This document shows, one piece after another, positions 1 to 64,000 of a stretch of 64,000 nucleotides of DNA. The first letter of the stretch is position 1; the number at the start of each line of letters is the position of its first letter. The DNA is taken from positions 1 through 64,000 of IMG/VR virus record IMGVR_UViG_3300028558_000016. One strand, written 5' to 3'. The translations under genes and the position numbers were made by a program. The notes under the pieces were generated by a model. It saw only the letters and a list, made by a program, of their open reading frames with translations. It had not been told where the DNA came from and searched no databases.

Positions 1-308
1 TAAGTGCCCTCTTCTAAATCTAAGAATTTGTTCCAGGACCTAATAAGTCCCTCTATGTTGTCCTTGCCGACACTGTTTGCACTATGGACGTTTATGTCCA
101 CGTTCCTGAGATCGTATTTCATCTCATGGATCATCCACTTGACGCAATCGTATCCTGTTGGTATTCCGTCTCCAAGGTCATGGTCGAATGACATTTCGTT
201 TGGAAGTCCTTTGTCAATTATAACATTCTTGAACTCCTCAAAGTTTCTCACTATGGTCCATCCCTCAAAAAATGGAATCCTTTCGTCATCCAAATATAGC
301 TTGTACAT
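1..308 (-). CDS. Cyclic-phosphate processing receiver domain protein (cREC-like); stop codon straddles window edge
   Basis: Not in the ORF track. Manual translation: MYKLYLDDERIPFFEGWTIVRNFEEF...EMSFDHDLGDGIPTGYDCVKW...VHSANSVG. The LYLDDxR, SFDHDLG and VHSAN motifs are typical of this RNA-repair-associated receiver family. Confidence 0.75.
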   Translation of the reverse strand, partial: MYKLYLDDERIPFFEGWTIVRNFEEFKNVIIDKGLPNEMSFDHDLGDGIPTGYDCVKWMIHEMKYDLRNVDINVHSANSVGKDNIEGLIRSWNKFLDLEEGT

Positions 309-309
309 C

Positions 310-495
310 TTATTCAGGTTTTAAATGCGGGAACAATTTATAAAAACGTTTCCATGCTGTCTTGCGGCATTTTTTAGGATACCTTATTTTGTTCCTATTA
401 TCTCCGCTGCTTCCAACATGTGTGTGCTTGTTATCGCGTCTGTCTGGTTTAGGCATTTGCTTATAACTCCACCATCTATGCCATCTCGATTCCAT
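310..495 (-). CDS. Small basic hypothetical protein
   Basis: 61 aa ORF packed between the HAD and cREC genes on the same strand; Arg/Lys/Trp-rich. Confidence 0.55.
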   Translation of the reverse strand: MESRWHRWWSYKQMPKPDRRDNKHTHVGSSGDNRNKIRYPKKCRKTAWKRFYKLFPHLKPE

Positions 496-496
496 A

Positions 497-1039
497 TTAA
501 TAATTTTTTAGCTTATGAATATCTTCAGGTCCGTTTAGCACAACCCAATCTCTGTCCTTAAACACAAAATGAATTGTAAGCTTTATGTCAGGCCTCTTCG
601 TCCACAGCTCAGTGAAATTCTCAATGTGTTCGATCATGTCATCAAAGAATTCTATCTCCTTAACGTCAGGATAATGCTCATCGATTATTCTTATCGCTCG
701 GTCAACCTTCTTTTTCCCGTCATACTTCAATGAATGGTGATGGAAATAAAGCTTGTTCTTCTCGAGTATTGGCATGATGTTTGGCTTTAGCCTATACATC
801 CTGTTTGTCAACACAACCTTTGCTGCAGTGTAATCCTCAGTTGCACGCATGTAATGAGGAAGTATACACTCCAACGGTTTAATGTTGAATTCAGGCATGA
901 GGCTTTCCCATCTACCCCACCAACCATTATGAGGATATGGAACACCTTTAATCCTCTCGTATTCCTTCTTCCCTTCATCGGGAAGAGGAACATCGAGAAG
1001 AGTGCCGTCCATGTCAAATATGTAAAGTTTTGTTATCAT
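497..1039 (-). CDS. HAD-family phosphatase, Swiss Army Knife RNA-repair-like HAD
   Basis: N-terminal FDMDGT motif, GWWG segment, C-terminal FFDD motif; adjacent to an RNA ligase. Confidence 0.75.
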   Translation of the reverse strand: MITKLYIFDMDGTLLDVPLPDEGKKEYERIKGVPYPHNGWWGRWESLMPEFNIKPLECILPHYMRATEDYTAAKVVLTNRMYRLKPNIMPILEKNKLYFHHHSLKYDGKKKVDRAIRIIDEHYPDVKEIEFFDDMIEHIENFTELWTKRPDIKLTIHFVFKDRDWVVLNGPEDIHKLKNY

Positions 1040-1065
1040 TTATTTCTATTTACTAATTTACTAAA

Positions 1066-2487
1066 TTAAACAATTACATTATAGCCTTTGATCAAATCGT
1101 TGTACAATTCTTTACCATCGAAATCCATCATGTATCTCTTAGAGCTTTTTGGACCTCCGATGAAATCAAAGAAGAACCCTTGGTGCTTCTTCAACTTTCT
1201 TTCTACAACAAATCTCATTACTTTTGCTGCCAACTTCTTTCTCAAGTTGGTCGCAGTTTCATCGCCTCTGTCGGAAGCACATTCTCTTATAGAAGATATT
1301 TCATCACGAGTGAATCCCAGCTTCTCAAAATCAACTGTGTCGATCTCAGCGATGTCTTTCACGTGAGTCAATCCAAGCTTAGCAAGAACATCTGCTCTCA
1401 AACCTCTCGATTCAAAAGTGATTGCATCCTTGTGCTTTCTGTATTCAATGAACTCCTCGTAAGTGGAAATTTCAGAAGTCAACTTGTCAATTTCTTTTAA
1501 AGTTCTCTTCCATCCTTCTTGCAAGTGTTCAATCTCTTCTCCTCTTCCTGGGAAAGTCGCCTTGTATTCGTTCACGTTGTCCTCACCAGATCTAACGATG
1601 TCGATCAATCTCCAGAACGCAGTTGAGTCCTTGAAGAAGTGGATTGCACAGTAAGCTGGATTCTTCATTTTTACACGAGGGTATCCAAACTCAGTATGCT
1701 TTCCATAATCACAAACAACATAACCTTCCTCACGGTAAGTCATGCCATCGAAAGACTCTTTCAATTTATCTGGAGAAGAATTCAATGCAAGAGTTGGAGC
1801 CATTGGCACACCAAGATCTTTTGATATAATCTCAAGATCAACGAAAGAAACTTCTTCCAAAGTATCAAGCTTTCTTGCACCCAACAAATAGACAGCACTG
1901 TCTTGGTGTGGTGTAACAACAATGTTGTACTTAGTACAAAGCTCAAACGCCAAAGTATATCCATCATATTTCTTAAACAAAGCTTTTACCCACTCAGTTC
2001 TAAGATCACAATGTTCCATCATTCTCACATCGTCATCTTCTCTCTTAACAGTCTCCATGAAAGCGTGAACGAACAAATCCGAGAATGTTCCTCCAAGCTT
2101 AGTATAGTGAAAGTTATCCACATCACCTTCTCCGTTAGCAGTTCCAGTTGTTCCGAAGCAAACTTCTCCTGTAACGTAATCAGTGTAAACGTGAATCATT
2201 GTTCCATCCATCTTTTTGAAGATCCTTGCAGACTCCCAGTTTATAGGTGCTGCGTGTCCTTCTCCAAGGTTGAAGAATTTTCTGAATGCAATGGACATAA
2301 CTCTCCAAGTATCTTTCTCAACTACAAGTCCTCTCGCATCTCTAACTTCCTCGTTAGTGAAGTTGGATTCGATAGAATCGTACTTAAGCAATACCTTGTG
2401 AGGATAGTCCTTGTGCTTCAATTTGAAGTCAGCAAGAGTCTTCTCAAGACCGTGCTCTTTTAGGTATTTTGTTATTGCGAGTTCCAT
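1066..2487 (-). CDS. rnl1: T4 Rnl1-like RNA ligase with C-terminal extension
   Basis: EVRDARGLVVE, AFRKFFNLGE, motif I KMDGT, AFEL, EEGYVV, RVKMK. Confidence 0.85.
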   Translation of the reverse strand: MELAITKYLKEHGLEKTLADFKLKHKDYPHKVLLKYDSIESNFTNEEVRDARGLVVEKDTWRVMSIAFRKFFNLGEGHAAPINWESARIFKKMDGTMIHVYTDYVTGEVCFGTTGTANGEGDVDNFHYTKLGGTFSDLFVHAFMETVKREDDDVRMMEHCDLRTEWVKALFKKYDGYTLAFELCTKYNIVVTPHQDSAVYLLGARKLDTLEEVSFVDLEIISKDLGVPMAPTLALNSSPDKLKESFDGMTYREEGYVVCDYGKHTEFGYPRVKMKNPAYCAIHFFKDSTAFWRLIDIVRSGEDNVNEYKATFPGRGEEIEHLQEGWKRTLKEIDKLTSEISTYEEFIEYRKHKDAITFESRGLRADVLAKLGLTHVKDIAEIDTVDFEKLGFTRDEISSIRECASDRGDETATNLRKKLAAKVMRFVVERKLKKHQGFFFDFIGGPKSSKRYMMDFDGKELYNDLIKGYNVIV

Positions 2488-2498
2488 TTCAAATATGA

Positions 2499-3023
2499 TT
2501 AGTAATGTTTACTTTTTCTTTTCTTTTTTCTACAAACAAGGTCAGCAGCGCAAGAAGCCGCGTAGGCATCTGGCTTTGATCTTACCCTGTATCCGGCAGC
2601 TCTTATGAATCCCATTCCAGAATCGTAAGCAATGTTGCTTTTCCATCTTGGATTTGGATTCAAGTCAAGGTCGATGTCAACAAGCTTCTCCATTGGAGAA
2701 ATTCTTGCATAAACCCCTTCAAGCTCCTTTTCAAGGTATTCGCCAACAGCGAAAGCTCGTTCAACTTCGCCCCAAAGCTTTGAATACATGTCCTTAGCTC
2801 TTGGAACGTTGTCAATACTGAAAATGTAGTGGGCACCTGCACCAACGTGGTATACAAGAACAACCGTTGCATAACGTGTCTTGTTTTTTTGATGCTCGGA
2901 GTCACATCCAACATAGATGCGGATTCCGTTTGGTGATGTGGACATGTGAGTCTTGATGTATTCCCTCATGTAGATACCGAGGTCATCAATGAATGCACCG
3001 CCAAATTTTTTAAAGTTTTTCAT
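2499..3023 (-). CDS. RNase H-like YkuK/DUF458 family protein
   Basis: IYVGCDS, GAGAHYIF, KLWGEV, DIDLDLN and KPDAYAASCAAD motifs. Confidence 0.8.
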   Translation of the reverse strand: MKNFKKFGGAFIDDLGIYMREYIKTHMSTSPNGIRIYVGCDSEHQKNKTRYATVVLVYHVGAGAHYIFSIDNVPRAKDMYSKLWGEVERAFAVGEYLEKELEGVYARISPMEKLVDIDLDLNPNPRWKSNIAYDSGMGFIRAAGYRVRSKPDAYAASCAADLVCRKKKRKSKHY

Positions 3024-3139
3024 TTTCGTTTCTCCTTTCTCTGTGTGTTTGTTTTAACAGCATAAAAGAGAGAAACACACGTCTCAAAATTATACCGGTT
3101 TTTATCGGTTTGTTTCTGAGAACGCGTTTGGAAACTAAT

Positions 3140-3337
3140 CTAATTCATTTCGAACCATCTTCGTTTAAACATTATTCTCAGCCTCGCGTAAGTACGAAGT
3201 CGCGACCATTTAAAATAGACGCTTTTTGTAGTCCTATTTGACCCTCGCGGGGAAACATGACCACATCTTTTTATTAGAATGTGTTCTGCACATTTTAAAT
3301 CTTCAAACTCCTTCATATTACAATCTTTAAAGTCCAT
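3140..3337 (-). CDS. Hypothetical protein
   Basis: 65 aa ORF co-oriented with neighbours; no motif recognised. Confidence 0.45.
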   Translation of the reverse strand: MDFKDCNMKEFEDLKCAEHILIKRCGHVSPRGSNRTTKSVYFKWSRLRTYARLRIMFKRRWFEMN

Positions 3338-3355
3338 TTAATATTATATATCATT

Positions 3356-3646
3356 TTAAAATAATCCATTCTCGAGTATGTCAACGTGTTTCTTCAAAAC
3401 ATCTCCGTGACAACTTGACGGTTTGCACCAACATCCTAAAGTTTTTCCTTTTAATTCTCCCAATCGATCCATCAGGTCTTTATTGTTCAAAAGGTATTCC
3501 TCGTATTTTTCAATTGCTTCCTTTCTCGAGGAAACCTTAAACTCAGCAAGAGTTCCCTCTTTATGAGAATAAGGATTTCCCCAAATGGAAGGACGTCCAA
3601 TATAGACGTCGTACTTATCTTTCTTACAGTGGACAACTTTACACAT
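3356..3646 (-). CDS. DUF4326 domain protein
   Basis: VVHCKK..DVYIGRPSIWGNPY...LKGKTLGCWCKP..CHGDVL. Confidence 0.85.
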   Translation of the reverse strand: MCKVVHCKKDKYDVYIGRPSIWGNPYSHKEGTLAEFKVSSRKEAIEKYEEYLLNNKDLMDRLGELKGKTLGCWCKPSSCHGDVLKKHVDILENGLF

Positions 3647-3657
3647 TAATTAATTTC

Positions 3658-4347
3658 TTATGCGTGCAGCTGTCTAATGTTTCCCTTGTACAACTCCTTG
3701 ATGGTTATTTTTCTTCCTGTTACGTGATCAAGAACAAAACCATCCTGTTCTCTGTAAGTTCTTCTCTTGTCGTTTCTGTTTCCATAACCGATTTGATTGA
3801 ACCTCGTCTCTTTCACCTTGGCACCTATCGCACCATCATTAATGTCCTTGAGCCTTTCTTCAAGTCGTGCCCAAGCAGTCTCTTCATTTTTTTCTCTGGT
3901 CCTGTGCTCTTCAACTCTCACTATCATTCCAGTTGGAATATGAGTCAACACGCAAACAGTTTCTACCTTGTTTCGGTTTTGACCGCCGTTACCAGATCCA
4001 CGAGTGTACTTTCGATGCACGTCGTTTCTATTTAAGACAAATTTTGGTTGGGAGTTTTCTTCCATTACAGCTACCGTCACGGTGCTGGTCTGTACTCTTC
4101 CTCTCTTTTCAGTTGGAGGAACTCTTTGCCATCTATGTCCGCCTGATTCGTTCTCAAAGAACTTCCTGACTCCGTTTCCAGTCAGTCATAGCGAGACATA
4201 ACCTGGCATTCAGTGTTCTACTGCAGAAGCAAATTGATTGATGCTTGCGGCCTTTTGATAAATGTCCGCCATTTCATTGACGAGGAGCTTTGCATCTTCT
4301 CCTCCTTCTGCTGCTCGAATTTCGAGCTTGATCTTTTCTGTTTTCAT
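3658..4347 (-). CDS. Short class I peptide chain release factor (RF1/PrfH-like, 229 aa) with two in-frame TGA codons (4210-4212, 4186-4188)
   Basis: Manual translation from ATG 4347: [22 protein letters not shown]...[52 protein letters not shown]...TRGSGNGGQNRNKVET. The RF motifs EIRAxxGG, ESGGHRxQRVP (PxT) and GGQ lie in one frame; the track ORF 3658..4080 is only the 3' part. Confidence 0.85.
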
Positions 4348-4427
4348 TTTTTATTCGGGTTTATATTTAAAAATTAAGTACACTCGCCTTTCAACCGAGA
4401 TTAAGGAATACGGAATTTCTTCCATGC

Positions 4428-5015
4428 CTACTTAAGTTTCTTTTTCTTTGTCAATTCTATTAATTTCTCTCTTGCCAATTGTTGTTCAACATAATCAGCG
4501 ATAATTACTATAGTTGAATCGCTTATCCACATGTGGCTTCTTCCGTTCACAGTAAGAGAAAAATCTCCATCACTTGGATCAAGAACAACCTCTGTTATCT
4601 TCTTGATTGGATTGTGCTTCTCTTTATCTTTCGCATCTCGTTCTAACGAGAATTTTGCCATTATGTCGCTGTTCCATTTCTTTGCATTTTTCTTGCTTTC
4701 TCCGGTGTAATTGAAATACTCAACATATTCTTTCAAAGGATTTCCTCCGTTTGCATTATTCAAACCACCTTTTAAAGTGTTTGCGTCTTCCATAATGACG
4801 TTTAAGTTTGTCCAGTCCTTCACCTTCTTCCAATTCTTATTCACATACACCTTCGCACATTCAGCAACTATTTGCATTGCTGCAATGTGTTGTCTATATT
4901 CGTTGTAGAAATTAGATGTCACAGAAAATTTTGAAGATTGCACTGTCTTTTCGTTTTCCTTGTCAGTCATCGAAACCGGGCGCATCATCATTCCATATAT
5001 CTCATTCTTTTTCAT
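4428..5015 (-). CDS. Hypothetical protein
   Basis: 195 aa ORF with phage-like codon composition. Confidence 0.7.
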   Translation of the reverse strand: MKKNEIYGMMMRPVSMTDKENEKTVQSSKFSVTSNFYNEYRQHIAAMQIVAECAKVYVNKNWKKVKDWTNLNVIMEDANTLKGGLNNANGGNPLKEYVEYFNYTGESKKNAKKWNSDIMAKFSLERDAKDKEKHNPIKKITEVVLDPSDGDFSLTVNGRSHMWISDSTIVIIADYVEQQLAREKLIELTKKKKLK

Positions 5016-5271
5016 CTTCTTTTATTGTTAGGTCGATTTCTACTATCTTCCATGTCAAACATTCTTCGAGATTCTCCACAAAAACAGGATGAACCTGATT
5101 ATCTCCTTTTTCTTTTCTCAACCAAACACCTTTGTTCCATTGAGAAACCCACCAGCCTATAGTTCCATCTGGTGCTTTAACTTTAATTTTATTTAAACCG
5201 CCAAATCCTTCAGGAAGATCAGCAATGGTTTTTATCTCCTTGCCTTCAAGAATTATCTTTTTGTTTTTCAT
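5002..5271 (-). CDS. Hypothetical protein
   Basis: 89 aa ORF directly downstream of the last tRNA. Confidence 0.65.
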   Translation of the reverse strand: MKNKKIILEGKEIKTIADLPEGFGGLNKIKVKAPDGTIGWWVSQWNKGVWLRKEKGDNQVHPVFVENLEECLTWKIVEIDLTIKEDEKE

Positions 5272-5297
5272 AAAAGTAAATGTAATAAAAAATTTTG

Positions 5298-5370
5298 AGC
5301 CGATGACAGGGATCGAACCTGCGACCTCCTCTTTACGAAAGAGGCGCTCTACCAGCTGAGCTACATCGGC
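5298..5370 (-). tRNA. tRNA-Thr(CGT)
   Basis: GCCGATG acceptor, GCTC/GAGC D-stem, CCTCT-TTCGTAA-AGAGG anticodon arm, GCAGG-TTCGATC-CCTGT T-arm. Confidence 0.95.
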
Positions 5371-5374
5371 AAAT

Positions 5375-5457
5375 GAAACCGAGCTTTTATTTAGGGACTT
5401 AAGGCAGGTTGCTCTGCTCTGATATTTGCCCAGGAGAATCTTACTCCTATCGGTTTC
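5375..5457 (-). ncRNA. Candidate structured small RNA (element D) in the tRNA array
   Basis: 8-bp closing stem GAAACCGA/TCGGTTTC enclosing the hairpins TAGGAG/CTCCTG and GGCA/TGCC. Confidence 0.4.
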
Positions 5458-5547
5458 TCATGGCTTGTCGTCCTGAAACATTTTGTATACAAGCCAACCC
5501 ATCACAATAACTGCAATGACAATAACTATGTAACAAAATATATCCAT
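5458..5547 (-). CDS. 29-aa single-TM micropeptide
   Basis: Manual translation MDIFCYIVIVIAVIVMGWLVYKMFQDDKP*, lying between RNA genes. Confidence 0.45.
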   Translation of the reverse strand: MDIFCYIVIVIAVIVMGWLVYKMFQDDKP

Positions 5548-5548
5548 G

Positions 5549-5634
5549 TGCAGTAGGTGAGATTCGAACTCACAACCCCCTGATTGGAAGTCAGGTGCTC
5601 TATGCTTTCGCGTCCAATTAGGAGCTACTACTGC
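5549..5634 (-). tRNA. Atypical tRNA with TCC (Gly) anticodon, enlarged D-loop, Lys/Arg-like body
   Basis: GCAGTAG/CTACTGC acceptor with A73, 21-nt D-loop containing GC-GAAA-GC, anticodon arm CCTGA-CTTCCAA-TCAGG. Confidence 0.8.
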
Positions 5635-5660
5635 AAGTGCGAACTTTCCATCGCATTAAT

Positions 5661-5720
5661 TGGAGCAACCTCAGTTAACTGATTCGCATTTCTGCGAGGG
5701 GGGAGTTAACCTCTGGTTGC
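5661..5720 (-). ncRNA. CCA-ended hairpin RNA (element A)
   Basis: GCAACC..GTTAAC..TCGCA-GAAA-TGCGA..GTTAAC..GGTTGC-T-CCA. Confidence 0.6.
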
Positions 5721-5725
5721 GTAAT

Positions 5726-5773
5726 TGGAGCCGAGGGGCCGTTCTCCAACGGTGAGTTCCCTTTCAACTCGGC
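5726..5773 (-). ncRNA. CCA-ended hairpin RNA (element B)
   Basis: GCCGAG..GGG..CCGTT-GGAG-AACGG-CCC-CTCGGC-T-CCA. Confidence 0.6.
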
Positions 5774-5778
5774 ATGTG

Positions 5779-5869
5779 CGGGGAAGATTGGAATCGAACC
5801 AATTAGTTTGATTTGCAGAAGACATTCTTTTTAAACAGAATGGTGCTCAGCCACCCGAGCATCTTCCCC
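5779..5869 (-). tRNA. Aberrant tRNA (Cys GCA-like remnant) with inserted hairpin; possible pseudo-tRNA
   Basis: GGGGAAG/CTTCCCC acceptor, GCTC/GAGC D-stem, ATTGG-TTCGATT-CCAAT T-arm. The central region has a CATTCT/AGAATG hairpin followed by CT-GCA-AA-TCAAA-CTA. Confidence 0.6.
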
Positions 5870-5874
5870 TTTTA

Positions 5875-6057
5875 TTATTTTCTCTTTCTCTCTTCGTCTA
5901 AATATCTATCATGTTCGTCTTTTGAATAGATCTCATAGTAACCACATTTTACTTTGTAATAAAATGGTGACATGTATTTCCATTCCTTGTTAACATCAAT
6001 GAATTTAGATTTTTCTAAAATCTGATTTTCCTCATCCGTCGGTTTGATTGTAATCAT
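5875..6057 (-). CDS. Hypothetical protein
   Basis: Track ORF 5875..6120; the in-frame ATG at 6057 (MITIKPT...) is the likelier start. Confidence 0.5.
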   Translation of the reverse strand: MITIKPTDEENQILEKSKFIDVNKEWKYMSPFYYKVKCGYYEIYSKDEHDRYLDEERKRK

Positions 6058-6195
6058 CGTTTTGTTTTTAGTTATTAAATAGGATGGGAAAACTTTAAGC
6101 GATAGTCTTTCGACAGGCAAGTTATTTTTTCATCGATGATTGATCAAGTCACCTCAAAATAAAATACTTTTCTACACTTCAGCACTTTCCCTCTG

Positions 6196-6268
6196 AGCGG
6201 AAAACGGGGCTCGAACCCGCGACCTTAACCTTGGCAAGGTTACGCTCTACCAACTGAGCTATTTCCGC
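6196..6268 (-). tRNA. tRNA-Gly(GCC)
   Basis: GCGGAAA acceptor, U73, TAACC-TTGCCAA-GGTTA; canonical cloverleaf. Confidence 0.95.
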
Positions 6269-6269
6269 A

Positions 6270-6400
6270 TGGTGCAGTGTAATTAAAAGGGTTGGACTTA
6301 TCTTCCATTCGTCAATGGCTCTTACCAACTTTCGATGTCACGATTAATTTTAAGCGCAAAACGATTCTATTGTCGAATTTTCTATTTGCGCCGACACTGC
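6270..6400 (-). ncRNA. 131-nt multi-stem RNA with 7-bp acceptor-like stem and ACCA end (element C)
   Basis: GCAGTGT/ACACTGC-A-CCA closing; internal stems GCGCAAA/TTTGCGC, AATTAA/TTAATT, GTTGG/CCAAC, CCATT-GACG-AATGG. Confidence 0.6.
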
Positions 6401-6407
6401 ATTTTTG

Positions 6408-6480
6408 AGCGGGAGACGAGGTTCGAACTCGCGACCTATAGCTTGGAAGGCTATCGCTCTACCAACTGAGCTACTCCCGC
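6408..6480 (-). tRNA. tRNA-Gly(TCC)
   Basis: GCGGGAG acceptor, U73, ATAGC-CTTCCAA-GCTAT; canonical. Confidence 0.95.
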
Positions 6481-6518
6481 GTGCGGACATTGTTTCGGGT
6501 ACAACGTCCAAAACCTAA

Positions 6519-6592
6519 TGGGGCCAGGATCGAACTCGCGTCCGACGAATGGAAGCTAATGAGGCCATCCAAACCGCTCATTATCGCCTGGC
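6519..6592 (-). ncRNA. 74-nt CCA-ended tRNA-like RNA lacking canonical arms (element E)
   Basis: GCCAGG/CCTGGC-C-CCA closing, TAATGAG/CTCATTA hairpin, GAGTTCGATC T-loop-like motif without a T-stem. Confidence 0.55.
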
Positions 6593-6645
6593 ATTTGTTG
6601 ATGATACACAACATTATATACCGACTGTATAAAAATGTTTTAATG

Positions 6646-6718
6646 TGACCCCGGTGGGGATCGAACCCACAACCACCTGATTAAGAGTCAGGAGCTCCAC
6701 CAATTGAGCTACAGAGTC
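6646..6718 (-). tRNA. tRNA-Lys(CTT)
   Basis: GACTCTG/CGGGGTC acceptor, CCTGA-CTCTTAA-TCAGG. Confidence 0.95.
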
Positions 6719-6748
6719 ATTTTGTTGATGCAATACGTCAAAGATCGT

Positions 6749-6973
6749 TCATTTCATGAAAAGATGTTTAATTCTTTCCATATCTACTTCAATAGTTTTA
6801 ATGTTCAACTTCTCTCCAGTCTTTTTAAAATGATCATACCAAAGTCTAACCTTTTCAGATTTTATTATCTGACCATTATAATTTTTCCTTTTCAACCATT
6901 CCTTTCCAAAATATAAAATTCGTTTTTCTGTTATTCTCGAATTCATTATATGTTTAAAAACTTTTTCAATCAT
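6749..6973 (-). CDS. Hypothetical protein within the tRNA array
   Basis: 74 aa ORF fitting exactly between two tRNAs. Confidence 0.55.
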   Translation of the reverse strand: MIEKVFKHIMNSRITEKRILYFGKEWLKRKNYNGQIIKSEKVRLWYDHFKKTGEKLNIKTIEVDMERIKHLFMK

Positions 6974-6974
6974 G

Positions 6975-7059
6975 TAGCGCTGGTGAGACTCGAACTCACA
7001 CTACCGTTAAGGAACCCGCTTATGAGGCGGGCACAATTACCACATCTGTTCACAGCGCT
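6975..7059 (-). tRNA. tRNA with CAT anticodon on a class II (long variable arm) scaffold
   Basis: AGCGCTG/CAGCGCT, A73, CCCGC-CTCATAA-GCGGG, 15-nt variable region, GTGAG-TTCGAGT-CTCAC. Confidence 0.85.
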
Positions 7060-7101
7060 ATCTCGTCTGCTTCTTTGTAGGCCCCGTACTATATCTACAA
7101 A

Positions 7102-7371
7102 TCATTTGGTGGGGCTGTCGGAAACAGCAGACTTTACTTTATTTTCTTTCTTATACGTCTTCAAGAATTCCAAAGCATTTTGCAATTCTTCGACCCTGTT
7201 CTTGTTAGAAGGAATGCTTCCATTTGCCTGTCTAACAGTCATCGGATCCGATGACGATAAATTCTTTTCAAAGAACTCTAAATTTCTTTCTTCCATTAAG
7301 AGTCTTTCTCTTAATAATTTTGCCACGTATGGCATCGGATCATATTGTCCTCTTTCTTCTTGTGTCTTCAT
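7102..7371 (-). CDS. Hypothetical protein within the tRNA array
   Basis: 89 aa ORF starting 2 nt after the CCA of the upstream tRNA. Confidence 0.6.
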   Translation of the reverse strand: MKTQEERGQYDPMPYVAKLLRERLLMEERNLEFFEKNLSSSDPMTVRQANGSIPSNKNRVEELQNALEFLKTYKKENKVKSAVSDSPTK

Positions 7372-7372
7372 T

Positions 7373-7464
7373 TGGTGCGCCCGGAGGGATTCGAACCCCC
7401 GTTGGTGTTATTCACACGTCTGATTAAAAGTCAGGACCATTCGGCCAGCTATGGGAACGGACGC
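7373..7464 (-). tRNA. tRNA with TTT (Lys) anticodon and long variable arm
   Basis: GCGTCCG/CGGGCGC-A-CCA, CTGA-CTTTTAA-TCAG, V-arm GTGT-GAATA-ACAC, GGGGG-TTCGAAT-CCCTC. Confidence 0.85.
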
Positions 7465-7478
7465 ATTTGTTTTTATTG

Positions 7479-7552
7479 TGCGCCCGGTTGGGTTCGAACC
7501 AACGACCCCCTGATTAAAAGTCAGGTGCATCTACCAGCTGAGCTACGAGCGC
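7479..7552 (-). tRNA. tRNA-Lys(TTT)
   Basis: GCGCTCG/CGGGCGC, CCTGA-CTTTTAA-TCAGG; canonical. Confidence 0.95.
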
Positions 7553-7774
7553 AAATATTTGGATATGGAAATCCTCTTGCATCTCGTATTTCAGCGAGAT
7601 GCCTTTACCGTTTATATTTCATTTTAGTTTTCATTATCATTATATTTTTTAAAAGAACAGAATACGTTTTTTACCTTTTCATTAAAATTGAAATGCTCGT
7701 TAGAGCTTGTTTGTTTTGCTGTACGTATTCTTTTTTCTTTTTAATTTCTACCACCATTCAGGATGCTTTTGTTT

Positions 7775-7880
7775 TGGCAAAGATTGGATTCGAACCAATG
7801 ACCTCTCGTTTACTTTCCTTAACAATGTTTCCATTGACGGGGATTTCAGGCGAGCGCTCTACCAACTGAGCTACTTATCC
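7775..7880 (-). tRNA. tRNA-Phe(GAA) with a 33-nt insertion after position 37 (intron-like)
   Basis: Standard D- and T-arms. Anticodon arm CTCG-C-CT-GAA-A-[33 nt including CAATG-GAAA-CATTG]-A-A-CGAG; the acceptor stem has two mismatches. Confidence 0.7.
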
Positions 7881-7908
7881 TTTTGTAATGCTGCATGCAT
7901 CCTTTTTG

Positions 7909-7981
7909 AGCCGAGAACCGGGGTCGAACCGGTGACCTTCCGCTTACAAGGCGGGTGCTCTACCAACTGAGCTATCTCGGC
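7909..7981 (-). tRNA. tRNA-Thr(TGT)
   Basis: GCCGAGA/TCTCGGC, CCCGC-CTTGTAA-GCGGA. Confidence 0.95.
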
Positions 7982-7984
7982 AAT

Positions 7985-8119
7985 TTACAAATATTCGTTC
8001 TTGTTACACTCAAAAAACAAAACCCACAACTCGTGAATTCTCTCATTCACTTCATCATTTCCATTTTGTCTCTTGTTTAACAAAGACATCAATTCGTTTA
8101 CTATGTCATCCTTTTTCAT
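7985..8119 (-). CDS. 44-aa hypothetical protein between Thr tRNAs
   Basis: Manual translation MKKDDIVNELMSLLNKRQNGNDEVNERIHELWVLFFECNKNEYL*. Confidence 0.45.
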   Translation of the reverse strand: MKKDDIVNELMSLLNKRQNGNDEVNERIHELWVLFFECNKNEYL

Positions 8120-8122
8120 TTG

Positions 8123-8195
8123 AGCCTACAACCGGGATCGAACCGGTCACCTCATCCTTACCAAGGATGTGTTCTACCAACTGAACTATGTGGGC
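8123..8195 (-). tRNA. tRNA-Thr(GGT)
   Basis: GCCCACA/TGTAGGC, CATCC-TTGGTAA-GGATG. Confidence 0.95.
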
Positions 8196-8317
8196 AATGT
8201 CTCCGATCGTAAAAATAATCTCTCAAATATTATCAAGATCATTTCCATTCTTTATTAAGCGGTCGGACACGCTACTACTAAATCCAAAAGTTGCAACTTC
8301 TGAATTTTTCATCTTTG

Positions 8318-8413
8318 AAGCGGGAGTGAGATTCGAACTCACGTTCTCTTTCGAGTTGAGGCTTATGAGGCCCTGCTGGCGTTTTGCAACTTCCATCTCC
8401 AGTCGATCCCGCA
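8318..8413 (-). tRNA. Initiator-like tRNA(CAT) with expanded D-loop and a V-arm
   Basis: T1:T72 mismatch plus GCGGGA/TCCCGC, D-stem CTGG/CCAG with long loop, GGGC-CTCATAA-GCCT, V-arm CTC-GAAA-GAG. Confidence 0.75.
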
Positions 8414-8419
8414 ATGTGT

Positions 8420-8541
8420 GCCGCTTCCTGGACCCTATCACCAGGATTTTCTTTGGACTACAGAAGAGAGATTCGCCAATTTTTTTCCATAGAATTAAAC
8501 CATATACGGCGCTTTTCTACACTCTCAACTTTCGCAAGCGG
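8420..8541 (-). ncRNA. Candidate structured RNA (element F)
   Basis: Closing CCGCT/AGCGG; internal GAGAG/CTCTC, CGCCG/TGGCG and TCCTGG/CCAGGA stems. Confidence 0.4.
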
Positions 8542-8552
8542 ACTTTTATTTG

Positions 8553-8624
8553 TAGCGGGAGATGGATTCGAACCACCGACCTCAGGGTTATGAGCCCTGC
8601 GAGCTACCCCTGCTCTATCCCGCA
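8553..8624 (-). tRNA. tRNA-fMet(CAT)
   Basis: 1:72 mismatch, three consecutive G-C pairs in the anticodon stem (CAGGG-CTCATAA-CCCTG), A73. Confidence 0.95.
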
Positions 8625-8631
8625 ATATTTA

Positions 8632-8747
8632 TTGGAACGCATACCAACTTCGCAAGAAGTTTCGGGTCAACAGTGACTCTTGTCAAGCTGCCTCCTACAT
8701 GATTGATCAAGCTCCATTCTTTCAGGGAGCACCATGGGCGGTTCCAA
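8632..8747 (-). ncRNA. Candidate structured RNA (element G), first RNA after the attenuator
   Basis: TTGGAAC/GTTCCAA closing; GCTCC/GGAGC, TGAC/GTCA and AACTT/AAGTT hairpins. Confidence 0.45.
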
Positions 8748-8782
8748 TTTTTTAATTTCAATAATTTCTTCAAAGAACAAGA

Positions 8783-8814
8783 CAAAAAAAATCCCAAACG
8801 TTTGGTTTGGGATT
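8783..8814 (-). terminator. Intrinsic terminator of the leader (attenuator)
   Basis: AATCCCAAAC-CAAAC-GTTTGGGATT 10-bp stem running into a U8 tract (the first two U also close the stem). Confidence 0.9.
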
Positions 8815-8837
8815 CGTAATTTCGTTATTAGTTAACG

Positions 8838-8933
8838 TCATTCGCACATCCCAAAACACATAGGCTTACCTTTCCCAGTTTTCGTGGTAGTAGTTGTACC
8901 TGTAGTTATTTTGAATATTTGTTGCGAATTCAT
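8838..8933 (-). CDS. Attenuator leader peptide (31 aa; Thr/Gly/Lys/Met/Cys/Phe-rich)
   Basis: ATG 8933 gives MNSQQIFKITTGTTTTTKTGKGKPMCFGMCE-TGA. It has 8 Thr codons using all four ACN; TTTGGGAT in codons 27-29 is complementary to ATCCCAAA in the terminator 5' arm. Confidence 0.8.
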   Translation of the reverse strand: MNSQQIFKITTGTTTTTKTGKGKPMCFGMCE

Positions 8934-8989
8934 GACGTTTTAATTTGTTATTCTACTCTATATACTTATCTTTGTTTCAATTTCTTTTA

Positions 8990-8997
8990 CAAATGTA
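8990..8997 (-). promoter_or_regulatory. Bacteroidota sigma70-type -7 element upstream of the leader
   Basis: TACATTTG matches TAnnTTTG, about 55 nt upstream of the leader ATG. Confidence 0.65.
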
Positions 8998-9094
8998 GAA
9001 CTTTTTTTAATAGCTTTAAAATAAATTTTTCGATGTGTGATTATTTATTCCATTGAAACTCACGTAATCTATTGAAAACTAATAGAATATAAGC

Positions 9095-9340
9095 TTAAAA
9101 TTTTGTGAATAATTTTATGATTGTATCCTTTGGATTGAATGGTTTTTCGATTGAATTGTAAGAAACGTAACTTACCTTTAAAACTTTTTCATTTTCTTTT
9201 ATGACAACGTTGCCATCAAGATCTGAATAATAAATTGCTTTTTCTGTTTCAACCTTAACACCAGTTAATGGCTCTTTTGTTTTGTTATCTACAAATAGAA
9301 TATTAAAAATCAATGATGAAGCAATAAATAGAATTTTCAT
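9095..9340 (-). CDS. CarboxypepD_reg-like domain protein with signal peptide
   Basis: VDNKTKEPLTGVKV...SDLDGN...VSYVSY pattern typical of Bacteroidota. Confidence 0.6.
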   Translation of the reverse strand: MKILFIASSLIFNILFVDNKTKEPLTGVKVETEKAIYYSDLDGNVVIKENEKVLKVSYVSYNSIEKPFNPKDTIIKLFTKF

Positions 9341-9439
9341 TGGAATTTACGTTTGTTTTATCTATGTTAAGTTTTTGAGTATTTTCGTATTAAATCATAC
9401 TTGTTAACATTATGATAATATATAAATAAACTATTCTTA

Positions 9440-9775
9440 ATGATGAAAAATATACTACTCATAGCATTCATTCTTATGAGCTCATTCGTGTTAGCTCAGA
9501 AGAAATTTGAAAAGAAATTCACAAATGGTTTGATCGAAGAAACAGGATTCTTTGACAAGACTGGTTTGAAAGACAGCGTGTGGATCTCTTACAATGAAAA
9601 AGGAATTCTAATAGGAGAAGGACACTTCTCACACGGAATTAAAACAGGAATCTGGAAGACCTTCTATGAAGACGGTAAAATAATGTTTGAGATACCTTAT
9701 GTAGAAGGACACAAAAAAGGAGAAGGCAAACAATTCAGCCAAGAAGGAGAATTGATTGCCTCTAAAGATTATTAA
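9440..9775 (+). CDS. MORN-variant repeat (YwqK-like) secreted protein
   Basis: Signal peptide, then repeats of G.W..Y.E.G. Confidence 0.7.
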   Translation: MMKNILLIAFILMSSFVLAQKKFEKKFTNGLIEETGFFDKTGLKDSVWISYNEKGILIGEGHFSHGIKTGIWKTFYEDGKIMFEIPYVEGHKKGEGKQFSQEGELIASKDY

Positions 9776-10374
9776 AATATTTTGTGAATAACTTTATTTT
9801 CTAACTTGTCTCTTACCAACGCAGCCTTCTCATATTCTTCTTTGTAAACAAAGATCTCCATGAGCGTTTTCATTTGAACATCTGATAAAAGCTTCTGTCC
9901 TTCTAATGCTGTTGTGACTATTCGGTCTGCAACAAATATGTGAAAGTCATCCATGGTAGGATCATACCCATCCATTAAACATCCTTGATAGAAAGCAAAT
10001 CCTATTTGTGGATCCACAATCATGCACTGTTCAAACTTCTCTATTTTTTTCAGGTATCCCTCGAAATGATCTTCGCCATCGTCGATTTCAGCATCGATTT
10101 CAGCATCAATGTTATTATCTGGAATATCTGAAAAAACAAATGAAGGGAGAAAATCTTTTTTCGTAAAAAATAAATTAGAAAAAGCAAGTCCCCATTCTCC
10201 AGCCTTCATGTTAGCGACGTCTTTCATCGCTCTTATTAAACTCCATCCCTTTATGGGTTCTCCGTAAATCAAAAACTCATCCATGCACCTTGTTAGGTTA
10301 TTTTTGCGGGCCGCTAACCTCTGAATCGAGGTTGGAACTCGCTGTGCCAGATATTGGATTATCTGGATTTCCAA
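9772..10374 (-). CDS. Hypothetical protein with C-terminal UVR-like motif
   Basis: KEEYEKAALVRDKL at the C-terminus. Confidence 0.55.
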   Translation of the reverse strand: MEIQIIQYLAQRVPTSIQRLAARKNNLTRCMDEFLIYGEPIKGWSLIRAMKDVANMKAGEWGLAFSNLFFTKKDFLPSFVFSDIPDNNIDAEIDAEIDDGEDHFEGYLKKIEKFEQCMIVDPQIGFAFYQGCLMDGYDPTMDDFHIFVADRIVTTALEGQKLLSDVQMKTLMEIFVYKEEYEKAALVRDKLENKVIHKIF

Positions 10375-10531
10375 ACATTAGGAAAAACCCATAGTCCTTA
10401 TCAATGATTTCTGGCAGGACATCCAATGGATTAAAATCCTCGAATGTATCTTCGTTAACTGTAACGTTTTGTTCTAATCTTGCCTTTTTAATTTCTTTAG
10501 ACATTTCATTAGATTTCTTATTGCTGCTCAT
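10298..10531 (-). CDS. Hypothetical protein
   Basis: 77 aa ORF that overlaps the downstream ORF start; boundaries uncertain. Confidence 0.45.
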   Translation of the reverse strand: MSSNKKSNEMSKEIKKARLEQNVTVNEDTFEDFNPLDVLPEIIDKDYGFFLMFGNPDNPISGTASSNLDSEVSGPQK

Positions 10532-10546
10532 AGTATTTATCTTTAA

Positions 10547-10903
10547 TTATGACGTAATTTCTCCAGTTTTCATTCTGTCCAAGCTGTCAATGGCTGCTAT
10601 TGCAACTGCGGCAACCTGTATAAGCTCATCTCTGTAATTTTTGATGTCTCCTTCAAGGATGGCTTTAGAAACCTCTCCAAACTCTTCCCCTAATATGGCA
10701 TTCCATTTTAAAGGATCATGATTCTGTTGTCCCCATTTTCTTTCTTGTTTTATTCTTTCTTGCAGAACTTCCATAAGGATGGGAACGTTTATGTCTGTTA
10801 TTCCCTGAACATATTCTAAATCTGTGTCCTTGACGTTTAATTGATATTTGGAAACTATTTGGTTTCCTCCTACCGGAATGTTTATGTCTAAAATTGTGTT
10901 CAT
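10547..10903 (-). CDS. MazG-like nucleotide pyrophosphohydrolase
   Basis: QERKWGQQNH..ILGEEFGEVSKAI..YRDELIQVAAVA. Confidence 0.8.
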   Translation of the reverse strand: MNTILDINIPVGGNQIVSKYQLNVKDTDLEYVQGITDINVPILMEVLQERIKQERKWGQQNHDPLKWNAILGEEFGEVSKAILEGDIKNYRDELIQVAAVAIAAIDSLDRMKTGEITS

Positions 10904-10907
10904 TGTA

Positions 10908-11900
10908 TTATGGATTTAAAATTTTCTGTACGTTAAAACAAAGACTCAATAAACAAACTATCGGGTCAATCACCAAATGTCTTTTCGATTGATGGTCTGC
11001 TGTGGTTATAAGAATATTAGGAACAAACTTAGTTCTTTCTGGATGTTTCTCTTTTAACCAATGTATGAATTCAGTTCCAATTTTTCCCATCACATCTTCT
11101 ACCATCGAAGAATAATTTGACATGATGAACTCATAATTGTCTATTGGGTTTGGTTTTCCAGCAAGAATCTTGTAAAGCTCTTCAAAGTCCCAATTCATTT
11201 CTTTTACTTTATCCTTGGTTATCTTCTTTATTCCTTGGATGTCGAATGATTGTATCTTGTTTAAGATGGATCTCATGTCAGGAAAATTCCTGTCAACCAA
11301 TTCTTGCAAAGCTTCTGGTTCTGCTGTAATTCCTATCTTATCAAGGATGTGAGTAATCCTTTTTTTCCATTCAGCCCTTACCTCATTCTCTTCTTGCTTG
11401 TTTGCAAAGTCAAAACTAATGCACTCAAATCTCGATTGAATGGATTCAGGAATCTTATTGATGTAATTACAAGTCGCAATGAACCTGCAATTCTTAGCGT
11501 ACTTTTCTATCGTTGCTCTTAATGCCTTGAAGAATTGATCAGAAGCTCCATCTATCTCATCCAATATGATTACTTTGATTGGAAGTCCATTGTCCTGCAT
11601 TGGTGCATTAGGATTAATCTCCTCTTCAAAATCTATTGCAATGCTCGAACAGAAATCAGTTATCTTCGTTCTGATGACGTCAACGCTTGATTCGTCAGAC
11701 ACATTTATGTACATGTTAGGAGATCCTGCAATCAGTACTTTTGCGGCAGATGTTTTACCTGTCCCAGGAGATCCGTACAGAAGAACGTTCTGCATCAATC
11801 TTCCATTTCCAAGAGAGGTTCTAACTCTCTCAGTCAATATCAAATGTTCAAACCTTTTAGGCCTGAGTTTCTCCGTTAGTAAGTCCTGTACTGTTGCCAT
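10908..11900 (-). CDS. Sliding clamp loader subunit (T4 gp44/RFC-like)
   Basis: TEKLRPK, GSPGTGKT, ILDEID, FIATCN, IQSRF, FPDMRS. Confidence 0.92.
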   Translation of the reverse strand: MATVQDLLTEKLRPKRFEHLILTERVRTSLGNGRLMQNVLLYGSPGTGKTSAAKVLIAGSPNMYINVSDESSVDVIRTKITDFCSSIAIDFEEEINPNAPMQDNGLPIKVIILDEIDGASDQFFKALRATIEKYAKNCRFIATCNYINKIPESIQSRFECISFDFANKQEENEVRAEWKKRITHILDKIGITAEPEALQELVDRNFPDMRSILNKIQSFDIQGIKKITKDKVKEMNWDFEELYKILAGKPNPIDNYEFIMSNYSSMVEDVMGKIGTEFIHWLKEKHPERTKFVPNILITTADHQSKRHLVIDPIVCLLSLCFNVQKILNP

Positions 11901-12288
11901 TTATTTCTTTATATTTTAAAATTATTAAATCTATATTTTTCGCTAATTCATCTTCTAAATTGCTTTCAAATACTATTGCCATGTTCTCGCAATATTTTCT
12001 GTAATTGTCTGCAAGAACTCCGGTCTCACACCAAGCTTTACATGATTCATAAAGCTCAATTATATCTGAATTAGGAATGTAATCCAGCACACCGTATCTG
12101 TCCTTATTAATATTATTCAAGTCTACCAACATTGTTTTTGCTGTGAATGTATCTTTCATTATCTTGCTTGCTGTGGCATCAATATTTGCTGCGGCTTCAG
12201 CCATCGTCTTGTCATCACCAAGCAAAACAGCCATTACTTGTTCCTGAGCATCCTGAAAGATCTTTTTTATTTTTTCTTCTTTTGTCAT
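11857..12288 (-). CDS. Hypothetical protein
   Basis: 143 aa ORF with ATGA overlap with the sigma gene. Confidence 0.6.
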   Translation of the reverse strand: MTKEEKIKKIFQDAQEQVMAVLLGDDKTMAEAAANIDATASKIMKDTFTAKTMLVDLNNINKDRYGVLDYIPNSDIIELYESCKAWCETGVLADNYRKYCENMAIVFESNLEDELAKNIDLIILKYKEINGNSTGLTNGETQA

Positions 12289-12914
12289 ATTTTTCTTCTT
12301 TCGTATTTCTTTCTAACTTTTTTAATATTTAACAGTACGTTTCTCTCTTCATCTATCATACGTTCCAGAACAGAATAAGACACTCCAAGTTCTTTTGCCA
12401 TGCTTGTTTTAGTCACATCTCCTTCTTCTCTTAATAATATTTTTAATGCTATAAACTTAGAGTCGTTTTTAATCTTGTATTTTGCTATGTCGAGTTTGTC
12501 TAATGACGTGTCATACTCTTTCATCATTAAATTTTTGATTTGAAATGGAACGTTTGAATCTATTCCAGCATATCTTCTGTAAATAGACAAGGTTTCATTT
12601 CCAGATAAATGCAAATTTATTTCATTACATCTATCATACTTAATATCATTCTTTATCCATTGAAGACATTCCATGTATGCTATAGTATGAAGCCATGTTG
12701 TAAATTTTGATTTCGTCTTATCGAATCCAGTCCGGTATAATATTAATTTTAAAAAAGTCTGTGATACAATGTCATCCGCTGCTATTGAACCAACTTTTTT
12801 AGAAGCAAATCTTTTAATTCTTGGTCCAAATATCAAAAATGCGTCTTCTATTAATTCAGATTTTTCGGAAATATTTTCCTGTATGTTTAATATTTTAAGC
12901 TTTTCATTCTTCAT
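12285..12914 (-). CDS. ECF-like RNA polymerase sigma factor
   Basis: ADDIVSQTFLKL, FDKTKSKFTTWLHTIA (region 2), C-terminal HTH MAKELGVS. Confidence 0.8.
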   Translation of the reverse strand: MKNEKLKILNIQENISEKSELIEDAFLIFGPRIKRFASKKVGSIAADDIVSQTFLKLILYRTGFDKTKSKFTTWLHTIAYMECLQWIKNDIKYDRCNEINLHLSGNETLSIYRRYAGIDSNVPFQIKNLMMKEYDTSLDKLDIAKYKIKNDSKFIALKILLREEGDVTKTSMAKELGVSYSVLERMIDEERNVLLNIKKVRKKYERRKI

Positions 12915-13272
12915 TCTTCATCAAGAAAACGTAATGCAATCTGTAATCTTCTACTTCGTTTTTCTCATTCAATGATCCAGTCCCCAATGGTTCTATCTTG
13001 TAACCGTTCATCATCAATTCATTGAACATTTGTCCTCTCGCATCAGAGAAAGGTCTTACCTCTGCGTAAATACCTTCTTGGTCCATGCTTATGTCAGCAA
13101 ATCCACAAGTACTGTCTCCGTTTAATGGAACATCAAATACTGGAATTTTATACTGATCTGTTAGAATGTCTAACGAGCAAAACATTTGTTTTGGTAATTC
13201 AGACACTTCGTGGTGCAAGTAAATTCTTCCATTCTGATTCTCTTTTCCAAATTCAATCAATGTTACTTTCAT
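12904..13272 (-). CDS. Prohead-protease (gp21/S77)-like protein, apparently degenerate
   Basis: ENQNGRIY motif, ARGQMF..L, LGTGSL, DYRL; the catalytic His and Ser motifs are not seen. Confidence 0.45.
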   Translation of the reverse strand: MKVTLIEFGKENQNGRIYLHHEVSELPKQMFCSLDILTDQYKIPVFDVPLNGDSTCGFADISMDQEGIYAEVRPFSDARGQMFNELMMNGYKIEPLGTGSLNEKNEVEDYRLHYVFLMKNEE

Positions 13273-13290
13273 TTTTTAAGAAAGTTATTT

Positions 13291-14475
13291 TTATATTGCA
13301 ATAGGCGCTTTAATCGCCGGGTGACTTTTGTATCCAACAAATTCAAAGTTCTCATACTTATATTCAATGATATGACCATTGTCACCATGCAAAGAGCTAT
13401 AAACTGTAGGTGGTTTTTTAAGTCTAAGCTTACATAATTCCATTGGCTCTCTATTTAATTGTTCATCGACTTGATCGAAATGATTTACGTATATGTGACA
13501 GTCTCCTCCGTTAAATACAAGCTCCTCAGGAACCATATTAACAGACTGAGCAATCATTTCCAATAACAATCCATAAGAAGCAATATTAAATGGCAATCCC
13601 AAAAACAAATCAACTGAACGTTGTTGCCACATTAGTGATATAGCACGTTTAGGAACATTCTGTTGGTCCAATTCAAAATCTTTCCAATCACTTTTATCTC
13701 CAGCCCAATTTTTAATGAACCACTCATTTCTTTCTTCTGTACTCATCTCACGCGTCCAACATTGGAATCCATAATGACATGGAGGAAGAAGCATCTTGTC
13801 TATCTCGGCAACGTTCCATGCATTCACCATCAATCGTCTTGAGTCTGGATTAGTCTTTAAGTCCTGTATCAAACGAAGTATTTGATCATACCACAGAGAA
13901 CCAAAGTCTTCTTTACCGGTATCTTCGTCCTCGTAATGCAACCATCCCTGCCACTGTCTCCATTGTTTTCCATAAACTGGTCCAAGCTCTCCCCATACAT
14001 CAGAAAATGAATCACGTGAAGCTGCAAACAATCCACTCAATTCGGATTCTTTTATTTTTTCAACAAACTCTTCTAATGTTAACGGAGGATGTTTTTCCAA
14101 TTGTTCTCTAATATATTTCACTGACATTGCATCTTCGGTTGTATCGGCTCTTCTAATAGAAGCCTCTAAGTCTTCTTTTAATTTTTCATGATGCTTCATG
14201 TAATTCTGCCAAGGCCATTCATTCCAAATGTTAACTCCATTGTCGACGAGATATTTTATGTTGTGTCCTCCTTGAAGGAACCACAGCAATTCATGGATGA
14301 CGCTTTTAGTGTGAATCTTCTTTGTCGTTAACAATGGAAATCCATCTTGCATGTTGAACTTTAAAGTTCGACCAAAAACAGAAACTGTTCCAGTTCCGGT
14401 TCTGTCAGATTTTCTAACTCCTTTTTCTCTAACTTCTTTTAAAAGATCGAGATATGCTTTATCTGTGTTGTTCAT
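13291..14475 (-). CDS. thyA: Thymidylate synthase with insertions
   Basis: DRTGTGT, FPLLTTKK, LGPVYGKQWR, NPDSRRL, LPPCH, QRSVDLFLGLPFNIASY. Confidence 0.97.
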   Translation of the reverse strand: MNNTDKAYLDLLKEVREKGVRKSDRTGTGTVSVFGRTLKFNMQDGFPLLTTKKIHTKSVIHELLWFLQGGHNIKYLVDNGVNIWNEWPWQNYMKHHEKLKEDLEASIRRADTTEDAMSVKYIREQLEKHPPLTLEEFVEKIKESELSGLFAASRDSFSDVWGELGPVYGKQWRQWQGWLHYEDEDTGKEDFGSLWYDQILRLIQDLKTNPDSRRLMVNAWNVAEIDKMLLPPCHYGFQCWTREMSTEERNEWFIKNWAGDKSDWKDFELDQQNVPKRAISLMWQQRSVDLFLGLPFNIASYGLLLEMIAQSVNMVPEELVFNGGDCHIYVNHFDQVDEQLNREPMELCKLRLKKPPTVYSSLHGDNGHIIEYKYENFEFVGYKSHPAIKAPIAI

Positions 14476-14753
14476 GTTTTCTGCTTTTCTTTTTCTTTTC
14501 TATACGCTTTCCAAAATTCTCGGTCTTCTTCTTCCTCTTCAGGTGTAAGTTTCCTTTTTGATTTAAACTTCTTTTCTTCTAATGGAGGATTATTATCCAG
14601 TTCTTCTTTTTCTTCCAATGTTTTACGAGCATCTTTTTCTGCATCACTAAGCGCTGGAGTCTCATAAAATATTTTCTGATAGGTTTTATTTGCAGCTTCC
14701 GCTTTGTCCTCGTAAAATTTACGCATGAGTTCCTCAGCTAACTCGGTTTTCAT
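14472..14753 (-). CDS. Hypothetical protein
   Basis: 93 aa, ATGA overlap. Confidence 0.6.
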   Translation of the reverse strand: MKTELAEELMRKFYEDKAEAANKTYQKIFYETPALSDAEKDARKTLEEKEELDNNPPLEEKKFKSKRKLTPEEEEEDREFWKAYRKEKEKQKT

Positions 14754-15034
14754 TATTGCTCAGTGCTCATTAAAAAATTCACAGACTCAATAACCTTTCT
14801 GAATCCCTCGATTGTGTTTATTTTCTTTGAATACGCAATTGGACGAGCATGCATTATTTGTGTCTTCTCGTCCCACAATAAAATTGAAGTGTAATCATTT
14901 CCGTTTGGACCACTGATTGTATATTTTCCCCAGCCCCAAACGTTTCCTAATATAGGATCGTTCTCTTCAAAGAATCCTATGCAATTAAGAAATCTGTAGT
15001 CCACCGGGTTTTTGTTGTATTCGTATGTTGCCAT
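14753..15034 (-). CDS. Hypothetical protein
   Basis: 93 aa, coupled to neighbours. Confidence 0.6.
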   Translation of the reverse strand: MATYEYNKNPVDYRFLNCIGFFEENDPILGNVWGWGKYTISGPNGNDYTSILLWDEKTQIMHARPIAYSKKINTIEGFRKVIESVNFLMSTEQ

Positions 15035-15035
15035 T

Positions 15036-15896
15036 TTAAAATAATGTATGTATTGTTGGTTTAGTTTCTTTTTCGTTTATTACGTCAAAATTGTTAAAGA
15101 ACACTTCCTGGTTCTCAGTCTCATTTCTTCTTAATGGAGATATGTTTTGCAACATCTTAGTGTTGTACATATTCCATCCCAAAGCATCGTGAGTGTCACA
15201 AGCTATGTCAGTGTAAATAACACTTCCCTTTAATGGCTTAATTAAATCTATAAACTTGATCAAGTCATCTTCCTTTGAATACGTCTTTTGGTATCCAACC
15301 TCGCTTCTTACAAAATATGGTGGATCGAGAAAGAACAAAGAATCTTTTGTGTCGTTCTCTTTTATAACATCAACATAATCCTTGGAAACTATCTCAACGT
15401 TTAAATTCAAACGTCTATTAAGCTCTTTGAACGTTGGTTCATCCACGACAAAGAATCTGTTTCCATAAGATTGATTGAATCCATTAGGTCCAATCCTAAC
15501 GAGAGAGTTGATACATGAGTTCATAAGAAAATGGAACATGAAACCTTCAGTCACCAAGTCTTTGTTCTTCCCAAAGTATTCCTCGTTGAACCAATTTCTG
15601 AAATTGTAATAAGATTCCTTGTTTGATTTAATGTCACCAAATTTATTGAATACATCTTCTTTGATGGAAATATATTGGCTGTAAGTTCCGTCTCTAAAAG
15701 ATTTTACGGAATTGATCACGTGTGGATTTACATCGTTGATCACATATTTCTCGTATTCCTTTGTGAGGTTAAAGAATATTGCGCCTGAACCAAAGAAAGG
15801 TTCGACGTAAGTCTTCTTGTCCAACGCAGATGTTATCGCATTGAACTTCTCAATGAAGTGTATCTTTGAGCCTGCATATCGAGAAAATCTGTTCAT
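15036..15896 (-). CDS. dam: DNA adenine methyltransferase (Dam/D12 class)
   Basis: YAGSK, YVEPFFGSGAIF, INDVN, FLDPPY. Confidence 0.9.
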   Translation of the reverse strand: MNRFSRYAGSKIHFIEKFNAITSALDKKTYVEPFFGSGAIFFNLTKEYEKYVINDVNPHVINSVKSFRDGTYSQYISIKEDVFNKFGDIKSNKESYYNFRNWFNEEYFGKNKDLVTEGFMFHFLMNSCINSLVRIGPNGFNQSYGNRFFVVDEPTFKELNRRLNLNVEIVSKDYVDVIKENDTKDSLFFLDPPYFVRSEVGYQKTYSKEDDLIKFIDLIKPLKGSVIYTDIACDTHDALGWNMYNTKMLQNISPLRRNETENQEVFFNNFDVINEKETKPTIHTLF

Positions 15897-15937
15897 TACT
15901 TATTATATTAGCAATGAATGATCATGTTTCTAAAAAT

Positions 15938-15962
15938 AAAAAAGCCGCATTGCTGCGGCTTT
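15938..15962 (-). terminator. Intrinsic terminator
   Basis: AAAGCCGCA-GCAA-TGCGGCTTT followed by a T-run on the minus strand. Confidence 0.8.
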
Positions 15963-16090
15963 CTACGCTGATGTACATTCAGCTTCTAAGAACAGTTGTC
16001 TGACCATCTAAAGAGCACTCAGATAAATCTGTGCGCATGAATATCAGACCATTTCACCTATTATTGCAAGGTTTCAGGTAATCATAGTTC

Positions 16091-16885
16091 TTATTTTCTT
16101 TTTAGCACCCATAAGCAATTTCTTGCTTCTTCAGGGAAGAATGGTGCCATGATGTTTGCAACTAAATTTGAGTCATAATATTCTCTCAAACCGTCGAACA
16201 TCTTTTTTTGCCAATCATTTAATTTTGGCTTGTAGTGTGTTTGAGAAGCGAAAGTACCATACTTCTTTTCGATGGTGAAATATTTCTCAATGTGTGCTTG
16301 CAATTCTTTATGATCGAACTCATGCACAGCTTCTCCTCTTCCATCGCCTGAGTCATAAGTGTGATTTCCTGCTGCTCCAACCTTCTCATCATAATTTGGT
16401 GTAGATAAGTAATAAGTAGCATCATCGTTTCCGCATGCTCTGAAGTTCTCCAAGAAAGTGTCGATGTTTTGTTTTCCAACATGCTCAGCAACTTCAAACG
16501 AAATTACCTTGTCTGCTTGGATCTTGTCGTATGGGAACTTGTCAACGATCAAGTCAACCGCATGGAATTCTGCCCAAGGCACCCCAGCGAAATGCTCTCT
16601 TGCTGATTCAATGGTCTTCTTGCGAATATCCATTCCAACATACTTCTTGCATTTGAATTTATTTCTGTAGAATACCTCAAGAAGGCTTCCACCACCGCAA
16701 CCGAAATCTGCGATTGTTTCTCCTATTGTCGCTTGGTTTAATACATGCGTCCAACGAAGGTAATGTGCGAATTGATCTCTATGATAAACGTGCTTTTCAA
16801 AAGACGTTTGAGGATCAAGATCTGTTGTGTTGTATTTGCTCTTCTTTTTGGAAACAACAGCTTCCGTGTTTTCTTCTTTGCTCAT
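16091..16885 (-). CDS. Class I SAM-dependent methyltransferase
   Basis: IADFGCGGG, YVGMDI, SFEVAEHV, YLSTPN. Confidence 0.9.
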   Translation of the reverse strand: MSKEENTEAVVSKKKSKYNTTDLDPQTSFEKHVYHRDQFAHYLRWTHVLNQATIGETIADFGCGGGSLLEVFYRNKFKCKKYVGMDIRKKTIESAREHFAGVPWAEFHAVDLIVDKFPYDKIQADKVISFEVAEHVGKQNIDTFLENFRACGNDDATYYLSTPNYDEKVGAAGNHTYDSGDGRGEAVHEFDHKELQAHIEKYFTIEKKYGTFASQTHYKPKLNDWQKKMFDGLREYYDSNLVANIMAPFFPEEARNCLWVLKRK

Positions 16886-16967
16886 GGTAATTGATAGGTT
16901 TATTTTGCTAAATTAATAAAAATATATGATAACAGAAAGTATATTTTTCGAACAGTTTTACGAACAT

Positions 16968-17186
16968 TTATTCATCTATTTTGACGTCTCTCATTGTGAT
17001 TATCATGTACAAGGCCCAACCGACAACAGGCACATAGAACCATAGCCACCAGGAATTCCAAAATGCCACTGCGAGCACTGCTGGAATGATGCTACAACAA
17101 AATGCAAAAATTAATAATGCTAAAAGCTTTAATATCAGTTTCATGTTGTTTTTATTGTTGTTCTGTTTATGTTGTACTGAATCCAA
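16968..17186 (-). CDS. Small membrane protein
   Basis: Two hydrophobic segments; the start is probably the internal MKLIL. Confidence 0.55.
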   Translation of the reverse strand: MDSVQHKQNNNKNNMKLILKLLALLIFAFCCSIIPAVLAVAFWNSWWLWFYVPVVGWALYMIITMRDVKIDE

Positions 17187-18034
17187 GCAAGTGCCGCTTC
17201 TGGAATATCATCTATTATAGTTTGGCCTCTTTCTATTGCATCGTGAACTTCCAACATTTTAGGTGTCATTTTTCCTTTTTCATCGATCAAATCAATTACT
17301 ATTTCTGGAATGAAATCCTCATAGAATCCAACCAACAACATGTCTTCAACCACACTGAAATTCCTTTCGTATAGGTGCATTGAATTTACTTGATGCGTGT
17401 ATTTTCCAAGCTCAAGATCAGGATATTCCTTCTTTAATAAATGATACATCTGTTGTTGGAGCATAGTAAAGAATGCAACATCTGTTGGAAGACCAAGTAT
17501 TGCATCATTCGATCTCATCATCAAAGTGAAATCAAGCTTATTCTCTCTTATGTGAAATATTCCATTCAATGTGCAAACGAAATCCTTGTTTGCAAAATGC
17601 TGATGCGTAGGAAGGTTGAAGTGCATCAATGCTTGTCGAGTGTCTCTGTCTCTTTTTAAAGATTCGTAAGCCCATTCCCACTGAGTCATTCCATGTTCGT
17701 TCTTAGTATTGAACAATAAATGCCCGTATGCGCTGTTAACAGTTCCATCTGGATTTGCGATGTCCTTCCAGAATTTTGCATACTTCTGAATGTATTCCAA
17801 ATCATTTCTTCCAGCGAAATAGAACACAAGCTCTGCAGCAATGTATTTGTATTGTGAACCTCTTATTGAATTCCTGTACAGACCTGACATTGGATTTTCA
17901 ATCTCAAGCGTGACATTTAAAATCTCATTTATCTTCTGATCTCTTGGTGCACAAACATATTCAGGATTTGTCGATAAATCCTTTAAAAGATCTTTGTATA
18001 CTTTTGCAAACGATTCTCCTTTATAGCTTCTCAT
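17141..18034 (-). CDS. Thymidylate synthase-family paralogue, dCMP hydroxymethylase-like
   Basis: NSAYG, DTRQA, catalytic VCT, MRSND, and LPTDVAFF (Asp where ThyA has Asn). Confidence 0.8.
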   Translation of the reverse strand: MRSYKGESFAKVYKDLLKDLSTNPEYVCAPRDQKINEILNVTLEIENPMSGLYRNSIRGSQYKYIAAELVFYFAGRNDLEYIQKYAKFWKDIANPDGTVNSAYGHLLFNTKNEHGMTQWEWAYESLKRDRDTRQALMHFNLPTHQHFANKDFVCTLNGIFHIRENKLDFTLMMRSNDAILGLPTDVAFFTMLQQQMYHLLKKEYPDLELGKYTHQVNSMHLYERNFSVVEDMLLVGFYEDFIPEIVIDLIDEKGKMTPKMLEVHDAIERGQTIIDDIPEAALAWIQYNINRTTIKTT

Positions 18035-18657
18035 TTCTTCACTTTCTTTGGTTTCTTCACTTTCTTTGGTTTCTTCACTTTCTTTGGTTTCTTCACTTTC
18101 TTTGATTTAAACATCTTAAGATTAATTCCAATATTTTTTACTTCCTTAACAATGGAATCTGCTACATCGTACACATCTCCTTCTACAATCTCGTAGTGTA
18201 TATGGTTTTGGTCGAGATAATTTATTATTTTAGCATCAACAATTTTTGCCTGTTTGAGGGTTTGAGTTCTGCCGTTTGGATTATAATCTTTTCTTCTGTT
18301 TATGTAATAATTTACATTCTTGAATTTCTTATGTTCTGACAGAATTAATTTCTTAAAATCGTGATTGTCTTCTGGGCAATAAATCGATGAATGCAAAAGC
18401 GGAGCATCTGTTATCACAACTTCTAATTTGCCATCTAATCTTTGTAATCGATGTAATTGTTTTCCAAAAATGTATATTTGATGTTCGAGTTTCTTTAAGC
18501 TTTCTTCCCACACGATGTCCTTTGCATATTCAAGAGACATCTCGCAATCAATTCCAAGCATTTTAAGTTTCACGAAAAGAAGAGCGCATAACGTACTCTT
18601 GCCGCTTCCTGGCCCTGCGAAGAGATTAACTACCAATGTTTTCTTTTTTATCGCCAT
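18031..18657 (-). CDS. P-loop NTPase / nucleotide kinase-like (AAA_28-like) with KKPKKV tail
   Basis: VNLFAGPGSGKST, EYAKD, ITDAPL, GRTQT. Confidence 0.75.
   Translation of the reverse strand: MAIKKKTLVVNLFAGPGSGKSTLCALLFVKLKMLGIDCEMSLEYAKDIVWEESLKKLEHQIYIFGKQLHRLQRLDGKLEVVITDAPLLHSSIYCPEDNHDFKKLILSEHKKFKNVNYYINRRKDYNPNGRTQTLKQAKIVDAKIINYLDQNHIHYEIVEGDVYDVADSIVKEVKNIGINLKMFKSKKVKKPKKVKKPKKVKKPKKVKK
18035..18106. repeat. 18-bp tandem repeat x4 encoding KKPKKV
   Basis: Unit TTCTTCACTTTCTTTGGT; the last copy has one substitution. Confidence 0.95.
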
Positions 18658-18695
18658 GAAAATTATATGGCCTTCTGCGGCATTGGTTTCAAACT

Positions 18696-18721
18696 AAAAA
18701 CCCACCAATTAAGGTGGGTTT
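18696..18721 (-). terminator. Intrinsic terminator
   Basis: AAACCCACC/GGTGGGTTT stem plus T-run on the minus strand, downstream of the portal gene. Confidence 0.75.
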
Positions 18722-18944
18722 CAAATTGTTTAACCGACTTATTATGGGTGATTCTCTTATTGACATATTCCCCAACATCATAGTCCGTAGATAGTCCGGT
18801 TAATTATCTTCCGTTACTGTAAACTATTTCATAGCTCAAGTAATATCTCTTTCTTACTTTTTTAGGTTTGGCCTGTTTCCTATTAACTGAACAACAAGCA
18901 AAACTAATTATCATAATCAACAATAAAAACTTTTTCATTATAGT

Positions 18945-20549
18945 TTATAGTTTAAATGCTTCTTCTTCTCCACCGCCTGCTCCTTCTCCACCTTCTTTCT
19001 TCTTGGAACCTTCACCTTCATCACCTGTTCCTTCGTGATCGTCGTTCCAATACTTCTGATTTTTTTCGATCTGTCCTTGTGACAAGTACATGTATTCCTC
19101 AATCAAGAATTTAGGATGGAAATAAGGTTTCTCTTCACCATTTCTTATTGTAGTTAAATCTTTTAATCCCGTGATGAACTCAGCTGACTTGCCAAGCAAA
19201 TCCATTTCTTTAGTTCTCTCAAACACGTTGTCCTTGTTAAACCTAACACCAACTTGAGATTTAAACATCTCATCGTCCATTAAGTCTGGAAAATCAAGAA
19301 TCATTTGCAAATATAAAGGCTTGGTCATAACCTCTTGGAAAATAGATCTCAACCTGTTGATGAATTTAGAAAAACGAATTTCCTCTCTGTCAACATTCTC
19401 AGAACCCATTTGCCATTGACCACCACCGTTTGCTCTGTCGAAACGAGCAACTGGAATTTTAGAGTCAATCCTTAATTTGTTTTCAAAGTACGCGAGAGCT
19501 TCCATGTTAGAAAGATCTGGACCTTCACCACCGATAACTTGAATATCTGTTTGCTCACCATTCTTAGATGGGAACATGTAGTTTTTATAGAACTGAATAT
19601 TTGGTCTTCCGTTGATGAATAACTCACCTGAATCGTAATCCAATCTAACGTCCTCTTTATAGATGGACATTAATTCTCCTAAAGACTCTCTCGCCTTTTG
19701 TGGAGACTTAGAACCAATAGGAACAACCATCTTCAACCTGAACGATGAGTTCATTACGTTCCAAATGATTCTCGTGTGTTCCATGATCCTCAATAAATTG
19801 AAGGATCTTATTAATCTTTCTACATAAGAAATTCTTGAAATGGAATTTCCCTTTGCGTATGAAATATAAATGATCTGAGAGTCATAAAGCTTTCTCTTCA
19901 AGTGAACGTCTTCCTCGTGCTGGTACCAAACGCTCTTGAATGTTCCATCAGGTTGCTTTTCTACTGCAGGCCTGATCGTGGTTGCATCAATCTCTTTGAA
20001 ACCAATTATCTTGCTTCCGTCCTCGTTGTAGATGATCTCAAATGCAAGGAATCCGTCCACCATTAATTGATAGAACAATTGCCATGCAGTGATGTCATCG
20101 TTGAAATGCCAATAAGAATAAATTCTCTTGAAGTTATCCTCGTATGCTTCTTTAACGTCATCATTGACGTCCTCGTTTATTGGGGTTTGATAACAGAAGA
20201 ATTGTCTTTCATCTTGGATGATTGCCTCATCTGTTATTGTATCAAGAATCCATTGGATCTCTCCATTCATAGAGAACTTCCTTAAGAATTCTCTTCTCGA
20301 TTTGTAGTCTTTGTCGAAATAAGCAATATACTTTTTTACAGTAGTATCACTCATTGCCAATGAATACATCATCGCTTCATCACCAATAACTCCTTGCTTA
20401 AGGAATTTAGATTCAGTTGTTCCAACCGCTTGGGAGTTCTTTACGACCATGTCGTCGTACCTCACTCCGAGGTTTGCGATTTCTCTAACTCTCGATTGGA
20501 TGTTATTGAATAGGGTGTTGTTTGTAATACGGTCAAGAAAACCGGCCAT
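18945..20549 (-). CDS. Portal protein (T4 gp20-like)
   Basis: 534 aa; YVERLIRSFNLLRIME, FPSKNGEQTDI..IGG, REEIRFSKFINRLR. Confidence 0.88.
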   Translation of the reverse strand: MAGFLDRITNNTLFNNIQSRVREIANLGVRYDDMVVKNSQAVGTTESKFLKQGVIGDEAMMYSLAMSDTTVKKYIAYFDKDYKSRREFLRKFSMNGEIQWILDTITDEAIIQDERQFFCYQTPINEDVNDDVKEAYEDNFKRIYSYWHFNDDITAWQLFYQLMVDGFLAFEIIYNEDGSKIIGFKEIDATTIRPAVEKQPDGTFKSVWYQHEEDVHLKRKLYDSQIIYISYAKGNSISRISYVERLIRSFNLLRIMEHTRIIWNVMNSSFRLKMVVPIGSKSPQKARESLGELMSIYKEDVRLDYDSGELFINGRPNIQFYKNYMFPSKNGEQTDIQVIGGEGPDLSNMEALAYFENKLRIDSKIPVARFDRANGGGQWQMGSENVDREEIRFSKFINRLRSIFQEVMTKPLYLQMILDFPDLMDDEMFKSQVGVRFNKDNVFERTKEMDLLGKSAEFITGLKDLTTIRNGEEKPYFHPKFLIEEYMYLSQGQIEKNQKYWNDDHEGTGDEGEGSKKKEGGEGAGGGEEEAFKL

Positions 20550-20566
20550 GCGTTGTTTCGTTTATT

Positions 20567-21310
20567 TTATGCCGCTCCAGTTTGAGAGTCTTTAAAATCC
20601 TTCTGCTTCTTTTTAATTTCTTCCTTCTTTCTATCAGCAGAATTCTTAAGCTTCTCATTGAGGTTAACCTCAGGTGGATTCGTCATTCTTTTTATATATT
20701 CGTTGTATATCTCCTTAGGCTGTTTTCCAGTTATTCCTCTCGTGTACAAAGGTATCACAGAAACCCAGTCTTCATAGTCATATACAGCAGGACGCGCAAC
20801 GTTTCCTTTTTCGTATACAGAAAACGCTAATTGCCATCCTAATTTATCAAAAAGCTTCTTAGCGACATCGTAATTGAGTTTCAAGGCCTTTTTGCCTTTT
20901 CTTCCCTCGTTGATATTGGTTTGGTTTTCATTGATGTCCTTCTTGTATATTCTATACAATTGATCAAGGACGAACACCCTAATCTTTGGAGGCATCAGCA
21001 TGAAATCTATTCCAATCTCGTAAATTTTATTGTTTGCTTGACTCACCATCTGTCCGAGCGACAGCAATATTGGTCTCCTGTCGATCACAGGTCGTGCCTT
21101 GTTTGGAGTGTCTGTTGTGGCGTAAAGAAATGAATATATTTTTCCAGGAACAAAAAACTTCTCTTCAACCTTTTCCTTTCTTGGATGGTTGATCTTATCG
21201 TCCTTGGAATATTTGTCTATGTATAATTTAAAAGATTCGTCAGCCGCTTTGTCGAGGCCTCTTTTCTCATGTAAATAATCCTTCCAAATCTCAGAGGGTT
21301 TCTTCTCCAT
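20567..21310 (-). CDS. DNA end protector protein (T4 gp2-like)
   Basis: PGKIYSFLY, IDRRPILL, GIDFMLMPP; located next to portal and gp4. Confidence 0.6.
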   Translation of the reverse strand: MEKKPSEIWKDYLHEKRGLDKAADESFKLYIDKYSKDDKINHPRKEKVEEKFFVPGKIYSFLYATTDTPNKARPVIDRRPILLSLGQMVSQANNKIYEIGIDFMLMPPKIRVFVLDQLYRIYKKDINENQTNINEGRKGKKALKLNYDVAKKLFDKLGWQLAFSVYEKGNVARPAVYDYEDWVSVIPLYTRGITGKQPKEIYNEYIKRMTNPPEVNLNEKLKNSADRKKEEIKKKQKDFKDSQTGAA

Positions 21311-21932
21311 TTAGTTGTTGTACATTTGTTTGATCGTCGTGTCTGTCGCTTGCTTCAGATAATGTTCTTGGGAATTTATATTTTCCAGCATAGAAATCAT
21401 CGAATGCCATTCTCATCTTTCTTGCACATTCTATTGGAGATACATTTCCAACTCCAGTTCCAAGACCTGACATAACAACGCTGTTTATGGATTCATTCTT
21501 TCTCACTGCGAGAAATACTGCTCTTGCTGCAAGATATACGTTAGCCGACATTCTTGTTGCAGTAGCCAATCCCATGGAAACTCTCATTGTTGGAGCTGAT
21601 ATAAGATAAGGAAAATCCTTGTGATCTGTTGGAACTGTCAAAGACTGTCCAACCAATAATTCCCCGTCAAATTCGTCTACAATTTTTTGTTGAACTCTTT
21701 GCATCACATGCCATCCAAGTTCTTGCGAAAGATAGAAATCAATTCCACCATTCATGAATCCAAAACTGTTCGCTGGACTAACTATTGCATCGCATGGAAT
21801 ATCGAATATTGAACCTTTGTGAAAGATGAATTCCACTTTTGTCCCATCATAAATCGAAGTTTCTACATCTGAGAATGCTTCCTTCCAAGCTTCCACCATC
21901 GGTCCGCTTATGTCTGCTAATACTATTTTCAT
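21291..21932 (-). CDS. Macro domain protein (Appr-1''-p processing / ADP-ribosylhydrolase)
   Basis: DAIVSPANSFGFMNGGID, LISAPTMRV, SGLGTGVG. Confidence 0.9.
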   Translation of the reverse strand: MKIVLADISGPMVEAWKEAFSDVETSIYDGTKVEFIFHKGSIFDIPCDAIVSPANSFGFMNGGIDFYLSQELGWHVMQRVQQKIVDEFDGELLVGQSLTVPTDHKDFPYLISAPTMRVSMGLATATRMSANVYLAARAVFLAVRKNESINSVVMSGLGTGVGNVSPIECARKMRMAFDDFYAGKYKFPRTLSEASDRHDDQTNVQQLNGEETL

Positions 21933-21936
21933 ACCG

Positions 21937-21944
21937 CTAATATA
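21937..21944 (-). promoter_or_regulatory. Putative host-sigma -7 element (TATATTAG)
   Basis: TAGTATATTAG lies 4 nt before the macro-domain ATG; similar elements at 43055-43062 and 61597-61604. Confidence 0.4.
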
Positions 21945-22196
21945 CTAAATATTTCTGACATTTGACAATGTCTTTATAGGTCCATATAGTATTGGATATG
22001 CACCAATTACGTTTCCGTATTTGTCTTTATGGGCCTCTTCTTCCTTTAGGAAATTCTGGTATTCCTCTTCCGACATAGGTTCCAAATCCAAATCTTCCAA
22101 GTCAGCCTTGACTGTCTCGTCGATCATCTCAAGCACAGCATTCTCGTATCTAATGTCGAGGATAACGTTCTGAACTGTATCAATGAAATTTTTCAT
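21945..22196 (-). CDS. Hypothetical protein
   Basis: 83 aa acidic ORF. Confidence 0.55.
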   Translation of the reverse strand: MKNFIDTVQNVILDIRYENAVLEMIDETVKADLEDLDLEPMSEEEYQNFLKEEEAHKDKYGNVIGAYPILYGPIKTLSNVRNI

Positions 22197-22208
22197 CTTT
22201 TATATTGT

Positions 22209-22739
22209 TTAGAATAGGAAATGTTCATCACACACTGCAAATTTACAACCTCTGTCTTCAGCAAACTTCTTTGCTGCAAGGAACTTAGCTCTGTTGATTA
22301 GAAGAGTTTTTAATTCTTGGTTGTATCTCTTCACCTTTTTGTCAGTTCTGTTTCCCTCGCTTATCATGTTACCCAACCTTGACAATTGTTCAGATGTTGG
22401 AACTTGCATTCCAGGCTTTATTTCAATTAGCCAAGACTGTGAACCGTCTTCCTTCTGAACTGTGATGTAAAAATCGACGTAGTAATTGTGCATGGCAGAT
22501 TGATACTGTCCATTGACAAGCTTTGCACAAGGATTGATGTATGGAATTGCAACTGGTTCTGAACTCCATTTAACGATGTTTGGATGTATGTCACACCAAA
22601 CCATGAAACGTTGTTCCCACATAGACCTGAAAATTATTTGGTTTGGATCACCTCTATATTTTCCAGGGTTAGTGGGTTTGAAATAACCTTGCTTGTAATT
22701 ACCGTTATGATTTGGCTTAAGATTCTTTATCTTATTCAT
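22209..22739 (-). CDS. Head completion nuclease (T4 gp4 / TnsA-N-like)
   Basis: QGYFKPTNPGKYRGDP, RSMWE, WSSEP, YYVDF, IEIKP. Confidence 0.9.
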   Translation of the reverse strand: MNKIKNLKPNHNGNYKQGYFKPTNPGKYRGDPNQIIFRSMWEQRFMVWCDIHPNIVKWSSEPVAIPYINPCAKLVNGQYQSAMHNYYVDFYITVQKEDGSQSWLIEIKPGMQVPTSEQLSRLGNMISEGNRTDKKVKRYNQELKTLLINRAKFLAAKKFAEDRGCKFAVCDEHFLF

Positions 22740-23098
22740 ATATTATATACCCCATCGTGGGATATAGAAAGCATTTGGCCAGCATCAGGGTGATGTAATT
22801 TTTTCCAACCTTTTGCCATTCCATTTTTTGCTATCTGAGAAAAATAAGCGAACGCATTTGGAATTTTACCAATTGCATACATCCTGTCTGGATCAAAGTT
22901 TTTCCAATACTTAAGAAGATCTTCTATCGCCGAAGCAACACAATCTTCTCTATCCATTGGATCTTTATACTTAAGTTTTTTCGACATTTCATTTGCAAGT
23001 CTTATGAACATGTCTACAGCTGCAGGAGTTAATTTTCCAGCTTTTTTAGATTCGACTATTTCTCTAATCAGATCAGAATTCTTTACGTAAATTGCCAT
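22736..23098 (-). CDS. Late-transcription sigma-like factor (T4 gp55-like)
   Basis: YVKNSDLIREI, REDCVASAIEDLLKYWKNFDP, NAFAYFSQIAKN. Confidence 0.7.
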   Translation of the reverse strand: MAIYVKNSDLIREIVESKKAGKLTPAAVDMFIRLANEMSKKLKYKDPMDREDCVASAIEDLLKYWKNFDPDRMYAIGKIPNAFAYFSQIAKNGMAKGWKKLHHPDAGQMLSISHDGVYNI

Positions 23099-23139
23099 CT
23101 TAATTGGATGGTTATTTTTGAGCGAGCTATAAAAGCAAA

Positions 23140-23162
23140 CCCGGATCGTGATGACCCGGGCT
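23140..23162 (-). terminator. Terminator-like hairpin with conserved loop
   Basis: GCCCGG-GTCATCACGAT-CCGGGT then TTGCTTTT; similar to 55377-55400. Confidence 0.55.
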
Positions 23163-23186
23163 CGAACTTTTTAAAAGATGTAAAAA

Positions 23187-26100
23187 TTATTTAGCTTCGT
23201 CGTCGGCTTTAGGCTCAGTAGATTTGTCGTCAACTGGAGCTTGTGCTGCGTCTTCTTTTGGTTCCAAAGTTTTTGCAAACTTTCTAATTTTTTCCTTTGC
23301 ATCTTCAATTGCTTTGCTTCCTTTTGTATTCTCGTCGTTAAGGAAAGTTTCAAGGTCTGCAATCTGCTGTAACACTGCTGCCACTTTAGAATCTGCATCG
23401 TCTCCACCATCCACTGGTTTTGCATCAGCCACGTTTAAATATTTCTTTGGAATTTCATTAACTCCGTCTTTAGGTTCCTTTAATTTGATTGCATCATCAT
23501 CTCCACTTGACGTGTAATTAGCTGCATCTATTTCCACTGTGTCTCCGGCCTTGAAAGGTCCGAGATCGATGGTTAATGTTGCTTGAACAAACATTGCTTC
23601 TTCCTTTTCTGTGTCTTGTCCTTCTTCACCTGGCGTTGCTGTTGTTGCTTCCTCGTTCTCGTATGCTCCAGGAGCTCCCATTCCTTCTTCGCTGTCTGCC
23701 GTAGCAGCATTTGCTGGATCCTCAATAGGTTTTTCGTTGTTTGTAATGTTCTGTTCGATTTCGTCTGCAACGTCTTCAAGATCTCCAAGAGCTCTTTCAA
23801 CTGTTTCACCGCCATCAAGCAGAATTGAAAATTCTTCATCATTTATAGCAGTCACTGTTCCATTCTGTCCGCTAACTTTGTCTTTTACTTTAGAGTCAAC
23901 TCTGATATTCTCAGAGATGGTATTTTTGTTTTCCTTTACTTCTGGTTCTTTATCACCGTCTTTTGCAACAACATCAATCACAACCGCGTCAGCATCTGCT
24001 GGAGCTTCTGATGTTCCAGCCGCAGCCGTTGCATCGTCAGTGTTATCTGCAGTTGGTGTGTTATCGACTGGAGCATCTGCTGGAGCTGCGTCAGTTGAAG
24101 ATGTAGGAATTTCTGCAGAAACTCCGCCAGGAATTACCTGAGCTGTATCTGCACCTGGTGTTAACACAGGAGTAGCTGGAGCTTCTTGACTAATAACATC
24201 TGCTGTTTGCATTGCTGCAGTTCCATTTTGTTGAGTACCTGCTGCACCTACAAAACCTGCATCCATTATTTGAGCGTCACCAGTTGCACCACCTGCATTT
24301 GCATCCATGTGGTCATTTCCTGGAATTCCTGTTGCAGCGGCTTGTGTACCTTCTGCACCAAGCAAACCGTTATCAACTACTGAAGTAGCAGAACCGGCTG
24401 GAGCTGTTGCCATGTTTTCTCCATCTGGAGTTCCTGTTGTATCTGCAGCTGTTGCTGTTCCTTCTGGTGTTGGAGGAGTATCTGTAACTTCTGCGTTTGC
24501 CTCTGGATCAGTATTGTCTGCTGGAGCATCAGTCGCAACGTTTGCTGCTTCTGCATCTTCAACATCATCTGCTGGAGCTGCCTTGTCATCTGCTGGTTCA
24601 GCATCTTCCTTTGGTTCTTCAGTTTCTTCGTCTTTTGGTTCTTCTTCCTCTTCTTCCTCATCATCACCGTTCTTTTCTATAACAGTTTCAAAGTTTTTAA
24701 GCTCATCACTTTTAGATTGCCATTGTGATTTAAGATTATTCAATTCGTTTTCGATCAAGGTTTTTGCATCAGCAATTTCTTTGATGTCAGCGTAAGAAGG
24801 ATCTTCTAAGATTGCTTTTTCAATCTTGTCAAGTTCTGCTTCAAGGATTTGGATGTTAGAAAGGACTGCGTCCATTTCACTTTCCATCATTGCTTTCTTC
24901 TTGAAGTCACCCTCAAGAAATTCTGCTAAGCTCTCAGACATGTTAAAGCTTAAAAATTCTTTAACCAAGTTTACAGTCTGTAAAGCATTTGCAGATACAA
25001 ATGAATTTTCATTCATAGATGGATTAACCTTGTTAATGTAGATCTTTCCGTTTGTTTTGAAAAGATAAGCACCAACTCCTTCAAACACGTTTGATAAAAC
25101 TGCTTTACCGTAATCGATTTCGCAAATGTTATCAAGGTTTTCGTATATGTTCATGGCAACGTTAGCCATGTTAGAAGTGTTTCTAAAAATAGTTTGCTGA
25201 GTGTGGAACATCAACTGAGAACCAAGTGTCGAAGGATCGATTTGTTTCTCGTTAACGAAGATTCTTTTCTCACCATCAAATCTAACCTTAGTGTTACCAA
25301 GATAAATCGTGATGTTTTCGTTTAATACTTTAACGTGTGGGTTGAAGAATGATTCGCATAATTCAAGAAATTCTTTTGGAAGTGCATTGATTTGCGCTTC
25401 TGTAAGTTTTTTGAATTTTCCTTCAGCTGCATGATAGAAGTTAGCACCAGCTTTGAACACTTGACCGTTTGTAGCTGCGTCAACGTGAACTGGAGAAACT
25501 ATTCTCTCAACTGAACAATTAGAATCTTTAACAGGAATGTTGAACTGAGTTCCCTTGCTGTTCTCCATTAACTGTAATCTGTTTGTAAGTTCCTTAACAT
25601 GTGGGTTGAACATGTAAGATTTCATTTCCTTAACAAGCTCGTGAACGCTCTTGTTATCTGAATATAACCATTCTGACATTCTGTTTGTGATGTCAGTGAA
25701 AAATCTCTTGTTGTCAGTAGACTTTATCGCATGGATAGTTTGTTGAACTTCAAGATCAGCTGCTTTTGAATTGATAGATTCTTGAATCTTCACTGTTGCA
25801 GCTTTAACTGTTGGGTCCCATTTGAATGGAGTGATCTGAGAAAGGAAATCACTTACTAATAAAAATTCAGAAGTGTTTTCTAATATAGATGACTCGAATT
25901 TAGCGAGAACATATTTTAAATTAGGGTGGCTTGCGATCTGACTTCCTTTAATTGCTTCGATTGATTCTCTAACGCAATAGTTGTCGATCTTTGATTTCTC
26001 TACAAATTTCTTTGCAGCAACATCATCAAGACCAGAAAGCTTTTCAAGGATAGCAGAATTTTCTGCAGCCTTTGCTTTGTTCTCATTTATAAGAGAGTTC

Positions 26101-26429
26101 TGAACGTGGTTTCCAACGTTAGAAACTTTCTTGTCTCTTCTTGTTGTATCCCAATTGTCAGAAAACCTTTGAGCAGCTTCCCTTGAGATTTGCGCCTCAA
26201 TGTCAGCGATGCTTTTTGAGTGTCCTTCTTTTTCATTTAACAATGAACCAACTTTAGAATCAACGTTAACGTAGTTCTTAAGATTGGTAAAAAGTGATTC
26301 AGCAATCATGTCTGTTGGATTGATGTCCTTGCCATCGGTTTCCTTTAGGAACGACTCGCAAACAGATTTAACCTCTTGCGAAGTAGTATTTTTTAGGAGG
26401 TCCTGGATCTTTTCTTTAAGATTTGCCAT
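23187..26429 (-). CDS. Large virion/prohead-associated protein with acidic low-complexity C-terminal half
   Basis: 1080 aa; late-type motif upstream; coiled coil plus Ala/Thr/Asp/Glu-rich region and a small SH3/KOW-like segment. Function inferred only. Confidence 0.6.
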   Translation of the reverse strand: MANLKEKIQDLLKNTTSQEVKSVCESFLKETDGKDINPTDMIAESLFTNLKNYVNVDSKVGSLLNEKEGHSKSIADIEAQISREAAQRFSDNWDTTRRDKKVSNVGNHVQNSLINENKAKAAENSAILEKLSGLDDVAAKKFVEKSKIDNYCVRESIEAIKGSQIASHPNLKYVLAKFESSILENTSEFLLVSDFLSQITPFKWDPTVKAATVKIQESINSKAADLEVQQTIHAIKSTDNKRFFTDITNRMSEWLYSDNKSVHELVKEMKSYMFNPHVKELTNRLQLMENSKGTQFNIPVKDSNCSVERIVSPVHVDAATNGQVFKAGANFYHAAEGKFKKLTEAQINALPKEFLELCESFFNPHVKVLNENITIYLGNTKVRFDGEKRIFVNEKQIDPSTLGSQLMFHTQQTIFRNTSNMANVAMNIYENLDNICEIDYGKAVLSNVFEGVGAYLFKTNGKIYINKVNPSMNENSFVSANALQTVNLVKEFLSFNMSESLAEFLEGDFKKKAMMESEMDAVLSNIQILEAELDKIEKAILEDPSYADIKEIADAKTLIENELNNLKSQWQSKSDELKNFETVIEKNGDDEEEEEEEPKDEETEEPKEDAEPADDKAAPADDVEDAEAANVATDAPADNTDPEANAEVTDTPPTPEGTATAADTTGTPDGENMATAPAGSATSVVDNGLLGAEGTQAAATGIPGNDHMDANAGGATGDAQIMDAGFVGAAGTQQNGTAAMQTADVISQEAPATPVLTPGADTAQVIPGGVSAEIPTSSTDAAPADAPVDNTPTADNTDDATAAAGTSEAPADADAVVIDVVAKDGDKEPEVKENKNTISENIRVDSKVKDKVSGQNGTVTAINDEEFSILLDGGETVERALGDLEDVADEIEQNITNNEKPIEDPANAATADSEEGMGAPGAYENEEATTATPGEEGQDTEKEEAMFVQATLTIDLGPFKAGDTVEIDAANYTSSGDDDAIKLKEPKDGVNEIPKKYLNVADAKPVDGGDDADSKVAAVLQQIADLETFLNDENTKGSKAIEDAKEKIRKFAKTLEPKEDAAQAPVDDKSTEPKADDEAK

Positions 26430-26453
26430 TTCTGATCGTGTTTATATTTTTAG

Positions 26454-26462
26454 TATATATCC
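26454..26462 (-). promoter_or_regulatory. Putative late promoter (GGATATATA)
   Basis: An RRATATATA motif recurs upstream of genes at 27388-27396, 34661-34669 and 61547-61555. Confidence 0.55.
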
Positions 26463-26489
26463 CCTAAACATTAGATTTTACCTAAAAGT

Positions 26490-27356
26490 TTATGGTTTGT
26501 ATGGTTTTATTGGATCGCCGTTGATGTCATAACCATACGGTCCCTTTAAATCCGGTTTCGGTTTGTTCTCATCCTGTTCAGCCGTTAATCCTGGAGCAGC
26601 TTCCGCGCTAAGTTTAGCAATGTAATCCACACCAGTATGTCCTGAAAGTCCACTAACCGAGAATATCTCATTTCCAATTCCATGGTCCATGACATTTCCT
26701 CTGAATCTCTCAGAAGGCTTGTCAAACACCGGCTGATAAGTCTCCATTTCCAAGGTGAACTTCATCATTATCTTGTTATCCTCACCATAAGAAAACGTCA
26801 CTGGTTTCTCAACGTTATAATCCTGAGAAAAACCAACCTGACACATTACTCTTAATCCCTTGAAATCTATTGCAAATATTGCAACCTTATAAAAGGTATC
26901 TATCGTCTGTTGAATTATTTTCAATGACTCAGTGTAAGTCGAACAAATAACTTCCACATCAAACAACAAGGTCAAAGGTATCGGATTTAAGTAAGCCGAA
27001 TAAGCTTTTAAAGTTCCATCAACTTCTTTATTGTATGTTCCTCTCACGAACTTGCTTGTCAAGGCTGCTGAGTTGATTGTCATCGAGGTCATGTTTATTA
27101 CTCCTCTTGGAACAGGATCAATGTTTCCTTCTGCAAATTGAGGACCGTCGCATTCCTGACCGTTCAATTGGTAGAAATCCTGCATGAACCTCTCATCATT
27201 ATACATGTATGGGAAAAATGGAACAGATACCTCCTGGACTTCGTCTGGACCTATCGTTTGATTGTAAACTATTCTCCTGTTTAGGAGGTTAAGAAGACCG
27301 ACAATTATATTCCTGTAAAGAACATCGTCGGAATTAAATTTCTCGTTGAATGCCAA
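26490..27356 (-). CDS. Tail completion / sheath stabilizer-like protein (T4 gp15-like)
   Basis: IIVGLLNLLN...VSVPF...VPRG...PIPLTLLFDVEV...IIQQTIDTF pattern. Confidence 0.6.
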   Translation of the reverse strand: MAFNEKFNSDDVLYRNIIVGLLNLLNRRIVYNQTIGPDEVQEVSVPFFPYMYNDERFMQDFYQLNGQECDGPQFAEGNIDPVPRGVINMTSMTINSAALTSKFVRGTYNKEVDGTLKAYSAYLNPIPLTLLFDVEVICSTYTESLKIIQQTIDTFYKVAIFAIDFKGLRVMCQVGFSQDYNVEKPVTFSYGEDNKIMMKFTLEMETYQPVFDKPSERFRGNVMDHGIGNEIFSVSGLSGHTGVDYIAKLSAEAAPGLTAEQDENKPKPDLKGPYGYDINGDPIKPYKP

Positions 27357-27387
27357 TGAAATAAGACGTTATTTTGCTCTTCAAATC

Positions 27388-27396
27388 TATATATCT
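27388..27396 (-). promoter_or_regulatory. Putative late promoter (AGATATATA)
   Basis: Recurrent motif about 30 nt upstream of the gp15-like ATG. Confidence 0.5.
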
Positions 27397-29066
27397 CAAG
27401 CTTTTTGGACTATTAGATTTGAAAAGTTATTTTTCTTTTCGATTTCAATTCTGTAATCGAACGTTTCGTTTGGAAGCTGCTGTATGTGTGATATGACAAA
27501 TGTGTTCAAACCGAGATCCTTAGATGTCTTTCCGAGTATCTTAAGTATGCCATATATTCCATCACTATCAACACCATCAAAGATCTCATCGAGGAACAAC
27601 AGGTTAATGCCTGGGAACCTCATCTTCATTAACCTAATGATTGCAATGAGAACAACAAAGTCAACCTTCTTGGTCTCTCCTCTGCTCAACGTGGCAATGC
27701 TTATGTCCTGTCCAAGATGTGTTATGGTCGCATTGAATTCCTCATCAAATATGACCTTGTAATCAAGATGCATCTCAGTCATCAACCTATAAATTTCGCC
27801 GTTCAAAGATGGAAGAATGGTCTTGATGGCCATTTGTTTAAGTCCTTTCTCTCCAAGTATCTCTTCAATTATCTTGTTCCAATTAAGCTTGTCCTCATTC
27901 TTTACCTTGTCAATTGTAGATTGCTTTATTTGATCTTCCATGTTGGTCACAATCTTTTTGATCGATTCCAATTGTTCGTCCTTTGGACCTGACGAAAGAT
28001 TTTTAAGCTCTGCTGAGAACGTGTTTATGTTGAATTTTATCTTAGACTCTTTTTCTATAAGACTTCTTTTTTCAGCATCGATTTCTTTTTCCTTCTCCTT
28101 CATCTCATTGAATGCTTTAGAGCTGTCTTCATAATCCTTGTTGGCAGTTCCCAATGCTGTAAGAAAATCATTCTTTACTGCATGGTGAAAATCTGTTGTT
28201 AAGTCTGATGCGCATGTTGGACATTTAGAATTGTCATACAATTTTAATTTTCCACTTATGTCCTGAACTGAATTGCGACTTGCATAAACCATGCTGTTTA
28301 GTTTATTCATCTCAGTCTTCAATTCTTTTTCCTTGTCAAGGAATTCTTGCATCTTGTTTTTGTGGAATTCCAAAAGATTTTTATACTTCTCAAGATTTGA
28401 AGTAACCTCATTTATTTTATCTCCAGAAACCTCTTGCAACTTCTTAGTTAGATTATCCAACTCATTCATGGAAGATTCAAGAGTCATTGTTTGTGATTGC
28501 ATCGATCTCACAATTGTGTCCAAGTTATCCTTGATCAATTTTGTTTGACCTTTTAAAAGCTCTCTCATTTGGTTAATGATGTGAAAGCCAAATATCTTAT
28601 CGACGATCTTTCTCTTATCATCGTTGCTCATCTTAAGAAAGCTTTTGAAATCATTAATGGAAATTGACACTATGTTATTAAAAACATGAAAAGGAATCTC
28701 TAATAATTCCTCTGTCAAATATTCCCTTGGGCCACGCATGTTTGCCTTGTCGTAAGGAACTCCATCAATCCACAGATTAATGAAGCTTGGATCAACACCG
28801 CTCTCAACAACAACTTCTTTATTCTTTGTTATGAGAGTTATTCTGACCCAAGCTTCTCCATTAATCCTATTTGGAATATCTTTGAGCTTCTTCCCGTCCA
28901 CCTTACCAAACAGACCGAATTTTATTGCTTCGCTTATGGTGGTTTTGCCAAAGCCGTTCTGTCCTACTACATGGAAGAAGCCAGATTGATCCCGAGGGAA
29001 CTCTATTACTTGAACCTTATTGCCGTAACTATTAAAGTTCTTGAATTCTAATTTGAGTATCTGCAT
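27396..29066 (-). CDS. Recombination endonuclease ATPase subunit (gp46 / SbcC-Rad50)
   Basis: FKNFNSYGN, GQNGFGKTT, zinc hook CPTC, LSRGE, LFLDEIFD. Confidence 0.93.
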   Translation of the reverse strand: MQILKLEFKNFNSYGNKVQVIEFPRDQSGFFHVVGQNGFGKTTISEAIKFGLFGKVDGKKLKDIPNRINGEAWVRITLITKNKEVVVESGVDPSFINLWIDGVPYDKANMRGPREYLTEELLEIPFHVFNNIVSISINDFKSFLKMSNDDKRKIVDKIFGFHIINQMRELLKGQTKLIKDNLDTIVRSMQSQTMTLESSMNELDNLTKKLQEVSGDKINEVTSNLEKYKNLLEFHKNKMQEFLDKEKELKTEMNKLNSMVYASRNSVQDISGKLKLYDNSKCPTCASDLTTDFHHAVKNDFLTALGTANKDYEDSSKAFNEMKEKEKEIDAEKRSLIEKESKIKFNINTFSAELKNLSSGPKDEQLESIKKIVTNMEDQIKQSTIDKVKNEDKLNWNKIIEEILGEKGLKQMAIKTILPSLNGEIYRLMTEMHLDYKVIFDEEFNATITHLGQDISIATLSRGETKKVDFVVLIAIIRLMKMRFPGINLLFLDEIFDGVDSDGIYGILKILGKTSKDLGLNTFVISHIQQLPNETFDYRIEIEKKNNFSNLIVQKA

Positions 29067-29076
29067 TTTATTTTTA

Positions 29077-29583
29077 TTAAGAGCCTAACACTTCTCCATC
29101 TTTATCCCATGTAAATTCATTCACAGGTAAATGTTTATTACATCCTGTACAAAATGTGGCACCATAGAATTTTGGATCTCTTGCATAGGTCTCAGACAAT
29201 TCTCTTCCCATTGAAGTTAATGCACCACAACCACCAAAATGTGTTTTCCTGTCAATGATGGCTTGAACTTCTTTTTGAGTGACATATCTCGCATACATGT
29301 GATGACCTTCAGGATATTTAATATAACCGCCATATCCATTTTCTTTGGTGTAATGATCATTCTTTGGATATTCTTCATCGTCGATTTTAATTAATCTACC
29401 AATAAGTCTACCTTCTCCATCTCTTTCTATCTTTGTACCTTGGTGCACATAAGCATCTCTGTGAGGTCTAATAAAACCTTTTGCACGTTCTTCTTCTGAC
29501 AAAATTAAATAGCATGTATTTTGTCCTGTTTCTTTTTGTCCATTCTTTAAGCATGGATCATTTCTATCCGTTGTTAATCCCAT
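29077..29583 (-). CDS. Conserved phage hypothetical protein with CxxC motif
   Basis: GCGALT..SETYARDPKFYGATFCTGC. Confidence 0.65.
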   Translation of the reverse strand: MGLTTDRNDPCLKNGQKETGQNTCYLILSEEERAKGFIRPHRDAYVHQGTKIERDGEGRLIGRLIKIDDEEYPKNDHYTKENGYGGYIKYPEGHHMYARYVTQKEVQAIIDRKTHFGGCGALTSMGRELSETYARDPKFYGATFCTGCNKHLPVNEFTWDKDGEVLGS

Positions 29584-29594
29584 TTTATATTGTT

Positions 29595-30077
29595 TTATTT
29601 TTGTATAACAAGCGAAGCTTTAACTCCAATTGACACTAATTTTTCAATTGCTTTTTCCGCTTCTTTTGTGAATTTTTTTATTTCTTTACTTTCATCAGCG
29701 AATGATAAATAATAATGGTCTTCAGAACCACATCCTTCATAATCCCATTCATCATAGAGATACTTTAATCCCAGTATGGTTTGTGGATCACTTGGCTCAT
29801 TACAAATAATATCTTGAATCAGAGGCAGTATAGCTTTTGTTTTTTCAGAACAATATGCTCCATGTTCATCTATGCTCACATTGCTAAAGCTTTTTAATTC
29901 TTTAATGAAGAATTTAAAAAAGTTTTTATCAAATTTTTCTGAAGAGAATGCATCTTTCAAACGATTCATTTGTTCTTCATCCAAATTTTCTGTTATTAAA
30001 GCTTCTAATTGTTTTACGTTTTCTTTATTCAATTCAATATCCTTATTGAATGTGAAATTCATGTCTCTTGCTGGCAT
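29595..30077 (-). CDS. Hypothetical protein
   Basis: Track ORF runs to 30182; ATG at 30077 follows the gp47 stop directly. Confidence 0.6.
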   Translation of the reverse strand: MPARDMNFTFNKDIELNKENVKQLEALITENLDEEQMNRLKDAFSSEKFDKNFFKFFIKELKSFSNVSIDEHGAYCSEKTKAILPLIQDIICNEPSDPQTILGLKYLYDEWDYEGCGSEDHYYLSFADESKEIKKFTKEAEKAIEKLVSIGVKASLVIQK

Positions 30078-30078
30078 A

Positions 30079-31179
30079 TTACATTTGTTGATAAATTTGT
30101 TGTTCAGTCTTGTGATATAATTTGGAAACAAAGTCATACAGCTTAGTTTTGGTATCGTCTTCGTATGGAAGAGTCTCCACATATTCTTTTGCGAATTTCA
30201 ATAAATCGAAATTTGTATCTTGAAATTCCTCGCTCGTTGGCATCTCATCTTGATCACCAAGCAATGGATGGAAATCTATTCTTCTATAACTGCCATCAAG
30301 AAGATCCATGAAAATATTTATTGGAGCTTTCAATGCTTGTTCTCCATCAATATAAATATCCACAAAATTATTCTTGAACACCTGATTCAATCTGCTTGGA
30401 GACATCTCAATTACATCCGTGAATTTCATCTTAATGAATTTAGGAGAATAATTATTTTCCCAATACGTTTCATTCTCAGTTGTCAAGTCAAGCATCGTCA
30501 CTCCTTTTTGATTTCCGAGATCACTTCTTGTTAATTGATATGGAGAACCAAGCATGTTAACATTCTTAATCTTCTGAGCATAGTGAATGTGTCCTGAGTA
30601 TACAGTCTTAAACACATCGAAGTTATCGATGTTACAACCTTCAGTTATGTCAGTGAACTTATTAAATTTCAATCCTTGTATGTCAGCGTGACACAGCAAA
30701 TAATCGTGACCTTTGCCTGTATTTTCGACGCATTCATTTTCGGCAGCATGGTCTTTTCTCCATGGCATTGCCAAGAATTTCTTCTGACCTATTTGCAAAG
30801 TTTCTGGTTCCTCATATATGAATATGTTTGGAATCCATTTCAATGATTTTAAAGAATTAATCTCATTGCTTGTCTTAGCCCAGATGTCGTGATTTCCAAG
30901 AATTATTATTATTCCATCTTTAAATATCTCTGAAAGCTTTTCAAAAATATTAACTCCCATACAAAGCACTTTTAAATTGATTGCATTCCTGCTATCAAAA
31001 ATATCACCAAGAACAAGAAGAACATCTCCCTGTTGGTAATTCTTTTTTACAAGTGGAATGAAAAACCTATCGAAATAGTTTTCTTGGATGTCCTGCCATT
31101 CTTGTGAATTGGAGCGAACTCCAAAATGCAAGTCAGTAAGCATCCAACATCTTTTTGCATGCGAGAAATCTTTTTTCAT
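30079..31179 (-). CDS. Recombination endonuclease nuclease subunit (gp47 / SbcD-Mre11)
   Basis: TDLHFG, LGDIFD, LGNHD, LCHAD, SGHIH metallophosphoesterase motifs. Confidence 0.93.
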   Translation of the reverse strand: MKKDFSHAKRCWMLTDLHFGVRSNSQEWQDIQENYFDRFFIPLVKKNYQQGDVLLVLGDIFDSRNAINLKVLCMGVNIFEKLSEIFKDGIIIILGNHDIWAKTSNEINSLKSLKWIPNIFIYEEPETLQIGQKKFLAMPWRKDHAAENECVENTGKGHDYLLCHADIQGLKFNKFTDITEGCNIDNFDVFKTVYSGHIHYAQKIKNVNMLGSPYQLTRSDLGNQKGVTMLDLTTENETYWENNYSPKFIKMKFTDVIEMSPSRLNQVFKNNFVDIYIDGEQALKAPINIFMDLLDGSYRRIDFHPLLGDQDEMPTSEEFQDTNFDLLKFAKEYVETLPYEDDTKTKLYDFVSKLYHKTEQQIYQQM

Positions 31180-31821
31180 TTAAAATAGTCTATTAATCTT
31201 CTTCTTGGACAGCATTTTATATTTGTCCTCGAGTTCGTTTATTAATTGTTCCTTCATTTTTAAACCAGCAATTTCATAAACTCTCTCGTAAGAGACGTCC
31301 ATGAATTCAGCAATACAAATAAACATGTCAATCGTTGTGAAATTATTTCCATCAAGTCCCTTGTAAAGGTCATTGAATATGAACGGTTGTAATTCCTTTG
31401 AAAACTTTTTATCAAGCGGAAGATTTCCCCATTGGCTTTCTTTGAAAACTTGAACGGTCATCTCGAGAATTTTCTTCTTCTCCATGTAATCTTCCATGTT
31501 ATAGCAATCATCGAGAATTGAATCAGCATATCCTGTTTCTATCTTGATGTCAGGAAATCTTTCTGGATCGATGTTTCCTGTATTGAAATCATTTCCAAAA
31601 ATCTTATCTCTCTTCTTCTCTTCTTCTTTCTTCTTTACTACTACTTCTACTTTCTTAGGTTCCTTTTTAATTCCAACCATCTCGTCATCGAACACTGCTA
31701 CATTTTTCTTCTTTTTGCCTTTAGGCTTCACCTTTGATGTTTTCTTAGGTATCGCTTTAGGTTCAACCTTCTTCTTCGGAGTCTTTTTCATAGTACATGA
31801 GGTTATTTTCTTTTTATACAA
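31180..31821 (-). CDS. Hypothetical protein
   Basis: 213 aa with Lys-rich N-terminus. Confidence 0.65.
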   Translation of the reverse strand: MYKKKITSCTMKKTPKKKVEPKAIPKKTSKVKPKGKKKKNVAVFDDEMVGIKKEPKKVEVVVKKKEEEKKRDKIFGNDFNTGNIDPERFPDIKIETGYADSILDDCYNMEDYMEKKKILEMTVQVFKESQWGNLPLDKKFSKELQPFIFNDLYKGLDGNNFTTIDMFICIAEFMDVSYERVYEIAGLKMKEQLINELEDKYKMLSKKKINRLF

Positions 31822-31840
31822 AAGGTTAGCTCATTTGTTT

Positions 31841-32395
31841 CTAAGGATTAAGCTCTCCTATTTTAACCAAATACTCAGTTCTGTGCTTGCAAAATGCCTT
31901 TTCGTCAAATTCATAAACTGAATCTTTTGGAAGGTGCGGTTCTATCATGTGTTTTAATATCCTATACCACAAAATTTCTCTTCCAGCCTGTACATCGATT
32001 TCAAATCTTTTTGGGGCATTAGTTCTTATCCAATTTTTAACTTTGTCATCCAATCTAAACATGAATGGAAGTCCTGTTGTTTTTAATGTTGGAAATGCAT
32101 TTAAAAATATCCAGGTTCCATTATCTATGTTATCAAGACAATGTTGAGTTATTTCATCTCCACATTTAACATCAACTTTGAATTCAGCTAAATTAAGACC
32201 AAGAAATCTAAAATCACCATTTACCAAGTTATATTGACGACTTTCATCATCACCCTCAATCACAATAAATCGTAAAATTCCTCCTTTGTTTGGAATTATT
32301 TGTTTTTCAAGAGCCAAACGAAATATTTCTTCGCCAATATTACCTTTTGCTACTCTTTCCTTAAATTCCGGCTTCTTGTTTTCCTTTTCCACCAT
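31841..32395 (-). CDS. Putative PD-(D/E)xK nuclease-like protein
   Basis: GNIGEEIF ... GDFRF ... VDVK arrangement. Confidence 0.45.
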   Translation of the reverse strand: MVEKENKKPEFKERVAKGNIGEEIFRLALEKQIIPNKGGILRFIVIEGDDESRQYNLVNGDFRFLGLNLAEFKVDVKCGDEITQHCLDNIDNGTWIFLNAFPTLKTTGLPFMFRLDDKVKNWIRTNAPKRFEIDVQAGREILWYRILKHMIEPHLPKDSVYEFDEKAFCKHRTEYLVKIGELNP

Positions 32396-32798
32396 GTTCG
32401 ATGTATTGTTTGATTCCTAAAATAAATGCAGTGAAGCTATCGAATTCAATAGCCCAAGATCCTTTTCCTTCTGGCAAATGCCAATCAATAAAACAGTGAA
32501 ACATTGCGTCTTCTTGCATCATTACTTCCACTCTGTGATCTTGACAGAATTTGAATATGTCGTCGAAGTCGAAGTTCTTCTTAGCATCTAAGAAACTCAT
32601 TGCTCTAATGTACTCCCTGTACTTCTCAGCATCTCCAGGCATTACCTGAGGTGTATCATTGGCTTTATCAAGCTCTTCAGCTTCTTTTCCATCTTGAATT
32701 ATAGACTCAAGACTTATTCCGCATTTATAACAAATGTACATTCCTTGTTTGTCATTTGTCAATTCATGCTTGCATACATTAATATTCGACTCTTCCAT
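32361..32798 (-). CDS. Hypothetical protein with N-terminal Zn-ribbon-like motif
   Basis: CKH...CYKCG. Confidence 0.55.
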   Translation of the reverse strand: MEESNINVCKHELTNDKQGMYICYKCGISLESIIQDGKEAEELDKANDTPQVMPGDAEKYREYIRAMSFLDAKKNFDFDDIFKFCQDHRVEVMMQEDAMFHCFIDWHLPEGKGSWAIEFDSFTAFILGIKQYIEHGGKGKQEAGI

Positions 32799-32961
32799 GA
32801 AGCAAATAGGTTAGTGGGTTCTTAAATATGTTCAAAATTCTTCTTCCTAAAGAATTTTTTGAAATTATGGTCACTCCTGTTTTGTTTGGAGAAGTTCCAA
32901 ATTTAGTTTCTGTTTGAGGATATTGTTCCTCGTGCTCAGGTAAAATGTGTTTATGTTCCAT
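32779..32961 (-). CDS. Hypothetical protein
   Basis: 60 aa ORF. Confidence 0.5.
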   Translation of the reverse strand: MEHKHILPEHEEQYPQTETKFGTSPNKTGVTIISKNSLGRRILNIFKNPLTYLLHGRVEY

Positions 32962-32976
32962 AGTGTTATAGTTAAA

Positions 32977-34287
32977 TTATTCCATTCCTCCTTCAATTAT
33001 CGGTGTAGGATCTTCTGTTATCCTCATGTGTGAGTAATCAATGTCAAACATCTTAGAACAGTTCTTGTATCCCTCGTCACGATTCGCAAGAACCTTTAAT
33101 TTGTATTTTCTGTTCATCAACATTGTTGGATCTTGTATGATACCAAACATCAAATCCACTGTTGCAACTAATGCAGAAGACTCAGAAGCTGCGGCCATGT
33201 TCATATCGCTTGAATCGAATGCAGATTGTTTAACTTGAGTTACAGAAACAACTGCCCAATTATTCGTCTGCGCCATTGCTCTAACATCCTCAGCGATTTG
33301 CTTGATCTTCATGTAAGTATTTTCTGAGTTTGGATTTCTCCAGTTTCTCATGATGTTCAAGTAATCAATAATGACCATCTTGAATTTAATTCCTTTTCTT
33401 TCTTCTGTTCTTCTTAAGTAATTCTCGATGTCCACAACAGATGCAGTTGATGTTGGAAATTCTTTTACCATTAATTGGCCAGGAAGAATTAATCCACCGC
33501 CTCCAGAAAGATTATTGATTTTATGTTTGATGAAGTCTGTGTCTGTGGCTGCTTTCTTGTATTCATCCATCTTGATGTTGATGAGATTAGAACCAAGTCT
33601 TTTAATGTATTTTGCTTCAGCCATTTCCAAACTTATCACAGCCACATTGTGTCCACTTAAAACTGCTTGAGCTGCGATATTTGCAAGCCAGATAGATTTA
33701 CCAACTTTAGCTTGACCAAGAAGAACGGTTAAAGTCTTTGCTGCAAATCCACCATCTGCAACCTTGTCCATAAAATTATAACCAGTGGAAAATGTGTTGT
33801 ATGTAGGTTGTCTGTGTTTGTCTGCATCAAAGAAATCAGAACCTTCGTCAAATTCAAAATCAAGGCTGTTTCTTGTTGTGATGATGCTCTTTGCCTGTAT
33901 GATTACTTCCTTAATGTTCTCGCTGTTGACGGTTGTGGTCTTTAAATAATCCACAAGGTCCATGGTGGAAATATCGAGATTCTTATATTCGATGAAGGTC
34001 TCAGTATTTTCCTTCATCCACTCGTCATCGTATTCTTTGAGATTCACATCCCACACGGTGTCGAGCTGATCGAGGCTAATGTCTTTTTCGAGGTTTTTGA
34101 TCTTGACAAGTTCTTTGACTTGTGCTGCTGTTGGAACTTGTTTGTACTTGGAGTAAAATTCTTTTATTGGTGGAATTAATTTCTTTAAGATGCTATTGTC
34201 AAAGAACCTGTGGTTCACTGCATCCAAGTACGGGGCGTTGTTGATAATGTTGTGGAAGAAAATCTTCTCTAAGTGTGGGTTAACCAT
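32977..34287 (-). CDS. Replicative DNA helicase (T4 gp41 / DnaB-like)
   Basis: FSTGYNFMD, GQAKVGKS, SLEMAE, VKEFPT, IIDYLNIM, VTQV. Confidence 0.93.
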   Translation of the reverse strand: MVNPHLEKIFFHNIINNAPYLDAVNHRFFDNSILKKLIPPIKEFYSKYKQVPTAAQVKELVKIKNLEKDISLDQLDTVWDVNLKEYDDEWMKENTETFIEYKNLDISTMDLVDYLKTTTVNSENIKEVIIQAKSIITTRNSLDFEFDEGSDFFDADKHRQPTYNTFSTGYNFMDKVADGGFAAKTLTVLLGQAKVGKSIWLANIAAQAVLSGHNVAVISLEMAEAKYIKRLGSNLINIKMDEYKKAATDTDFIKHKINNLSGGGGLILPGQLMVKEFPTSTASVVDIENYLRRTEERKGIKFKMVIIDYLNIMRNWRNPNSENTYMKIKQIAEDVRAMAQTNNWAVVSVTQVKQSAFDSSDMNMAAASESSALVATVDLMFGIIQDPTMLMNRKYKLKVLANRDEGYKNCSKMFDIDYSHMRITEDPTPIIEGGME

Positions 34288-34347
34288 TTTGCTTGAACGT
34301 ATTTATTTGTTCAAGTTGTACCCAAATCTTTTAAATTCGTTTCGAAA

Positions 34348-34656
34348 TTATAACTTAGATTGCTCCTTTGAAAGAGCTTGCATGGCTTGCGCTTCTTTCT
34401 GCATAGAAGCTGCTTGCATAGATGTTAGCTTTGCGATAGTAGTGAGCAGAGCGCTCTTCTCCTGTGTCTTCTGGAATAACTTTTTATTGGTGGCATCAAT
34501 CTTCGACATCTTGCTTCTTGCTATCTTGATTTGGTCCAAATATTGGGATTGCTTCTTCTGCTCGTTTTCAACGTCAATAGCTTTAGATTGAACTGCTTCA
34601 TTGACACTTTCGTGCACGGGTTCAAAAAACTCATTAAACGGTTTGATGTTATTCAT
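34348..34656 (-). CDS. Putative internal head protein (KxF/LxE N-terminal motif family)
   Basis: Starts MNNIKPFNEFFE; GAATATATA motif 5 nt upstream. Confidence 0.55.
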   Translation of the reverse strand: MNNIKPFNEFFEPVHESVNEAVQSKAIDVENEQKKQSQYLDQIKIARSKMSKIDATNKKLFQKTQEKSALLTTIAKLTSMQAASMQKEAQAMQALSKEQSKL

Positions 34657-34660
34657 GCAT

Positions 34661-34669
34661 TATATATTC
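34661..34669 (-). promoter_or_regulatory. Putative late promoter (GAATATATA)
   Basis: Identical to 61547-61555. Confidence 0.55.
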
Positions 34670-34672
34670 CAA

Positions 34673-35263
34673 TCACTTGGAAAAATCTGCAATTTCCGAG
34701 ATTGTCTTAACTATTCCCTTGATGGCTGGATTATCGAGAATGGTCCAGTTGTATTTGGTGTAATTGTTTGATACCATAAAGGTTGGAATTCCTATGCTTA
34801 TTGCATCCAGAACACCGTGAGGAGCATCGTCCACCCAAAAATCAATCTGCTTGGAAATCATAACCGACTTCTTCGATTGATCAACTCCAACCACATGAAT
34901 GTCCTTAATTTCCGGATAAAGCCTGTTTACCATCTTTATCGTACTTTCGCTCAATGACTCAGCTCTTGCAGTTATCAAAATAATTTCATGTCCTTGTTCA
35001 GTCCACTTCTTGATCGTTTCTTGACTCTGTTCTATTGGACGCGCTTGATCACACATGTGAGAAGGATCCATGAAGTATTCCATTATCTTGTTTCTGAGAT
35101 CTTCAGGAAAGTTTAAATGGTTCCATCGAGTAACATCCTTGTTGTGGATTGCATAGCCCAAGTCTTTAGCGGCGATTGCTGCCGCATGGGTTTCGATAAG
35201 AGTAGAATCAAGGTCTACTCCGATTTTATATCTTCTTTTTGTATCTCTATTTTTTCTTCCCAT
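34673..35263 (-). CDS. HAD 5'(3')-deoxyribonucleotidase (NT5C-like)
   Basis: IGVDLDSTL, ITAR, WVDDAP. Confidence 0.8.
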   Translation of the reverse strand: MGRKNRDTKRRYKIGVDLDSTLIETHAAAIAAKDLGYAIHNKDVTRWNHLNFPEDLRNKIMEYFMDPSHMCDQARPIEQSQETIKKWTEQGHEIILITARAESLSESTIKMVNRLYPEIKDIHVVGVDQSKKSVMISKQIDFWVDDAPHGVLDAISIGIPTFMVSNNYTKYNWTILDNPAIKGIVKTISEIADFSK

Positions 35264-35595
35264 TTTTCCTCCTTCTCTTCCTCTTCCGAGAGAGCTTCAA
35301 AATCCACTACTTCGACGTCTATATTTCCAACGACATATCGTTCGAGCTTCTTCTTTGCATAGAAGTAACCATTGGCTGGTATTTGAATGTGGAACACGCT
35401 GTCGCATGTTGCCATTCCATCTTTATCTCTGATGGCGAGCTTAAAGTGCATGTTATAGATCTTTTCAGGAGAATTCTTTGCCTCTACTTTTACTTTTTTG
35501 GCTTTGTATCTCTTGATCTTCCATTCTCTCACCTTTCTTATAATCTTCCCAAAGAGCAGATTTACAAGAAATTTATCTAAATCAACTACGGTCAT
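35215..35595 (-). CDS. Hypothetical protein
   Basis: 126 aa ORF. Confidence 0.55.
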   Translation of the reverse strand: MTVVDLDKFLVNLLFGKIIRKVREWKIKRYKAKKVKVEAKNSPEKIYNMHFKLAIRDKDGMATCDSVFHIQIPANGYFYAKKKLERYVVGNIDVEVVDFEALSEEEEKEEKWEEKIEIQKEDIKSE

Positions 35596-35616
35596 GCTTG
35601 TTTTATTAAAGAGATT

Positions 35617-36051
35617 TTAAATTGTTACTCCTTCATATACTTCTTCCGTTTCTTCATACACATTAACTTCTTTGATGACTTTAATACTTTCGATAGAAAT
35701 CCTAACTGTCATTGGATTTTTCTCTTTCTTCTCATCGGCGAATTCATTACAGGCTTCGTGAATGTGGCTAATCATTTCCTGTGTTGGTTTTTCTTTAAAG
35801 AATAATTCAAAAGCATTAGCATCAGTTGGACATGTTTGAACAGGTCCCCAATTTCCGTCATCACATAATCTTCTTTCCATTCTCTTTTCAAACTCTTCTC
35901 TCACTTCTGCTGATTGATAGAATCTCCTGTTTATTCCAGCCTCGCATTCGCCAATTTGTCCTGTGACAAATGCACATAATTCTTTTTCAAAATTTGTGGC
36001 GAACGTGTTTGTTGAAATCAACACCCGATATTTTATTTCTTCTTTTCTCAT
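35617..36051 (-). CDS. Hypothetical protein
   Basis: 144 aa, ATGA overlap. Confidence 0.6.
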   Translation of the reverse strand: MRKEEIKYRVLISTNTFATNFEKELCAFVTGQIGECEAGINRRFYQSAEVREEFEKRMERRLCDDGNWGPVQTCPTDANAFELFFKEKPTQEMISHIHEACNEFADEKKEKNPMTVRISIESIKVIKEVNVYEETEEVYEGVTI

Positions 36052-36497
36052 GACAATATAGTTTTTACGATTGAACTCAATTCTTTTCCATCATATTGAC
36101 CGTCGTGATTTGCTTTGAAGTATGCCATTACTTTTCCCATGCCATCTTTTCCTATCGCATTGTCGGCAACAAATTTCTTAACTGTGGATTCCATGTCATC
36201 TTTAGACATCTGTGTTGGTTGAACCTTTCCAAGATATTCATTGATTATCGACAATTCAACTTCTTCCTTCTTAGCAAGTTCTTCATTTCCTGCCTTTTTG
36301 AATTGTTCAATGCTGTCCATTCTCATCTTAACAAGAGGCTTCAATGCCTTTGCATAATTGATGTCCTGACCAGGATTTTCCTTTTCAAATTTATCAATGG
36401 CTCCCTTAACGGCTCTGACTGCTTCGAGCTTGGATGTATTCTTTTCTTTCATCGCAGTCTTCAAGTCCTCAAGAACTTCAGTCTTTAGATTTTCCAT
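36048..36497 (-). CDS. GatB/YqeY domain protein
   Basis: LKTAMKEK...VKMRMDSIEQFKKAGNEELAKKE...MGKVM. Confidence 0.9.
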   Translation of the reverse strand: MENLKTEVLEDLKTAMKEKNTSKLEAVRAVKGAIDKFEKENPGQDINYAKALKPLVKMRMDSIEQFKKAGNEELAKKEEVELSIINEYLGKVQPTQMSKDDMESTVKKFVADNAIGKDGMGKVMAYFKANHDGQYDGKELSSIVKTILS

Positions 36498-36748
36498 TAT
36501 TCCTTAATTGTTTTAATTGTTTTCTTAACTTCTTTAATAGTGCTTCTCGTCTTATCCCAAATAGAAGTGGTGTCAGGCTTAACCGGTTTTATCACCGTAT
36601 CATTCTTTTTAGATTCCTTGTAAAGGCTTATCCCTCCTTTAACTCCATCACGAATGAGAGTTCCAGCTTCATGTGCTACTCCGTCAGTTTCGACCTTTAC
36701 GCAAGAAGATAAAAACAAAATTGATGAAATTGTTATTATTATTTTCAT
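36497..36748 (-). CDS. Putative lipoprotein
   Basis: Lipobox-like LFLSSC after a hydrophobic stretch. Confidence 0.55.
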   Translation of the reverse strand: MKIIITISSILFLSSCVKVETDGVAHEAGTLIRDGVKGGISLYKESKKNDTVIKPVKPDTTSIWDKTRSTIKEVKKTIKTIKE

Positions 36749-36754
36749 GTCTTC

Positions 36755-37486
36755 TTATTTTATTGTGTTTGGATATTTCATTTTTAATCCTCTCATTGCC
36801 TCAACCAATTTCTTTGTTATCAAATAGTTTCTGTACCATTTATCATCGGCCGGAACTATATTCCATTTAACGTCGCACTTCTTGAATATTTTTTCGTACA
36901 CTTCCATATAATTGTCCCACTTCTTTGCTTCGGCCAAATCATTTGAATTGTACTTCCACTTCTTTTCGAGATTCGTAAATCTCTCTTTAAATCTCTCTTT
37001 CTGTTCACCCTTTGAAATGTGCAAATAAAATTTAAGAACTACCGTTCCGTTATCTTGCAACATATTTTCAAAGTCATTAATGTGATCATATCGTTTTTCA
37101 ATTTCCTTTTTGTCGAACAGCTTGTGCACAGTCGGAACTAAGATGTCTTCATAGTGAGAACGATTAAACATTCCAACTTGTCCTTTTGATGGAGTGTTCT
37201 GACTTATTCTCCACAGAAAACCTTTTGATGATTCAAACTCTGTTGGAGCTTTAAATGCATGAACATAACATGCCATAGGAAAAAGTCCTCTGTATAACGA
37301 GACGACACTTCCATCTTTTCCCGAAGCATCCATTCCTTGAAACACTATCAAGATTGAATGTTTTTCTTCTGCCCTCATTACCGTATGGAGTGCTCTTAAT
37401 TCATTTAGCAGCTCGTCGGTTTTTTTAAGAATATCTTTCTTAGAAAGATTCTTTGGTGCTTTTGTTGATAACTTAATTAGGTCCAT
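36755..37486 (-). CDS. ppk2: Polyphosphate kinase 2 family protein
   Basis: FQGMDASGKDG, FKAPT, FNRSHYEDILVP, KFYLHISK, VPADDKWYR. Confidence 0.93.
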   Translation of the reverse strand: MDLIKLSTKAPKNLSKKDILKKTDELLNELRALHTVMRAEEKHSILIVFQGMDASGKDGSVVSLYRGLFPMACYVHAFKAPTEFESSKGFLWRISQNTPSKGQVGMFNRSHYEDILVPTVHKLFDKKEIEKRYDHINDFENMLQDNGTVVLKFYLHISKGEQKERFKERFTNLEKKWKYNSNDLAEAKKWDNYMEVYEKIFKKCDVKWNIVPADDKWYRNYLITKKLVEAMRGLKMKYPNTIK

Positions 37487-37504
37487 ATTACTTCTTCTTT
37501 TAGT

Positions 37505-37777
37505 TTACGTTTTATCTCTTTCATCTTTTACCGTCATGAATTCGTGTGCCCAATTTTGTTTATATTCTCCACATGGGCAAACCCATCCATCCTTTGTTGC
37601 TATGAGCTTTCCATCATTTGCACATACGCTTCTTGTTCTTTCTTTAAATTTTCCGTTCTCATCTTCCTGTTCTTTCATTTGACCAATGCAAGTGAAAGGA
37701 TGAAATCTACCTTTCGCTTGATATTCATTCAATGCTTCTACTTGTTCATCCGTGAACGGCGCTTTTATCTGTTCCAT
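37505..37777 (-). CDS. Conserved phage hypothetical protein
   Basis: QVEALNEYQ..FHPFTC...LIATKDGWVCPC..YKQNWAH. Confidence 0.65.
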   Translation of the reverse strand: MEQIKAPFTDEQVEALNEYQAKGRFHPFTCIGQMKEQEDENGKFKERTRSVCANDGKLIATKDGWVCPCGEYKQNWAHEFMTVKDERDKT

Positions 37778-37986
37778 TTGTCAAGTTTATATTTTTCGGT
37801 TAACCATCCTTTTAAAAACCACCCTGTAAAATATCCGCCAATTCCCGACATAATCCATCCGAGCCACATTGGATCTATTGGAGTTGCTATCACAAAAAGC
37901 GTAGCAATCAGAAATAGGAAAAACATATTTTTATATTGCCACTTCATTTTTTTAATTCGTTTGCAAATATTTGACGTTGAGCCCAA
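37765..37986 (-). CDS. Small membrane protein
   Basis: Hydrophobic ORF; start probably at MKWQY. Confidence 0.5.
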   Translation of the reverse strand: MGSTSNICKRIKKMKWQYKNMFFLFLIATLFVIATPIDPMWLGWIMSGIGGYFTGWFLKGWLTEKYKLDKWNR

Positions 37987-38972
37987 TGTCCATGTTTTAT
38001 CTCAAATCCTTTGCTAACGAACTTAGCAACTGATTTTCTGAATTCACCATAGGAAAATTCATCGGCAATCCTTATAACATATCCCTCACATTTATTTCCA
38101 TCAATCTCTGATTTAAACAATGTTTTTATTTTTTCTTCATCGAATATTCCTCTGTATAAAACTGGAACTGTATTAAGCCCAAGAAGCTCAGCATATTCTA
38201 AGGTCTCATCCCATGATAGACAAACATTCTTTTCGTTCCACATAGAAAACATGTAAAAATAACTTTCGAGATTCTTGTATGGAATTGTGTGTATTGCATA
38301 CATGTCCTCTCCACACAATCTCCATCCTTCAGGAATTTCATAAGCAATCTTTCCCCAAAGACCTTTCACCCATTTCTTAGATGGGTGAGAATTGTGTTCA
38401 AGAGATCTTGCGTGAATGTGATCTCTGTACATGGAAGTATTTTCCCCATCCAGCTTCACAGTCACAACAACTTCTTTTCCTTCAAAATGTTTTGTTGATT
38501 CTAATTTTCTGTCATCCTTGGTCATCTTCTCAGTCCATGGAAGATGCATTGTTCTCGGATATTTGACATACTTTGAAAACAGATCCAACACCTTTCCTTG
38601 CTCGAGAATCTTTTGGACTGACTCATCATAGAACAGTTCTCCTCTCACCCTTGTTCCATTCGGCATGATTAAATTTCCCCATTTGTCGTAGGTATAATCA
38701 TTGTCGTTGTACAGGTGTGATGGTAACACGACTTCCTTGATGCCCGTTGCCTCTCTGATTTCTTCGCAGGAAAGGGTGGTCTGTTCTGCCTCTATATGAT
38801 GCGTTTGACAAAGAGACGCACCGTTAGATAGGTAGTAACCTCCATCATCGAATAACCTTCTTTCAATTATGTGATGAGCATCTTTTGCTGGTTGTTTGCA
38901 TATAACACATTGATGGGAATCCCTTTTAAAGACTCCCTCTCTGAATTCATCTCGTGTTAATAGCTTTTCCAT
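37944..38972 (-). CDS. RNA ligase family protein with N-terminal HNH-like domain
   Basis: N-terminus CVIC..DAHHI..NGASLC..HH; C-terminus KYPRTMHLPW, KLDGEN, GEDMY, EGYVIR, AKFV. Confidence 0.8.
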   Translation of the reverse strand: MEKLLTRDEFREGVFKRDSHQCVICKQPAKDAHHIIERRLFDDGGYYLSNGASLCQTHHIEAEQTTLSCEEIREATGIKEVVLPSHLYNDNDYTYDKWGNLIMPNGTRVRGELFYDESVQKILEQGKVLDLFSKYVKYPRTMHLPWTEKMTKDDRKLESTKHFEGKEVVVTVKLDGENTSMYRDHIHARSLEHNSHPSKKWVKGLWGKIAYEIPEGWRLCGEDMYAIHTIPYKNLESYFYMFSMWNEKNVCLSWDETLEYAELLGLNTVPVLYRGIFDEEKIKTLFKSEIDGNKCEGYVIRIADEFSYGEFRKSVAKFVSKGFEIKHGHWAQRQIFANELKK

Positions 38973-38990
38973 TACTCATTATTTTTCCAA

Positions 38991-39215
38991 TTAGCCTCCG
39001 ATGCAACCACATTCTTCCTCGTCTTGATCGGACGTCAAAATCGTTTTAGGAAATTCACCACGAACACGTGTATAATTAACTTCTTTGGATCTTGTTCCTT
39101 CTCTCCAAGATTTTCCATTAGGACCAACCCTGTACCAGAATATTGACTGTGCCGCAAATAATCCTGCTGACATTGTCACAATTAATATGGAAATAAAAAA
39201 TATGTTCTTTTTCAT
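38991..39215 (-). CDS. Hypothetical secreted protein
   Basis: Signal-peptide-like N-terminus. Confidence 0.5.
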   Translation of the reverse strand: MKKNIFFISILIVTMSAGLFAAQSIFWYRVGPNGKSWREGTRSKEVNYTRVRGEFPKTILTSDQDEEECGCIGG

Positions 39216-39222
39216 AATAAAA

Positions 39223-40044
39223 TTAATCTATATCAGTTGAATTCCAATTTCTTTTCGTAAATCTGTTTCTGTATCTTCTCAAATGATTTGGACTTCCAAT
39301 TCCGGCGTGCCATATAAATGTTATTCCAGTTAATACTCCGGCCAAAGCAAGATTGGCTATTATTCCAAGAATAAACAATGGAGCCCAATTCATCAACGCT
39401 GTAATTGTGGAGAACATAATGAAGAATGAAGCGAATTTAAACCAGCCCCAATGCAAACTTGTTTCTCTTACAGCTCCGATAATTCTACGGAAAATAGTAA
39501 AATCTTTTCCCCATTTGTGAACGAGAGCATACATGTCACCTTCGTTGGTGCTCATTTTATAGAACATCACAGGATCAACCGGCGGTGGATCTGGTCTCTC
39601 ATCCAAATTAAATGCTTTAGATGGAGCCATAATATAAAGATTGTTATTGGCTTCATAACTCTGTGCATTGATATTCTTTTCCTTAAAGAATTCCAAAATA
39701 GTTTTTCCAAGTGTTGGCTCAATTGCACCCTTGTAACGTTTTGATGAAAGAAATCTTAAACCGTATTTAATACAAGTGCTTTCTATTTCCTCATAGGTAA
39801 AAACCTTTGAACCAAGTTCTTCCTCCTTTTTGGTTCTTACCATGTTAACACCAACCTTCTTTTCCACTTCTCTTATGTTGAAGTCCAAACCAGCTTCTCT
39901 GAGAATGTTTCTCTCTTCAACTGCAGAGGTTTCCATTAAAAGCTTAATTGGTTCTTTCTTTTCTTGTGCTGTGTCAAAGGATTCTTTTCTTGCTTTGACC
40001 AAGTTTTTTTCAATTGTATTTGCCATGTTATTAATTTTATTCAA
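39223..40044 (-). CDS. Hypothetical membrane protein
   Basis: 273 aa with two C-terminal TM segments. Confidence 0.65.
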   Translation of the reverse strand: MNKINNMANTIEKNLVKARKESFDTAQEKKEPIKLLMETSAVEERNILREAGLDFNIREVEKKVGVNMVRTKKEEELGSKVFTYEEIESTCIKYGLRFLSSKRYKGAIEPTLGKTILEFFKEKNINAQSYEANNNLYIMAPSKAFNLDERPDPPPVDPVMFYKMSTNEGDMYALVHKWGKDFTIFRRIIGAVRETSLHWGWFKFASFFIMFSTITALMNWAPLFILGIIANLALAGVLTGITFIWHAGIGSPNHLRRYRNRFTKRNWNSTDID

Positions 40045-40363
40045 TTTGACTTATGGAACGATAGATCAATCCGGTGAAAAAGCTTGCGATGCAAACAATG
40101 CAAAACCAAGAGATGGCGAAATCAAATGGAATAAGTCCAAATGTAAGTCTAAGCTTATCGAAGTAGAAAGATAAAATTAAAAGAGATGGATAAAAGCTAA
40201 AGCAATATGGACATGAAAATAGTTCACCAAAAAATTCACTATTTGATTCTATTTTAGTTCTTAATGGTTTAAAGAACTTCGTCTTTGTCACAGTCAACGC
40301 TATTACTGACACTGCCATGGAAATTATCACAAGGTAGTATAAAGGGCTTAATATCCAATTCAT
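40037..40363 (-). CDS. DUF1360-like membrane protein
   Basis: FFKPLR....GELFSCPYC. Confidence 0.7.
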   Translation of the reverse strand: MNWILSPLYYLVIISMAVSVIALTVTKTKFFKPLRTKIESNSEFFGELFSCPYCFSFYPSLLILSFYFDKLRLTFGLIPFDFAISWFCIVCIASFFTGLIYRSISQIE

Positions 40364-40367
40364 AACT

Positions 40368-40631
40368 TTATTTTTTCGAAAAACACCCGCAGGCGTTGAA
40401 ACTCTTTTTTACAGAACCTACTGCATTGGAAACAACCGAATAAATTCCTGCAATGGTTGCATTCTTTTCATCCTGTTTCGCTCTTGTTATTGCACCTTCC
40501 ATGTTCTTCATGAAGTCTTGAACATCTGGAATCTCTTCCACCTCTTGCTCATCTTCATCAGAATCACTTCCAAATGTTTTATTTTTAGGGCCTTTGAAAT
40601 CAAAAGCACTTTTTGTTTTCTTTTCAAACAT
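40368..40631 (-). CDS. Hypothetical protein
   Basis: 87 aa ORF. Confidence 0.55.
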   Translation of the reverse strand: MFEKKTKSAFDFKGPKNKTFGSDSDEDEQEVEEIPDVQDFMKNMEGAITRAKQDEKNATIAGIYSVVSNAVGSVKKSFNACGCFSKK

Positions 40632-40632
40632 G

Positions 40633-41127
40633 TTACAGTTCCCTTTCTATGTAATCGGCAATCTCAGTGAATGATTTCTTTTGAGTATCATTCATGTCCA
40701 TTAAACCATCTGCTATGTGACTCATTTCATGATCTTCTCTCAAAAGAGATGGAACTTTTTCAAATCTTTCTGGAATGTTTCCGCCAGCTCTTCTAACCTT
40801 ATCGTTAGAATATCCAGCTACTTTAGCAGCAACTCCAAGAACGCAAAATCCCCACTCCTGTTTTGCACCCATTTCCATTTCCGTCTTGGTATGCTTTCTG
40901 GCAAGGCTTCCATCGATCTGTTCAAATTTTCCAGATCTTAAAGCTTCTAACCATTTCTTTTTAAATACAGGAGGAAGCTTTCCTTCTTTAGATTTTTTGA
41001 TCTCAGCATCCAACTTCTTCATTATATTTCCAACTCCAGCAGGTTTATCAAGCTGGACACCTACCACATTAGAACTCTTCTTATGCGGTGACAGTGGCTT
41101 TTTCTTTAGTTGTACTTGCGCTGACAT
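40633..41127 (-). CDS. Conserved phage hypothetical protein
   Basis: KWLEALRSGKFEQ..G.L.....FCVLGV.....ND....SF.EIADYIE. Confidence 0.7.
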   Translation of the reverse strand: MSAQVQLKKKPLSPHKKSSNVVGVQLDKPAGVGNIMKKLDAEIKKSKEGKLPPVFKKKWLEALRSGKFEQIDGSLARKHTKTEMEMGAKQEWGFCVLGVAAKVAGYSNDKVRRAGGNIPERFEKVPSLLREDHEMSHIADGLMDMNDTQKKSFTEIADYIEREL

Positions 41128-42688
41128 TTTCCTTTATTTTTATTGGGGTTATGTTTTTAATCTTATCGTTTTGTTCTGTCTGCAATTCATAGGCCAAATC
41201 CTCGAAATGGTGCTGGTGGTTCATCCTTGAGTTCTGTTTGAATGATTTCAATATTGAATCAGTCACATCATCAATGGTAACACCAGATGGTTTCTTTTTG
41301 TTTCCTTCCAAATCTCTGTTTATAGCAGAGGTGATTGACTCATTGACGATGGAAGCAATCATGGCTCCATTTATGATATGAGACATGCAGAAATCCATGT
41401 TAGAACCACTTTCCAATTCTATCTGGTACAGACGTAATGTTTTATCAAACACGAGCTGTGCGGCACTCTTAGAGATTTTCTTTGCATCAATGGTTGCAGA
41501 TGCACATGGAACTTTTTTCAAGTTGAGGTTGAATATCATTTCAACACTTTCCTGTGTTGGACGTGGAACTTTAATCTTCTTGTCAATACGTCCTTCGCGT
41601 ATTACTGCACTGTCCAACATGTCAGGTCTGTTTGTAGTCAATATTACAATTGCAGAGCTTTCATCAAGACCGTCCATTTCAGTAAGGAACTGAGGAACTA
41701 TCGTCTTGTCAACATCACTGCTTTTTCCTGAACCTCTTTTGCTTAGGATTGCTTCTGCTTCATCAATGAAGATTATTGCAGGACATCCGGTATTCTTTTT
41801 GTATTCGCGAGCTGATGCAAATATTCCACGAATTCTTTCTTCGCTTGCGCCAACGTACATGTTTAAAATTTCAGGACCTTTGATGTAAATAAATCCTGAC
41901 TCTTCTGTTTTGTATAACTCTGCAATGGATGAAGCAACAGCTTTTCCAATCATCGTCTTACCGTTACCTGGAGGTCCCCATAACAAAATACCCTTTGTTG
42001 GTTTTCTTCCATATTCAGAAAATAATTCTTTATATTTTATAGGATGCTCAATTGCTTCCTGCATGCTCTTCTTCACATCTTCAAGACCACCAATATCTGC
42101 CCAGGTAACTCCTGTTTTGGAAGTGAACACATATTGACCTTGATTTTTTCCAAGGTTCTTCATGATCAATGTTCCAGACTCATCGAGAATAACACGACAT
42201 CCTTTTTCCAATTTTTGTTTTGGATCTTTTGGATTTTGATCGCTGAACAATCCGGTTAAAACAATTCTAACACTTCCGTTAGCATCTATTTCCGCGTGAT
42301 GGTCATCAAGAATATCTTTAATGATCACGGTCATTCCATAACTAACTCCGTCGGTTTTTTCAACTATTCCAACACCGGCTTTAGTTGTCACCAATTTAAC
42401 GGTGTCACCAACCTTTAGTTTAAGAAGGTCTTTTTGCTTTTTAGTGTAAAGAACTTCTATGCGTTTGTTGTCATAGATCAACACGCAAGTGTCTTCTTTA
42501 TGTTTTGCACTTGGAAGATAATCTTCATCATTAGCTTCCTTTGGCATGGTGATTCTCTTATCGAGAGCTATCACAATTCCATAGGTAAATGATTGATCAA
42601 AAATTCCGCGCAAGTAATCTTGCTGCTGTGCGATAATTTCTTTTGCCTGTTCAAGGACTTCAGATGTTGCTGGCGTTTTACCTGACAT
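41081..42688 (-). CDS. AAA+ ATPase of the proteasome-associated ARC/Mpa type
   Basis: Coiled coil plus OB-like N-terminus; TWADIGGL, GPPGNGKT, IKGPEILNMYVGASE, FIDEAE..RGSGKSSDVDKTIVPQFLTEMDG, TTNRPD..D.A..REGRID. Confidence 0.8.
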   Translation of the reverse strand: MSGKTPATSEVLEQAKEIIAQQQDYLRGIFDQSFTYGIVIALDKRITMPKEANDEDYLPSAKHKEDTCVLIYDNKRIEVLYTKKQKDLLKLKVGDTVKLVTTKAGVGIVEKTDGVSYGMTVIIKDILDDHHAEIDANGSVRIVLTGLFSDQNPKDPKQKLEKGCRVILDESGTLIMKNLGKNQGQYVFTSKTGVTWADIGGLEDVKKSMQEAIEHPIKYKELFSEYGRKPTKGILLWGPPGNGKTMIGKAVASSIAELYKTEESGFIYIKGPEILNMYVGASEERIRGIFASAREYKKNTGCPAIIFIDEAEAILSKRGSGKSSDVDKTIVPQFLTEMDGLDESSAIVILTTNRPDMLDSAVIREGRIDKKIKVPRPTQESVEMIFNLNLKKVPCASATIDAKKISKSAAQLVFDKTLRLYQIELESGSNMDFCMSHIINGAMIASIVNESITSAINRDLEGNKKKPSGVTIDDVTDSILKSFKQNSRMNHQHHFEDLAYELQTEQNDKIKNITPIKIKENVSASTTKEKATVTA

Positions 42689-42708
42689 AATGGTTGGTTT
42701 TTAATTTA

Positions 42709-43029
42709 TTATACTTTTGTTTTTTCTTTTTTGCTTGTTACGTAAAATGCTGCCAATTGATCCTCAGGACTTCCTAATACAGCTTTTAAAATCTCCAAAA
42801 CATTTGAAACTGCTTCAGATGGAGATTTTACATCCTTGTCTTGAAACCAAGCTTCTTTTTCATCCTCATCTCCTCTTCCACCAATCGCTTTGGACATTAT
42901 TTCTTTTGGACCCTTTACTTTTAAAGTATGATCATCTCCACATTCTATGGTAATCATTCCTTCATCGGAATCCGGATTAGTTCTTATTGAATAAAGAACT
43001 CCTGTTGAATTTGTTGTTACTTTTATCAT
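42709..43029 (-). CDS. Hypothetical protein
   Basis: 106 aa ORF. Confidence 0.6.
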   Translation of the reverse strand: MIKVTTNSTGVLYSIRTNPDSDEGMITIECGDDHTLKVKGPKEIMSKAIGGRGDEDEKEAWFQDKDVKSPSEAVSNVLEILKAVLGSPEDQLAAFYVTSKKEKTKV

Positions 43030-43054
43030 TTTATTACTTCTTTCTTCAGTTGAG

Positions 43055-43062
43055 CAAATATA
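43055..43062 (-). promoter_or_regulatory. Bacteroidota sigma70-type -7 element
   Basis: TATATTTG matches TAnnTTTG, upstream of 43029. Confidence 0.55.
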
Positions 43063-43115
43063 CTAATTTTTTGAAACTTAGAAAAATTATTTGAATCATT
43101 TCTGGGGCATTGATA

Positions 43116-43715
43116 TTAACTACTTACTGCAATATCTGCAGCCATATTTTTTAGAATGCTCGAAATTACATCTTCGCCAATTAGATTTATCTCACCTATG
43201 ATTAGGTCATATTCTTTTTTGGTGATACTCTTCTTAGCTTTGGCCTTATTTATTTTACTTATCAACGCATTTACCTTTTTATCTCCTTCGGTCTTTTCCT
43301 TCTCTGATTTTTGATGATCTGGATTTTCCAATAAACTGTATCTTATATCATGGATATTAGCCATGAATGTTTTTACCGGAGAAGGAACAACATCGCCTTT
43401 CTCAGTGAGAACCCTAACACATGCATCAGCCATATCAATGATGATGTTCTGATTTGTTGTTATTATTCTGAATTCATCTTTCGATGGATTTTGGACAATT
43501 CTCGACACAATTGTTTTCAGTTGGTTGATAGGTAATTCTCTTTCAGGAAAAAGATATGTGGTCTTTGTGAAAGGAATTATTTTTTCCAATTGCTCATACG
43601 TGTGATAAGGAGCAACAAGACATTTAATGATCTTACCTTCGTAAAGCATCTTCGATGTTTCCATTTCTTCCTTGGAAAGATCAAATAAATTAGGTTTAAT
43701 TTTCGGACTTGCCAT
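43116..43715 (-). CDS. Hypothetical protein
   Basis: 199 aa ORF. Confidence 0.65.
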   Translation of the reverse strand: MASPKIKPNLFDLSKEEMETSKMLYEGKIIKCLVAPYHTYEQLEKIIPFTKTTYLFPERELPINQLKTIVSRIVQNPSKDEFRIITTNQNIIIDMADACVRVLTEKGDVVPSPVKTFMANIHDIRYSLLENPDHQKSEKEKTEGDKKVNALISKINKAKAKKSITKKEYDLIIGEINLIGEDVISSILKNMAADIAVSS

Positions 43716-43716
43716 A

Positions 43717-44574
43717 TTACTTTATTAATGTTTTAATTTTAACGCTTGGTGTTTGATACTTCAACCATTCATTCAATTTCCTTCTGATTGGTTTGCATTC
43801 GATTATTTCTTCTTTCTCTTGTTCAGATTCAGCTATCTTGTTTCTATATTCTTTCTTTTTAGTTTCATCTGTATTAATCTCAATTCCTCTTTTTGCCAAT
43901 TTAATTATTTGATCACAGATGTCAATACTTTTTTCATCTTCTTTTAATCCATTCTCTGACTCAACAAGACATTTTTTAACTGTCTGATTTTCTGTATACC
44001 AACTTCTTCCTTTGATCCATTTTATCTCATGCGCGGTAAATGGCATCTTTCCAGGCTTAGGTCTTTTTGCTTTGGAAACTTTATAGTAATCTTCCTCGAG
44101 ATTAACCATCTCTTCCAATTCCTTTTCATTTCGTTTTAACCACTTTGCGTATTCTTCCATGAACTCCAAGTTCTTGGCAAGAACCTTATACGATGGATGT
44201 ATTGCATTATACAATTCAGTTCTGTCTTCTTCTGGTTCTTCTTTAAGAATCCCAAGATAAAAACGAACATTGGTTAAATATCTTCCCTTGTGTCGAGAAA
44301 ATTTTCCATCAGTACCATCATCTTCCCATACATTATATCCCTTCGTTGGAACATAAAATATGTTTGATTCAGGATGTCCCAATGATCCTCCAGTATCACA
44401 TGCCTTAACAAGGCCTTCCTCGATTAATTCATCAAGATATTGTGTATGGAGATCTGAAAATTTTTCACCTCCAAGGACCTTGACAATCCCAGAAAGGCCT
44501 TGTCCCATTTTCTTTTGAACATCAACGACAAGTTGATATACTTCTTCTTTTGTTATAATTTTATCCTCTTTCAT
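43717..44574 (-). CDS. Hypothetical protein
   Basis: 285 aa ORF. Confidence 0.65.
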   Translation of the reverse strand: MKEDKIITKEEVYQLVVDVQKKMGQGLSGIVKVLGGEKFSDLHTQYLDELIEEGLVKACDTGGSLGHPESNIFYVPTKGYNVWEDDGTDGKFSRHKGRYLTNVRFYLGILKEEPEEDRTELYNAIHPSYKVLAKNLEFMEEYAKWLKRNEKELEEMVNLEEDYYKVSKAKRPKPGKMPFTAHEIKWIKGRSWYTENQTVKKCLVESENGLKEDEKSIDICDQIIKLAKRGIEINTDETKKKEYRNKIAESEQEKEEIIECKPIRRKLNEWLKYQTPSVKIKTLIK

Positions 44575-44977
44575 GAGACATTAATTTTTCTAATCCTTGT
44601 TTTGTTCCATCTTCATCTTTCCATTTTTGGAATTCTGCCAATTTATCTGGAGTGCTAATATCAGCATCAGATACCATTTGAAAGAATTCTTTTTCAGAAG
44701 CAAATCCTAATTGAGCAACCAATTCTTCAATCTCTTTATTTGGAGAAAGTCCAGGTTCATGTGAACTTCCATCTTTGTTGATAGTTATGGTCTCATTGAT
44801 CTTTTGCATGTTAACTCTATCATACTTCTTTTTAATCTCTTCAAGATCATCATCAGGCATAACGTATACAGGATAATCATCATAATCAAATGTATCACAT
44901 ACGGAAATAACATGCGTTGCACCTTTTTCCTTTGCGGTGGCTATCCACCGGTCTACATCTTTTCTACTTGCTGCCAT
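44561..44977 (-). CDS. Hypothetical protein
   Basis: 138 aa ORF. Confidence 0.65.
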   Translation of the reverse strand: MAASRKDVDRWIATAKEKGATHVISVCDTFDYDDYPVYVMPDDDLEEIKKKYDRVNMQKINETITINKDGSSHEPGLSPNKEIEELVAQLGFASEKEFFQMVSDADISTPDKLAEFQKWKDEDGTKQGLEKLMSHERG

Positions 44978-44994
44978 TTTATTTTATATTTATA

Positions 44995-46665
44995 TTACCA
45001 ATCTCCTGAAGCACCACCGCCGGATGAACTTCCACCGCCAAAATCTGAACTTGAACTTGAAGATGAACTGCTCGAAGAACTTGAGCTTGACATTGATGAA
45101 TACAATGCTGCTTGTCTTCTTCTTTCTTCTTCGGCTTCTTCCTCTCTTTTCCTTCTTCGTTTTCTTTCCTCTTCTTCGATGTCATCGTCAGCTTTACGTT
45201 TAACAGAATCAAGATCACTTATTAAAGCATACATCTCGCTGTAAGCAATCAATGGATTATTTGCTTCTCTGTACATTGCTGCTTTAGATTCAACCGTTCT
45301 AAATTTTGATTTAGTCGTGGATGAAACGTCACTATTTCCAATTCTTCGTTTAACATCATTAAGCAATGAATTTATTCTGCTTCTATTGGTTGATACATAT
45401 TTAACTGCATCAGATATTTTGTTTAACCTATCGTCGACAACTTTTAAGTGACCTTTTATTTCTCTTTCTGAGGTTTGAATCGAATGAAAATTCATCTTAC
45501 ATTCATCGTACTTTTCCATTGTAGACTCATTGATCTTATGTTGTAACTTCAATAAGGCATTATGCATATCGCTAAGCTTATTAATAAGCATCTTTTCTGG
45601 AAAGGCAATCTCAATAACACTGCTTGAATAGGTTGAAACCATTCTGGTGTAATTGGCATTGGTGTTCGTTATCGCTGCATTAATTTCCTGTGTGGTCTTG
45701 TAATAAGAATTGATGGAAGCTTTCAGAGTATTAAACTCTGTAAATCTAACATAAACAGCTCTTATAGATTCCAATAACGCAGATGAAATATTACGTATCA
45801 AAAGCTGTTCAGACTCCATCGACTCGATAGAAAGATTTCTTTGCGTAAGCAAATCATCCAATTTTCTTTTAGCCTCGTCATATTTGCTTAAGTCTGCAGT
45901 GAACACTGTTTTATTTTCCTTAGCCCACGCCAGCATCTTATTGTAATCATTTATAGAACTGTTATTATCGGATGTTAGTTTTTCCAATTTCATCTTCTTT
46001 TCTCTGGCCTCAGCAGCAATCTTCTCCTTTTTCCTTTTGTCAGTTATGTATAACACGATTAATGCAGCAATTGCAGCTCCTATAATTCCAAACCACGTGA
46101 AGAAAGTTACAAGACCATCGTTGAATGCTTGTTTGTCTTTTTCCATTTGTTCGGCCTGTTTTCTTTTAAGGTCTTTTCTTTCTTGCCACGACAACGGTCC
46201 AAGCTTCGTAGTGAAATCGTCTATGAGAGCATTAAAACCTGCTGTATAATTTTTCTGCTTAAGAAATGGAACCAATTTAGATTGTGCCTCGGTTCTTGCA
46301 TAACCATCCGTGATATATTCCTCAAGACCATCACCAACCTCTATTCTCCATTTTCTATCCGTAACAGATATGAGCATCAACAATCCATTGTTTAATTCTT
46401 TGGTTCCTATCCCCCATGCTCTAAATAACTCATTAGAATAAGAATCAACATCCTTGCCATCAAGAGACATAATAGTAACAATGGTCATTTCAATGGAAGA
46501 TTTATTTTTAAAATCTCTTATCTTCTTATCGAGAAGAGGTTCATCTGCATCATCGATGACATTTGCGAAATCGTTGACATACGTGTCAGTCTTATGCTCA
46601 GGCAAAGTCTGAGAATAAGTGTTCATCCATAAAATGGAAATAAATAGTACTAATGCTTTTTTCAT
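44995..46665 (-). CDS. TPM domain membrane protein with coiled coil and Ser/Gly-rich tail
   Basis: YVNDFANVI, WGIGTKELNNGLLMLIS, RIEVGDGLE, TM segment, C-terminal FGGGSSSGGGASGDW. Confidence 0.88.
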   Translation of the reverse strand: MKKALVLFISILWMNTYSQTLPEHKTDTYVNDFANVIDDADEPLLDKKIRDFKNKSSIEMTIVTIMSLDGKDVDSYSNELFRAWGIGTKELNNGLLMLISVTDRKWRIEVGDGLEEYITDGYARTEAQSKLVPFLKQKNYTAGFNALIDDFTTKLGPLSWQERKDLKRKQAEQMEKDKQAFNDGLVTFFTWFGIIGAAIAALIVLYITDKRKKEKIAAEAREKKMKLEKLTSDNNSSINDYNKMLAWAKENKTVFTADLSKYDEAKRKLDDLLTQRNLSIESMESEQLLIRNISSALLESIRAVYVRFTEFNTLKASINSYYKTTQEINAAITNTNANYTRMVSTYSSSVIEIAFPEKMLINKLSDMHNALLKLQHKINESTMEKYDECKMNFHSIQTSEREIKGHLKVVDDRLNKISDAVKYVSTNRSRINSLLNDVKRRIGNSDVSSTTKSKFRTVESKAAMYREANNPLIAYSEMYALISDLDSVKRKADDDIEEEERKRRRKREEEAEEERRRQAALYSSMSSSSSSSSSSSSSSSDFGGGSSSGGGASGDW

Positions 46666-47168
46666 GCTTCTTCTGTTTTTATTTCATCCTCATTTGTATA
46701 TGGATCTTCAACTCCGGCGTTGAGGATGTCTATCGCCTTCATTATTTCTTTATACCACTTAATTATTTTGGTGAGATGATAGTGTTTGAATTTAGTTCCG
46801 TCAAAATTAGGAACTATCTTCTCCATCATCTTCTCCTTATCGTCATTTGACAGATTTTCGAATCCATCAAGTTCTTCTCTTGTTATCTGTTTAGCATCTT
46901 CCATTGTTATCAAATTATCGATAACGCTTTCAAGACTACGTTCTCCACCAATCAAGAAAATCTTATATTCATCAATGGCAGCAACTTCCGAAACTTTTGC
47001 AGTAGTTATTTGTTTTTCATTCAAAAGACTTTGCGCACGACACATTGTCGGAGAACTTCCCTTAAACACCCACAATCCGGATTTTCCTTTTATTGTGATT
47101 AGATTTTTAATTTCAAATGGTTCCATCTTATCTTTGTTTAAATATTGTAATCTTAAACTTATGCACAA
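46662..47168 (-). CDS. DUF5606-like protein
   Basis: ITIKGKSGLW..., VPNFDGTKF...KIIKWY; family typical of Bacteroidota. Confidence 0.65.
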   Translation of the reverse strand: MCISLRLQYLNKDKMEPFEIKNLITIKGKSGLWVFKGSSPTMCRAQSLLNEKQITTAKVSEVAAIDEYKIFLIGGERSLESVIDNLITMEDAKQITREELDGFENLSNDDKEKMMEKIVPNFDGTKFKHYHLTKIIKWYKEIMKAIDILNAGVEDPYTNEDEIKTEEA

Positions 47169-47370
47169 AATATATTGACATGAATATTCTCAATAGAGGA
47201 AAGCCATACCCATAATATGGAAAATTAGAATTATAACTCGATGGTCCAAAAACCAAATAAGAAAATACCGACACTATAATTGTTAGCACAAGGTAAAATG
47301 CAATGAACATGATTAGCCAGTTCACTATAAACACTCTTGATTTAGACCACGTTACTTCTATCTTTTTCAT
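47128..47370 (-). CDS. Small membrane protein
   Basis: Hydrophobic 80 aa ORF. Confidence 0.5.
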   Translation of the reverse strand: MKKIEVTWSKSRVFIVNWLIMFIAFYLVLTIIVSVFSYLVFGPSSYNSNFPYYGYGFPLLRIFMSIYFVHKFKITIFKQR

Positions 47371-47552
47371 TATTGTGCAACTAAAGACTTCTCATGAAAT
47401 CTTGATTTATAATACGACATCTTTTTTCCTTTGTCATTGATGACGAAAACCTTGTTTTCTTCTTCTCCGAGTATTTCATAATTATTTCCAACTGTTAGGT
47501 CCGCATGCGAATTATGCTCGCACACCATCATTTTTTTCTGTTTCGTTTTCAT
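47370..47552 (-). CDS. Small SH3-like hypothetical protein
   Basis: LTVGNNYEI....V.VINDKG....Y..SRF. Confidence 0.55.
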   Translation of the reverse strand: MKTKQKKMMVCEHNSHADLTVGNNYEILGEEENKVFVINDKGKKMSYYKSRFHEKSLVAQ

Positions 47553-48546
47553 TTTGTTTAAGTTTGTTTTTTAGTTCGGACAATGCTGGTAAATCTCCCA
47601 GCGTCGTTTTTTCTTTTTTAAATAATGAGCCTTTCACTATATCCCATATAACAACATTCAACCTCGACATCTTCTTTTTCCATATTGAAAACATCAATGA
47701 TGAATATTGACAGGTCTTAAAGTGGTCTATTGTTTCTTGTTGTGTTGGAAATTCCTTATATTGCGATTTGATCAATTCAGATACTCTGTCATATTCAGCA
47801 AGACATTCTTTTTCTTTACCTTTTCCCCAATTAGGAACGTCTCTTTTTCTTTCTTCTATTAAGGATGGGTCAAGCACGGTATAAACAGTGTGATAGATGG
47901 AAGAATAAACAGCAAACACATCGGTTCCTTTAAATCGTATCTTCCTGTAGCTTTTTGAATTGGAAATAATATGAACCGTTTCAGAATGAAGCATGACATT
48001 ATCTCTGAAATCTGCGTATTCAGCAAGAGTCATATCAAGCGAATATCTTTCCTTCATTCGTTGTATTACGTGGTTAGCGTGATCGAGATTCCAATCATGG
48101 ATTTTTCCTTGCCTTTTCGCTTCAAACTCTTTCATGTGCAATGAACCCTTCTTAGTATTGCACACCATGCACATAGGCTGAAGATTTTCCAATTCATTAG
48201 AACCTCCTTTTGAACGAGCAGTCACATGATCCTTTGTGATCATTACTTCTCTTCCAAATGCATCTTTTCCATATAAGTTGAAATGCCAATTGTTGTATTT
48301 GTTTCTTCCATTACCAGGAGTCTTTTCAAGTGCAAAGTATTCTCCTTGTGTTGGACAACATGGACATTTAACTCCCTTGTGCTTAAACACTTTATAACCA
48401 AGAAGGCCTGACAAAACGTCAAAGCCTTCAAAGTTCTTTATTTTATGATCGGTATCAACGTTAGAGTCTGCTTCAACCCAGTCTAATACTGTTTTGATGT
48501 CATATACTCCTTGGCGTTTTAAACCACTGTTTGTCTTGGCAACCAT
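47512..48546 (-). CDS. HNH endonuclease domain protein
   Basis: TKDHVTARSKGGSNELENLQPMCMVCNTKKG. Confidence 0.85.
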   Translation of the reverse strand: MVAKTNSGLKRQGVYDIKTVLDWVEADSNVDTDHKIKNFEGFDVLSGLLGYKVFKHKGVKCPCCPTQGEYFALEKTPGNGRNKYNNWHFNLYGKDAFGREVMITKDHVTARSKGGSNELENLQPMCMVCNTKKGSLHMKEFEAKRQGKIHDWNLDHANHVIQRMKERYSLDMTLAEYADFRDNVMLHSETVHIISNSKSYRKIRFKGTDVFAVYSSIYHTVYTVLDPSLIEERKRDVPNWGKGKEKECLAEYDRVSELIKSQYKEFPTQQETIDHFKTCQYSSLMFSIWKKKMSRLNVVIWDIVKGSLFKKEKTTLGDLPALSELKNKLKQNENETEKNDGVRA

Positions 48547-48549
48547 GTT

Positions 48550-49146
48550 TTACTTGATATTGAATTCCACGTCAGGGGAATTCTGTGCGTTAGAATTTGC
48601 TTTAAAATAATCTTTGCGTGAATATCCAAATGCACCAGCCCAAACATTTTTTGGAAACACCTTGATGTATTTGTTATACTCAACAACGGTCTTGTTGAAA
48701 TCTTTACGTGATATTGTTATCCTGTTTTCAGTTCCAGCAATTTCGCTTTGTAAATTTAAAAATTGTTGATCAGCTTTTAAATTTGGATATTGTTCTGCAA
48801 CAACCATCAAACGTCCCAATGAACTGGAAAGTTGTGTTTGTGCGGCTTCAAATTGAGCAATGCTTTCTGAATTTAATTTAGATGGATCGATTGTCACCTT
48901 TGTTGCATTTGCTCTTGCTTCAATAACGGCTGTCAATGTTGACTTTTCGAAATTTGCATAAGCCTCAACGGTCTTAACGAGCTTTGGAATTAAATCCATT
49001 CTGCGTTGATATTGTGTTTGGACGTCTCCCCAACTTTGATCGACTGTTTCTTCCTTTGTTGCCATGTTGTTGAAACTTGTGCAACCATTCATAAAGATGA
49101 GTATTGACACAAATCCAATGATTCCTATTGTGATGTATTTTTTCAT
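48550..49146 (-). CDS. lemA: LemA family protein
   Basis: N-terminal TM; WGDVQTQYQRRMDLIP, EQYPNLKAD, ENRITISRKDFN. Confidence 0.93.
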   Translation of the reverse strand: MKKYITIGIIGFVSILIFMNGCTSFNNMATKEETVDQSWGDVQTQYQRRMDLIPKLVKTVEAYANFEKSTLTAVIEARANATKVTIDPSKLNSESIAQFEAAQTQLSSSLGRLMVVAEQYPNLKADQQFLNLQSEIAGTENRITISRKDFNKTVVEYNKYIKVFPKNVWAGAFGYSRKDYFKANSNAQNSPDVEFNIK

Positions 49147-49210
49147 GTTATTTGTTTTGGTTTATCTATGATTTAATTGTAAATATACTAACTTCTTTTC
49201 TAAAATAAAA

Positions 49211-49573
49211 CTACTTCCTAAATCGCTTGAACCTATCTAATACCTTGAGACTTCCTGATAATAAGACAGACAATAAAACCAAGGCTATTCCTGCGATGAA
49301 AAACTCTTTCGCGGCAACCATCATCTCAAGCATCCAAAATATATTCATGGCCAACCAACAGTTAACTGCCATTGAAATGGAAATATTTCCAGCATCAGGT
49401 TTTTCAAATGCTGATGCAACTCCGGTTAGAACAGTTGGAATGATTAAAAATGTAGCAATCTTAATCTCATCAAACATCCACAATGAGTCCATCGAAAACC
49501 ATAAAATGGAATTTGAAGCCTCAAGCCACATGAATATTTTATTCCTCGTTCCTTGTTCCATAATAACGATCAA
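49211..49573 (-). CDS. Membrane protein
   Basis: Four hydrophobic segments. Confidence 0.65.
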   Translation of the reverse strand: MIVIMEQGTRNKIFMWLEASNSILWFSMDSLWMFDEIKIATFLIIPTVLTGVASAFEKPDAGNISISMAVNCWLAMNIFWMLEMMVAAKEFFIAGIALVLLSVLLSGSLKVLDRFKRFRK

Positions 49574-50631
49574 TTGCCCGTGGTGCCATCCATGGCTTCA
49601 ATATTTGGTTCAGACGATTCTCTACTCTCTTCAGAAACGTCGATAATTTTGTCATTTGGTTTTTCATGCTTTTTTGGTTTGTTAGATTGTACAATATTTA
49701 ACGGAGTTGCTTTCACCCAAGTTCCATTTTCAAGCTGAGTGCATAAACTCTTCTTTACATAAATTGTTGTTTTGTGATCAAGCTTAACAGGAACCTTTTC
49801 TTCCTTCACAAGTCTCTGTTGGAATTCCTTCATCGTCTTAGGACTGTTAGCTTTAATTTCCTCGAGCTTCTTTTGTCTTTCCTCTGCGGCTTCTTTATTC
49901 TTCTTAGCTGCAAGCAATTTCTTCGAAGAAATTGCCATCTTCTTTGCGTTCTCTGCTCTTTTTGCTTTTTCTATTTTTTCCTTTTCTACTTTCTTTTCTG
50001 CCATCACAGCGAGAACTATTTCACGTTTTTGTTTCTTTTCTGCTTCTTTTTTCTCTCTTTCAATAGTTCGTTTTTTTCTATTTTCTTCCTTGATAGCATC
50101 CTTCTTTTTCTTTTCAACTGCTTTTTTCTCTTTTTCAATCACTCGGTTTTTTCTATTCTCTTTGTCGGTGATTTCTTTTTGTTCCTTTTTAATTAATTTC
50201 TTTTTTGCTTGTTCAAAGCGATCGTCTCTTTCTTTCACAAAAATATCATAACGCCACTTGCGAATCAATTTCAGATCATTGTAATCATCGAACTTTCCAT
50301 TCTTATACACGAGCATGTGTTTATTAGAGAAAGTACCATTCTTAGCATTCCATTTATCGAGATGATATTTAGCTTGATTCTTTCCTCTTCCACCACCCTC
50401 GATCTTTTGATTTCTTTTGGATATTTCTTTTGGATCAGGAAGCCTTCTTTTGGCCCATACTGCTTTCTTTTCGGCGTCAGTTCTAACCAAACCAAGTTCA
50501 GACATTCTTCTTTTAATTACTCTATGCGTCAGGCCGGTTCCAGCTGAAAGCTGGAAACCGTTCATTGTCTTGTAATTATCTCGAATGAATGAATCTTGTT
50601 TACGAGTAATTTTAGTTTTATTTGGGCTCAT
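49570..50631 (-). CDS. Lys/Glu-rich coiled-coil protein with N-terminal HTH-like segment
   Basis: FIRDNYKTM....LS...G.....IKRRMSELGL; long charged helix. Confidence 0.55.
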   Translation of the reverse strand: MSPNKTKITRKQDSFIRDNYKTMNGFQLSAGTGLTHRVIKRRMSELGLVRTDAEKKAVWAKRRLPDPKEISKRNQKIEGGGRGKNQAKYHLDKWNAKNGTFSNKHMLVYKNGKFDDYNDLKLIRKWRYDIFVKERDDRFEQAKKKLIKKEQKEITDKENRKNRVIEKEKKAVEKKKKDAIKEENRKKRTIEREKKEAEKKQKREIVLAVMAEKKVEKEKIEKAKRAENAKKMAISSKKLLAAKKNKEAAEERQKKLEEIKANSPKTMKEFQQRLVKEEKVPVKLDHKTTIYVKKSLCTQLENGTWVKATPLNIVQSNKPKKHEKPNDKIIDVSEESRESSEPNIEAMDGTTGN

Positions 50632-52043
50632 TATTTTACTTTTGCTTTAGTCAAACCTTTTGCGGCAGCTTCTATTTCTTGTATTGATTGAAGAGAGTCA
50701 CAAGTTGTTTTGTCATCTCTCAATGTTTTAAATACAGGATGCAATAAAGAATAATTTCCAGCTGAGTCGGATGATAATCCACAACACTTAACTTCAAGTA
50801 TCATTCCTTCAAGCTTCTTTTGGTTCTTAGTAATATACTCCATCATCGCTTCATCTATTCCGGTAGGACGTGTAAACACTTTTCCATCAGATGACTCGGC
50901 GTTCACGGAAGAAATAACGTTAGCATTTTTTCCTGTTCCGTAATTGAAACCAACAATTTTCAAATCAACATCCATTTCCAATTTCATCTTCACCTGCCAA
51001 TTTGGTTTACCATCTTTCCAGGTTCCCATTGATGCTTTAAGTATTGTTCCCTCTTGTCCAGTGTTAAGATTTTCCTGGAAGTGGATCATTGCTTCCTCGA
51101 AAGAATAAACCTTCTTTGTGGCAATGAATGAAACCATAGAAGGTTTAACCTTCTTCATAAGAGCTGACAAATTAACTAATCTGTCATGGTATGGAACAGA
51201 GCACTCAGCGTCAAAATATTCATCAACGGTTATGGTGTCCCAAACAGTGAAGCGAATTGCATTCAACGCTTCTCTATATGTCATGCCATGTTTCTTTTCA
51301 AACTTAGTTGTTTCTTCTACTATGCTTTCGCCGGCATTTCTTTTATCTCCAATGCTTACCAATGAAGCAACAATTCCATTGCTAATATAACGAGTAACTC
51401 CGTCGATAGTTAATTCACCGTTAAGAACGCAGTCATCAAACTTTTTTAGTTCTTCAACAAACTTTGCACCATCGAGAATTGTGGCATTTCCGCCACGACT
51501 TTCCAATTCAACTTCGCCACCACGTATGATTGCATTTGCATAACGACCATCCATTTTAATTTGGCTATAAGCATATCCCTTGTTTGATTTATCCTCGAAT
51601 ATTGCTTTACCTAATTTCTCGCTAAAAGCTTTTGCACCCATGTAAGGAGTATCTTCAATCAATTTAGGAAAGATCTTATTTATGTTTGTGGTTCCCATAC
51701 CAAGCTTACAATCCTTTTCAATTATTCGCTCTATAATATAAGCATCCTCTTTTGTAACAGATGAAAGCACTTTTGCTAAATGGTTTACGGCATCATGACC
51801 AGTTTTTTTCCTGTCAGATAACAGTGACAATGATTTAACGGCTGCTTCCAAATCTAATACAGGAGAAGTTGGAGTATCATAATCAGGAATTTGTTTGATA
51901 AAGAATTTAATTCTTTTTGAGTTTGCCAAGTACAGAACTTCTTTCAAAAGAGAGTTTGACTTGTAAGAAGAAAGAATTTCCATCTTCTTGTTGCTTCCTG
52001 GCTCGGAAGATATTTCGTTGAATATTGATTTGATTTTTGTCAT
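50631..52043 (-). CDS. ATP-dependent DNA ligase (T4 gp30-like)
   Basis: KMDGRY, LNGEL, FTVWD, EGTILK, VKMK, C-terminal OB domain with HPVF. Confidence 0.92.
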   Translation of the reverse strand: MTKIKSIFNEISSEPGSNKKMEILSSYKSNSLLKEVLYLANSKRIKFFIKQIPDYDTPTSPVLDLEAAVKSLSLLSDRKKTGHDAVNHLAKVLSSVTKEDAYIIERIIEKDCKLGMGTTNINKIFPKLIEDTPYMGAKAFSEKLGKAIFEDKSNKGYAYSQIKMDGRYANAIIRGGEVELESRGGNATILDGAKFVEELKKFDDCVLNGELTIDGVTRYISNGIVASLVSIGDKRNAGESIVEETTKFEKKHGMTYREALNAIRFTVWDTITVDEYFDAECSVPYHDRLVNLSALMKKVKPSMVSFIATKKVYSFEEAMIHFQENLNTGQEGTILKASMGTWKDGKPNWQVKMKLEMDVDLKIVGFNYGTGKNANVISSVNAESSDGKVFTRPTGIDEAMMEYITKNQKKLEGMILEVKCCGLSSDSAGNYSLLHPVFKTLRDDKTTCDSLQSIQEIEAAAKGLTKAKVK

Positions 52044-52078
52044 AGGTTTTGTTTTACTGATGATTATTGCTAATTTAA

Positions 52079-52390
52079 TTATTTAATTTTATTTTCTTCT
52101 GTTTTTATTTCAACCCAACCAACGTGGTCACATTTAAATGGTTTGCCGTTTCTAACTATCACATCGCCAACAGATGTTGAACGGCACGGTTGTTTCTTTG
52201 CTGTGATGTTTTTATTGAGCGTCCACGAATAATCTATATTTTGCGTTGACTCAAATGCTTCGTCGAGATCCATTGTTTCTGGTCCTTCTGCAACGAGTTC
52301 AAAATTTTTATCGTTGAATTCTTGATCATCTCCGAAACCGAAATTAGGTTTCTTTGCGTGATATACTTTTATGTTTTTGTTTTCTTCCAT
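52079..52390 (-). CDS. Hypothetical protein (RSTSVGD motif)
   Basis: LDEAFESTQN..SW.....RSTSVGDVI. Confidence 0.65.
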   Translation of the reverse strand: MEENKNIKVYHAKKPNFGFGDDQEFNDKNFELVAEGPETMDLDEAFESTQNIDYSWTLNKNITAKKQPCRSTSVGDVIVRNGKPFKCDHVGWVEIKTEENKIK

Positions 52391-52393
52391 TTT

Positions 52394-52870
52394 TTATGAT
52401 TTTAATTTAAGTTTTAATTGGGGGGTTATTTGATTTTTAGTGTGTTTACAAGATGGATAATTTGTGCATCCCATGAACAAGTGTGTGGTTTTGTTATTCT
52501 CTCTTATAACGAGAACACCACTACAATTTTTTTCAGGACACTTATGGTCTCTCACATGTCTGTATAATTCTCTACAACGTTCTTTTGTATTCTTAAGAGC
52601 TGATGCAGTTCTATGAACTCTCTTTTCAAGCTTCAATATTCTTTGTTCCTTGTTGTCATAAATGAAACAACGTATTGCATCAGAACCTTTTTGCCTGCTA
52701 ACGCTTTCTCCAACACCTATGGTTGAATAAACACGAATTTCCAATTCTGTATTCTTAATAGGGAATTTAAAAACTCTCTCAAAAGTTCCATCGATTTTAA
52801 CCTCTGTGAACTTCATGATGTCCATTAGCTTTTTAAAATCGGTATAAGTTATTTGTACGTATTTGCTCAT
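52394..52870 (-). CDS. Protein with C-terminal topoisomerase-type C4 zinc ribbon
   Basis: CPEKNCSGVLVIR.....FMGCTNYPSC. Confidence 0.75.
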   Translation of the reverse strand: MSKYVQITYTDFKKLMDIMKFTEVKIDGTFERVFKFPIKNTELEIRVYSTIGVGESVSRQKGSDAIRCFIYDNKEQRILKLEKRVHRTASALKNTKERCRELYRHVRDHKCPEKNCSGVLVIRENNKTTHLFMGCTNYPSCKHTKNQITPQLKLKLKS

Positions 52871-52871
52871 T

Positions 52872-53273
52872 TTAAAATTTCAATATTTTAGTGTGAAAAT
52901 TAACTGTATCTATATTGAACGCGTCTTGCATTCCTCTCCATTGAAATAAATTAAATTCAGTTTGTATATCTTTAGGCAAATCTTTGAAAGTAACTTCTTT
53001 AAAGGAATGTTCCAATAAATCTGAACGCATTCTTGTTGTTATAAATTCAAAACTCATATCACCACCGGTAATAATTCGTTCATTCTGCATATACACTCTC
53101 ATGTCGCATTTGCCGGCATTATCTGTGCATAGATAATGGAATTCGGCCGCCTTTTCTCTTTGAAAAGAAGCATCAGTCATTTGCACGTAATGACTAAAAT
53201 ATATCTTAGCCTTACTGTGTTTGATTGTTATTTCTCCGCAAATTAAATTGCTTGGTATGGTTTGTCTTTTCAT
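52872..53273 (-). CDS. Hypothetical protein
   Basis: 133 aa ORF. Confidence 0.6.
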   Translation of the reverse strand: MKRQTIPSNLICGEITIKHSKAKIYFSHYVQMTDASFQREKAAEFHYLCTDNAGKCDMRVYMQNERIITGGDMSFEFITTRMRSDLLEHSFKEVTFKDLPKDIQTEFNLFQWRGMQDAFNIDTVNFHTKILKF

Positions 53274-53281
53274 ATATTATC

Positions 53282-53734
53282 TTATCTTGTGATGTATTCG
53301 ATTATATTAGCAAGCATTGAAGCTCTGTCAGCAGGACTTGCATTTCTGTATGCTTCCTTAATTGGTTCTAATCTTTCTTTAAGAGGATTTTGATTTGACA
53401 CTCCTACTTGTTCCTTTTTACGTTTGATTGTTGTTTCAATTGCTTCTGAAGCTGTTCTCCATTCAGAAACTATTTTATAATCTTTTAAGAATCCTGATGG
53501 AATCATCTTCTTCGAAAAGTGAACAGTTTCTTTGTTGTTGGAAAATTCAACATCCAATATAGAACCAATTGCTCCACGAGAAAGCTTTGTATCATACAAA
53601 TTCAATTTGTCACTTATTTTTTCCTGTTCATCAATTTCATGATAACAATGCACTGGTTTTCCACCACCTGCAATTTTTACTCCTATGTAGACTAATCTAC
53701 CTTTGATTTTTTCGGTTGTTTCTGTTGTGCTCAT
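53282..53734 (-). CDS. Hypothetical protein
   Basis: 150 aa ORF. Confidence 0.6.
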   Translation of the reverse strand: MSTTETTEKIKGRLVYIGVKIAGGGKPVHCYHEIDEQEKISDKLNLYDTKLSRGAIGSILDVEFSNNKETVHFSKKMIPSGFLKDYKIVSEWRTASEAIETTIKRKKEQVGVSNQNPLKERLEPIKEAYRNASPADRASMLANIIEYITR

Positions 53735-55248
53735 TAGTTTAAGTTTAAATCGTTAATAGCTCTTTCAAGGAATGGCATTTTAGTTATATCTGAAATCCAA
53801 TCGCTAACATAAATCAAATTATTCTTAGCACGAGTTCTTGCAACATACATCAAGTTATATTCCTGAGCAATTTGCCAAGGTTGCATTGCATAAAATGCTG
53901 GACATAATTGTGCTTCAATAATAAACACGTTATCAGCTTCCAAACCTTTTGATTTGTGCATGGTGCTTAATATAATTCCTTTTGCATCTTCTGAGAAAAT
54001 TCTTGCGATAATATCTTTCATCTCGTCAGTAGATTTTGTCTTAGTCTCATTTGCGATGGCTCTAAGAGCACCAATCTTATCTGACATGTTAACCACTGTG
54101 GAAACTTTTTCAGCATCACGTGATGGATATAAAGCTTTAGTTTTTTCAACTAACTTTTTGTAATCTTTTTCAAGAGCATTGAATAAAGCATCTTGCGTTT
54201 TTGCTTTTGTCTTTTTAATCATGTTGGTTAAATTCTTTCCAATATCACCACCTTTGATTGTTGCCTTACGACCTTCTGAAATAAATTTCATGCACATTGC
54301 AACTAATGGACGTGTGTTACGACATAAAACGAAATCACCGTCTTGTATCTCTTTAAATGAACCAGCACGAACATTACCTTCTTTCGCAGTTGGTGAAGGA
54401 AGAATGTCAGCAACAATTTGTTGAGCATGCGTGATTATTTTTGAACCACAACGATAAGAAAATGATAAAGGAAGTTCAACAGTATTCGGTAAAAGAGTTC
54501 TTAAATTATTGAATGACTCAACATCAGCTCCAGCAAAACCATAGATGGATTGATTAGGATCTCCAACAGCAATCAAACGACCACCATTTGGGTCAACCAA
54601 CTTTTTCAACATCTCATGTTGAGCACGGTTTAAATCTTGACACTCATCGATAAAAACATTTTTAAATTTACGCAATTTCATTTGATTTGAAAAAGCTGGA
54701 AAATAAATCATATCTATGAAATCGAAAGTCTTGGTATCTTTTCTGCAAGCATAAAGAACTTCCTTGGCACGTTCAATCTCACCGTTCAACAATTCAATCT
54801 CATGCTTCTCGCAAAGCTCCATAACTTCAGCAAGCGATTGTGGTAACGCAAACCTAAACATGTCAACTAATTTTTCAACACGGTTTGAATACGCATCAAC
54901 TTCTTCCTCAGCAATTCCCCAAGATGGAATCATGGTTTGAATAATCTTGTAAACTTTGGACTCATCAACTGAAACATTCTTGAACTTGTACACAAGTTCC
55001 TTCATGCCCCAAGCGTGAAGCGTCGAAACTTTAACGTGACGTGGAACGCGAGCTTCCAATTCGCGAACGATGTCCTTGTTGAACGCAAGGAAAATAGTTA
55101 ACTCAGTCTCAGGTATTTTTTTCAACGCACGAACAATGGTTGTGGTTTTTCCACTTCCAGCTTTTGCATTGATCAGGATATTTCTTCTTCTTTGGTCTTC
55201 AATCTCATTGAAAATCGCAATTTGGAAATCTGAATCTTGAAAGGTCAT
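53734..55248 (-). CDS. UvrD/Rep-like SF1 helicase
   Basis: AKAGSGKTT, FIDECQD, VGDPNQSIYGF, LSTMHKSKGLE, YVARTRA. Confidence 0.93.
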   Translation of the reverse strand: MTFQDSDFQIAIFNEIEDQRRRNILINAKAGSGKTTTIVRALKKIPETELTIFLAFNKDIVRELEARVPRHVKVSTLHAWGMKELVYKFKNVSVDESKVYKIIQTMIPSWGIAEEEVDAYSNRVEKLVDMFRFALPQSLAEVMELCEKHEIELLNGEIERAKEVLYACRKDTKTFDFIDMIYFPAFSNQMKLRKFKNVFIDECQDLNRAQHEMLKKLVDPNGGRLIAVGDPNQSIYGFAGADVESFNNLRTLLPNTVELPLSFSYRCGSKIITHAQQIVADILPSPTAKEGNVRAGSFKEIQDGDFVLCRNTRPLVAMCMKFISEGRKATIKGGDIGKNLTNMIKKTKAKTQDALFNALEKDYKKLVEKTKALYPSRDAEKVSTVVNMSDKIGALRAIANETKTKSTDEMKDIIARIFSEDAKGIILSTMHKSKGLEADNVFIIEAQLCPAFYAMQPWQIAQEYNLMYVARTRAKNNLIYVSDWISDITKMPFLERAINDLNLN

Positions 55249-55376
55249 ATTATGGTCGGTTTTGATTTACTCTATAAAATTACTAAATTTTTATCATATA
55301 TAAAAATGATTGCATTAATAAATGGAAATCTAACCTATTGATAATCAATGAGTTACGTAAATACTTATTAACAAGA

Positions 55377-55400
55377 AAGCCCGATCGAATGACCGGGCTT
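55377..55400 (-). terminator. Terminator-like hairpin with conserved loop
   Basis: AAGCCCG-GTCATTCGAT-CGGGCTT then TCTT. Confidence 0.6.
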
Positions 55401-55427
55401 AAATTTAGATAAAAATGGAATGAATTA

Positions 55428-56333
55428 TCAGTCTAATGACTCTCCGCAAGATGGGCAGAATTTCCATGAAGATTTCTTCACTCGAGTGCGACATCCTGGA
55501 CAATATTGCCTTATGTCTTTTACCTCAACTGGTTTTTGAGATTCAGGTAGGAGCTTATATTCTTTTGATGTGAAATAATAAGTCTCGAAATCACCATAGT
55601 AACTCGAAAAGGATTGATCAGAGGTTGCTCCCTTTTCAATTCTGCCTGTTTCCAATGTGTTTGAATCCGCTGTTTGCGACATGTCACAATTATTGGTTGT
55701 TACGATTGGTGCAGATAATCCTGAAGTTGGCGTTGACGAACAATAAAAGCTGTTTGAACTCGCATTTCCTGTTGTTCCTGATGTAAAAAATCCACTTGAT
55801 ACACTGCTTGTTCCACTTAAACCGCTTGCAGTGCTAATTATGGTTGATGTGTTTGGAACGCATCCTCCAGTTGTTCCAAAGTAAATATTACTTGGTGCAA
55901 TGGTAATCGTTGGATTAATGTAGTACGGATAGTTTAAATAAGTGTAAGTTGGATAAACAGTCGTCAAATTTATGGCAGGAGTTTTCTCGTTGTAAAACTC
56001 AATTCTCACTTCACCATTCTTCTTGATTGCTTCCTTCACTTCCTTGGAATTCTCAACATTGTAAGTCTCAAACTGAAACTTTCTGTTGTCATCGAGGTAC
56101 CTTTCGAGATAAGATCTCTCTCCTGGTTTAATAACCAATAGGCTGCTTGAAATGGAATTTCCATTAATCAAGATCTTTGCTCCTATAGTTCTTGTCGTGG
56201 GATTAAAGAGTTCGATTTGAAACTCTTCTCCGTCTTTTATGAAGACGTTTTTGCCGTTGTAGATTTTCAAACGGCTTTTGTTCCTGCCGACAGACACATA
56301 GGCCTCCGGCAAGCTGTTGCTTGTGTAGTTCAT
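55428..56333 (-). CDS. Hypothetical protein with Ser/Thr-rich linker and C-terminal zinc ribbon
   Basis: YCPGC....WKFCPSCG at the C-terminus. Confidence 0.7.
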   Translation of the reverse strand: MNYTSNSLPEAYVSVGRNKSRLKIYNGKNVFIKDGEEFQIELFNPTTRTIGAKILINGNSISSSLLVIKPGERSYLERYLDDNRKFQFETYNVENSKEVKEAIKKNGEVRIEFYNEKTPAINLTTVYPTYTYLNYPYYINPTITIAPSNIYFGTTGGCVPNTSTIISTASGLSGTSSVSSGFFTSGTTGNASSNSFYCSSTPTSGLSAPIVTTNNCDMSQTADSNTLETGRIEKGATSDQSFSSYYGDFETYYFTSKEYKLLPESQKPVEVKDIRQYCPGCRTRVKKSSWKFCPSCGESLD

Positions 56334-56466
56334 GATTTTAACTTGCTATTTTTGATATTCGTGCTAATGTCTTCGTTGCCCGGGACAACTCAAAGGTATT
56401 TAAACCCAACACTAACCCGACGGTTAAATCACTTGTTATATAAATTCCAAATGGAATTGTTTCAAC

Positions 56467-56760
56467 TTATTTTTCTAATATTGAAATAATTCCCTTAACA
56501 TCTTTAGAGTCTTCCAAATAAGTAGCTTCTTTTCCAGAAGTCTTATGCTTAAACGTGTATTCCTGCTTATGACCGACCTTCTTAGAATCTTCCAATTCAA
56601 GAATATTCTTTGGATCTACTGAAATGAATGGTTCTTTCTTTTCATCGAAATATGCTTTGTGGTAACCATCTCTTCTCAATTGTCCACAAATCTGATTAAG
56701 AATCATGTCTGAGAAATTGGTTTGACTCTCGAAATCCTCAAATAATTTTACGTGTTTCAT
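56467..56760 (-). CDS. Putative internal head protein
   Basis: N-terminus MKHVKLFEDFE. Confidence 0.6.
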   Translation of the reverse strand: MKHVKLFEDFESQTNFSDMILNQICGQLRRDGYHKAYFDEKKEPFISVDPKNILELEDSKKVGHKQEYTFKHKTSGKEATYLEDSKDVKGIISILEK

Positions 56761-56761
56761 G

Positions 56762-58015
56762 TTATTCGTAAGAACATTGCTGAATGATCATGCGTTTTGC
56801 ATCACCCAAATCATCCACGTTCTTTAATATTTTTATAGCCTTCAATAAGGTTCTCATATTTAATTGAACCTTTTTATTAACCGCCGCAACACTTTTAATA
56901 GTGTTCAACGCTCCATTCTTCAAAGACATCGGTTCCTCAGGCATAACCTTTGGCATTAATTCCTCAATGTATTTAACCATGTCATCTGGAGACAATGCAA
57001 CTTCAAGAACAAAAGCTCTCGACTTGATTGCAGGGTCAATTTTCTTCTGAGGCAAGTTACTTAAGAATATTACTCTTCCATTAAAGTTAAAACTTCTTGG
57101 AACTGTTTCTCCTGTCGTAGGATCTTTAATCTCTCTTGCAACTTCCCATGTGATGTCTCTCTCAGATTCCTCAGAGTCAAGAGCACCTTTCAATATGTTT
57201 ATCGCGTTGTCATCCTTGAAAACGCTATCACAATCATCGTATATTATAAGCTTTCCATTATTTCTGTATAATGAAATGTACATTGCGGCCGCAGTAGTTT
57301 TACCTTTAACCTTGACCCAATCTTTTCCTTTTTCAAGTCCTGCCTTCTTGATCTCATCAGCAGTTATAAACGTCTTACCAACACCTGGACTTCCTGTAAC
57401 GAGCAAAGCCGGTTGGGTTCCATTAATAACCATCTTCACGTATCTTCTCAAATCATTGAAAATAGTTTTTGGATCTCCGTATTTGTATTCTGCGATGGTC
57501 TTGTCGATCTCATCTGCTTTCGCATCACCTGATTTCAATTCAGTTTTAGGAGTGTCAACCAAAGCTAATTTCTTTTTAGGATGTATCTTATATCCTGGAA
57601 TATTATCTGCTGTATGTGTTTTATCTTTAACAAGCTCATTAAGGCTTTCCTTAATCTCTCCAACGTGCGGATCCTTCATCAATTTTGGTATCAATGAAAT
57701 AACTTTATCCACATTTCCATCAACAACATACAATGTTGATTCAGGAGACGTTGATTTAGGAAGCCAAAAATCCACACTGTATAAAGTATTAGTGTCTGCA
57801 GTAAAGTTCAAAGAAAACGAATGTCCTTCCTTATCTGAAAATAAATAAGCTATCTGTTTAGGCTCAGGTCCATTTTCTCCTTCTCTATGCACTTCCTGGA
57901 AATCAGGAATATAATAAAGATTATCTCCAACAGTGTCCTTGACACTTTTAATTATGTCGCCCTGCGCTTGATTCGCTTCATATAACGATTCCCACAGTCT
58001 GAATTTTTTTATCAT
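56762..58015 (-). CDS. AAA+ ATPase with KxFxE-type N-terminal motif
   Basis: GSPGVGKT, IIYDDCD, FLSN, KSRAF; starts MIKKFRLWESL. Confidence 0.8.
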   Translation of the reverse strand: MIKKFRLWESLYEANQAQGDIIKSVKDTVGDNLYYIPDFQEVHREGENGPEPKQIAYLFSDKEGHSFSLNFTADTNTLYSVDFWLPKSTSPESTLYVVDGNVDKVISLIPKLMKDPHVGEIKESLNELVKDKTHTADNIPGYKIHPKKKLALVDTPKTELKSGDAKADEIDKTIAEYKYGDPKTIFNDLRRYVKMVINGTQPALLVTGSPGVGKTFITADEIKKAGLEKGKDWVKVKGKTTAAAMYISLYRNNGKLIIYDDCDSVFKDDNAINILKGALDSEESERDITWEVAREIKDPTTGETVPRSFNFNGRVIFLSNLPQKKIDPAIKSRAFVLEVALSPDDMVKYIEELMPKVMPEEPMSLKNGALNTIKSVAAVNKKVQLNMRTLLKAIKILKNVDDLGDAKRMIIQQCSYE

Positions 58016-59352
58016 TTTGTGTATTTGTCAAATTGTTTATCAAGGTCAGCTTTGCTTAAATCCTTTTTAAGCAAGTTTCCTTTTTCCTTATACTTGTAAA
58101 TCTGCACAGCAAAATCAATTAGACCAAACTGTAAAGTCTTTTGAGACATTTCCGGCTTAGCCTTTATTATCATTCCAAACAATGCGATTAAATCATTTTT
58201 CAAGTGATCAAACACTGCATCGTCTATTTTGTCTCCGATTGCTTCTTCTATAGTTCCTTTAGCCTCAGCGAAATTCTTTTTCACTTGCGTCATGTCGACT
58301 GTAACTTCAGGCTTTTTAGTCTCTTCCTTTTTTGCATCATCCTTCTTAACGTCATCGGTTGGAGTAGCGTCTGTTTTTGCTGTTGTGTCAGCCGCTTTTT
58401 CTTCCTTATTTCCTTTTGCGGCAAGAAGCAATTGATCAATGTAATTTATCTTCGATTGAATTAAATCAGAAGCGCTTTTAACCTTCTTGGAAATTTCATC
58501 AATCTCTTTTGCCTGTTGGTCCTTGTCGGAAGTTCTATTCTTGATGTTCTTGATGTCATCATCTTTTTGATCTTTCATCTTCTTCAATTCCTTTTCAAGG
58601 TAACTCAATATGTCGCTGAGCTTGTCAGCTGAAGTTGATTTCAACTTTTGTTGAATTTCAGAAATTGGTTTCGATAACAAATCCTTGATCTTGATTCCAG
58701 CAACAGATAAATCCTCATCCTCATCTGGTGTCTGATCAAATTTTCCAGAAGATACAGAGCCGTATTTCTCTTTGAACTCAGCATCTTTTTTTCTTGCAGC
58801 TTTTGCAGCCTTTTGTATTTCAGTATCAAACAGATCATGTAGAGTTGTATCGTCAGAAGATTTCTTGATCTCATCAAAAGATTCTCTTGCAGCTTCTTCA
58901 TCGACCTTTGCCTTCTTCATTTCCCAATAATCTTTTAGTCTTGTGCTGTCCTTGATTATGTTTGTTGCTTGTCTCGAGAGAGCATCATTAACGTCTTTTC
59001 TCTTCGTCTCGACTTGAGCCTGAAGTTTTTTAACTCTTTCCTTTTGCTCTTCATATTTCATTCTATCCACTGGATCTGATTTTGCTTCTCTTGAAAGAGC
59101 ATCAGCCTCAGCGAATCTTCCACGTGCATCCGCCCAATCAGTCCAATAGTCTAATTCGTTATCCTTATATTTTCTTAATATCTTATCGAGTTTTGAAACA
59201 GCTCCACCCAACATTCTTGAAAAGAAGTTTTTGATCGAAGATAAAACACCTTCGTCCAATTGCTCGGATTCATTCAAAGAGATTTTATATTCTCCTCTTT
59301 CAATGGCTCCAATGGAAAGACTCTCAAATAATTTGAATTTATCTATTATCAT
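58012..59352 (-). CDS. Putative internal head protein, coiled coil
   Basis: Starts MIIDKFKLFESL; LNESEQLDEG; charged helices. Confidence 0.6.
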   Translation of the reverse strand: MIIDKFKLFESLSIGAIERGEYKISLNESEQLDEGVLSSIKNFFSRMLGGAVSKLDKILRKYKDNELDYWTDWADARGRFAEADALSREAKSDPVDRMKYEEQKERVKKLQAQVETKRKDVNDALSRQATNIIKDSTRLKDYWEMKKAKVDEEAARESFDEIKKSSDDTTLHDLFDTEIQKAAKAARKKDAEFKEKYGSVSSGKFDQTPDEDEDLSVAGIKIKDLLSKPISEIQQKLKSTSADKLSDILSYLEKELKKMKDQKDDDIKNIKNRTSDKDQQAKEIDEISKKVKSASDLIQSKINYIDQLLLAAKGNKEEKAADTTAKTDATPTDDVKKDDAKKEETKKPEVTVDMTQVKKNFAEAKGTIEEAIGDKIDDAVFDHLKNDLIALFGMIIKAKPEMSQKTLQFGLIDFAVQIYKYKEKGNLLKKDLSKADLDKQFDKYTK

Positions 59353-59747
59353 TGTATGTTGAATAGTTTTTTAACCGTTTTTAATTTAGCAGGTCCAGCT
59401 TTAATATATCTTCCGATAGACTCCGGTCCTCTCTCGCTCATTATACCTTCTGCGCCATCTACTATTTTCTTTGCTATGGAAGTTAATGCTTCCCAATTGT
59501 TTACAACGTCAGCAGCATATTTCAATTTGCTTGGAATGTTTTCTGTTTGGCTTCCCATCAAATCGTTGATCTCCTTATTAAGAGCTTCCATGTCTCCCCA
59601 ATATCTGTCGTCCTTTGTAACTTCTCCGGACTCAGCGTAACCATCATACAAGTCAATAAGCTTTAACAAAGCATTATATCCTTGCATCGCTGTTGTTGTA
59701 TCTATTGCTTCATTAATAAAGCTCTCAAAAAGTTTGATGTGTTTCAT
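59349..59747 (-). CDS. Putative internal head protein
   Basis: Starts MKHIKLFESFINE. Confidence 0.6.
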   Translation of the reverse strand: MKHIKLFESFINEAIDTTTAMQGYNALLKLIDLYDGYAESGEVTKDDRYWGDMEALNKEINDLMGSQTENIPSKLKYAADVVNNWEALTSIAKKIVDGAEGIMSERGPESIGRYIKAGPAKLKTVKKLFNIQ

Positions 59748-60616
59748 TATACATTTTTAATTAGTTTCTCGAGAGACTTTTTGTTAACGACAAAACCATT
59801 TGGAGTGTTTTTTGTTTTGACCAAAACCATTCCATCTTCCAATTTTTCTCCTTGGTGATTTTTTTCAAGATCGACTATCTCAGCCTCTTGCTCATGCTTT
59901 TTAGCATCATGTCTCAACCACACTTGACCGACCTTTGCGTTAGCAGGATCATTTGCTTTTTTATCTTCCTCTTCTTTTTCCTTCACCTTAGCATCCTCGA
60001 TGGCTTTCTTTTCTTGTTCTTTCTTTTTCTTAAGGTCGTTAACTTCTTTTTCCAACTTATCAAGTTCTTCTTCACTTGCATATTTTTCAGCATCATCTAA
60101 TTTCTTTGTTGCCACGTCTTCTTGGATCTGAAGCAATTGCATTTGAGCGTAATTCTTAACGATGTCGCTCTTATCTTTGGTTAACATTTGTAGTTTTCCA
60201 TAGATTGCATCCTTCTTGCTTTTGCTTGCTTCTTCAATTGCTTGAATTGCTTTTTCAGCTCTGTTCACAAGCTCCTTGTTTCTTGGACTTTCTTTGTCAT
60301 CCAAATTAGCTTTGTATATTTTATCTCTTTCTCTTTTTGTCTTATCGTAAATTGATAATTGAACATCCTTGTATTCTGTTAGGACTGCGTCGATCTTCTT
60401 AAGAAGGTTTCCAGGAATTGCTCTAAGGACCTTTTCTTTTATCTTGCCGAACAATCCACCAATGATGTCACCGAGAATTCCTTCGTTGATCTTCTCAAGC
60501 TCCTCACGAGTAAATCCATTCTCCAATAACACGTCATCACTGATCGTGTCAATAGAATTTTCCAATATGATTGCAGCTTTTTCAAACTGTGCGAATGTTA
60601 GTTTCATCTTATTCAA
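59747..60616 (-). CDS. Putative internal head protein, paralogue-like to 58012..59352
   Basis: INEGILGDIIGGLFGK...LKKIDAVLTEYKD resembles LDEGVLSSIKNFFSR..SKLDKILRKYKD. Confidence 0.55.
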   Translation of the reverse strand: MNKMKLTFAQFEKAAIILENSIDTISDDVLLENGFTREELEKINEGILGDIIGGLFGKIKEKVLRAIPGNLLKKIDAVLTEYKDVQLSIYDKTKRERDKIYKANLDDKESPRNKELVNRAEKAIQAIEEASKSKKDAIYGKLQMLTKDKSDIVKNYAQMQLLQIQEDVATKKLDDAEKYASEEELDKLEKEVNDLKKKKEQEKKAIEDAKVKEKEEEDKKANDPANAKVGQVWLRHDAKKHEQEAEIVDLEKNHQGEKLEDGMVLVKTKNTPNGFVVNKKSLEKLIKNV

Positions 60617-60893
60617 TATTATATTTTATGGCCAACGACTTAATAGTCTTGCTGTCCTTTCCGTGATACTTCAAATGGAAAGTTATAATGCTTCTTATCA
60701 TCTCAAGATTCCTATTCTTAAAATCTGCGCTTTCCTCGCATTGCTTATCAAAGTCCTGAATTATTTTATCAAACGTCTCAGGGTATATGTTCAACAAAAT
60801 GTCTTTTGCAGAAACTCCTTCAAGACCAACTTCTTGGTAATGTTCAGACTCTGCGTTTGCACCATACTCGTTTAACTGCTTTATGAATTTCAT
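60609..60893 (-). CDS. Putative internal head protein
   Basis: Starts MKFIKQLNEY. Confidence 0.55.
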   Translation of the reverse strand: MKFIKQLNEYGANAESEHYQEVGLEGVSAKDILLNIYPETFDKIIQDFDKQCEESADFKNRNLEMIRSIITFHLKYHGKDSKTIKSLAIKYNIE

Positions 60894-61090
60894 GCTGAGA
60901 ATTTTTGTAATATTTCTATTAACTCTTTTGCTTGTTCTTTGTCTATGACTACCTGTTGAACAACATTTCCAAGGTCTTGTTGAACATAAAGAAATTTCTC
61001 AGTAACTTCCAATTGCAAATTGAGATTGGCAGCTGATGATTTGATGGTCTTCTTTTCTAAATCCTCGTTTAAGCTTTTTATGTATTTCAT
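60890..61090 (-). CDS. Putative internal head protein
   Basis: Starts MKYIKSLNED. Confidence 0.55.
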   Translation of the reverse strand: MKYIKSLNEDLEKKTIKSSAANLNLQLEVTEKFLYVQQDLGNVVQQVVIDKEQAKELIEILQKFSA

Positions 61091-61134
61091 TTGTGGTTGT
61101 TTTCTTGTTTTAAGTTTAGCATATAGGTCTTTTG

Positions 61135-61524
61135 TTATGCTCCCCTCTTTTTTAGAAACCCGGCCTTTAACTTTTCGAGATTCCTCTCTAACCTCCCTGA
61201 ATTATCGATCATTCCAGTAAACGAACCAGACTGTTCTTGCTTTTTAAGAGCACCAAGCATATTGTCGATGTTGCTCTTCATATTATTAATTGTTCTCATG
61301 GATTCAGAATCGAGGTTGTCGTATGACAACTTCAATGCAATAATCTCATCGCTCATTTCTGTCAATAACTGATGGATGTCAATTAAAGTTTTCTTTATCT
61401 TGGAAACCTTCTTTAGGTTGTCAGAAATCTCAAATCTGAACTTTGCTTTCTCAGGCGTAACTGCTTCGCTGAGAGGGGCTTGAAAGTCCTTTCCGAATTC
61501 TTCTAATGGCTTGATTCTCTTCAT
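61135..61524 (-). CDS. Putative internal head protein
   Basis: Starts MKRIKPLEEF; GAATATATA motif upstream. Confidence 0.55.
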   Translation of the reverse strand: MKRIKPLEEFGKDFQAPLSEAVTPEKAKFRFEISDNLKKVSKIKKTLIDIHQLLTEMSDEIIALKLSYDNLDSESMRTINNMKSNIDNMLGALKKQEQSGSFTGMIDNSGRLERNLEKLKAGFLKKRGA

Positions 61525-61546
61525 TCTGGATGATGTTACTTTGTTG

Positions 61547-61555
61547 TATATATTC
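61547..61555 (-). promoter_or_regulatory. Putative late promoter (GAATATATA)
   Basis: Heads the KxxKxF/LxE gene cluster. Confidence 0.55.
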
Positions 61556-61794
61556 GAAAATCACACTACTATGGTGACTATCTTATATATTTTTCGTATA
61601 TTAGCAAACGATGACCAAAAAGATAGTAAATCCAGACAATAAAAGCTCTAAGATTCAGGACTTAGGAGGCATATCTCCATTGACCAAAATCCAGAGCATA
61701 ACACGGTTCGACATCGTTACGAAGCCGCCGGTGGAACTTTCATCAGAACAAAATCCTTTAATTGAATATAAGAGAAATAGAATAAGAACAAACA

Positions 61795-62208
61795 GTGACA
61801 ACAACAGCGAAAATACTCGTCATAACGAGAGGGGTTCCCGGTGCGGGAAAGACCTCGTTCTGCCAGGACCTGGCGGGACCGGGAGCCGCTGTGATCGCTG
61901 CTGATGATTATTTCTATGACTCAAACGGCAAATACAGCTTCGATGCAACCAAACTTGGTTTAGCTCACGGTGACTGTAAAAGGAGATGTGAGGAAGCAAT
62001 GTTAGAAGGAATCAACGTATTCGTCAATAACACTTGCATCAAGGAACAAGAAATCACACCTTACAGAAAGCTTGCTGAAGAATATGGGTATAAAACCTAT
62101 GTCATTGTAGTTGAAAACAGACACGGAGGAACTAACCAACACGGCGTGCCTGAAGCAAAACTCCAAGAGATGGAGAGAAACCTAAAGAACAGCATAAAAC
62201 TTAGATAA
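61795..62208 (+). CDS. P-loop kinase (AAA_33 / polynucleotide kinase-like)
   Basis: RGVPGAGKT, AADDYF, VNNT, HGVP; GTG start. Confidence 0.8.
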   Translation: MTTTAKILVITRGVPGAGKTSFCQDLAGPGAAVIAADDYFYDSNGKYSFDATKLGLAHGDCKRRCEEAMLEGINVFVNNTCIKEQEITPYRKLAEEYGYKTYVIVVENRHGGTNQHGVPEAKLQEMERNLKNSIKLR

Positions 62209-62211
62209 AAG

Positions 62212-62236
62212 ACCGGCATTGTTTGCCGGTTTTTTT
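62212..62236 (+). terminator. Intrinsic terminator
   Basis: ACCGGCA-TTGTT-TGCCGGT followed by a T-run. Confidence 0.8.
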
Positions 62237-62249
62237 GTATATTTATATC

Positions 62250-62498
62250 ATGAAAAATGATAAAAGCGATATTCTTTTTTCTTTTATTCTTGGATGTTTT
62301 ATAACCATGATCATCTTAGCATGGACATCATGTAAACCAAAGCCAGAATTTTACATTAATGGAAAACCGTATTACACAAGAAGCGTTTGCGTCGAAAGCC
62401 ATCTTGAATTAAAATTCATGGGTGAACCAACGTTTGAAACAGAATGCGACAAATACAAAATTGATACAATTGAAATTAAACCAGAATGCCTGAAGTAG
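62250..62498 (+). CDS. Putative membrane-anchored/lipoprotein
   Basis: MKNDKSDILF... hydrophobic stretch then WTSC. Confidence 0.5.
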   Translation: MKNDKSDILFSFILGCFITMIILAWTSCKPKPEFYINGKPYYTRSVCVESHLELKFMGEPTFETECDKYKIDTIEIKPECLK

Positions 62499-62782
62499 TA
62501 GGAATATGTCCGATATGTGAAAGAGAAATGTGGAAGGGACCAACCATCGACAAGCATCACTTTACTCCAAAGTGTAGAGGTGGAAAAGAATCAGAATATC
62601 TACACAAGATATGTCACAGAAAAATCCATTCAATATGGACTGAGAAGGAATTAGAAAAAGAATTCAACGATCCAAACAAAGTAATAGCTCACCCTGAAAT
62701 GGAGAAATTCATTGCGTGGGTTCAAAAGAAGGATCCTGAATTCATGGATAAGAACGAACAACATAACAGAAAGAAAAGATGA
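62486..62782 (+). CDS. HNH endonuclease family protein
   Basis: CPICER....DKHHFTPKCRGG...LHKICHRKIH. Confidence 0.8.
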   Translation: MPEVVGICPICEREMWKGPTIDKHHFTPKCRGGKESEYLHKICHRKIHSIWTEKELEKEFNDPNKVIAHPEMEKFIAWVQKKDPEFMDKNEQHNRKKR

Positions 62783-63174
62783 CAAAGAAACCGCCAATAA
62801 CAAGCTACAAGATAAAGTGGATGGACAAGCCTGAAGCACACAACTATCCTGCAGCAGAATCTTATCTTGGATTAATTTATACTGCTGTGGAAGCAAAGAA
62901 ATTGTCCAAGGATTTGAAATCAAAGAAAGTAACCTACTTTAAAGCAAAGGACATATTCAGAGCTTCCAAATTATCTCTGCTTGGAATAAGCAACTCACAC
63001 GTCGAAAAGAATTATAAGAAGATTCGTGATGGAGAAAAGATTTCACCAATACTGCTTGTGAGAGATCGCAAAAACAGAATATTGATCGTGGCTGACGGTT
63101 ACCACAGGATGTGCGCAGTGTATCATTATGACGAAGATGTTTTAATACCATGCCAAATAACAAACGGAAAATGA
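62779..63174 (+). CDS. ParB/Srx-like domain protein
   Basis: ISPILLV....IVADGYHR. Confidence 0.65.
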   Translation: MTKKPPITSYKIKWMDKPEAHNYPAAESYLGLIYTAVEAKKLSKDLKSKKVTYFKAKDIFRASKLSLLGISNSHVEKNYKKIRDGEKISPILLVRDRKNRILIVADGYHRMCAVYHYDEDVLIPCQITNGK

Positions 63175-63932
63175 AAGATAAAAACGTAATAGAAATTAAG
63201 CCTCCGGCAATGTTAGGAAAATCAAAAGAGAGATTTGACATTTTTCTTGCAGGCTCAATAGAGAACGGAAAAGCAGAACCATGGCAAGAAGCATTGGTGC
63301 AAGAGTTAGAAAAAACAGTTAAGAGACCAATAGGAATATTCAATCCTCGAAGAGAAGATTGGGATCCTACATGGAAAGAAGGAAGCAAGGAATTGATTAA
63401 CCAAATAGAATGGGAAGTTGAACGTCTCGAACAATCGGATTTGATCGTAATGTATTTACAACCTGGAACAATCTCTCCAATCTCTCTTTGGGAGCTTGGT
63501 TGCTTCTGTAAAGATGTTTATGCAATGAGAAAAAGAATGATTGTTTTATGTCCTTCTGGATTTCATAGAAAAACAAACGTAGATGTTTACTGTCAATATT
63601 TTGACATCACAATGGCTAAGGACATGAAAGATCTTATTAAAAAGACGAAGCAAGAAATAAAAGATTGGGATCCGACGCTTGATGATAAGATGCATGAATT
63701 AGGTAAAAAAATTGCTGAACTCAGTACAAACACAAAAATAAAAGAACTGAAGAAATCTCTCAAAGAGTCAAGAAAGGATTACAACAAAGCAATGGAGATT
63801 TCGTTTCAAACAAGTGAAGAGAATAATTCCCTCAAAAAAGAAATAGAGAAGCTCAAAGGAGAGAAAAAGAAAATATATTTAAGATCTCAAAAACAAGTCA
63901 CCGAAATTCAAGAATTAAAAAAGAAGAAATAA
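63150..63932 (+). CDS. Nucleoside 2-deoxyribosyltransferase-like protein with coiled-coil tail
   Basis: IFLAGSIENG...WQ, FNPRR..WD, QIEWE, SPISLWELG. Confidence 0.8.
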   Translation: MPNNKRKMKDKNVIEIKPPAMLGKSKERFDIFLAGSIENGKAEPWQEALVQELEKTVKRPIGIFNPRREDWDPTWKEGSKELINQIEWEVERLEQSDLIVMYLQPGTISPISLWELGCFCKDVYAMRKRMIVLCPSGFHRKTNVDVYCQYFDITMAKDMKDLIKKTKQEIKDWDPTLDDKMHELGKKIAELSTNTKIKELKKSLKESRKDYNKAMEISFQTSEENNSLKKEIEKLKGEKKKIYLRSQKQVTEIQELKKKK

Positions 63933-64000
63933 TGGAATTCAAATTACCAAGCGAATGCATGGAGTGCAAGACTCCTATAACAAATCAAGGACACGTAAAA
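63932..64000 (+). CDS. Partial hypothetical protein (5' end)
   Basis: TAATG overlap; MEFKLPSECMECKTPITNQGHVK, runs off the window. Confidence 0.5.
   Translation, partial: MEFKLPSECMECKTPITNQGHVK

What the first reader, a model, noticed from the sequence alone, without database searches (positions are those of the whole stretch)
6270..6400. 131-nt multi-stem RNA with a perfect 7-bp acceptor stem and ACCA end
Seen: GCAGTGT/ACACTGC-A-CCA closes at least four more stems (GCGCAAA/TTTGCGC, AATTAA/TTAATT stacked on the acceptor, GTTGG/CCAAC, CCATT-GACG-AATGG). It fills the whole gap between the two Gly tRNAs. It has no TTCRA loop and no G3:U70 pair, so it is neither a tRNA nor a tmRNA. Candidate new tRNA-like ncRNA class.
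Basis: partly seen in the sequence, partly recalled or inferred. Interest (0 to 1): 0.72.

Follow-up and report, generated by a model that had tools for sequence, protein, structure and literature searches.

The report
Orphan tRNA-derived RNA with tRNA end
Between two glycine tRNA genes of a 482-kb soil phage lies a 131-base sequence that folds stably, ends like a tRNA (7-bp stem plus ACCA) and seems pieced together from tRNA fragments; no other genome has it, so it is a curiosity, not a proven new RNA class.

Summary
A perfect 7-bp stem plus A-CCA closes three robust hairpins and fills the gap between tRNA-Gly(UCC) and tRNA-Gly(GCC). That layout arose in 76 of 2,000,000 shuffles, and the fold has z = -3.7. 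The AAUUAA/UUAAUU helix is only about 10% populated in the model.

It is not a tRNA, a tmRNA or any Rfam family. It has no paralog in its genome and no homolog in two related phages with the same tRNA cluster, nor in the viral, metagenome or prokaryote collections. Covariation therefore cannot be tested, and no RNA data cover it.

Parts look tRNA-derived. Hairpin 1 copies the acceptor stem of the phage's tRNA-Asn. Positions 70-100 resemble the D-loop and anticodon arm of its tRNA-Val (p about 0.004).

Best reading: a tRNA-derived chimeric RNA, co-transcribed with the tRNA array and probably excised by RNase P. It is the same kind of thing as phage T4 RNAC/RNAD but not homologous to them. A young, functionless rearrangement scar is a strong rival.

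Novelty: new variant of a known kind. Interest is modest.

The parts
6270..6400 (-). Whole 131-nt element (position 1 = 6400, position 131 = 6270)
   Evidence: Sequence. MFE -34 kcal/mol, z -3.71. The fold persists in the Gly-element-Gly precursor context. Contigs of two other DNA runs are identical.
6394..6400 (-). 5' strand of the closing, acceptor-like stem: GCAGUGU (positions 1-7)
   Evidence: Perfect Watson-Crick pairing with 6274-6280; pair probability 0.85-1.00. The first 5 bp and A73 are the same as in the odd tRNA(UCC) at 5548-5634.
6274..6280 (-). 3' strand of the closing stem: ACACUGC (positions 121-127)
6270..6273 (-). Discriminator-like A128 plus genome-encoded CCA (129-131)
   Evidence: Sequence. 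Only 4 of 55 ARAGORN tRNAs of this genome encode CCA.
6353..6392 (-). Hairpin 1 (positions 9-48): 8-bp stem GGCGCAAA/UUUGCGCU with an inner 4-bp stem and a 7-nt loop. The stem and the following UAG are identical to the acceptor stem and U8-A9-G10 of the phage's tRNA-Asn(GUU).
   Evidence: Pair probabilities 0.85-1.0. Exact 10-mer match to positions 1-10 of tRNA-Asn at genome 386777, and the 3' strand also matches. The tRNA model aligns it as a bare acceptor stem, 4.2 bits.
6344..6349 (-). AAUUAA (positions 52-57), 5' strand of the optional helix P2
   Evidence: Complementary to 6281-6286, but pair probability is only about 0.10. Forcing it costs 3.7 kcal/mol relative to the MFE.
6281..6286 (-). 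UUAAUU (positions 115-120), 3' strand of the optional helix P2, contiguous with the acceptor 3' strand
6332..6343 (-). Hairpin 2 (positions 58-69): UCG/CGA with a 6-nt loop
   Evidence: Pair probability 0.77-0.90.
6291..6329 (-). Hairpin 3 (positions 72-110): GUUGG/CCAAC, internal loop, CCAUU/AAUGG, loop GACG
   Evidence: Pair probability 0.89-0.93.
6301..6331 (-). Segment (positions 70-100) resembling a tRNA D-loop (AGUUGGUA) followed by the anticodon arm of the phage's tRNA-Val(GAC)
   Evidence: Local alignment score 29. It is reached by 8 of 2000 dinucleotide shuffles and 5 of 1500 real genomic 131-mers, each scored as the best over 55 tRNAs. AGUUGGUA is shared with at least 10 tRNAs at positions 14-21.
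6401..6407 (-). 7-nt leader CAAAAAU between tRNA-Gly(UCC) and G1; U at -1
   Evidence: Sequence.
6269..6269 (-). Single U between the CCA and G1 of tRNA-Gly(GCC)
   Evidence: Sequence.
6408..6480 (-). Upstream neighbour: tRNA-Gly(UCC)
   Evidence: ARAGORN; Rfam 74.1 bits.
6196..6268 (-). Downstream neighbour: tRNA-Gly(GCC)
   Evidence: ARAGORN; Rfam 72 bits.

Best explanation
The element is a tRNA-derived but non-tRNA small RNA gene embedded in the tRNA operon of a 482-kb T4-like phage from a rhizosphere metagenome.

Shown:
- It lies on the tRNA strand and exactly fills the gap between two tRNA-Gly genes.
- It folds into a closed three-hairpin structure. Its ends form a perfect 7-bp acceptor-type stem followed by A-CCA.
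- It is not a tRNA or tmRNA.
- Parts of it copy the acceptor stem of the phage's tRNA-Asn and resemble the D-loop and anticodon arm of its tRNA-Val.

Inferred:
- It is co-transcribed with the array.
- RNase P cuts between U-1 and G+1. The determinants that remain are the G1-C72 pair, the 7-bp stem and the RCCA end, which can pair with the P15 loop. That end should matter more here because the T loop is missing.
- RNase P cleavage at the 5' end of tRNA-Gly(GCC) leaves ...ACCA-U. A 3' exonuclease then trims it to ACCA.
- The product would be a 131-nt RNA that presents a tRNA-like 3' end on a non-tRNA body.

Most speculative: its role. I favour an acceptor-end mimic, meaning a substrate or decoy for enzymes or defence toxins that act on tRNA 3' ends. 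This fits the adjacent RNA-repair and ribosome-rescue genes. It may also be only a stable by-product, like T4 RNAC/RNAD, whose roles are still unknown.
For: - Strand, position and pairings.
- Fold z = -3.71 against -1.26 on the other strand. Helix probabilities 0.85 or more. The fold is kept in the precursor context.
- The gap-filling closure plus NCCA arose in 76 of 2,000,000 shuffles.
- Encoded CCA is rare among this genome's tRNAs, 4 of 55. It recurs in non-canonical tRNA-like RNAs of the lineage.
- The phage has its own CCA-adding-type nucleotidyltransferase.
- A second gap-filling RNA of about 130 nt (8416-8543) has an acceptor-like stem. It is conserved in a related phage with 3 compensatory pairs, and there it ends in A-CCA. 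Such RNAs are therefore maintained in this lineage.
- tRNA-derived pieces.
- Neighbouring genes: Rnl1-type RNA ligase, HAD RNA-repair domain, RF-1 domain protein.
- RNase P determinants (U-1, G+1/C+72, RCCA, the 12-bp measure) and its non-tRNA substrates: PMC11143913.
- T4 RNAC/RNAD are made from the T4 tRNA region and have unknown roles: PMC3014915 and PMC9697503.
Against: - No homolog exists anywhere, so there is no covariation. The two closest available relatives have the same cluster without the element. One has an unstructured AT-rich 129-nt gap (MFE -11.9). The other has no gap at all and no tRNA-Gly(GCC).
- There is no expression evidence. RNA runs share only tRNA-Gly words.
- There is no T loop, which is a major RNase P and CCA-enzyme determinant.
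- U-1 can pair with A128, which could shift or weaken cleavage.
- The P2 helix, which would mimic the acceptor/T-stem stack, is weak.
- Sigma-70-like hexamers sit inside the element, so part of it could be a promoter.
Confidence: 0.5

Rival explanations
1. It is a young, functionless scar of rearrangements among tRNA genes. Fragments of several tRNA genes (Asn-like acceptor, Val-like D and anticodon region, an acceptor like that of the odd tRNA(UCC)) were joined by illegitimate recombination in a fast-changing array. The stems exist because tRNA fragments are self-complementary. Any RNA made is turned over.
For: - The pieces match the phage's own tRNAs.
- The locus is absent from both related clusters, and this stretch of the array differs in all three phages.
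- Only identical copies are seen, in samples holding the same phage population.
- tRNA gene fragments are common in prokaryotic genomes (PMC9897764).
Against: - Tandem decayed tRNAs do not explain why the two far ends are perfectly complementary and followed by ACCA directly next to the following tRNA (3.8e-5 per gap).
- The interior has lost all tRNA-model signal while every helix is still perfect. That pattern is not simple decay.
- A comparable neighbour RNA is conserved with compensatory changes.
Confidence: 0.3
2. It is a cis-acting spacer: a structured insulator or processing aid for the flanking tRNAs, or a spacer carrying an internal promoter for tRNA-Gly(GCC). It would not be an RNA with a role of its own.
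For: - Several other inter-tRNA gaps of this genome are also strongly structured, for example 7982-8121 (z -5.4) and 392386-392511 (z -3.2).
- Hexamers TCGACA-18-TAAAAT lie on the minus strand at 6376-6347.
Against: - Promoter-like sites in the region are not more frequent than in shuffles: 16 against 11.1 +/- 3.2.
- A spacer needs neither a 7-bp closure nor an encoded ACCA, and no other structured gap has that combination.
- Relatives do without it.
Confidence: 0.1
3. It is a chargeable tRNA-like RNA of a new class. An aminoacyl-tRNA synthetase would load the ACCA end, and the RNA would act in translation, peptide transfer or signalling.
For: It has a perfect 7-bp stem, the A73 position and an encoded CCA. 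It shares G1-C72, C2-G71, A3-U70, G4-C69, U5-A68 and A73 with the conserved odd tRNA(UCC) 640 nt downstream, so the two could share an enzyme.
Against: - It has no T arm, no anticodon-type 7-nt loop in context and no G3:U70.
- It has no homologs, so it is not a class.
- Sharing 5 bp with one of about 60 acceptor stems has a chance of about 0.06.
Confidence: 0.05
4. It is a chance arrangement of complementary words in an intergenic spacer.
For: Genome-wide, 7-bp stems (one G-U allowed) followed by NCCA at spans of 60-260 nt are common: 1156 in both strands. They are not enriched near tRNAs.
Against: The specific layout is rare: perfect stem, at both gap edges, with ACCA (76 of 2,000,000 shuffles). 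No shuffle of 200 folds as well.
Confidence: 0.02

Closest known systems
Phage T4 RNAC and RNAD (species 1 and 2 RNAs; rnaC, rnaD)
   Same: Small non-tRNA RNAs of similar size (139 and 119 nt) encoded on the tRNA strand inside the tRNA cluster of a T4-type phage. They are made in infection, and their roles are still unknown (PMC3014915 and PMC9697503). RNAC also ends in an acceptor-like stem.
   Different: There is no sequence or structure homology: model R1 finds nothing on them. RNAC keeps a canonical T arm, CCGGG-UUCGAAU-CCCGG, next to its 3' strand, and neither T4 RNA has an encoded CCA. The present element has no T arm and has an encoded ACCA.
Element B of the same cluster (window 8416-8543, minus strand; L030 3841-3970)
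   Same: An RNA of about 130 nt that fills the gap between two tRNA genes and is closed by an acceptor-like stem. In the related phage it ends GCGUCUU...AAGACGC-A-CCA. No tRNA model recognises it.
   Different: B has a T-arm-like hairpin (5 bp, 9-nt loop) next to the 3' strand. It is conserved between two phages with 3 compensatory pairs. The element under study has neither that hairpin nor any homolog, and the two share no detectable sequence similarity (the weak 7.9-bit hit).
Canonical and expanded tRNAs (Rfam RF00005)
   Same: It has a 7-bp acceptor stem, a discriminator and CCA, and lies in a tRNA array. It holds a D-loop word, AGUUGGUA, and an acceptor stem copied from tRNA-Asn.
   Different: It has no cloverleaf, T arm or anticodon loop. 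Rfam gives no hit, and the phage's own tRNA model gives 4.2 bits.
Non-tRNA substrates of bacterial RNase P (pre-4.5S RNA, tmRNA precursor, hairpin model substrates with a 3' RCCA)
   Same: A helix closed by the 5' and 3' ends with G+1/C+72, U at -1 and a 3' RCCA. These are the determinants reviewed in PMC11143913.
   Different: This is a functional analogy only. There are no matches to the SRP, tmRNA or other Rfam families, and cleavage has not been tested.
tmRNA tRNA-like domain
   Same: An acceptor stem with CCA on a larger, non-decoding RNA.
   Different: It has no T arm, no G3:U70 and no tag reading frame. ARAGORN and the Rfam tmRNA models find nothing.

Membership tests
tRNA (RF00005) | Cloverleaf scored by the covariance model at or above the gathering score of 29 bits | tested here: not met
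   No hit at gathering scores, at E<=10 in 4 kb, or at E<=10 on 147 nt alone. The model built from the phage's own tRNAs gives 4.2 bits. ARAGORN finds nothing.
tRNA (RF00005) | T arm: a 5-bp stem with a UUCRANY loop directly 5' of the acceptor 3' strand | tested here: not met
   The 17 nt before ACACUGC (GUCCAACCCUUUUAAUU) cannot form a hairpin. The only UUCGA lies inside hairpin 1.
tRNA (RF00005) | 7-bp acceptor stem, discriminator base and 3' CCA | tested here: met
   GCAGUGU/ACACUGC, then A, then CCA.
tmRNA | tRNA-like domain with a T arm and G3:U70, plus a tag-peptide reading frame | tested here: not met
   ARAGORN's tmRNA search finds nothing. The Rfam tmRNA families find nothing. Pair 3:70 is A-U.
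T4 RNAC/RNAD-type phage tRNA-cluster RNAs | Non-tRNA RNA gene inside a phage tRNA cluster, on the tRNA strand | tested here: met
   It lies between tRNA-Gly(UCC) and tRNA-Gly(GCC) in a T4-like phage that has a gp20-type portal, a gp44-type clamp loader and Rnl1.
T4 RNAC/RNAD-type phage tRNA-cluster RNAs | Sequence or structure homology to T4 rnaC or rnaD | tested here: not met
   Model R1 searched over the T4 locus L002 gives only a 6.4-bit hit, and that is on tRNA-Thr. The folds differ.
T4 RNAC/RNAD-type phage tRNA-cluster RNAs | Accumulates as a discrete, stable RNA in infected cells | not testable with these tools
   No RNA run holds the element. The RNA runs found share only tRNA-Gly words. 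The runs that were laid are DNA contigs.
Bacterial RNase P substrates | Sequence determinants: N-1 = U, a G+1/C+72 pair, and a 3' RCCA able to pair with the P15 loop | tested here: met
   U6401, the G6400-C6274 pair, and A-CCA at 6273-6270. Determinants as reviewed in PMC11143913.
Bacterial RNase P substrates | Acceptor/T-stem coaxial stack of about 12 bp, with a T loop contacting the S-domain | tested here: inconclusive
   AAUUAA/UUAAUU could extend the stem to 13 bp on the 3' strand, but its pair probability is about 0.10. There is no T loop.
Bacterial RNase P substrates | Actual cleavage at -1/+1 | not testable with these tools
   This needs an in vitro or in vivo assay.
A conserved structured ncRNA family of any kind | Homologs with covarying base pairs | tested here: not met
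   - No paralog.
- No homolog in L030 or L034-L037, or in five portal relatives.
- Nothing in the viral, metagenome or genome collections.
- Only identical copies in other runs.

The most novel reading that the evidence does not exclude
The element would be a working tRNA-end mimic. The phage would build a non-tRNA scaffold from tRNA-gene fragments and encode the CCA end in the genome, perhaps because such a scaffold is a poor substrate for CCA addition (an inference from its missing T arm, not tested). The ACCA end would then be charged, or would act as a decoy for host defence enzymes that attack or modify tRNA 3' ends. Together with element B and the other CCA-encoding odd tRNA-like RNAs of this lineage, it would define a fast-evolving class of phage acceptor-end decoys that sequence homology cannot detect.
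Probability: 0.1. Interest if true: 0.75.

Novelty: new variant of a known kind. Interest (0 to 1): 0.37.

Why it matters
Phage tRNA arrays are now read largely as counter-measures to host enzymes that deplete or cut tRNAs. The non-tRNA RNAs that sit in these arrays have had no assigned role since T4 RNAC and RNAD were described decades ago.

This locus would show how such RNAs can arise: by rewiring tRNA-gene fragments while keeping, or creating, a perfect acceptor end. If the RNA is made and processed as predicted, it would give a small, testable case of RNase P acting on a substrate without a T loop. It would also be a candidate tRNA-end mimic sitting next to RNA-repair genes.

If it is only a rearrangement scar, it still records how quickly these arrays change. 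It also warns against calling a new class from a single well-folded locus.

Tried and rejected
- **Near and distant BLAST against 50,697 phage records.** Only the flanking tRNA-Gly genes match.
- **Acceptor-plus-ACCA pattern over IMG/VR.** It gave 27 loci, all at chance-level similarity to the element.
- **Relatives through the Rnl1 ligase, in IMG/VR and JGI metagenomes.** Only the source contig and one 28.8-kb relative came back. That relative's Gly-Gly gap is unrelated.
- **Relatives through the 81-aa (63-aa) neighbouring ORF.** Four short contigs of a third phage have no element and no tRNA-Gly(GCC).
- **Patterns from conserved neighbouring RNAs.** They found the same relative only.
- **Portal-protein relatives.** Model R1 found nothing in five records, but these are fragments and the model rests on a single sequence, so this is weak evidence of absence.
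- **Stem-only patterns in the viral and prokaryote collections.** Either 0 hits, or 3 hits that R1 scores as noise.
- **Public reads.** Two DNA runs hold an identical copy. A run with a 5-10% diverged relative has no contig over the element, which proves nothing at a depth of 2-3. RNA runs share only tRNA-Gly words.
- **Coding reading.** No ORF of 50 aa or more covers the element except a spurious one that overlaps tRNA-Gly. The ATG at 6402 gives 6 codons.
- **Another genetic code.** ORFs of 120 aa or more cover 85% of the genome under the standard code, and no region collapses. There is no evidence of recoding, so none was used.
- **Anticodon-loop words.** The 8-mers CUUUUAAU and CUUAAAAU equal the anticodon loops of tRNA-Lys(UUU) and tRNA-Leu(UAA). 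About 6 shared 8-mers are expected by chance in this AT-rich sequence, so I do not read them as anticodon-loop decoys.
- **The 10-mer shared with tRNA-Asn.** It is not significant as a match 'anywhere': 51 of 200 shuffles reach length 10. Its weight comes from sitting exactly at the tRNA's 5' end and forming the same stem followed by UAG. My estimate is 65/4^7 x 1/64 x 2 stems, about 1e-4.
- **A 92-nt closed RNA at genome 374873-374964.** It ends in ACCA but could equally be a 27-codon ORF behind a GGAGG site, and it is not in a tRNA gap, so I left it out of the class.

Full report
**What is there**

The window is the first 64 kb of a 482,156-bp virus record from a rhizosphere metagenome. It is a T4-like phage: it has a gp20-type portal, a gp44-type clamp loader, an Rnl1-type RNA ligase, thymidylate synthase and DNA ligase. 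All long ORFs of the window except two, and all 11 tRNAs ARAGORN finds in the window, lie on the minus strand.

On that strand the order is as follows:
- tRNA-Gly(UCC), 6480-6408
- a 7-nt leader CAAAAAU
- the element, from G1 = 6400 to A131 = 6270
- a single U (6269)
- tRNA-Gly(GCC), 6268-6196

The closing stem is GCAGUGU(1-7)/ACACUGC(121-127), followed by A128 and CCA(129-131). The other pairings are GGCGCAAA/UUUGCGCU (9-16/41-48), AAUUAA/UUAAUU (52-57/115-120), GUUGG/CCAAC (72-76/106-110) and CCAUU-GACG-AAUGG (83-96). A 3-bp hairpin at 58-69 also forms.

The minus strand folds to -34 kcal/mol, with z = -3.71 and none of 200 shuffles as good. The plus strand gives z = -1.26. In the partition function every helix has pair probabilities of 0.85 or more, except AAUUAA/UUAAUU at about 0.10. 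Forcing that helix costs 3.7 kcal/mol. So the helix 'stacked on the acceptor' is possible but not supported by the model. The fold is unchanged when the two flanking tRNAs are included.

Stems of 7 bp followed by NCCA are common genome-wide and are not enriched near tRNAs. The specific layout is rare, though. A perfect stem at the 5' edge of the gap together with NCCA at its 3' edge arose in 76 of 2,000,000 shuffles of the gap. That stays small after allowing for the few dozen inter-tRNA gaps of the genome.

**It is not a known RNA**

ARAGORN calls no tRNA or tmRNA there. Rfam 15 gives nothing at gathering scores, nothing at E<=10 in a 4-kb search and nothing at E<=10 on the 147 nt alone.

I built a covariance model from 28 canonical tRNAs of this phage. 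It gives the element 4.2 bits. On the same strand it scores the canonical tRNAs at 70-83 bits and the odd tRNAs nearby at 19-63 bits. There is no T arm next to the acceptor 3' strand, no anticodon-type loop and no G3:U70. The pentamer UUCGA does occur, but buried in hairpin 1.

**It is an orphan**

BLAST and a single-sequence covariance model (R1) find only the element itself in the 482-kb genome.

The nearest relative in IMG/VR and JGI has an Rnl1 that is 71% identical and a syntenic tRNA cluster. Between its two tRNA-Gly genes it has an unstructured, AT-rich 129-nt gap that aligns to the element no better than shuffles do.

I reached a third relative through a neighbouring small ORF that is 84% identical. 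It goes from tRNA-Gly(UCC) straight into that ORF, with no tRNA-Gly(GCC) and no element.

R1 finds nothing in these loci, in T4, or in five records of more distant portal relatives. Pattern scans of the viral, metagenome and prokaryote collections gave only chance hits or none.

Two other DNA runs contain contigs identical over the element. A run with a 5-10% diverged relative has no contig across it. No RNA run holds it. So neither covariation nor expression can be assessed with public data.

**Its parts look tRNA-derived**

- The stem of hairpin 1 and the three bases after it (GCGCAAA-UAG ... UUUGCGC) are identical to the acceptor stem and U8-A9-G10 of the phage's own tRNA-Asn(GUU) at genome 386777. 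I estimate that a given 7-bp stem equals one of about 65 acceptor stems and is followed by UAG with a chance of about 1e-4.
- Positions 70-100 align with the D-loop (AGUUGGUA) and anticodon arm of the phage's tRNA-Val(GAC). The score is reached by 8 of 2000 dinucleotide shuffles and by 5 of 1500 real genomic 131-mers, each taken as the best over all 55 tRNAs.
- The outer stem shares its first five pairs and A73 with a conserved odd tRNA(UCC) 640 nt downstream. The chance of that is about 0.06.

The element therefore looks like a chimera of tRNA-gene pieces whose old pairings have been rewired. One example is the D-loop GUUGG, which now pairs with CCAAC.

**Context**

The genome holds 55 ARAGORN tRNAs and 63 Rfam tRNA matches (61 at or above the 29-bit gathering score) in about eight clusters. 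Many are expanded versions of normally short tRNAs.

Only 4 of the 55 encode CCA, and most have N73 followed by CA. The phage carries its own CCA-adding-type nucleotidyltransferase. Encoded CCA recurs instead in non-canonical members of the lineage.

Another gap-filling RNA of about 130 nt lies at 8416-8543 (minus strand) and has an acceptor-like stem and a T-like hairpin. It is conserved in the relative with three compensatory pairs, and there it ends A-CCA. So closed, tRNA-end-bearing RNAs are maintained in this lineage, even though this particular one is not shared.

Downstream of the array lie an RF-1-domain protein, an RNase H-like protein, Rnl1 and a HAD domain of RNA-repair proteins. 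I read this as a tRNA-supply and repair island.

**Most likely mechanism**

Shown: the position, the strand, the structure and the end sequences.

Inferred:
- The element is co-transcribed with the array.
- RNase P cuts at U-1/G+1, using the G1-C72 pair, the 7-bp stem and the RCCA end that pairs with the P15 loop. These determinants, and non-tRNA substrates such as pre-4.5S RNA, are reviewed in PMC11143913.
- RNase P cleavage at the 5' end of tRNA-Gly(GCC) leaves one extra U, which exonucleases remove.

An encoded CCA makes sense for an RNA without the T-loop elbow, because both RNase P and CCA-adding enzymes use that elbow.

The function is not shown. I favour an acceptor-end mimic or decoy, or a stable by-product. 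The closest precedent is T4 RNAC/RNAD: small RNAs from the T4 tRNA region whose roles remain unknown (PMC3014915 and PMC9697503). They are analogous in kind but not homologous. RNAC keeps a T arm, and neither T4 RNA encodes CCA.

**Rivals**

- A young, neutral rearrangement scar explains the tRNA-derived pieces and the absence from relatives. It does not explain the perfect outer closure with ACCA.
- A cis-acting spacer or promoter is possible. Sigma-70-like hexamers lie at 6376-6347, but such sites are no more frequent in the region than in shuffles. A spacer would need neither a closure nor a CCA.
- A chargeable new tRNA-like class is not excluded, but nothing beyond the acceptor end supports it.
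- Chance is very unlikely.

**Verdict**

The feature is real, non-random and well folded. It is correctly judged not to be a tRNA or tmRNA. But it is a single orphan locus built from tRNA debris, with no conservation or expression evidence. It is best filed as a new structural variant of the known kind 'non-tRNA small RNAs embedded in phage tRNA arrays'. Interest is moderate to low for the locus itself. It is higher for the lineage's collection of odd tRNA-like RNAs.

Noticed in passing
window 8416-8543 (minus strand); L030 3841-3970: 'Element B' is a second RNA of about 130 nt. It fills the gap between tRNA-Met and an odd tRNA-Met-like gene (about 8316-8412). It has an acceptor-like closing stem and a T-arm-like hairpin (5 bp, 9-nt loop). 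It is conserved in the related phage with 3 compensatory pairs, and there it ends A-CCA. No tRNA or Rfam model recognises it.
   Followed up: partly
window 6519-6592 (minus strand); L030 6582-6658; L036 about 458-535: A 74-nt tRNA-sized RNA of the form GCCAGG...GAGUUCGAUCCUGGC-C-CCA, conserved at about 79% in two related phages. It has a 6-7-bp closing stem and an encoded CCA, but ARAGORN and Rfam do not call it a tRNA (8.2 bits with the phage's own tRNA model).
   Followed up: partly
window 5548-5634 (minus strand); L030 7140-7228; L036 1049-1138: An odd tRNA with anticodon UCC and a 21-nt D loop. It is 92% identical between phages and carries an encoded ACCA in the two relatives, but CAU in the window. 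Its acceptor, GCAGUAG/CUACUGC-A, shares 5 bp and A73 with the element under study. It is a third Gly-anticodon gene beside the two canonical ones, and it has A73 instead of U73.
   Followed up: partly
window 5778-5869 (minus strand): ARAGORN calls this 92-nt tRNA Asn(GUU), but it folds with a 9-bp acceptor stem, a 6-bp D stem with a 4-nt loop, and a 6-bp anticodon stem with an 8-nt loop GUUUAAAA. That is tRNA-Sec- or allo-tRNA-like (weak Rfam tRNA-Sec hit, 23.5 bits). The anticodon may be UUA rather than GUU, so the Asn call is doubtful.
   Followed up: partly
window 7775-7880, 7373-7464 and 6974-7059 (minus strand); genome 387316-387430, 417828-417973, 414375-414464, 124757-124843: Many tRNA-model hits are 84-146 nt long: expanded versions of normally 73-76-nt tRNAs. 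They often sit beside a canonical copy with the same anticodon. For example, Lys-UUU of 92 nt with an encoded ACCA lies next to the 75-nt copy at 7478-7552. One is a 106-nt tRNA with an insertion of about 33 nt in the anticodon region.
   Followed up: partly
genome 358020-358092 (-), 368276-368349 (+), 374278-374351 (+): The genome has three tRNAs with anticodon CUA (amber-reading). Even so, ORFs of 120 aa or more cover 85% of the genome under the standard code, and no region collapses. There is no evidence that TAG, or any other stop codon, is reassigned.
   Followed up: yes
whole genome (55 ARAGORN tRNAs); genome 307388-307756 (+): About 40 of the 55 tRNA genes have the discriminator followed by CA (CAA, CAT or CAG) rather than CCA, and only 4 encode CCA. 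The phage encodes its own PolyA_pol/CCA-adding-type nucleotidyltransferase (394-aa ORF, 116 bits).
   Followed up: partly
window 497-5015 (minus strand): An RNA-repair and ribosome-rescue module lies just downstream of the tRNA array. It holds an RF-1-domain protein (3658-4080), DUF4326 (3356-3646), an RNase H-like protein (2499-3023), an Rnl1-type RNA ligase (1066-2487) and a weak match (23.4 bits, just under Pfam's 25.6-bit cut-off) to a HAD domain of 'Swiss Army Knife' RNA-repair proteins (497-1039).
   Followed up: partly
window 5640-5775 (minus strand); L030 7050-7135: A structured stretch between two tRNA-like genes contains the stem GCAACC...GGUUGC with an inner GUUAAC/GUUAAC pairing (MFE -42.5). 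It is partly conserved in the related phage. No Rfam match.
   Followed up: no
L030 6664-6767; L036 538-644: The two related phages share a conserved structured segment of about 100 nt (GCAGUGCCACGG...GGGUGU...ACACCC) just upstream of tRNA-Gly(UCC). The window genome lacks it and has only a 38-nt hairpin-containing spacer there (6481-6518).
   Followed up: no
window 5875-6063, 6749-6973, 7102-7371 and 7990-8120 (minus strand): Small ORFs (44-89 aa) are interspersed among the tRNA genes. The 5875-6063 ORF probably starts at the ATG near 6063 (63 aa), as in its 84%-identical homolog, and not at the upstream TTG. None has a Pfam match among those tested.
   Followed up: partly
window 8789-8815 (minus strand): A strong terminator-like hairpin (11 bp followed by a U run) lies about 165 nt upstream of the first tRNA of the array. 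It probably ends the preceding transcription unit.
   Followed up: no

What the first reader, a model, noticed from the sequence alone, without database searches (positions are those of the whole stretch)
6519..6592. tRNA-sized RNA E with CCA end and an orphan T-loop motif
Seen: 74 nt, GCCAGG/CCTGGC-C-CCA, a 7-bp TAATGAG/CTCATTA hairpin and GAGTTCGATC abutting the acceptor 3' strand with no T-stem. It could be a rearranged tRNA derivative or a decoy. A small GGACGTTGT/ACAATGTCC hairpin follows at about 6485-6509.
Basis: partly seen in the sequence, partly recalled or inferred. Interest (0 to 1): 0.62.

Follow-up and report, generated by a model that had tools for sequence, protein, structure and literature searches.

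The report
Conserved tRNA-mimic RNA in phage array
A 74-base RNA gene among the tRNA genes of a giant uncultured phage is real and strongly conserved in five related phages, but it is not a tRNA: it keeps a tRNA-like end helix with a CCA tail on a body of its own, so it is most likely a tRNA look-alike with a non-decoding job.

Summary
All the quoted motifs are there. The element lies between tRNA-Lys(CUU) and tRNA-Gly(UCC) in the tRNA array of a 482-kb T4-like phage contig.

I found homologues in four other phage lineages, always in that slot.

The RNA is 94-100% identical across lineages, against 61-100% for the neighbouring real tRNAs.

The 'orphan T-loop' is not a T-loop. Its letters occur only in the window copy. 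They are the 3' strand of a 7-bp helix (P3) with an invariant GCGA tetraloop. Three P3 pairs show changes on both sides and every cell stays paired.

P3 stacks directly on the 6-bp terminal helix (P1). This gives a 13-bp acceptor/T-arm-like minihelix with an N-C-C(A) tail.

ARAGORN in all modes and 4227 Rfam models find nothing here.

Best reading: a tRNA-derived, non-decoding tRNA mimic, analogous to T4's RNAC/RNAD. Its function is inferred, not shown.

The parts
6519..6592 (-). RNA E, the whole conserved unit (74 nt: P1-J-P2-J-P3-P1' plus C-CCA)
   Evidence: Conserved block in 5 phage lineages (alignment A5). Covariance-model hits of 98-112 bits occur only at these sites.
6587..6592 (-). P1 5' strand GCCAGG (acceptor-like)
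   Evidence: Pairs with 6523-6528. Invariant in all lineages. In L049 the first pair becomes G:U. Conservation stops exactly at its outer edge.
6577..6583 (-). P2 5' strand UAAUGAG (contains AUG). In the rival fold it is the loop of a 2-bp mini-stem.
   Evidence: Seven perfect pairs with 6557-6563. Invariant apart from the loss of the first U in L049. No covariation is available to test it.
6564..6576 (-). L2 loop CGGUUUGGAUGGC. In the rival fold, the 5' strand of a long bulged arm.
   Evidence: The first 9 nt are invariant. The only variable positions (alignment columns 25, 27, 30) fall on the bulge and closing pair of the rival arm.
6557..6563 (-). P2 3' strand CUCAUUA. In the rival fold, a 7-nt anticodon-loop-like loop (C32 U33 CAU U37 A38).
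   Evidence: Invariant in all 5 lineages. 6 of 7 letters match the CUCAUAA loops of the array's CAU tRNAs.
6547..6556 (-). J2/3 linker GCUUCCAUUC
   Evidence: Invariant in all 5 lineages. In the rival fold it is the 3' strand of the long arm.
6529..6546 (-). P3: 7-bp helix GUCGGAC / GUUCGAU capped by a GCGA tetraloop (6536-6539).
   Evidence: 100% of cells are paired in 5 sequences. Three pairs change on both sides and one on one side; the tetraloop is invariant. The competing T-stem reading is only 72% paired and has one pair that is always mismatched.
6523..6528 (-). P1 3' strand CCUGGC, directly continuous with the P3 3' strand (no linker)
   Evidence: Read directly from the sequence. P1 and P3 together form a 13-bp stack interrupted only on the 5' strand, by 40-41 nt, as in a tRNA (nt 8-48).
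6519..6522 (-). 3' tail C-CCA
   Evidence: The tail after P1 reads C-CCA (window), U-CCA (L049), A-CCCA (L003, L007) and C-CCCA (L017). So N-C-C is in register in 5 of 5 and CCA in 2 of 5. Only 1 of 12 tRNA genes of the array encodes CCA; 10 have N73-CA.
6485..6509 (-). Downstream 9-bp hairpin with loop ACCCGAA, preceded by GGUUUUG
   Evidence: z = -2.19. Identical in L049. In L007 three pairs change on both sides and the loop is the same. Absent from L003 and L017, so it is an accessory, not part of the core.
6613..6625 (-). Upstream GTCGGTATATAAT motif (-10-like TATAAT/TATAAG), 5-37 nt before G1 depending on the lineage
   Evidence: Present upstream of RNA E in all 5 lineages at variable distance. 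It occurs once in the window. A promoter role is inferred only.
6645..6718 (-). tRNA-Lys(CUU), the constant upstream neighbour
   Evidence: ARAGORN and Rfam calls. Same neighbour in L003, L007, L017 and L049.
6407..6480 (-). tRNA-Gly(UCC), the constant downstream neighbour

Best explanation
RNA E is a functional, strongly conserved small RNA gene of a clade of T4-like huge phages. It was probably derived from a tRNA(CAU)-like gene of the same array and no longer decodes.

Shown:
- The two ends pair (P1, 6 bp).
- The 3'-proximal hairpin P3 (7 bp, GCGA tetraloop) abuts P1 with no linker. Together they make one 13-bp helix with a single-stranded N-C-C(A) tail.
- This is the geometry of a tRNA acceptor/T-arm minihelix. 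The 40-41-nt insert sits exactly where a tRNA carries nt 8-48.

Inferred:
- It is made with the tRNAs of the array, possibly from its own TATAAT-like element.
- RNase P cuts its 5' end before G1 (U at -1 in 4 of 5 lineages, a G1:C pair, an NCC tail).
- It carries a genome-encoded CCA because it lacks the T/D-loop elbow that the CCA-adding enzyme uses.
- It then occupies or titrates a factor that recognises tRNA acceptor ends, either host or phage. Candidates are processing or repair enzymes, a synthetase, or a tRNA-targeting defence nuclease or transferase.
- The near-invariant central 40 nt supply the specificity.
For: Conservation:
- Five lineages carry it in the same slot, Lys(CUU) - RNA E - Gly(UCC).
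- Flanking proteins are only 63-71% identical. The core is 94-100% identical, against 61-100% for eight true tRNAs of the same array. The spacers around it do not align.

Structure:
- 12 core alignment columns vary. Seven lie in P3 and all keep pairing (3 pairs changed on both sides). One is a P1 G:C to G:U change.
- The given structure is 99.2% paired. Only 3 of 500 column shuffles reach that, or the covariation score. Slid controls reach at most 52%.
- RNAalifold, run before L049 was found (4-sequence alignment A3), independently returned P1, P2 and P3.

Tail:
- The N-C-C(A) tail is conserved, while 10 of 12 neighbouring tRNA genes encode only N73-CA.

Not coding:
- 1-nt indels occur in the core (columns 10 and 25) and in the tail (column 75), and every P3 substitution changes the would-be codon (by reading).

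Context:
- The array sits beside an RNA-repair and translation-rescue cluster: an Rnl1-type ligase, a weak match to the HAD domain of 'Swiss Army Knife' RNA repair proteins (Pfam HAD_SAK_1), and an RF-1-domain protein.
- Phage tRNA arrays are documented anti-defence loci (PMC13096335).

Ancestry:
- It is colinear with the tRNA(CAU)-like gene at 8320-8412 and with the T arm of tRNA-Gly(UCC); 0 of 500 shuffles reach either score.
Against: - No expression data. The 5' and 3' ends are inferred.
- There are only 4 distinct sequences. P1 and P2 are invariant and therefore untested by covariation.
- The counting tool warns that related sequences can beat its shuffles without any structure.
- CCA is in register in only 2 of 5 lineages; the others have an extra C.
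- The stack is 13 bp, not 12, and lacks the T-loop that RNase P and the CCA-adding enzyme normally read.
- The central fold is ambiguous.
- The similarity to tRNA in the T region is strong only in the window copy, so part of it may be chance.
- No partner protein has been identified.
Confidence: 0.6

Rival explanations
1. A purely cis-acting element of the polycistronic tRNA precursor. It would be a structured spacer that guides or punctuates processing or transcription (an RNase P, E or III entry site, or an insulator) and has no function of its own once released.
For: - Always embedded between two tRNAs on the same strand.
- An accessory hairpin lies just before tRNA-Gly in 3 lineages.
- No trans target was found in the window.
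Against: - About 50 loop and linker positions are invariant, and identity is higher than for true tRNAs. That is more constraint than a spacer helix needs.
- The element keeps its own TATAAT-like motif and a CCA-type tail.
- Distances to both neighbours vary from 14 nt to about 700 nt (homing-endonuclease insertion in L003) without changing the element.
Confidence: 0.15
2. A non-canonical but decoding tRNA(CAU) (Met or Ile2-type). It would use the rival cloverleaf-like fold: P1, a 2-bp D-like stem, a long bulged anticodon arm with the loop CUCAUUA, and P3 in place of the T arm.
For: - The rival fold is isoenergetic with the P2 fold in the window copy (-24.1 both). It is within about 1 kcal/mol in three lineages and better by 3.5 kcal/mol in L049.
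- The loop has C32, U33 and CAU.
- The array holds several other odd tRNAs.
- The length and CCA tail fit a tRNA.
Against: - No T-loop or D-loop elbow.
- U at position 37.
- In L049 the closing pair is lost and the arm shifts register, which leaves a 10-nt loop.
- ARAGORN in bacterial, mitochondrial and armless modes finds nothing in the 4 homologues tested; L049 was found later and not re-run.
- The tRNA model gives no hit even when only the 164-nt spacer is searched at E<=10.
- The 7-nt loop is perfectly complementary to an invariant upstream strand, which would mask it.
Confidence: 0.07
3. A small ligand-binding RNA or self-cleaving ribozyme (a three-way junction with conserved loops) that happens to lie in the tRNA array.
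For: - Invariant junctions and loops, a GNRA tetraloop, and two competing central folds that could act as a switch.
Against: - No match to any of 4227 Rfam families at E<=10.
- No downstream ORF to regulate; the next gene is a tRNA.
- The one loop-linker pseudoknot that could coexist with P2 is weakened in L049.
Confidence: 0.06
4. A recently decayed tRNA pseudogene, or a short protein-coding ORF.
For: - tRNA-like fragments in the window copy.
- A 17-codon AUG frame can be read through the element, and a 55-codon ORF lies on the opposite strand.
Against: - It is more conserved than the functional tRNAs around it.
- The substitutions are compensatory in RNA terms.
- The homologues are not tRNAs.
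- 1-nt indels break any reading frame.
Confidence: 0.02

Closest known systems
Phage T4 small stable RNAs RNAC (species 1) and RNAD (species 2)
   Same: - Encoded inside the tRNA cluster of a T4-type phage, on the tRNA strand, next to a GIY-YIG homing endonuclease gene.
- Tens to about 140 nt long and carrying tRNA-like pieces. RNAD ends in ACCA and RNAC contains a T arm (read).
- Biological role still unknown (PMC3014915, PMC9697503).
   Different: - No sequence or structure homology: the RNA E model scores below 9 bits across the T4 tRNA region.
- RNA E is shorter (74 nt against 119 and 139).
- It has no T-loop, and has the P1-P3 minihelix instead.
Canonical tRNA (Rfam RF00005)
   Same: - Length of 74 nt and a place in a tRNA array.
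- Paired 5' and 3' ends with an NCC(A) tail.
- The 3' strand of the end helix runs straight into the next helix.
- A 40-41-nt insert in place of nt 8-48.
- A possible CAU loop.
   Different: - No D arm, no 5-bp anticodon stem and no T-loop (positions 54-55 vary: UU, UC, CC, GU).
- Helix lengths of 6+7 bp instead of 7+5.
- Not detected by any tRNA finder.
Acceptor-T-arm minihelix substrates of RNase P, the CCA-adding enzyme and some synthetases (from my own knowledge of the RNase P literature; see also PMC12710915 on RCCA-dependent cleavage of non-tRNA substrates)
   Same: - A continuous helix of about 12-13 bp closed by a loop.
- A single-stranded NCCA 3' end, with G+1 and U-1.
   Different: - RNA E carries a large, conserved insert in the 5' strand.
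- The match is in shape only. No processing has been shown.
Armless mitochondrial tRNAs and bacterial pseudo-tRNAs such as Bacillus cereus tRNA-Other (PMC12013499, PMC3399842)
   Same: tRNA-derived RNAs that have lost canonical arms. Some work outside translation.
   Different: - ARAGORN's mitochondrial and armless modes do not recognise RNA E.
- RNA E keeps full tRNA length.

Membership tests
tRNA (RF00005) | Scores at or above the family threshold (29 bits) with the tRNA covariance model, or is called by ARAGORN | tested here: not met
   No tRNA-clan hit over RNA E at E<=10, neither in a 4.4-kb search nor when only the 164-nt spacer was searched, nor in L049. ARAGORN finds none in the 4 homologues tested.
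tRNA (RF00005) | T arm: a 5-bp stem plus a loop with invariant T54, Psi55 and C56 | tested here: not met
   The T-stem reading is 72% paired and one pair is mismatched in all 5 sequences. Positions 54-55 would read UU, UC, CC and GU.
tRNA (RF00005) | Anticodon arm: a 5-bp stem and a 7-nt loop with U33 and a purine at 37 | tested here: inconclusive
   A CUCAUUA loop on a bulged 7-bp arm is energetically possible. But it has U37, only 3 loop-proximal pairs, a register shift and a 10-nt loop in L049, and no covariation.
Armless or mitochondrial-type tRNA | Detected by ARAGORN -mt or -mtmam (D- or T-replacement loops) | tested here: not met
   No genes found in the 4 homologues tested. Lowering the threshold gives only inconsistent calls.
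Decayed tRNA pseudogene | Homologues are intact tRNAs, or the locus evolves neutrally | tested here: not met
   All 4 other lineages have the same non-tRNA form. Identity is 94-100%, against 61-100% for neighbouring tRNAs.
T4 RNAC/RNAD | Small RNA gene inside a T4-type phage tRNA cluster | tested here: met
T4 RNAC/RNAD | Sequence or structure homology to rnaC or rnaD | tested here: not met
   The RNA E model scores at most 8.8 bits across the T4 tRNA region with filters off.
T4 RNAC/RNAD | Accumulates as a stable processed RNA | not testable with these tools
   No transcript data are available.
Acceptor/T-arm minihelix mimic (a functional class) | The end helix and the 3' hairpin are continuous on the 3' strand, about 12 bp in all | tested here: met
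   P1 (6 bp) plus P3 (7 bp) with zero linker. P3 is proven by covariation, and P1 is kept by a G:U change.
Acceptor/T-arm minihelix mimic (a functional class) | Single-stranded 3' NCCA in register | tested here: inconclusive
   N-C-C is in register in 5 of 5 lineages. CCA is in register in 2 of 5, and 3 of 5 have one extra C.
Acceptor/T-arm minihelix mimic (a functional class) | Cleaved by RNase P, or bound by tRNA-end enzymes | not testable with these tools
   This needs biochemistry.
tmRNA | tRNA-like domain with a T arm and G3:U70, plus a tag reading frame | tested here: not met
   ARAGORN finds no tmRNA. Pair 3:70 is C:G. The only Rfam hint is an 11.5-bit hit to the permuted tmRNA family (threshold 47) that spans the tRNA-Lys 3' end and only the first 13 nt of RNA E.

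The most novel reading that the evidence does not exclude
RNA E is a bistable tRNA mimic. In one state an anticodon-like CUCAUUA loop (CAU) is displayed on a long arm. In the other it is masked by perfect pairing with an internal UAAUGAG strand that contains the AUG codon. The minihelix end with its encoded CCA lets it enter tRNA pathways. There it would act as a switchable decoy or inhibitor for a factor that reads CAU tRNAs or tRNA 3' ends, such as a host anticodon nuclease, a 3'-end-modifying toxin, TilS or MetRS. That would be a new kind of phage counter-defence RNA.
Probability: 0.1. Interest if true: 0.8.

Novelty: new variant of a known kind. Interest (0 to 1): 0.55.

Why it matters
Phage tRNA arrays are now seen as anti-defence loci. 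Yet the non-tRNA small RNAs that sit in them have had no known role for fifty years; T4's RNAC and RNAD are the classic case.

RNA E is an independent second example, and it has two advantages:
- Its architecture is cleaner: a covariation-supported minihelix with an encoded CCA, plus an almost invariant 40-nt specificity domain.
- It is under stronger purifying selection than the real tRNAs beside it.

That makes it a small, synthesisable object for asking what such tRNA look-alikes do. It also shows that tRNA finders and Rfam miss a class of conserved genes in huge-phage genomes.

Tried and rejected
Searches that found no further homologues:
- GenBank phages, by megablast and blastn. Only the neighbouring tRNAs match.
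- Exact or degenerate DNA patterns in IMG/VR, JGI metagenomes and GTDB genomes. Together these gave the five lineages and nothing else.
- The loosest pattern returned 15 viral and 48 bacterial contigs. Apart from the three RNA E contigs already known, they are unrelated coding sequences or chance matches, and the model scores none of them significantly.

Searches through flanking proteins:
- Relatives of the 195-aa flank protein at 37-62% identity have no tRNA array and no RNA E.
- The 74-aa array protein has only two clusters in the database.
- The 160-aa UVR-motif protein has about 20 relatives, but their contigs break before the array.

Other checks:
- No paralogue anywhere in the 64-kb window, with filters off.
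- L2/J2-3 pseudoknot (GGAAUGG with CCAUUC): all letters are invariant in 4 sequences, one pair is broken in L049, and the 4-nt crossing loop is sterically tight. Not supported.
- T-armless tRNA with anticodon UCG: one pair is always mismatched, and the 'anticodon' would change to UCA in L017.
- T-arm reading: rejected.
- Antisense targets of the loop or the linker in the window: no more than chance.
- The GTCGGTATATAA motif as a repeated phage promoter: it occurs only once in the window. The sigma-70 and terminator scans gave no call at the element.

Full report
**Where it is.** The window is one end of IMG/VR contig IMGVR_UViG_3300028558_000016, 482 kb long. It is a T4-like huge phage with a clamp loader, portal, DnaB-type helicase, Dda-type helicase, thymidylate synthase and an Rnl1-type RNA ligase. 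Its G+C content is 36.5%. A tRNA array of 11-13 genes lies on the minus strand at 5297-8624. The finding sits in the 164-nt gap between tRNA-Lys(CUU) (6645-6718) and tRNA-Gly(UCC) (6407-6480).

**The observation.**
- GCCAGG pairs with CCUGGC, followed by C-CCA.
- UAAUGAG pairs with CUCAUUA around 13 nt.
- GAGUUCGAUC abuts CCUGGC.
- A 9-bp hairpin lies at 6509-6485.

ARAGORN and Rfam's gathering search miss the element. So does an E<=10 Rfam search of the array, and one restricted to the spacer alone. The single-sequence folding energy is unremarkable, z = -0.70. The case therefore rests on comparison with relatives.

**Homologues.** Protein-anchored and DNA-pattern searches found the element in four more phage lineages:
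- L003 (IMGVR_UViG_3300032053_000382)
- L007 (Logan SRR28494108)
- L017 (Ga0315286_10538668)
- L049 (IMGVR_UViG_3300037010_001305)

In all of them it lies after tRNA-Lys(CUU). In the four lineages whose DNA reaches that far it lies before tRNA-Gly(UCC). Identical copies of the window version occur in three other samples, so it is not an assembly artefact.

The flanking proteins of these phages are 63-71% identical to the window's. The RNA E core is 94% identical between the window and L003 or L007, and 100% between L003 and L007. Eight bona fide tRNAs of the same array range from 61 to 100%, mostly 74-91%. The surrounding spacers do not align. None of the homologues is a tRNA.

**Structure that is established.** In the 5-sequence alignment A5, 12 of the 71 core columns vary.
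- Seven are in helix P3 (columns 48-54 with 59-65), and every cell stays paired.
- The P3 pair types are G:U/A:U; G:C/G:U/A:U; A:U/G:C/U:G; and C:G/U:A/U:G. Three pairs change on both sides.
- The GCGA tetraloop is invariant.
- P1 keeps pairing through a G:C to G:U change in L049.
- Overall 99.2% of cells are paired. Only 3 of 500 column shuffles reach that, or the covariation score. Sliding the partners gives at most 52%.
- The tool warns that relatedness can inflate these numbers, and there are only four distinct sequences. I therefore treat P3 as well supported and P1 as supported by position and by the wobble change.
- RNAalifold, run on the earlier 4-sequence alignment A3 before L049 was found, independently returned P1, P2 and P3.

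**The 'orphan T-loop'.** GAGUUCGAUC exists only in the window copy. The others read GAAUCCGAUC, GAGCCCGAUC and GAGGUCGAUC. A T-stem reading (GCGAG with CUGGC) is 72% paired, one pair is mismatched in all five, and there is no covariation. The letters are the tetraloop plus the 3' strand of P3. There is a stem here, though not a T-stem.

**Why it still looks like a tRNA end.**
- P3's 3' strand runs directly into P1's 3' strand. P1 and P3 therefore form one 13-bp stack, broken only on the 5' side by 40-41 nt. This is the topology of the acceptor/T-arm stack (7+5 bp, with nt 8-48 inserted).
- After P1 the tail is C-CCA (window), U-CCA (L049), A-CCCA (L003, L007) and C-CCCA (L017). N-C-C is in register in all five and CCA in two.
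- The base before G1 is U in four lineages and A in one.
- Ten of the twelve tRNA genes in the window's array carry only N73-CA, and just one encodes CCA. The full CCA of RNA E therefore looks selected. My inference is that an RNA without the T/D elbow would be a poor substrate for the CCA-adding enzyme, so it must encode its own tail.

**The centre is unresolved.** The 40 nt between P1 and P3 are almost invariant, so covariation cannot help.
- Fold B is cloverleaf-like. It has a 2-bp mini-stem (C7:G18, G8:C17). It also has a long bulged arm (G19:C46; UGGA/UCCA; GGC/GCU) that presents CUCAUUA as a 7-nt loop with C32, U33, CAU, U37 and A38.
- With P1 and P3 fixed, A and B are isoenergetic in the window copy (-24.1 kcal/mol). 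A wins by about 1 kcal/mol in L003, L007 and L017. B wins by 3.5 kcal/mol in L049.
- The only variable loop positions (columns 25, 27, 30) are the bulge and closing pair of the fold-B arm.
- In L049 that arm shifts register and its loop grows to 10 nt. This argues against a decoding anticodon loop.
- The two folds exclude each other, because P2's 5' strand (which contains AUG) pairs with the whole CUCAUUA loop.
- A loop-linker pseudoknot that I considered is weakened in L049 and is sterically tight.

**Ancestry.** The window copy aligns colinearly, from the CUCAUUA region to the 'T arm', with the uncalled tRNA(CAU)-like gene at 8320-8412. It also aligns with the T arm of tRNA-Gly(UCC). None of 500 shuffles reaches either score (alignment A6). 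The invariant letters GCGA...CGAUCC are the T-arm-like ones, while 'G53, T54, Psi55' have been freed to covary within P3. I read this as descent from a tRNA gene followed by remodelling. The evidence is moderate, because the similarity is weaker in the other lineages.

**What it is not.**
- Not coding: 1-nt indels occur in the core and the tail, and all P3 substitutions would be non-synonymous.
- Not any Rfam family.
- Not a tmRNA or an armless tRNA.
- Not homologous to T4 rnaC or rnaD.
- Not repeated elsewhere in the window.

**Mechanism, with its status marked.**
- Shown: a conserved gene under strong purifying selection, P3, the P1-P3 stack, and the NCC(A) tail.
- Inferred: co-expression with the tRNAs or from its own TATAAT/TATAAG element, which lies 5-37 nt upstream in all five lineages. 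Also inferred are RNase P maturation at G1 and a stable RNA of about 74 nt that engages a tRNA-end-binding factor, with the invariant centre giving specificity.
- Context fits a tRNA damage-and-repair arms race. An Rnl1-type ligase, a weak HAD 'Swiss Army Knife' RNA-repair domain match (Pfam HAD_SAK_1) and an RF-1-domain (ArfB-like) protein lie just downstream. The array holds duplicate and odd Lys(UUU) and CAU tRNAs. GIY-YIG-like endonuclease genes sit beside the element in L003 and L049, as segB does in T4/T6, where the tRNA array is an anti-defence locus (PMC13096335).
- The closest known analogues, T4 RNAC and RNAD, are likewise of unknown role (PMC3014915, PMC9697503).

**Verdict.** This is a real and, as far as these libraries show, undescribed small-RNA family, so far limited to five lineages of one huge-phage clade. 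It is a tRNA-derived mimic rather than a tRNA or a pseudogene. The 'T-loop' reading is wrong. The 'rearranged tRNA derivative / decoy' reading is partly supported as to origin and untested as to function.

Noticed in passing
window 8320-8412 (-): A tRNA(CAU)-like gene that neither ARAGORN nor Rfam calls in the window. It has an expanded D region and a variable arm capped by GAAA. Its homologue in L003 (6335-6421) is called tRNA-Met, 87 nt. It is the array member most similar to RNA E.
   Followed up: partly
window 7775-7880 (-), 7373-7464 (-), 6974-7059 (-), 5549-5634 (-): Several non-canonical tRNAs, all conserved in L003 and L007:
- a 106-nt Rfam tRNA hit with an insert of about 35 nt;
- a 92-nt Lys(UUU) with a long variable arm and an encoded CCA, next to a normal Lys(UUU);
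- an 86-nt Met(CAU);
- a tRNA with an insert in its D loop and anticodon UCC on a Lys-like body.
   Followed up: no
window 5778-5869 (-): A 92-nt tRNA-like gene. ARAGORN calls it Asn(GTT). Rfam's best match is tRNA-Sec at 23.5 bits, below threshold. By eye the anticodon stem has 6 pairs and closes an 8-nt loop GUUUAAAA, so its decoding identity is unclear. It could be a suppressor or frameshift type.
   Followed up: no
window 5297-8624 (-): Ten of the 12 tRNA genes are followed by CA directly after the discriminator (N73-CA). Only the odd Lys(UUU) and RNA E encode a full CCA.
   Followed up: partly
window 497-4080 (-) and 37944-38972 (-): An RNA-repair and translation-rescue cluster lies next to the array:
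- a weak match (23.4 bits, cut-off 25.6) to the HAD domain of 'Swiss Army Knife' RNA repair proteins (Pfam HAD_SAK_1);
- an Rnl1-type RNA ligase;
- an RNaseH_like protein (PF04308);
- DUF4326;
- a 140-aa RF-1-domain (ArfB-like) protein.
A second ligase, of Rnl2 type, lies at 37.9 kb. In L007 the syntenic cluster also has a 2'-5' RNA ligase/Acb1-like gene and a cREC_REC gene.
   Followed up: partly
window 6485-6509 (-); L007:2930-2956; L049:11362-11386: A 9-bp hairpin with the conserved loop ACCCGAA, preceded by GGUUUUG, 3-4 nt before tRNA-Gly(UCC). L007 has three pairs changed on both sides. L003 and L017 have a different spacer. Its role is unknown; it may be a processing signal.
   Followed up: partly
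L003:8285-8881; L049:11516-12145; L007:3350-3631: Mobile-endonuclease-like ORFs inserted in the array beside RNA E. Two are GIY-YIG-like (E = 3e-4 and 9e-4, just under Pfam's cut-off). One looks HNH-like by eye but has no Pfam hit. This parallels segB in the T4 tRNA cluster.
   Followed up: partly
window about 5655-5720 (-); L003:9409-9450: A G+C-rich segment (GCAACCAGAGGUUAACUCCCC ... AGUUAACUGAGGUUGC) between two tRNA-like genes. It is partly conserved in L003 and able to form a long imperfect hairpin. No tool called it.
   Followed up: no
L110, L112, L114 (contigs of relatives): Assemblies of related phages repeatedly end within about 0.5 kb after the 160-aa UVR-motif gene, just before the tRNA array. 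The array seems to be an assembly breakpoint, which hides such RNAs from surveys.
   Followed up: no

Follow-up and report, generated by a model that had tools for sequence, protein, structure and literature searches.

The main finding of this study is that a giant soil phage carries, next to an ordinary tRNA-Lys(UUU) gene, a second gene with the same anticodon that is built on the long-extra-arm architecture normally reserved for leucine, serine, and tyrosine tRNAs, and that this design recurs in many phages, with extra-arm tRNA-Lys in the cultured phages XacN1, X1, and CcrBL9 and extra-arm tRNA-Asn in phiKZ and phi4:1. The gene lies at 7373-7464 on the minus strand of the window, i.e., the whole 64,000-nt stretch that was analyzed, which is the start of a 482,156-bp rhizosphere virus record rated complete by CheckV, with 36.8% G+C. 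Our best reading, to which we assign a probability of about 0.5, is that this is a working lysine tRNA of a phage-borne lineage, kept beside a canonical copy as a structurally different second Lys decoder, most likely because tRNA-Lys(UUU) is a favorite target of host tRNA-cutting defenses. The analysis itself establishes that the gene is real, that its structure is conserved and covaries, that it belongs to a family widespread in phages whose acceptor marks are isotype-specific, and that genes resembling RNA-repair functions lie next to the array, whereas charging with lysine and use in translation are inferred from sequence alone and the benefit in evading defense is speculative.

The extra-arm gene and its surroundings

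ARAGORN finds 11 tRNA genes on the minus strand between 5297 and 8624, including the 92-nt tRNA-Lys(ttt) at 7373-7464 and, 13 nt upstream in the direction of transcription (gap 7465-7477), a canonical 75-nt tRNA-Lys(ttt) at 7478-7552 that scores 60.9 bits with the general tRNA model of Rfam. Read 5' to 3', the long gene has a 7-bp acceptor stem with one G.U pair (7458-7464 and 7377-7383), a 3-nt connector UUC (7455-7457), a D-arm (7437-7454) with stem CCAU/AUGG and a 10-nt loop holding GG, and an anticodon arm (7419-7435) with stem CCUGA/UCAGA, a C27.A43 mismatch, and the loop CUUUUAA, in which the anticodon is at 7426-7428. These are followed by an 18-nt variable region, C + GUGU-GAAUA-ACAC + CAAC, a T-arm GGGGG-UUCGAAU-CCCUC (7384-7400), discriminator A73 (7376), and an encoded CCA (7373-7375). 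In the minimum free energy fold, the variable-arm hairpin occupies 7405-7417, with one unpaired nucleotide 5' of it (7418) and four 3' of it (7401-7404). The gene therefore has all the features of a general tRNA cloverleaf, including a 5-bp T-stem, U33, and a purine at 37, and those of a class II tRNA, i.e., a variable region longer than 10 nt that forms a helix. Nevertheless, Rfam RF00005 gives it only 28.0 bits (7377-7463), just under the gathering cut-off of 29 bits, because of the insertion. It shares with its canonical neighbor the acceptor 3' strand plus A73 and 16 nt of the anticodon arm, while its D-arm, variable region, and T-arm are different. It is not an assembly artifact, since near-identical DNA is present in several rhizosphere metagenomes and contigs from two other samples span the gene without a single difference (over 6698-8463 and 7117-7616, respectively). 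All 14 sequencing runs found to hold the sequence are DNA and none is RNA, so expression remains inferred.

The observation made in the original prediction is thus confirmed, including the exact letters of the V-arm, the TTT anticodon, and the position directly downstream of a normal tRNA-Lys(TTT), although the D region, described there as Leu/Ser/Tyr-like, is better described as bacterial-tRNA-Tyr-like. In E. coli tRNA-Tyr there is also one unpaired base before the arm and four after it, a UU-CC...GGCC..AA..GG D-arm, and A73. However, the connector here is 3 nt, the anticodon is UUU rather than GUA, and the tRNA-Tyr of this genome falls in another clade of our tree.

The surrounding array contains several other unusual genes. 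A canonical tRNA-Lys(CUU) at 6645-6718 (-) is its third Lys tRNA, and an 86-nt extra-arm tRNA-Met(CAU) lies at 6974-7059 (-; Rfam 46.5 bits). A 97-nt tRNA-like gene with anticodon CAU, extra arm CUC-GAAA-GAG, and an oversized D-loop at 8317-8413 (-) was called by neither ARAGORN nor Rfam but scores 31.2 bits with our family model (see below). It shares its acceptor stem, including a U1.U72 mismatch, with the neighboring 73-nt tRNA(CAU) at 8552-8624 (-), which has the three G-C pairs in the anticodon stem typical of an initiator, making this another long-plus-canonical pair. A 92-nt tRNA-like gene at 5778-5869 (-) has a 9-bp acceptor stem, a 4-bp T-stem, a 6-bp D-stem, and a 6-bp anticodon stem, and is therefore Sec-like. 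Its anticodon loop has 8 nt (GUUUAAAA), ARAGORN calls it Asn(gtt), Rfam tRNA-Sec gives 23.5 bits, below its cut-off, and the fold z-score is -5.0. An 87-nt tRNA-like gene with anticodon UCC at 5548-5634 (-) has a normal 5-nt variable loop but a 21-nt D-loop, and its anticodon stem is the same as that of the canonical tRNA-Lys. Finally, a 106-nt tRNA at 7775-7880 (-; Rfam 51.3 bits), which we read by eye as tRNA-Phe(GAA), has roughly 33 extra nt inside or after the anticodon loop, like an intron, and a 146-nt tRNA with a similar large insertion lies at 417828-417973 of the complete record.

Just downstream of the array, between 497 and 4080 (-), lies a group of genes that together look like an RNA-repair and ribosome-rescue neighborhood: an RF-1-domain protein (140 aa, ArfB-like), DUF4326, an RNase-H-like gene, a T4 Rnl1-family RNA ligase at 1066-2487 (-; PF09511, 52.6 bits) about 3 kb from the array, and next to it an ORF at 497-1039 (-) with a weak match to the HAD phosphatase domain of RNA-repair proteins (PF10307, 23.4 bits, below the cut-off of 25.6). 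A second RNA ligase gene (PF09414) at 37944-38972 (-) lies next to PPK2 (36755-37486), and the genome has at least four RNA ligase genes, several of them inside tRNA clusters. An 89-aa ORF at 7102-7371 (-), whose ATG starts one base after the CCA of the extra-arm tRNA, has no family match and may not be a gene. More generally, 7 of the 55 tRNAs called by ARAGORN in this genome are followed within 0-4 nt by an ATG opening an ORF of 70 aa or more (6971-6975 and 7369-7373 in the window, and at 324533, 393132, 393532, 422620, and 425062 of the complete record), which leaves no room for a ribosome-binding site, and tRNA processing might release leaderless mRNAs.

A recurrent family of extra-arm tRNAs

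The original prediction treated the gene as a single curiosity, but it belongs to a conserved and widespread phage-borne family of extra-arm Lys/Asn tRNAs and is one of at least eight extra-arm tRNAs in this genome with anticodons other than Leu, Ser, or Tyr. The complete record, which has 55 tRNAs by ARAGORN and 62 by Rfam, also has long-arm tRNAs for Glu (124757-124843), Asn (386605-386692), Gln (387507-387591), Trp (413915-413998), and His (414375-414464), in addition to the Met and CAU genes above, and most of these long-arm genes stand directly beside a canonical copy. Three further tRNA-like genes at 415936-416017, 417396-417476, and 418237-418326, with anticodons UAU, GAU, and UCU, look D-arm-less with an extra arm, since the anticodon arm follows the acceptor stem almost directly and a second hairpin sits before the T-arm; two of them have an encoded CCA. 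Three tRNAs with anticodon CUA (amber suppressors) lie at 358020-358092 (-), 368276-368349, and 374278-374351, with a weak class IIa synthetase-like match among them at 364984-365283.

Using pattern scans, blastn, and ARAGORN, we found related extra-arm Lys tRNAs in 36 loci (54 genes) and extra-arm Asn tRNAs in 20 loci, although these counts are biased because the sampling was seeded with Lys/Asn-type patterns. They come from viral contigs of 10-508 kb, from metagenome-assembled genome (MAG) contigs, where every hit lies inside dense arrays of up to 35 tRNAs in 8 kb, and from cultured phages. The Lys genes of all 36 loci are inside dense tRNA arrays, and a scan of a genome collection for an ordinary chromosomal occurrence found the motif only inside such arrays of MAG contigs. 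The cultured examples are Xanthomonas XacN1 and X1 and Caulobacter CcrBL9 and its relatives for Lys, and Pseudomonas phiKZ and Cellulophaga phi4:1 for Asn. They share the 7/5 cloverleaf with a 3-6-bp extra arm, the UUN connector, and the CCRU/AYGG D-stem, and several sit beside a canonical copy. XacN1 and X1 read CUU, whereas the window copy reads UUU with a GUGU/ACAC arm. The tRNA-Asn of phiKZ (PHIKZ_t02; NC_004629.1, annotated at 269557-269645 as 89 nt, 87 nt by ARAGORN) is class-II-like, with U1-A72, G73, an encoded CCA, and the arm GGC-GAAA-GCC, and is followed by an HNH endonuclease gene. These genes are listed in GenBank as plain tRNA-Lys or tRNA-Asn, or as tRNA-OTHER in phi4:1, and the XacN1 genome paper does not mention the arm. 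Full-text literature searches on long-arm tRNAs, tRNA arrays, XacN1, and phiKZ tRNA-Asn found no description of extra-arm Lys/Asn phage tRNAs, although their coverage of subscription journals was incomplete and a description there cannot be excluded.

The window copy is an intact, selected tRNA gene. In an alignment of 39 distinct Lys/Asn extra-arm tRNAs, 97.1% of cells form standard pairs, compared with 31-46% when the 3' partners are slid by one to three columns, and 20 of 25 pairs change on both sides. All helices covary, including the extra arm, which is paired in 96.6% of cells and in which all four pairs show compensatory change. Arm stems include GUGU/ACAC (window), AGC/GCU, GGC/GCC, GAC/GUC, GAGA/UCUC, and GGCGCG/CGCGCC. 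A covariance model built from 38 relatives, without the window copy, scores it at 85.6 bits (E 3.5e-23), while the canonical neighbor scores 48.1 and the tRNA-Tyr of the genome 43.9. These results contradict the possibility that the gene is a decaying duplicate of its neighbor with a chance insertion. Although the Rfam score below the cut-off, the C27.A43 mismatch, and the G.U pair in the acceptor stem might suggest decay, position 27:43 is unpaired in 6 of the 39 sequences, i.e., in five other relatives, and the gene is identical in independent samples. In a tree, extra-arm Lys, Asn, and Thr(UGU) tRNAs form their own clade apart from Tyr, Leu, and Ser, which argues against recent descent from tRNA-Tyr, but this tree of short sequences is noisy and their origin is left open.

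The gene also differs from irregular long-arm tRNAs described previously. The allo-tRNAs and 8/4 tRNA-Ser/His genes, some of them in phage tRNA clusters (Mukai et al., PMC5389517), likewise combine a long arm with non-Leu/Ser/Tyr anticodons, but allo-tRNAs have 8/4 or 9/3 acceptor/T branches, Sec-like D-arms, and serine marks (G73/U73), whereas this tRNA is 7/5 with A73; it is not an allo-tRNA and is not Sec-like. A long arm and an anticodon outside Leu/Ser/Tyr are also combined in noncanonical V-arm-containing tRNAs of eukaryotes (Hamashima et al. 2016, listed in PMC5389517). The nematode tRNAs of this kind are reportedly charged with leucine, which would make them missense decoders, while here the acceptor marks point to cognate charging.

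Predicted amino acid identity

Several lines of evidence point to lysine. First, U35, U36, and A73, the lysine determinants listed in PMC9976931, are all present, and extra-arm tRNAs carry the acceptor-end marks of the amino acid named by their anticodon rather than those of serine. Long Asn has G73 in 14 of 15 and U1-A72 in 11 of 15, long Trp has A1-U72 plus G73 in 3 of 3, long Thr has U73, and long Met has A73. Long Lys has A73 in the group of the window copy, but 17 of 29 distinct long Lys genes, from a second group found mainly in Alphaproteobacteria MAG arrays, have U73, a group that may track hosts with class I LysRS. Second, in arrays that cover all 20 amino acids, extra-arm forms are the only Lys tRNAs. 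This is the case in arrays of 32-35 tRNAs in 8 kb on three MAG contigs (L028, L032, and L036; contigs of 8-160 kb labeled Alphaproteobacteria or Rhizomicrobium, which may be phage, plasmid, or chromosome), in which all the Lys tRNAs are extra-arm forms with U73 and an encoded CCA. Moreover, 19 of the 36 loci hold no standard Lys tRNA in the stretch fetched. In CcrBL9, a whole-record pattern scan found three Lys-type anticodon loops, of which the extra-arm gene is the only one in the tRNA cluster; the same scan was too loose to be informative for phiKZ and XacN1. Because no LysRS of class I or class II was found in the genome, the tRNA most likely would accept lysine from the host LysRS, which reads the UUU anticodon and A73, and would then decode AAA/AAG as lysine.

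The three readings offered by the original prediction, i.e., a nuclease-resistant variant, a decoy for Lys-anticodon nucleases, or a missense tRNA, are only partly supported, although its argument that the V-arm is rare outside Leu, Ser, Tyr, and Sec in bacteria holds. A missense tRNA charged by TyrRS, LeuRS, or SerRS is disfavored and we consider it very unlikely. In its favor are the class II shape, A73, the Tyr-like layout of the arm and D-arm, and the fact that LeuRS ignores the anticodon. However, G73, the serine mark present in 21 of 26 tRNA-Ser genes of the same data set, is absent, and G34 of tyrosine tRNA is replaced by U. In addition, relatives keep isotype-specific acceptor marks and are the sole Lys tRNAs in complete arrays, where a missense decoder would mean proteome-wide loss of lysine. 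Some mischarging cannot be excluded, since U35, A73, and the arm fit part of the tyrosine identity set, and A73, the key leucine determinant in E. coli, occurs here together with the GG of the D-loop, although the geometry of the other leucine hinge elements (A15-U48 and A20a, with G18G19) cannot be judged from sequence. A decoy that is not used in translation is also disfavored and unlikely. While the gene keeps the exact anticodon loop and 3' stem sequence of the canonical copy, which is the part such nucleases cut, a decoy needs no acceptor-end identity marks, intact T-arm, or CCA, all of which are conserved, nor would it be the only Lys tRNA in complete arrays.

Similarly unlikely is that the arm is a handle for a phage factor, such as a phage synthetase, the CCA enzyme, or a repair ligase, forming a semi-private translation set. 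This would fit the several RNA ligases, the CCA-adding enzyme, and the synthetase genes of this genome, each beside the matching tRNA cluster (126571-127836, 388791-389843, 401453-402499, 321260-322261, 393998-394522, 414745-415110, and 415182-415913). These include an archaeal-type non-discriminating AspRS (NF003483, 415.9 bits), a Glu/Gln-type synthetase, MetRS-like and class IIa genes, and short HisRS-like (258 aa) and TrpRS-like (243 aa) ORFs next to the extra-arm His and Trp tRNAs. However, there is no LysRS in this genome, the only one checked for synthetase genes, and the sampled arrays with an extra-arm Lys or Asn tRNA also come from much smaller viral contigs. Furthermore, the small ORFs beside the extra-arm genes in the window, X1, and XacN1 have no family match and no evident similarity to each other by eye, and one small ORF (P0001) had no tblastn match in phages.

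Possible reasons for keeping the arm

Why the arm is kept is inferred rather than shown. tRNA-Lys(UUU) is repeatedly hit by defense nucleases, including PrrC, AriB of PARIS, which cuts E. coli tRNA-Lys(UUU), Thr(UGU), and Asn(GUU) (PMC12409363), and a bacterial Schlafen that cuts tRNA-Lys(UUU) best (PMC13056530). AriB also needs determinants distal to the anticodon loop, and a U16C change in the D-loop impaired cleavage (PMC12409363). In this view, a changed body (extra arm, 3-nt connector, and altered D-arm) would spoil recognition by nucleases that read more than the anticodon loop, which fits the neighboring RNA-repair-like genes and the clustering of extra-arm Lys, Asn, and Thr(UGU) tRNAs in our noisy tree. 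The tRNA-Lys(UUU) of phage T5, which like the extra-arm copy is a phage-borne second Lys(UUU) decoder in a tRNA array and has C16 in the D-loop, escapes AriB through anticodon-stem changes, U39A and A41C (PMC12409363). In contrast, both window copies keep the full AriB-type site UAAUCA (U36AAUC|A41), as in E. coli tRNA-Lys, so nucleases that read only the anticodon stem-loop would cut both, and any resistance would have to come from the tRNA body. Among phage Lys(UUU) genes in our sample, only 4 of 17 standard-length ones keep U39, while 17 of 25 extra-arm ones do (Fisher's exact test, p = 0.011, not corrected for relatedness), which fits two alternative routes of escape. Resistance of the window copy thus remains plausible but hypothetical.

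A serious rival, although we consider it the less likely one, is that this is a working lysine tRNA whose arm has nothing to do with defense, being instead a lineage trait kept for folding stability of fast-made, under-modified phage tRNAs or for processing of the polycistronic array. Consistent with this, extra-arm forms also exist for isotypes that are not known nuclease targets, including Glu, Gln, His, Trp, and Met, both window copies keep the same anticodon loop, and the tight packing of tRNAs and ATG-started ORFs in this genome makes processing constraints plausible. However, this does not explain why a canonical copy is so often kept beside the long one (21 of 54 long Lys genes have a standard Lys tRNA within 150 nt) or why Lys is multiplied to three or four structurally different copies in small arrays. 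A broader possibility, compatible with the evidence but in our view less likely than not, is that phage arrays carry a parallel set of correctly charged tRNAs (Lys, Asn, Thr, Met, Glu, Gln, His, Trp, and others) rebuilt on a long-arm body as structural camouflage against host tRNA-cutting immune nucleases.

These findings flag an annotation gap, since such genes fall just under the Rfam tRNA cut-off or are labeled tRNA-OTHER. If these tRNAs are charged with lysine or asparagine and used, the textbook rule that a long variable arm in bacterial translation means Leu, Ser, Tyr, or Sec would be broken. LysRS and the Asn-charging enzymes (AsnRS or non-discriminating AspRS) would tolerate a bulky arm on the side they approach, and EF-Tu and the ribosome would accept such bodies as well. 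This would provide natural, evolved scaffolds for engineering orthogonal or tagged tRNAs. For phage biology, it would add a second route of escape from tRNA-targeting immunity, by changing the body rather than the anticodon stem, and would help explain why phage arrays multiply Lys tRNAs.
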